The notes under the pieces: model-generated
Databases searched by the model: none
Seen by the model: the letters and a program-made list of their open reading frames with translations, nothing else
Told to the model about the DNA's origin: nothing
Made by a program: the position numbers and the translations under genes
DNA from: Planctomycetota bacterium
GTDB lineage: Bacteria; Planctomycetota; SZUA-567; H5-PLA8
Direction of reading: 5' to 3'
DNA: 16,657 bases
NCBI GenBank assembly: GCA_038227875.1
Contig: JBBRPR010000104.1
Location: 1-16,657 of the forward strand
In this document: piece by piece, positions 1 through 16,657 of the stretch
Numbering within the stretch: the stretch's first letter is position 1
Layout: every line of letters begins with the position of its first letter

Positions 1-167
1 ATGATCAGCCACATCCGCAACAGCATCGGAAGAAAACCCAGCACGAAGAAAACTGAAAACGGCGGAAGAAGATATCTAAATTGAATCTCTCGAAGAAAAC
101 GGATTTGAAGAAGACCACATTTTCAGGCCGGTAGATTCGCAGCTCTTACAGATCGGCGCTGACAGAG

Positions 168-224
168 CGAGCACGCGAGTCACTGAATAAGGTATCATCT
201 GTGTGATACACTACACTACACTAG
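168..224 (+). mobile_element. Probable right-end remnant of an IS630-family element
   Basis: Reads RARESLNKVSSV* (TGA 204-206) followed by TACACTACACTACACTAG. This resembles IS630 transposase C-termini and the ...ACTACACTAG end at a TA target, recalled from family knowledge. No upstream transposase body is visible. Confidence 0.4.
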
Positions 225-413
225 AACGTTTGAACCACAGAGCGAATTCCGCGCCTACCGATTTCCGCGTCTTTAAAAGTACAACGATGAGATTCGATTT
301 GGGTCTTAATTCCCGCAATTGATGAGGTGCACCAATCTACGCAGCCCAAGTGAGGCTGCTTGAACAACTTTCAAGGGAGCTATGCCCTATGAAACGACAG
401 ATGCACGCGTCGA

Positions 414-2744
414 TCATTCCGAATCCAACACCTCTCGAACTTTGAAAAGTAGTACTTTACTTGAAAATGGCTTTTCAAGAAATTCGGACTCAGCTCCCAG
501 AATGCCGTGATTCTTGATGGCATCATCAGTGTAGCCGGAAACGTAAAGCGTCTTTATCTTTGGGCAGATCGACAGCATCCGTTCCGCCAACTTGCGTCCA
601 CCCATCCGAGGCATGACCACGTCCGTAATTAAAAGATCAAAGGTGGCCTTTTTTGCAATCTCAAGTGCCTCCGAGCCATCGCGAGCAGAAACGACTGTGT
701 AACCTGCATCTGAAAGTATTTCCTCGGCGAGATCGCGAACGCCCTCTTCATCTTCGGCAATGAGGACTCGTTCCATTCCTACGGGAATGAACGCGACCCC
801 AGAGGTGGCCTTTCGCTCGCCGGAGATGAGCTTGTCTATAGTTGGCAAGTAGATCTTGAATGTCGTGCCGACATCAGGTTCACTATACACCCAAACGTTC
901 CCATTGCTCTGTTTCACAATTCCGTAAACGGTTGACAGTCCTAGGCCGGTTCCTTTGCCGAGCTCCTTAGTCGTAAAAAACGGCTCAAAAATTCGATGCT
1001 GCGTTGCATCATCCATTCCGTGCCCTGTGTCACTCACCGAGATGCGGACAAATGGGCCGGGTCTGACGGATACGTGCCGCTTGGCGTAATCATCATCGAG
1101 ATCAACGTTCTCTGTCTGAATGGCCAGACGTCCTCCCTGGGGCATTGCATCGCGTGCGTTGATTACAAGATTCATGATTACTTGCTCGATTTGTCCCGCG
1201 TCGGCTTCAACATGGCGCAGTTTTTGGTCCAGCTTAATCGTCAGATTGATATCTTCGCCGATTAGACGCCGCAACATTTTTTCGATGTCAGATACGATAT
1301 TATTAATATTCAATATTTTTGGCTTTAAGACTTGCCTCCGACTGAATGCCAGCAATTGTCGCGTCAACGCTGCCGCACGTTCTCCAGTATTCAGGACCAG
1401 CTCAAAATCCTTGCGCAATGGATTGTCAATACTCATTTTTGAAATCGATAATTGGCAGCGTCCGTTAATGATAGTCAACAGGTTGTTGAAGTCGTGCGCG
1501 ATGCCGCCCGCAAGCATCCCGACCGATTCCATTCGTTGCGAAAGCCGAAGTTGCTCTTGCAATATGGCCTCTCTTTGAATTCGTAGGTAGCTATCGTACA
1601 ACACGCCAGAGGCGCTACAGAGAAATTCCAATTTCTTTATATCGGTCTCGGTATAACGGTCAGGACGGTTGGCAACACCGATCATGCCAACGACTTTTTG
1701 GCCCCACGAAATTGGAATTCCGAGAAAGGCTCGAAGCGGATGCGCCGTCATGCGACCGTCTGGGTGGAAATCGCTTTCCAGATCGTTCGAAGACACAGTC
1801 TTGTTCTCAAGGACGACCTTACCAAGCAGATTGTTCAAATTTGTAAATTCAAGACACCCATTCACTGGATGGGATTTAGTGGGTTGCTCAGAGGTCTCAC
1901 TCACGAAATTGATCCAGACCGCGCCCTCGTGTGCTAGAATGCGCAACGCAGGGCCGTCTATCAAAACTCCAGAAAAGCCGTACTCGCTGCCAGTTAGCTT
2001 CATTGCCGCTTGTACGATGATCGCACCAGCCTTACGAAAGTCATTTTCCTCAAGATACGCGGTCATTGCCTTCGTAATGGCTGTAAGCTGCGCCGTATGC
2101 TCCTGAATGCGTCGCTCAGCTTCAACGTTGTAAACCTGTAGCTTTTTACGCCACTGAACTTCTTTCGTCAGATCATCACATCGAGATGCTAGTTCCCGGG
2201 TTCGTGCTTGGACGAGACAATCTAGCTCCTGCATCTTGATGTTGGCCCGCCGGGATAGATTCCATTTCTCGGTCAGTGAGCAAGCCAATTGATGCACTTC
2301 GGACGCGTCAAAGGGCTTCTTGAGTATTAGAAATCGATCGGTCCGACCCAGTCTCTGCACAAGATCCTTCCATGAATACTCAGAATAGGCGCTGTAAATA
2401 ACAATTTGGGTGTCAGGAGAGGCTTGCCATAAATGCTCAATGGTTTTCACACCATCCCATCCAGGGGGCATTCGCATATCAACAAAGGCCAAAGCGTAAG
2501 GCTTTCCGTTTGCCATCGCCTGGCGCGCCATTTCAACTCCAATCTGTCCCTGTGAAGCGGTCTCAATTTCATACGCGGGCATTGAGGACCGATCCGAGTT
2601 GTTACCAAACAACTGGCACTCTACTTGGTCCAAGCAAGGCGATGTTCCCCGTTCGCATAGAATTTTTCGAAAGTCATCCTGGATCGCCTCGTTGTCATCC
2701 ACGATTAGTATCGGCCGGTTAGCATGTTTAGTGGGTAAATGCAT
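414..2744 (-). CDS. Cytoplasmic hybrid sensor histidine kinase/response regulator (REC-GAF-HisKA-HATPase-REC)
   Basis: N-terminal REC (ILIVDDN...FVDMRMP...LKKPF), GAF (FLGIPI...[10 protein letters not shown]), H-box [14 protein letters not shown]-box [15 protein letters not shown]1 DTGHGM, F-box FEPFFTTK, G2 GTGLGL, C-terminal REC (LLITDVVMP...FLEKPF). No TM segment. GGGAG RBS upstream. Confidence 0.95.
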
Positions 2745-2777
2745 GTAATCTCCCAGATGTTAGTTGCCGATCAATGT

Positions 2778-2823
2778 GTCCAAATTCGCGGACGGTCTAA
2801 ACAAGTTGTCTGAATTCTCGGAC
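2778..2823. promoter_or_regulatory. Paired palindromic sites, candidate upstream activator sequences for a sigma54 enhancer-binding protein
   Basis: GTCCAAATTCGCGGAC (2778-2793) and GTCTGAATTCTCGGAC (2808-2823) are 13/16 identical, both GTC-N10-GAC preceded by T, with a 30-bp period, about 180-230 bp upstream of the sigma54 motif. Confidence 0.55.
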
Positions 2824-3004
2824 TTATTAAGTTTACCCACCAGTAGCCGCAATTTGGATCAGGCGGCAAAGATATAGATGAGCGCAAACGCGTTGCCGGG
2901 TCCACCTTTACTGAATCTCACAGCAAAGTGCACACAAACCGCGTCCGCTCTGAAAATTCAACACATGCACGTGAGCGCGCCTGACCTTTTCATTGTCCTA
3001 GGAC

Positions 3005-3020
3005 TGGCATGAAAGCTGCG
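3005..3020 (+). promoter_or_regulatory. Sigma54 (-24/-12) promoter
   Basis: TGGCATGAAAGCTGCG has GG-N10-GC with a TGGCAY start and lies about 50 bp upstream of ATG 3068 (GGAG RBS at 3057-3060). Confidence 0.7.
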
Positions 3021-3067
3021 CATCGTGGATTGGAATTGAACGCACACTCTAAATACGGAGTAACGCC

Positions 3068-4231
3068 ATGAGAGTCTCGTACCGGCTTGGCCTCCTCGCT
3101 GCCTGCGCGGTCTTTGTGCCAGTATCAGTAGCAGAGGACGGAGTGACCGATACGGAAATCCTGCTGGGTCAGTCGGCCGCATTGACAGGAGCAGCGGAGG
3201 GACTCGGCACGAACATGAAGGTTGGCATGGAAGCATTCTTTGCACAGTGCAACGACAAGGGTGGGATCCACGGACGAAAGGTTAGGCTCATTTCAATCGA
3301 CGACAGCTATGAGCCAGAGAAGACGGTGGACGGGACGCTGAAGTTAATCGACGAAGACAAGGTATTCTCCCTGATCGGGTTCGTGGGCACTCCAACGACC
3401 AAAGTCGCGATACCCATCGTACAGGAAAAAAAGGTGCCGCTGGTTGGACCATTCACCGGAGCGATGCTGCTGCGCGCGCCAGTCTCTCGATACATTTTTA
3501 ACATTCGATCATCGTACGACGATGAGACGGAAGGGCTGGTCCGCTACCTGCTCGATGATTTAAAACTTAAGAAGATCGCGGTGTTTTACCAGGATGACTC
3601 GTTCGGACTGGCGGGTCTCACGGGCACACAGAAAGCCATGAGGAAGCGTAACCTGGAAGTCGTATGTTCGGGCAAGTTTCCCCGCAATACCTTGGCGGTT
3701 AAGACCGGCCTAAGCGCCGTGATACAGGGCCAGCCCGAAGCAGTGATTATGGTTGGCCCGTACAAACCCGTTGCAGAGTTCGTAAAGATAGCTCAAGAAT
3801 CACAGTTCAATCCACTGTTCGTCACCATTTCATTCGTGGGCACTGAGAACCTGATCAAAGAACTGGGACCGCTTTCTGAAAATCTTGTCATTTCGCAAGT
3901 CGTACCGCCTCCCGACGACACGACTTTTCCGATCGTTAGGGAGTTTTGCGACGCTTTAAAAAAAACGCATCCGGAGGTTGAGCCGAACTTCGTAGCACTG
4001 GAAGGCTTCATCGCAGCAAAAGTTCACTCTCTTGCGATGGTCGAAGTCGGCAAGGACCTAACACGCGAACGATTCATTTCAGAATTAGAGAAGATGAACG
4101 CCCTCGATATCGGCGGATTGACTATTTCGTTCTCAAAGGATGACCATCAAGGGTTGGACCGCGTGTTCTTGACGCGCGTAACCAACGGCAAGGCCAAGGC
4201 CATTCAAACACGTCAGGTAAACAGAAAATGA
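3068..4231 (+). CDS. Periplasmic substrate-binding protein, type I (LivJ/K branched-chain amino acid family)
   Basis: Signal peptide then GVTDTEILLGQSAALTG, GGIHGRKVRLISIDDSYEP, GFVGTPT and IAVFYQDDSFG. Stop codon overlaps the next start (ATGA). Confidence 0.92.
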   Translation: MRVSYRLGLLAACAVFVPVSVAEDGVTDTEILLGQSAALTGAAEGLGTNMKVGMEAFFAQCNDKGGIHGRKVRLISIDDSYEPEKTVDGTLKLIDEDKVFSLIGFVGTPTTKVAIPIVQEKKVPLVGPFTGAMLLRAPVSRYIFNIRSSYDDETEGLVRYLLDDLKLKKIAVFYQDDSFGLAGLTGTQKAMRKRNLEVVCSGKFPRNTLAVKTGLSAVIQGQPEAVIMVGPYKPVAEFVKIAQESQFNPLFVTISFVGTENLIKELGPLSENLVISQVVPPPDDTTFPIVREFCDALKKTHPEVEPNFVALEGFIAAKVHSLAMVEVGKDLTRERFISELEKMNALDIGGLTISFSKDDHQGLDRVFLTRVTNGKAKAIQTRQVNRK

Positions 4232-7200
4232 AAATCGATCGACGGCTAGTGCTCCTGGTTTGTATTCTGCTTGTCGCGGGCGTGCTGACGGTGCAGGCCG
4301 CCTATCGGGCGACTGAGGCGCTGGTCACCAAGGTACGTATACTAAGTCGTGAATCCATGCCGTTGCAATTGCAGATCGCGCGGTTTATGGAAAGCGTCAA
4401 GAAAGCTTCCGATCTGGCTGGCAATCAGTATCGAAGCGAAACCGCAGATCAAATCGAGACAAATGGTAAAAAGTTTCAGTCTTGCCTTTTCGAGATCAAC
4501 ACAGGAATTGCGCATTTCACCGATAGTACGAGTGTCCGTGATCTGGCGGCACAGGCGGGCGTAGGCTTCGATCGCCTGACACAGTCCGCCCGAGAACGCA
4601 TTCTGATCCTTAAGCGGCTGATGGAGTCGCTCGAGGAATTGGCCAATGCGCGGTCACAGGCGCTCGAAGCAACTTCGCAAGTCGATGCCGCGATGCAACG
4701 GCTTCACGAGCAGAGCATCCAGAGTCTTTTGGAAGCCCGGTGGTCAAACCAGAGGTGTCAGACCCAGATCAAAAATTTGCTGATGCTTCTGGAGCACCTG
4801 GGGAATATCCGCACGCTTGTGAATGGCACGACCACCACCACAAACCGATATAAACTATCCCTCTTTTCCGACAAGCTTCAGGCTGAAACGGACTCAATCC
4901 GAGGGCTTTCCCTATCCGAAGTCGCGCAGTCCGCACAGGTGACGGTTCTGATTGACGCGGTTGAAAAAGGCATGCTGGGGCCGAACGGTATCATCGAATT
5001 AAAAACTCAGATGCTGCAGAACTCGGCCAACGAAACTGTGCGCGCGAATCTGGCGGCAGCAATTGAACGGATTTTCAAAGATCTCGATACGATTCGGGCA
5101 ATGGACGTCGAGGCTATCGACCCTCTTGAACTACTGGCGCCAAAGAATGACGAGCGCATGATCGCCGCCACGCAGACCGTGTCGCTTACGGCACGAGTCG
5201 TTGACCGGGCATCATTGGTGTCGCACCGCGTGGCGGCGATCGATGCTGATACGGCGCGTCTTTCAAACGCAGCCACGTTGGAAGATAGCGACGCGGCGCG
5301 GCGCGGAATTCAAGAAAACCTGCTGGCCCTACGCAAGGCTGCCGACGAGATGCGCGAGTCTCTGGAAAAGCTGAATGATGTGAAAGCATTAGCCGTACTT
5401 GCTCAGGCGTGCGCGTCGGTCGACCGCATGGCGCGAGCCCTGTTGGGCCGCGAAAGCGGGACGATCATTACCGTCGAACGCAAGCTCGCAGCACGGGACA
5501 GCACGGCCAAGCTCACTGACGCGATGAATTCGCTGTTGGCGCGGCTGGACGACGAGGGCACACGGCAATTGCGTCGGGCCGAGGCGTCGCAGGTAGGCGA
5601 GGCTAACGAGGCAGAGGACATCGCCAAGACCACCCGTAAGATACTTGTCCTGGGCGGCCTGTTAGTCCTTTGCGCCGGCGTCATCGTGGGTCTGTGGGCA
5701 CGTCATTCCATTACCCGTACGCTGGCTGAAAGCGATGAACGGTTCAGGCAGATCGCGAATGCAATCACCGAAGTGTTCTGGATGTCGGACATCAAGACGG
5801 GCGCGACGTTATATGTCAGCCCCGGCTACGAAAGAATTTGGAAACGTACGTGTCAGAGCCTCTACCAAGATCCAGAGTCATTTATCGATGCGATCCATCC
5901 GGACGACCGGCAACGCATAGTAGAAACCATCGAAAAAGGGTCTACGACCGGTGTCTTCGACGATTGTTACCGAATCACCTGCTCGGATAGCTCGGTGGCT
6001 TGGATTTGGGATCGAAGATTTCCGATTCATAACGAATCAGGAGAGATTGTTCGGACAGTTGGTATCGCGCTAGATATTACTGAGCGCGAAAGGGCAAAGG
6101 AGGCGCTTCATCAGAGCGAAGCAAGATGCAGTATCTTGCTGGACTCCGCTCCGGAAGCCATCTACGGCATCAACATGAAGGGGGCGTTCACATTCTGCAA
6201 TCCCGCCTGCGTAAGATTGCTCGGCTACAAAACTTCCGCGGATCTGCTCGGAAAAAGCGCCCATGCCGTGATCCACCATACGCGTCCGGACAAATCGCCT
6301 TATCCGGAGCGAGAGTGCCAAATCTATAAGGCATTTCGTGCGGGAAAGGAAACACACGTCGATAACGAGGTCTTATGGCGTGCTGACGGTACGTCCTTTC
6401 AGGCCGAATACTGGTCTCATCCCATCCAGACTGACGGCAACATTGTCGGCGCGGTAGTCACCTTCATGGATATCACGGCTCGCAAGCGGCTGGAAGCAGA
6501 ACGTGACGACGCGAACCGGCAACTCGTCGTTTTGTCGCGTGAGGCTGGGAAGGCGGACGTAGCGACGAGCGTACTGCACAATGTCGGCAACGTTCTCAAC
6601 AGCGTCAACGTTTCCGCAACGACGGTTGGCGAGATGGTACAACAATCCAAATTGCCAAACCTGGCCAAAGTTGCGGCATTGCTGCATGAGCACGCCGGCG
6701 ACCTGGGGACATACATCACATCCGACGTTAAAGGTAAATTGCTTCCTGGCTACCTGATCAGTCTTTCGGAATGCTTTACGGAGGAGCAGGCCGAAATTCT
6801 AAAAGAACTCGAGTCGATGATGAAAAACGTGGGTCATATCAAGGACATCGTCAGCATGCAGCAAACCTACGCTACGTCCGCCGGCGTTGTAGAAATAGTG
6901 ACCGCGGAAACTCTGGTTGAGGACGCGCTACGCATGAACGCCGGAGCATTGACACGTCACGACGTTCAGGTCGTTCGCGAGTACGCGGACAATCCGCAGC
7001 TTAGCGTGGACCGGCACAAGGTATTGCAGATTCTCGTCAATCTGATTCGGAATGCGAAATACTCTTTGGATGAAGCTGGCCGTCCAGAAAAACTACTGAC
7101 ATTGCGGATCAACGCAAATGGCAACAATTGCGCAAAAATAAGCGTCATCGACGCCGGTGTCGGCATTCCCCCGCAGAACTTGACCAAGATTTTCTCACGA

Positions 7201-7362
7201 GGATTTACAACGCGGAAAGATGGCCATGGATTTGGACTGCACAGCGCATCTCTTGCAGCCAAGGAAATGGGAGGTTCATTGTTAGCGCACAGTGATGGTC
7301 CGGGCACGGGAGCCGCATTTGTTCTCGAATTGCCACTACAGCCTGTGGAGGTCGGTTTATGA
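4228..7362 (+). CDS. Membrane sensor histidine kinase: large helical extracytoplasmic domain, TM, PAS-PAS, HisKA-HATPase
   Basis: N-terminal hydrophobic helix, about 450 aa helical region, TM (ILVLGGLLVLCAGVIVGLWA), PAS1 (YVSPGYERIW...IHPDDR), PAS2 (FCNPACVRLLGY...WRADG), H-box ATSVLHNVGNVLNS, N-box QILVNLIRNA, DAGVGI, GFTTRKDGHGFGL. ATGA overlaps at both ends. Confidence 0.93.
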   Translation: MKIDRRLVLLVCILLVAGVLTVQAAYRATEALVTKVRILSRESMPLQLQIARFMESVKKASDLAGNQYRSETADQIETNGKKFQSCLFEINTGIAHFTDSTSVRDLAAQAGVGFDRLTQSARERILILKRLMESLEELANARSQALEATSQVDAAMQRLHEQSIQSLLEARWSNQRCQTQIKNLLMLLEHLGNIRTLVNGTTTTTNRYKLSLFSDKLQAETDSIRGLSLSEVAQSAQVTVLIDAVEKGMLGPNGIIELKTQMLQNSANETVRANLAAAIERIFKDLDTIRAMDVEAIDPLELLAPKNDERMIAATQTVSLTARVVDRASLVSHRVAAIDADTARLSNAATLEDSDAARRGIQENLLALRKAADEMRESLEKLNDVKALAVLAQACASVDRMARALLGRESGTIITVERKLAARDSTAKLTDAMNSLLARLDDEGTRQLRRAEASQVGEANEAEDIAKTTRKILVLGGLLVLCAGVIVGLWARHSITRTLAESDERFRQIANAITEVFWMSDIKTGATLYVSPGYERIWKRTCQSLYQDPESFIDAIHPDDRQRIVETIEKGSTTGVFDDCYRITCSDSSVAWIWDRRFPIHNESGEIVRTVGIALDITERERAKEALHQSEARCSILLDSAPEAIYGINMKGAFTFCNPACVRLLGYKTSADLLGKSAHAVIHHTRPDKSPYPERECQIYKAFRAGKETHVDNEVLWRADGTSFQAEYWSHPIQTDGNIVGAVVTFMDITARKRLEAERDDANRQLVVLSREAGKADVATSVLHNVGNVLNSVNVSATTVGEMVQQSKLPNLAKVAALLHEHAGDLGTYITSDVKGKLLPGYLISLSECFTEEQAEILKELESMMKNVGHIKDIVSMQQTYATSAGVVEIVTAETLVEDALRMNAGALTRHDVQVVREYADNPQLSVDRHKVLQILVNLIRNAKYSLDEAGRPEKLLTLRINANGNNCAKISVIDAGVGIPPQNLTKIFSRGFTTRKDGHGFGLHSASLAAKEMGGSLLAHSDGPGTGAAFVLELPLQPVEVGL

Positions 7363-8387
7363 ACACGGAATTAGAGAGCAAAAGTCAGCGAATTCTCGTG
7401 ATCGACGACAACCAGGCGATCCATGATGATTTTAGAAAGATTCTCGGCCGGGAAGGCAAAGGCCGTGTGAAAGCTACCGAAACTGAGGATGCACTGTTTG
7501 GCACATCGTCCAATCAGACGCCGAAGGCAAGCTTCGAAATTGATTCGGCCCTTCAGGGCCAGGACGGCCTCGAAAAAGTATGCCAAGCACTTAAAGACCG
7601 CCGTCCCTACGCCATGGCTTTTGTTGACATGCGTATGCCGCCTGGTTGGGATGGAGTCGAGACAATCGCCCGAATTTGGGAGAACGACCCAGACCTTCAA
7701 GTGGCCATATGCACCGCCTATTCGGATCATTCCTGGAGCGACATCGTCAAGAGACTCGGGGAAACTGACCGGCTGTTGATTCTCAAGAAGCCTTTCGACA
7801 ACATTGAGGTCAGGCAATTGGCGTCCGCGCTCACGCAGAAGTGGAACGAATCGCGGATGGAAAAACTGAAAATGGATGATCTGAAACGCGCCGTGCTTGA
7901 AAAGACGCTGGAGATTGAACGGGCCGCCGATGTGCTGCGAACACAGAATATCGCGCTTGCCGCGGCAAAGAACGCCGTCGACGCAGCCAATACGGCTATT
8001 TACACAATGCAAAATGAAAGAACCACTAGGCGTTGTGACAAAATGTTAGAGGGTGACGTGCACAATTTAATCAGGAGTGCCTTACTTATCCAGCTCGCGG
8101 CACTTTACGAACTGCCAAACGAAATTATGAAAATCCTTGAACAGTGTGGGTGTAAACCACGCGGTGATTCAACGATCTTGGCACACCTTGATAAACATAC
8201 GGCTTCCCTCAAAGACGCGAACCAGATAAGCAAGATGAAAGACCTTCGGACAAAAATTCGAGACTTGAACCGAGATTTGCAATCGCCTGAAGATGTCTCC
8301 ACTATGGTTTCCAACTTCGAAAAATTAACAGGCCGGAACTTCATAAAACCGGCGTGGCTGAGCACTGAGATGAAGAAACTGGATTAA
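7359..8387 (+). CDS. Response regulator: REC + coiled coil + unrecognised C-terminal region
   Basis: ILVIDDN...[12 protein letters not shown]...ICTAY...LKKPF, GGAGG RBS and ATGA overlap. The C-terminal ~130 aa match no output domain I recognise. Confidence 0.88.
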   Translation: MNTELESKSQRILVIDDNQAIHDDFRKILGREGKGRVKATETEDALFGTSSNQTPKASFEIDSALQGQDGLEKVCQALKDRRPYAMAFVDMRMPPGWDGVETIARIWENDPDLQVAICTAYSDHSWSDIVKRLGETDRLLILKKPFDNIEVRQLASALTQKWNESRMEKLKMDDLKRAVLEKTLEIERAADVLRTQNIALAAAKNAVDAANTAIYTMQNERTTRRCDKMLEGDVHNLIRSALLIQLAALYELPNEIMKILEQCGCKPRGDSTILAHLDKHTASLKDANQISKMKDLRTKIRDLNRDLQSPEDVSTMVSNFEKLTGRNFIKPAWLSTEMKKLD

Positions 8388-8773
8388 TGTGCGGCTGTGG
8401 AATTAGAGTTGTCTAAGTTCCAGAAGATTGGGCGAGCTGGCATTGGACACTTCGTCGCAGAAAAATCGATGCATTGCCGATGCAGCGTTGGGAGGAACGC
8501 CTGCAGCGCGGGACTCATTATAAATTGCACTTTAGCTTACGAACAACCGTGATCGCAATTCCTGATGTTCGTCATTGGCCCATTCCTTGCAATTGTTTTG
8601 CGGCAGGATACTTCCTCGCAGATCGGATTTTGCACACATACATGCGTAATCTTGTGTAACCAAAAACAAAAGGCAAGGTATCTCTCTGAAGCACTCTCTG
8701 AAGAACTGTCACAGCCGGAACTCGCACGGTTGAACCTCAATTGTGCTCCGACTGACGCACTTGAACCGCACAA

Positions 8774-9155
8774 TCATTTCGGAATCTGAGTCGAGTACGT
8801 TCCGGCTTTTGATGCGAAGATCGTAAGGCCGGTGACGTAGGTCTTGTTGGCGATGGTCAATTGAACGCTGGTATGAACGCCACTGGTGCTGGTGGAAGGA
8901 AGTGCAGGCAGCTAAGGTGAGATTCTTGAGTCCCAACTGGAGTTTGCCGCTGCCGCTGTCGTAAGAGAACTTGGCTAGCGCGTTAGTCTCCGTGCTGTCC
9001 TTGCCGCTCTTCAATTTGTAAACAGTCTGACCTGTCTTGCCGGTTGACTTGGTGGCGGTGCCCCGAGACGTGAAGGTTTTATCAATGACGATTGTGCTGC
9101 TGTTGAAAACCTGCAATTGCATTGTATTGACGGAATTTCCATTCGATGGCGAAAA
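8774..9155 (-). pseudogene. 5'-truncated, frameshifted C-terminal remnant of a secreted beta-rich protein
   Basis: Frame reads ...MQLQVFNSSTIVIDKTF...KLQLGLKNLTLAA. Removing one base near 8906 continues it as ALPSTSTSGVHTSVQLTIANKTYVTGLTIFASKAGTYSTQIPK* (TGA 8774-8776) with the same S/T/K/G-rich composition. An in-frame stop lies shortly upstream of the Met and there is no signal peptide. Confidence 0.6.
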
Positions 9156-9238
9156 GTGTTTTCGTGTGCGCGTTCGTTATTATACTGTAGCGTCGCAGCG
9201 CCAACTTGAACCCAATTGTGCTTTCAGAGGGACCCACC

Positions 9239-12200
9239 ATGTACCGCTTGCCAGGATACTCCGCCAGAATATTCGTTCTCCCGATATGCGCTGTGCTGAG
9301 CTGCAGTTGCGCGGCTCGCGCGGTCGATGTCATCAGTACTTATGCCGGCAGCGGTTTTGGTGCGAATAATGCCGACGGCGTGGCGGCGACAAGTTCATCG
9401 GTGTTCCCGGTGACGGATGCGGTCGCTGTCGCCGTGGACGCGTTTGGAAACGTGTTTTTCATCGACGAACACCGCGTGCGCCGCATCGACGCGGCATCGG
9501 GCATCGTCACAACAGTCGCAGGCACAGGCAGCGGCGGGTTTTCCGGGGATGGCGGACCGGCCATTGCGGCCCATGTGTTCGAAGCACAGGGTCTCTGCGT
9601 GGATTCGGCGGGGAACGTTTTCATCGCCGATACTGGCAACAATCGCATTCGAAAAGTGACCGCGGCCACGGGCGTAATCTCCACGGTCGCTGGGATCGGC
9701 GGCGCAGGTGCGTTTGCGGGCGACGGCGGACCGTCGACTGCCGCGTCGTTGTTCGCCCCGCGGGGCGTGTGTATCGACAGCCTAGGGAACGTGTTCATCG
9801 CCGACACCAAAAATTTCTGCGTGCGCAAGGTAGCCGCGGGGACGGGAATCATCACCACCGTCGCCGGGCAGGGCGGCGTATTTGGCAACGGCGGCGACGG
9901 CGGAGTGCCGACATCCGCCACGCTCGGCAAGCCCATCGCCGTGGTGGTAGACTCTGGCAATCAGCTATTTATTGCCGACCAGCAGTTCAACCGCGTGCGA
10001 ATGGCCAGCGCGATGATCACGAACTTCGCCGGATCGAACACGGGAACGTCCGGATACACGGGCGACGGAGGACTCGCGACGTCCTGCACGCTCAACTCAC
10101 CGGCCGGCCTTGCCATCGATTCGTCGAACAATCTGTACATCGCCGACAGCAACAACAACGTCGTCCGCGTGGTCGACAGCTCCGTGTTCCATATCAACAC
10201 GATTGCAGGCACCGGCAGCAGCGGATTTTCAGGGGACAACGGCCCGCCACTGCTCGCCACGCTATCACTTACTAGCGGCGTGGCTGTGGGCTCTGGTGGA
10301 TCGCCAGACGTGTTCATCTATGATCGTAACAACTACCGCATCCGCAAAATACATCTGGGTACGATCACGACCGTCGGCGGCACGGGTGGCGGCGCATTCG
10401 CGGACGGGCCGTCCGCAACAGCGTCCTTTTTTCTGCCCGACACGCTGTTTGTCGATCCATCCGGCAACGTGTACGTGGCGGACGCTAACAATAACCGCAT
10501 TCGCAAGATCGATACGTCGGGCACCGTGACCACAGTCGCGGGCACAGGCGTGCCAGGTTTTTCCGGTGACGCCGGACCCGCGACCAGCGCGCAGCTCAAC
10601 CATCCCAATGGAGTGTTCGTGGACGGCATGGGCCAGATTTTCATTGCCGACACGGACAATTCGTGTGTGCGCGTGGTCAATCCCGCCGGCATCATCAACA
10701 CGTTGGCCGGTCAGGCGGGGATGCCTGGATTTTCCGGCGATAACGGACCGGCGGGCGCTTCGAAACTGGACACGCCCGAAGCCCTCACGGCCGACCCTTC
10801 GGGCAATTTGTACATTCTCGACAGCAACGACAACATCATCCGAAAAATCAGTGGTGGAATCATTACCACGATTGCCGGATCCCCCGGCGTCAGCGCGTTC
10901 GCGGGGGACGGCGGCCCGGCGTCGGGCGCGCGCTTTTGCGGTCCGCTGGGGTTGTTTTTCGAACCCTCCAGCCAAAGTCTGTTCATCGCCGACGCCGCGG
11001 GCGCGCGCATACGCAAGATTGACGCCGCCGGAAACGTCTCGACGGTGGCCGGAAACGGCATCGCGGCGAACTCCGGCGATGGCGGCCCGGCCAACGCCGC
11101 GTCGCTGGTCTATCCCTCCGGCGTCTGCGCGATGCCCGACGGCACCGTGTTCATTACCGATCAGGGCGCGCACGTCATCCGTAAAATCGACGGTGTCACG
11201 GGCGTGATCAGCACGTTCGCGGGAACTGGAGTGCCGGGATTCAGCGGCGACGGCGGCGCTGCAACGCAAGCGAAGTTACATACACCGGCGGCGATTTTCC
11301 CACGGCCCGGCGCGCTGTTTATTCTCGACGCCGGCAACAACCGCGTGCGCCGCACGGTCTTCAATGCGCCGCCGTTCATCGTCTCCGCGACTGTGCAGAC
11401 TCCCATATTAGTCGGCACGCCTGCGACGATCACGGTCGCCGCCACCGATCCTGAAAACGACACGCTGGATTACATCTTCGATCCAGGCGACGGCACCGGG
11501 CCGGTCCACACGGGAAACATCAACACGGTCACGCATTCGTTCTCTGCCGCTGGTTTGTACATCGGAACGGTGCTGATCAGCGATCCGTACCAAAGCGTCA
11601 TGCGTTCGACTCCGATCCTGGTCTTTGCCCCCGCCTCGGGCGGTGCGGGCGTCACCAACGTGGCGCAGAACGATCCGCTGCTGACGAAAGTCACCGACCC
11701 GGTCAACGGCATCAGCGTTTCGGTGTCCAACAGCGACGGCGGCGTGGTGGAACTATTCATCGATCTCGCGTCGCTGACGCGCGACGACTTTGCCGTTTCG
11801 ACGGACTACGCAGGCATCGGCGGGCGCACCCTCAATAGCCTGACGCTCAGTTCGGTCACGGGACTGCGGCCAGTACAGCAATTCCTCGAACAGGGAATCT
11901 ACGTTGCGAAGGTCAATGCCGTGCGCACGGCCGACAACACCAGCGCTGGCACGGCCCGCAAGACGCTGGTCATCGATCGCATGGAAGTCGGGGACACGGC
12001 GCTGGCGCTGACGGCGCCCAAGTCACACAAAATTTACGCCAGCAGCTTAAAGGGTAATTTCCTGTTTGGCCGTTCGGGCGCGGCCTCTGCGAGTGGCGGG
12101 AGCAGTTCGGTCACGCTGAGTGGGACCATTCCACTGCCCGGCGGGCTGGATGCCAGCGCGCCGATAGCGCTGCAAGTCGCGATCGGCAACATCGTCGACT

Positions 12201-12574
12201 CGATCGCGGTTGATGCCAAAGGAAACGGCAAGGCGCCGAGCCTCAATAGGTACATCCAGAAATTCCAACTGCGCCTGCCCAAGCCGAAGAAGCCCGCGAC
12301 CACGCTGCCGACCGACAAACCCGCCAGTTTTTCGTTCACGCTCAGCGACAAAGGTTTCGCTGCGGCCGCGAACCTCGTGAACAACGGCTTCGACACGGAA
12401 GGCGTCAGCTCCGCCGTCATTCCCTCCGAGAAGACGCTGAAGACGCTCACTCGCCAGATTCAGATTGCGCTGGCTATTAACGGCGTAGGATATCAATCGA
12501 CGGTGCCGGTGACCTTCAAACGTTCCAGCACCAACGACAGCGGCTCCATCTCGGGACGCTCGGCAACGAAGTGA
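9239..12574 (+). CDS. Secreted NHL-repeat (12 repeats) + PKD domain protein with an uncharacterised C-terminal region
   Basis: ATG 9239 preferred over TTG 9206 (AGAGGGA RBS; signal peptide ending AARA|VD). Twelve ~56-aa repeats (ITTVAGTG..GFSGDGGPA..A.L..P.GV.VD..GNVFIADT.NNRIRK), then PKD-like NAPP...DPENDTLDYIFDPGDGT...HSFSAAGLY. Confidence 0.92.
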   Translation: MYRLPGYSARIFVLPICAVLSCSCAARAVDVISTYAGSGFGANNADGVAATSSSVFPVTDAVAVAVDAFGNVFFIDEHRVRRIDAASGIVTTVAGTGSGGFSGDGGPAIAAHVFEAQGLCVDSAGNVFIADTGNNRIRKVTAATGVISTVAGIGGAGAFAGDGGPSTAASLFAPRGVCIDSLGNVFIADTKNFCVRKVAAGTGIITTVAGQGGVFGNGGDGGVPTSATLGKPIAVVVDSGNQLFIADQQFNRVRMASAMITNFAGSNTGTSGYTGDGGLATSCTLNSPAGLAIDSSNNLYIADSNNNVVRVVDSSVFHINTIAGTGSSGFSGDNGPPLLATLSLTSGVAVGSGGSPDVFIYDRNNYRIRKIHLGTITTVGGTGGGAFADGPSATASFFLPDTLFVDPSGNVYVADANNNRIRKIDTSGTVTTVAGTGVPGFSGDAGPATSAQLNHPNGVFVDGMGQIFIADTDNSCVRVVNPAGIINTLAGQAGMPGFSGDNGPAGASKLDTPEALTADPSGNLYILDSNDNIIRKISGGIITTIAGSPGVSAFAGDGGPASGARFCGPLGLFFEPSSQSLFIADAAGARIRKIDAAGNVSTVAGNGIAANSGDGGPANAASLVYPSGVCAMPDGTVFITDQGAHVIRKIDGVTGVISTFAGTGVPGFSGDGGAATQAKLHTPAAIFPRPGALFILDAGNNRVRRTVFNAPPFIVSATVQTPILVGTPATITVAATDPENDTLDYIFDPGDGTGPVHTGNINTVTHSFSAAGLYIGTVLISDPYQSVMRSTPILVFAPASGGAGVTNVAQNDPLLTKVTDPVNGISVSVSNSDGGVVELFIDLASLTRDDFAVSTDYAGIGGRTLNSLTLSSVTGLRPVQQFLEQGIYVAKVNAVRTADNTSAGTARKTLVIDRMEVGDTALALTAPKSHKIYASSLKGNFLFGRSGAASASGGSSSVTLSGTIPLPGGLDASAPIALQVAIGNIVDSIAVDAKGNGKAPSLNRYIQKFQLRLPKPKKPATTLPTDKPASFSFTLSDKGFAAAANLVNNGFDTEGVSSAVIPSEKTLKTLTRQIQIALAINGVGYQSTVPVTFKRSSTNDSGSISGRSATK

Positions 12575-12698
12575 GTCGAGGCGCTGCGGGCCGAGTTCCG
12601 GAAATTCGAGAGGCGGATGGTCGGCGGCGAAAATAACCTAGGTGGTCTGAATGAATCAGACTTCTCGAAGATGATCGGGTATTTCGAAGGGTTGGACG

Positions 12699-12890
12699 TG
12701 GAATTGCCTAGCAGCCCGTTGATAATGGCACAGTGTCTGCGACCGTTACGCGGCGGCCACGAATGAAGGCCCGATTTGATTTTCCCGTTCGCTGTCGTGG
12801 TATCCGGCTGCGTGGACTCCCATAGCCGCGAAAACGCCGCAAATGATACTTTTTGCTGCGTTGGCCAACTCTCGCGGCGTACCGTATCCG
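12699..12890. mobile_element. Possible truncated MITE/IS end interrupting the recombinase remnant
   Basis: CTAGCAGCCCGTTGATAA at about 12708-12725 resembles TA-GCAGCC(C/T)GTTGAAAA-type IS/MITE termini. No matching second inverted repeat was found. Confidence 0.25.
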
Positions 12891-13089
12891 ACTCGGTGAC
12901 GGTCGTTTCAGAGATCGTCGCCAACGCCGAAAAGATGCTCGACGATCTTTTTAACGCACAAGGTGAACGACTGAAGGCGGTGCTGAGCGAGCTGGTGGAC
13001 GGCGTGGACTTGGGGTGGAAGGAGAAGAGGCGGACGCGGTTCGTGGCGAGCGGCGAAGTGCGGCTGAAATCGGACTTAACAGGTAGGTA

Positions 13090-13106
13090 TCGGGGCGACA
13101 GGACTC
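13090..13106 (-). mobile_element. att-core-like copy of a tRNA-Pro 3' end
   Basis: Minus strand GAGT-CCTGT-CGCCCCG-A corresponds to tRNA positions 57-73 (half T-loop, T-stem 3' strand, acceptor 3' strand) with G72/A73 as in tRNA-Pro. The rest of the tRNA is absent. Confidence 0.6.
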
Positions 13107-13461
13107 CAATAGAACTTTTTTACCGAGACGCAAGTACGATGGATGGTGAAATGCAAGCATACATAGGGAATGTGATCATATCGGTAAGCGCAACGACACG
13201 ATGTCGCTAAACATGTCGACACCAGGTGCGCGCGCCCCTGGCGCTTCGTTGATTTGCACGCACCGAATTGATGAAGAAGTAGCCGTGAATCGTGAATGTT
13301 GTCCGTCTGCTTCTGGACATCGTAGAGCAATTGCGCCATGGAGCGTTCGGGGCCGATCGCCGTCGCCGGGTTCGAAACTTTTGGTGCGCACTGGAAACGG
13401 ACTGAATATGACTTCGGTCCCAGGAAAAAGAATCTGGATTGAATGCGGCGCAAGCCCCCGG

Positions 13462-13959
13462 TCAATGCTTCGCGCTCTCCGCCGTCTCTTTCAACTCCGT
13501 CTGCGACAGGATGCAGTCGGCGTCCAGCAGAATGACCACGCGCTTGCCGACCTTGGCCATGCCCTGGATGAACTCTGTGGCGATGTCCACGCCAAATTCC
13601 GGAGTCGCTTCGATTTGATCGGCGTTGACGTTCAGCACTTCGCATACCGTATCCACGATGATGCCCATCGTGATGTTCGAGTCGCCGCGCTGGACCTGCA
13701 CCACCACGATGCATGTCCGTTCGGTGTCCGAGTTGGCATCGAAGTTCAGCTTGCGCCGCAGGTCGATCACCGCGATCACTTTTCCGCGCAGGTTGATCAC
13801 GCCGCGGATGTACTCGGGCGCGCGAGGCACCCGGGTGACGTTCATGATTCCGATGATCTCCTGAACTTTCAGGATCTCCAACCCGTAGAGTTCTCCGGCC
13901 AAGTTGAAGGTCAGGTACCGTCCGGCTCGCGCGCTTTTCGCATTCAAAGTGTTGCTCAT
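13462..13959 (-). CDS. cheW: Chemotaxis coupling protein CheW
   Basis: YLTFNLAGELYGLEILKVQEII...TRVPRAPEYIRGVINLRGKVIAVIDLR...GIIVDTVCEV. Start placed at ATG 13959 (AAGGGAAG upstream) rather than 14004. Confidence 0.96.
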   Translation of the reverse strand: MSNTLNAKSARAGRYLTFNLAGELYGLEILKVQEIIGIMNVTRVPRAPEYIRGVINLRGKVIAVIDLRRKLNFDANSDTERTCIVVVQVQRGDSNITMGIIVDTVCEVLNVNADQIEATPEFGVDIATEFIQGMAKVGKRVVILLDADCILSQTELKETAESAKH

Positions 13960-14010
13960 TTTTTCTTCCCTTATCAGATGAGGAGAGAGTTTCGAAACTG
14001 TCACCGGCGG

Positions 14011-15738
14011 TTAGAAGCCGCTCAGTTCCTCATCCGTAAGTGGGATCGCTGTCGAGGGTTTCAGATGCTTGCCGTTTCCATTGCTGGTGCCATTGACATG
14101 AGCGGCAACGCGATTGACCGGCGCCTTGGCGGACTTGGGCGGGCTGGACACGTTTTCCTTTCGCGCGGGTGCCGTCGCGATATGGGAGCGTGCGGCTGAA
14201 GCTATCTCGACACGAGCGGCGCCAGGCTGGGCCAGCGATTCGTCGCCGCCGCGGATCAGCTTGATCAGCGCATTGACCATGTCCTGCAACTCGCGGGACT
14301 GCGCCGACAACTCTTCGCTGGCAGACGCGGTTTCTTCGGCATTGGCGGCGTTGGACTGTGTAACCTTGTCCATTTCGCTGACGGCCATGTTGATCTGCTC
14401 GACGCCCTTCGACTGCTCGTCGCTGGCGGCCGCGACTTCGCCGATTAACTGCTTGACCTTGTTGGCGGCTTCGACGGTGTTGGCGAAGCTCTTCGCGATC
14501 TCGACTTCCACGGCGCGCTTCAGGATCTCCGACACTTCCGCCGAAGCCTTGACGCCGTTCTCAGCGTTATGCTGCGATTCTTCGATCAGCGCGGCGGTGT
14601 TCTTCGCGGCTTCGGCCGAACGCTGCGCCAGGTTGCGGACTTCCTCGGCGACGACGGCGAAGCCCTTGCCGGCTTCCCCTGCCCGCGCGGCTTCCACGGC
14701 GGCGTTGAGCGCCAGCAGGTTGGTCTGGAACGCGATCTCGTCGATGGTCTTGATGATTTTCGCGGTCTGGTCGGCCGACGTCTTGATCTTCTTGATGGCG
14801 GCGTTCATGCCGTCGATGCGGGATTTGATTTCGCTGCCCATCTTGTGCGAGGTCGACTGGCCAGACTCCGCGGCGGAACTGGCTTCATCCGAAACCGCGC
14901 GAGCGGACCGGGCGTTGTCGGCGTTCTGGCGCGTCATCGATGCCATTTCTTCCAGCGACGCCGACGTCTCTTCCAAACTCGACGCTTGTTCGCTCGCGCC
15001 CGACGCCATGCTCTGGCTGGACTGCGCGACTTGCGACGCGGCCGCGAATACCTGTTCGGCGCTGGATCGCAAGTTCATGGCGATGGCGTTCAGCGATCCA
15101 TTCACGCTTCGAATGATCAGGAACGCCGCGCTGCCGCCGAAGAGAAGCGCTATGCCAATCGCAAACACGACTCCCCACTGCGCCTGAGCGATCGACGACG
15201 AGATTTTTACCGAAGCGGCATCGCCGTTCTCCTTATTGAAGTCCACCAGATTGTTCAGCGCAATCATGTACTTCGCATAGGCGGGATCAACACTCGACTT
15301 TAACAGCGCCAGGGCTTCCTTCGTTTTTCCTTCATCCGCCAGCTCAATCGCTTTATTACCGGCGTTGACGTACTCCGCGCGTGGCGCATTGATGGCGTCA
15401 AACAGCTCACGGTCACGCGGCAGAAAGATGGTTTTGGCGTACTCCTCGCCGGTCTTGGAGATCTTTTCACGCCCTTCTTTCAGTTTCGTTTTCCGGTCTT
15501 CAATTTCCTTCTTTTCGTCAGCCGTTAGAATTCTGAGCAGTGAGATGAAATTTTCCTTGGCCTGTCCGCGAATCAGGCAGATATCATAAACGCCCGGCAA
15601 ACAGTCGGTCGTGATCACGTTTGCATCTTCACCAATGGCGCTGAGTCGACTACGCGAAAATAGACCGAGCGCCACCATGATGGCCAGAATCACTAAGAAG
15701 CCCAAAATGATTTTCTTACCGATCGTAAAGTTGCTCAT
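14011..15738 (-). CDS. Methyl-accepting chemotaxis protein (TM, four-helix-bundle sensor, TM, signalling domain)
   Basis: TM1 [19 protein letters not shown], 4HB_MCP-like region, TM2 [22 protein letters not shown], hairpin tip [40 protein letters not shown], methylation helices EQASSLEET and [11 protein letters not shown], tail ending DEELSGF. Confidence 0.96.
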
Positions 15739-15794
15739 GTGATTAGCCCTTGCGTCCTTTGCCTATAGTTCAATATTTCACCTTGGTTTTCAAA

Positions 15795-15810
15795 AGCACG
15801 AACCATGCCA
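15795..15810 (-). promoter_or_regulatory. Sigma54 (-24/-12) promoter for mcp-cheW
   Basis: Minus strand TGGCATGGTTCGTGCT has GG-N10-GC and ends 56 bp upstream of the MCP ATG. Confidence 0.75.
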
Positions 15811-15893
15811 CGTCCTAAAATGTGAAGGTTTGGCAATAGTTGCAACAAATTTGTAGGGAGGGAGGAAATTTTCGCACAAACTCAAATCTCGCT

Positions 15894-15939
15894 GTCCGAT
15901 TCTTCGGATCGCATACGAGCGCTTGTTTGAATCTCGGTC
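15894..15939. promoter_or_regulatory. Candidate upstream activator sequences for the mcp sigma54 promoter
   Basis: GTCCGATTCTTCGGAT (15894-15909; TCCGA-N4-TCGGA palindrome) and GTTTGAATCTCGGTC (15925-15939) have a 31-bp period, lie 85-130 bp upstream of the -24 box and resemble the sites at 2778-2823. Confidence 0.45.
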
Positions 15940-16126
15940 GGCGGTCCCAATACAATTTGTGCAAGAACACGATCAATCCGCCGCTGTTCTCCCATATATC
16001 GAAGCTTCGATTTCCGGGTAAACGTGAAGACGGTCCAATTTTCACAAGCGCCAGTTTCCTGTTCTCGACGATACGCGCGCTCATGCAATTTAGCTTCCTC
16101 CCAGCAGGTGATTAAGGTGCTTTAGT

Positions 16127-16657
16127 TAGTTCCTGTTTCCAAATTGAAATGCGTGCCACGGTTTTATGCCCGAAGTAACACGTGGGCATGAGAATGCTGG
16201 TGCGTGTAGTCGTTTCGAGCAAAATTGGATGGCTCCGGACAGAGTTTCTTCGTGGTCACTCGGGCTCCTCCCTCGCCTGCGTTACCCGTTCAAGTTCGAG
16301 CCAGCAGCACCAAGTTGTGCGCCAACACGCCGGTTCCCACCCAGCTCTAGAATCGCGCGTAGCCTTCACGCATGCAGCGCCATAATCCAAACACACGTTT
16401 CAGTACGGAAATCGTGCCCTCGATTCCCGCGCGGAATGCCTGCGCCAGTTTGAACCATGGACTGCGCTCGCGCCTTTCTTCCTTCGCGTCTCGCCGTCCT
16501 TTTTTCGGCACGCAAACCCTCGCGCCTAGTTCCGCCGCCTGCTTCACAGCTTCCTCAGAGTAAAAACCCTTGTCCGCGCATACGACAGGCGAACGCTGAA
16601 AGATTTCCCGGTGCCGTGTCACAGCTTGACTCAGGAGGGGCGCTTCGGCCGGGCGCC
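16127..16657 (-). mobile_element. Right part of an insertion sequence (ISNCY/IS5-like), truncated by the window edge
   Basis: Contains a transposase 3' end. TAGTTCCTGTTTCCAAA at 16127-16143 is a candidate terminus, but the boundary cannot be verified without the other end. Confidence 0.6.
16290..16657 (-). pseudogene. DDE transposase C-terminus with a premature amber stop
   Basis: Open from the window edge: CADKGFYS...FRAGIEGTISVLKRVFGLWRC. TAG at 16347-16349 is followed in frame by SWVGTGVLAHNLVLLART* (TGA 16290-16292), the expected conserved AHNL terminal helix. Confidence 0.8.

Follow-up and report, generated by a model that had tools for sequence, protein, structure and literature searches.

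How does the end of a recombinase gene come to lie on a copied tRNA 3′ end, on a contig that holds no tRNA (ARAGORN)? The window in which this arrangement occurs is a stretch of 16,657 nucleotides and constitutes an entire contig (C104) of a Planctomycetota assembly of 9.3 Mb in 176 contigs with a completeness of 88%. A sequence-only reading had placed a serine-integrase remnant here and had proposed that its C-terminus is exchanged on integration. The contig looks chromosomal. From its left end, Pfam recognizes genes for a hybrid histidine kinase, a periplasmic binding protein, a PAS kinase, and a response regulator, and an NHL/PKD protein of 1122 aa, which ends at 12574, is the last gene to the left of the integrase remnant stretch. 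To the right, cheW is the gene that comes first beyond the tRNA-like core, on its island side (13462..14004, minus strand, 180 aa; Pfam CheW, E 1.3e-37), followed by a gene for a methyl-accepting chemotaxis protein (MCP; 14011..15738, minus strand, 575 aa; Pfam MCPsignal and 4HB_MCP_1), and a DDE-transposase fragment is situated at the right contig end. A sharp boundary in base composition is absent around 13090.

A tRNA-Pro 3′ end inside a recombinase remnant

Three segments follow each other on the plus strand. The first, 12575..12883, is an in-frame stretch without detectable relative, containing one TGA at 12764; no Pfam family matches 12575-12763 or 12767-12883, and among 1.84 billion representatives searched with HMMER its only homologues are the window's own ORFs. 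The second, 12884..13102, is a remnant of a large serine recombinase (LSR) comprising the last 77 codons of the gene; with a deletion of 4 codons, it corresponds to residues 474-550 of protein P0014 (551 aa; 53/77 identical, E 2e-30 in BLASTP; 69% over 77 aa in tblastn). P0014 carries the Pfam domains Resolvase, Recombinase, and Zn_ribbon_recom. Of the recombinase-like fragments that the sequence-only reading had seen from 12575 onward, the part at 12884-13102 is borne out and the part at 12575-12883 finds no support. The third segment, 13103..13210, is a decayed tail, TPIELFYRDASTMDGEMQAYIG (to 13165), homologous to a family tail of the form TPIELFMR.ALGL....Q..I.AA plus stop; the family stop is gone, and the frame runs to a TAA at 13208-13210. 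One continuous frame, 12767-13207, spans the end of the integrase body, the core, and island-side DNA, the layout of integrase genes of the DsiB, Mx8 IntP/IntX, and SSV type, which cross attP. The HMMER search returned nine matches, namely two window ORFs, P0004, and six that cover query residues 101-197 only, several of which end with RGDRTPIELF plus about 18 residues finishing in AA. P0004, a repetitive adhesin-like protein of 4071 aa with 17 matched stretches, was discarded as a low-complexity false match.

The Resolvase catalytic domain with its nucleophilic serine is absent from the window (Pfam; tblastn with eight family proteins), as are the Recombinase domain (PF07508) and the zinc beta ribbon (PF13408; Pfam and tblastn), and what remains is thus part of a gene rather than a member protein; judging by its alignment it is a quarter-kilobase from the 3′ end of an LSR gene. 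With the same eight proteins as tblastn queries against the assembly, only 12863-13165 was matched in the window, and no intact member of the remnant's family was encountered in the assembly. The one LSR of the assembly, on C70, is distant and shows no significant likeness to the window piece. With no catalytic domain, a decayed tail, and an assembly without intact family member, the window copy is a fossil.

The tRNA-like core lies where the recombinase body meets the tail. The 17-mer GAGTCCTGTCGCCCCGA is found at 13090-13106 on the minus strand. The host possesses a single tRNA-Pro(TGG) gene, located in the terminal overlap between contigs C49 and C99, and since its 3′ end, GAATCCTGTCGCCCCGA, continues as TA, the exact shared block amounts to 16 nt. 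This att core, TCCTGTCGCCCCGATA (13088..13103, minus strand), is an exact copy of positions T60-A73 of tRNA-Pro(TGG) plus two flank bases; if the T-loop is counted in, window and tRNA have 20/22 positions in common. In the frame of 12575 the codons CGG GGC GAC AGG (13091-13102) encode RGDR, then TPIELF follows, and beyond T60 the window departs from the tRNA, with CAATAG in place of the T-loop. The sequence-only reading had described just such an antisense in-frame copy of a tRNA 3′ end with a match that stops in the T-loop, and the corresponding host gene does exist. The tRNA-Pro(CGG) gene on C86 is identical in its last 14 nt, and altogether ARAGORN finds six tRNA-Pro genes or copies in the host genome. 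Read antisense, the C86 flank ends ...LTIGYRGDRI plus stop, which resembles the P0014 end at 8/10 positions and, with an E of 0.21, is a hint only. The break between C49 and C99 was considered as an occupied/empty polymorphism at tRNA-Pro(TGG) and rejected, as both contigs, which overlap by 141 nt, end 63 nt beyond the tRNA, away from the core.

The core and its island-side arm, CTCCAATAGAACTTTTT, together form a block of 32 nt (13089..13120), which is 94-97% conserved in four other genera and presumably represents the tail-side half-site of attP. An Rfam scan of seven loci at E 0.1 matched no family, and the 32-mer therefore does not belong to any RNA described so far. Around the core, dyad symmetry reaches at best 10-12/26 positions, which is not convincing.

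It is extremely improbable that the tRNA likeness is a mere coincidence of an RGDR motif, or the junction an assembly chimera at a short repeat. By estimate, a 16-mer shared with any of 81 tRNAs would be expected anywhere in 16.7 kb with a probability of about 0.04, which leaves chance some room, but none of 200 dinucleotide-preserving shuffles of the window contained a 16-mer match to tRNA-Pro, core and arm are conserved as DNA across genera, and genes of relatives physically overlap real tRNA-Pro genes (see below). Against a chimera, a Logan contig, i.e., an independent assembly of the probable source run, covers 12511-13453 unbroken, from which it follows that the junction did not arise as an artefact in the window's assembly, whose overlaps of 141 nt are in any case far above the repeat length. 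Among the contigs of this one run, which drop rare variants, the only other joints at the core are a variant on contig C154 and the junction of a relative, and neither a circle nor an alternative junction came to light.

One integrase gene with two endings

A full-length search seeded with the relative L017 (553 aa) identified LSRs with Resolvase (PF00239), Recombinase (PF07508), and Zn_ribbon_recom (PF13408) domains and the Resolvase motif YLRRSTTKQ; PF07508 and PF13408 are present in P0010-P0019, L027, and L034. The nearest NCBIfam models, CcrB, CcrC, and XisF, all score far below cut-off. At 8/13 readable loci, belonging to six lineages, the 3′ end of the LSR gene overlaps a tRNA-Pro gene (TGG or GGG; ARAGORN) on the opposite strand. 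Three of these loci encode intact LSRs, L027 (555 aa), L029 (557 aa), and L034 (577 aa), two are LSR remnants (L019 and L047), and L024, L033, and L035 are near-identical, each with an in-frame TAG. In all eight the frame closes with RG[DG][RG]I, and a TGA in the antisense T-loop serves as stop. The other five readable LSR ends (L016, L017/L023, L018, L025, and L026) meet no tRNA; outside the 13 are L028, L030, L031, and L037, which stop at contig ends, and L032 and L036, whose frames are broken. Endings of the type RG..I also occur in the proteins P0014, P0015, P0012, P0021, and P0008. The continuation RGDRTRT, foreseen by the sequence-only reading for a frame joined to tRNA-Pro, is not what is found: the frame gives RGDRI plus stop (T-loop TTCAAAT) or, with the host TGG gene, RGDRIRTCDLLVPNQAL plus stop. 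In the intact island of L027, the LSR gene is preceded by one for a D5-like primase-helicase. IMG/VR held no match for the DNA pattern or the protein profile of these elements.

The other half of the arrangement, in which a foreign flank is followed by core and tail, was located with a 27-mer comprising core and arm. Allowing up to three mismatches, it occurs at nine places in 5/62 genomes of the class (reversed control, 0), all in the family of the window (5/17 genomes, that of the window, G000, included). At seven of the nine places, LSR homology is absent upstream of core and tail (TPIELF...AA). The neighbour genes of the tail are unlike in every locus, suggesting that most of these places are relics or rearranged DNA, and beyond about 50-100 nt of core and tail no cargo is common to the right side of the window and those of its relatives. 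Two islands display both ends in correct orientation, bounded by a 14-bp direct repeat, TCGGGGCGACAGGA. The island on G008:C4 extends over 14.7 kb from a flank+core+tail junction to tRNA-Pro(TGG), against which a 227-aa Zn_ribbon_recom ORF ends with GRGDRI plus stop, and PD-(D/E)XK and DUF932 genes are also encoded nearby. The island on G009:C93 measures 3.1 kb and carries one SNF2 helicase gene, adjoins tRNA-Pro(CGG), and has no LSR. The Islander signature of intact tRNA, displaced 3′ fragment, and integrase is recognizable in these relatives, with an LSR remnant in the former and without LSR in the latter, and of this signature the window holds the fragment only. Each of the outcomes that would have counted against the sequence-only reading, namely a host devoid of a tRNA-Pro with this 3′ end, fragments that match no recombinase, and homologues unconnected with tRNA ends, was checked, and none occurred. 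With LSRs that overlap antisense tRNA-Pro genes on one side and tail junctions devoid of recombinase on the other, the proposal of an attP-type junction inside a serine-integrase coding sequence is upheld.

Body end, core, and tail are joined in the window, on G008:C17, and in the proteins P0005, P0006, and P0009. On G008:C17, 26 open codons upstream of the core are identical in nucleotide sequence to the end of an LSR remnant on G008:C9. P0009 (231 aa, on a 1096-nt contig) and P0021 (555 aa, on a 7317-nt contig) belong to one 90% cluster and are identical at 205/207 positions through ...SRGDR, after which they differ: P0021 adds I and a stop, and P0009 runs on as TPIELFCDGVWSMDAAIQRFVMAA to end with ...SRGDRTPIELFCDGVWSMDAAIQRFVMAA, a tail of 24 residues. 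As the two proteins match up to RGDR and then part, the point of exchange is placed at the RGDR codons. P0005 and P0012 likewise have two endings (84/95 identical). An integrase whose C-terminus differs when integrated is therefore on record, in the pair P0021/P0009 and in the eight loci ending RG..I within tRNA-Pro, and the tail swap that had been proposed for recombination would be represented by P0021 and P0009, to all appearance one integrase with both endings. A full-length integrase with tail was not found; searches for longer homologues led from P0005 to P0012 only and from P0009 to none, which is weak evidence. All joined forms are short, and P0005 (contig of 1527 nt), P0006 (628 nt), and P0009 (1096 nt) may be cut by contig ends.

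Origin of the joined form in the window

Very probably, window 12884-13165 is the fossil attP-type junction of an LSR-mobilised island that targets tRNA-Pro 3′ ends. The crossover core would consist of the final 14 nt of the tRNA (TCCTGTCGCCCCGA), lying inside the integrase's own frame and encoding RGDR; the cut probably falls within the 14-16 nt of the core, and the exchange would be catalysed by the LSR itself. In the free (attP) form the gene would go on for about 24 codons, TPIELFMR.ALGL....Q..I.AA plus stop. After insertion, the gene body would occupy one end of the island and read into the antisense tRNA (RG..I, with the stop in the T-loop), and the tail codons would stay behind at the other end, 3-15 kb off. 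The window retains the junction of body end and tail, as would be expected of a circle or of two tandem islands in a chromosome. Here, however, the integrase has been deleted except for its last 77 codons and the tail has lost its stop, so that this copy cannot recombine. The joined form most likely reached the chromosome via a tandem array. The most economical history would involve two related islands, each starting with tail, cheW, and MCP gene, in tandem at a tRNA-Pro gene and with a later deletion; the same product could arise by recombination between junctions at two tRNA-Pro genes with a common core. Contig C104 itself has no tRNA-Pro, no intact family LSR, and no second island end, nor could any of these be assigned to it.

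A block corresponding to 13094..16057 is duplicated on contig C154, with 84% identity over 13094-13208 and 92% over 13332-16057. The duplication starts within the core (13094), and the block presumably represents the left end of an island, consisting of tail, cheW, and MCP gene. To the left of the degenerate core, the flank on C154 is like those of flank+core+tail junctions in two other genera. The C154 variant forms a separate Logan contig with a depth of 12.7-14.9 versus 8.8, and because of this difference it may be a paralogue or stem from a co-binned strain.

One might think instead of a spare attP, i.e., a partial integrase end with attachment site that is kept inside a living element, and every joined form found does hold the end of the gene only. 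We regard this as improbable. The retained gene ends vary widely in length, with 26, 77, about 85, at least 95, and at least 207 codons, and look randomly truncated; L026, L027, L029, and L034, where 0.4-5 kb upstream of the gene were covered, contain no second LSR end in either orientation; the assembly lacks an intact family LSR that such a copy could serve; and the tail in the window lacks its stop. We retain the fossil junction of a mobilised island as the preferred reading.

The conserved tail and its precedents

The mean pairwise difference among the junctions of six relatives was compared by codon position. For codon positions 1/2/3 it is 0.087/0.033/0.127 in the RGDRTPIELF block and 0.341/0.302/0.514 in the next 17 codons of the tail. 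The low third-position divergence of the former (0.127 vs 0.514) indicates that the first 30 nt are held as DNA. In attP sites of serine integrases the recombinase binding site extends about 25 bp from the crossover, and conservation at the DNA level over this reach fits such a binding site. The remainder of the tail, most variable at third positions and constant in length, bears a weak sign of coding constraint. Seven of 12 tails end in AA (L010, L011, L012, L015, L046, P0005, and P0009); L021 ends in AAL, L009 and P0006 have diverged, and those of the window and C154 are decayed. Family tails end in LAA, AAA, or MAA, and the host tmRNA tag reads ATHNEMALAA. In an AlphaFold model of P0009 (mean pLDDT 68.8, from a 14-row alignment), the tail lies beyond the last beta hairpin with pLDDT below 50, which is compatible with a flexible end, although the low value may only reflect the thin alignment.

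Does the tail exchange have a function? For the view that it is a by-product without regulatory role, the 24 extra codons being a tolerated read-through past an attachment site at the gene end, the chances seem close to even. The integrated forms, of about 551-577 aa, already have a normal length for an LSR, the modelled tail of P0009 is situated past the last folded element, and McMurdie et al. (2011, PMC3146451) give the same 'trivial explanation' for DsiB, the integrase of Dehalococcoides islands, whose ends they report to be divergent. Tail length and stop position, however, are kept in 5/7 flank+core+tail places, and TPIELF and, in part, GL and Q..I.AA recur in proteins of unrelated metagenomes; the frequent AA terminus and the excess of third-position variation in the tail also speak against mere read-through. 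That the tail is a working switch, an ssrA-like degron or an activity-modifying end present on the free element and cut off by insertion, is conceivable, and we hold it to be the less probable of these two views, rather unlikely as matters stand. If it were true, the stability or directionality of the integrase would be set by the element's own integration state, and the system would be a serine-integrase counterpart of IntP/IntX of Mx8 and of integration-dependent immunity, the split gene here being the integrase itself and not an immunity repressor. It would then occur in a family that, exceptionally for serine integrases, lands on a near-universal tRNA 3′ end and rebuilds it.

Among known large serine integrases of phages and ICEs are those of phiC31, Bxb1, and A118, SprA of SPbeta, and CcrB. 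They share with the family described here the order of Resolvase, Recombinase, zinc ribbon, and coiled coil and the short att sites, but insert in protein-coding genes or intergenic sites, whereas this family does so in tRNA-Pro. According to the textbook view, serine integrases do not use tRNA genes (PMC4383910). A published exception was found in DsiB, a serine-recombinase integrase of about 540 aa at the edge of Dehalococcoides islands in the tmRNA gene ssrA; its gene 'always overlaps attL at its 3′ end,' the islands stack in tandem so that an integrase can read into the next island, and full function of the gene, as the authors suggested, may be restricted to the circle or to a place beside an adjacent island (McMurdie et al., 2011, PMC3146451). 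By description, DsiB and the tRNA-Pro family both target a tRNA-like gene at its 3′ end, with the boundary in the T-loop, and in both a short direct repeat of that end bounds the island (20 bp in DsiB islands, 14 bp in tRNA-Pro islands). They differ in target and host (tmRNA in Chloroflexota versus tRNA-Pro in another phylum), and in the small second recombinase DsiA and a fixed six-gene module, neither of which was seen in the tRNA-Pro family. For DsiB, the overlapping ends are reported to diverge in length and sequence, whereas the free-form tail of the present family is conserved (TPIELF...AA). The family thus shows an arrangement of the DsiB type, for which a precedent has been published, but at tRNA-Pro, in a different phylum, and with a free-form tail that is conserved. 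A literature search that covered few subscription journals turned up no publication in which a serine integrase uses tRNA-Pro, and PMC12884075, PMC10083194, and PMC12424338 do not mention serine integrases at tRNA genes.

Exchange of a C-terminus by integration has also been described outside the serine recombinases. In the case of the myxophage Mx8, attP lies within the integrase coding sequence, integration creates a new 3′ end (IntP/IntX), and the altered integrase is still active with changed properties (PMC6070905 and PMC4383910, citing Tojo, 1996, and Magrini, 1999); the Mx8 integrase is a tyrosine recombinase with another mechanism and another att architecture. In the mycobacteriophage BPs and its relatives, attP lies inside the repressor gene, where integration strips a C-terminal ssrA-like degradation tag, and the BPs integrase also has a C-terminal proteolysis signal (Broussard, 2013, as reported in PMC4557955). 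There the repressor is split by a tyrosine integrase and degradation was demonstrated experimentally, whereas here the integrase is split and the degron is a likeness only.

For the genome of the window the finding has narrower value: it marks the DNA from 13094 onward, with cheW and the MCP gene, as having arrived with, or next to, an LSR island, and this reading explains why the window's block is duplicated on C154. For the family its reach may be wider. Serine integrases, the principal tools for the insertion of large DNA, do not depend on host factors, and a family that targets tRNA-Pro and restores its 3′ end would provide a landing site that nearly every bacterium possesses. With the pair P0021/P0009 and the conserved tail, the suggestion of an integrase that is complete only on the circle becomes directly testable.

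The second tail copy and the probable sample of origin

A second copy of the tail-cheW-MCP segment is found on another contig of the same assembly (C154, positions 1-4117), with 84-92% identity to window 13094-16057, and the likeness between the two copies begins within the att core. The left flank of this copy is similar to flanks from two other genera. Since its depth in the sequencing run (12.7-14.9) is unlike that of the window (8.8), it may represent a paralogue or a co-binned strain. In run X1, the probable source sample, loose ends occur at window positions 13089 and 13120. The exact junction of flank, core, and tail from contig C93 of the related genome G009 is present in this sample as well, and therefore a related organism carrying such a relic co-occurs there. 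Identical 141-nt repeats terminate many contigs of the assembly; the left end of C154, for example, matches the ends of about 15 contigs. This repetition indicates that insertion sequences are present in high copy number. The right end of the window itself holds a DDE-transposase fragment (16347-16655).

Sequences to the left of the integrase remnant

The 1122-aa NHL/PKD protein and the integrase remnant share a reading frame across the protein's TGA stop (window 12572-12577), an agreement that is probably due to chance (1 in 3). About 85 nt between them (window 12706-12792) are 74% like C161:2329-2417, and a 25-nt part is found again on contigs C107, C93, and C90. This small repeat may mark the point at which the integrase gene was cut.

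Other tRNA-Pro sites

The last 14 nt of a tRNA-Pro(CGG) on contig C86 (29756-29920) are identical to the tRNA end copied in the core. Read antisense, its downstream flank yields ...LTIGYRGDRI*, with 8/10 matches to the end of the full-length recombinase P0014 (E 0.21), and it contains TTAAC-N11/12-TCGGGG, which is found again in the window and in the loci L027 and L029. At this E value, the likeness could come from the very small remains of an integrase gene or from a half-site motif that these loci have in common. Contig C76 (38801-38848) terminates in a truncated gene resembling tRNA-Pro(CGG), of which the 3' half, with CCA encoded, is present and the 5' half absent; this piece is probably the att fragment of another island.

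Integrase and tail variants in relatives

The intact islands L027 and L034 encode, upstream of the integrase, a D5-like primase-helicase (L027:742-3429) and a Cas3 helicase-nuclease (L034:306-2609), respectively. The loci L024, L033, and L035 (recombinase at ~500-2230) form a near-identical trio, belonging to a subfamily of 34% identity and sharing an in-frame TAG at integrase codon 242, and a tRNA-Pro(TGG) adjoins. At L010 and L011, 152 and 105 open codons, respectively, precede the core in frame with the tail, and the two upstream frames are alike (...PY[EQ]G.TGR...GNVNR, then GD.TPIELF). The orphan tail at these loci may be read into by a host or foreign gene. In L016 (G008:C9, ~2102) and L036 (~5296), the common core is followed by a different conserved arm, RGD[WS][IV][CR]PVVKV, which matches neither tRNA nor the TPIELF tail and may constitute a second tail type or correspond to a second target.
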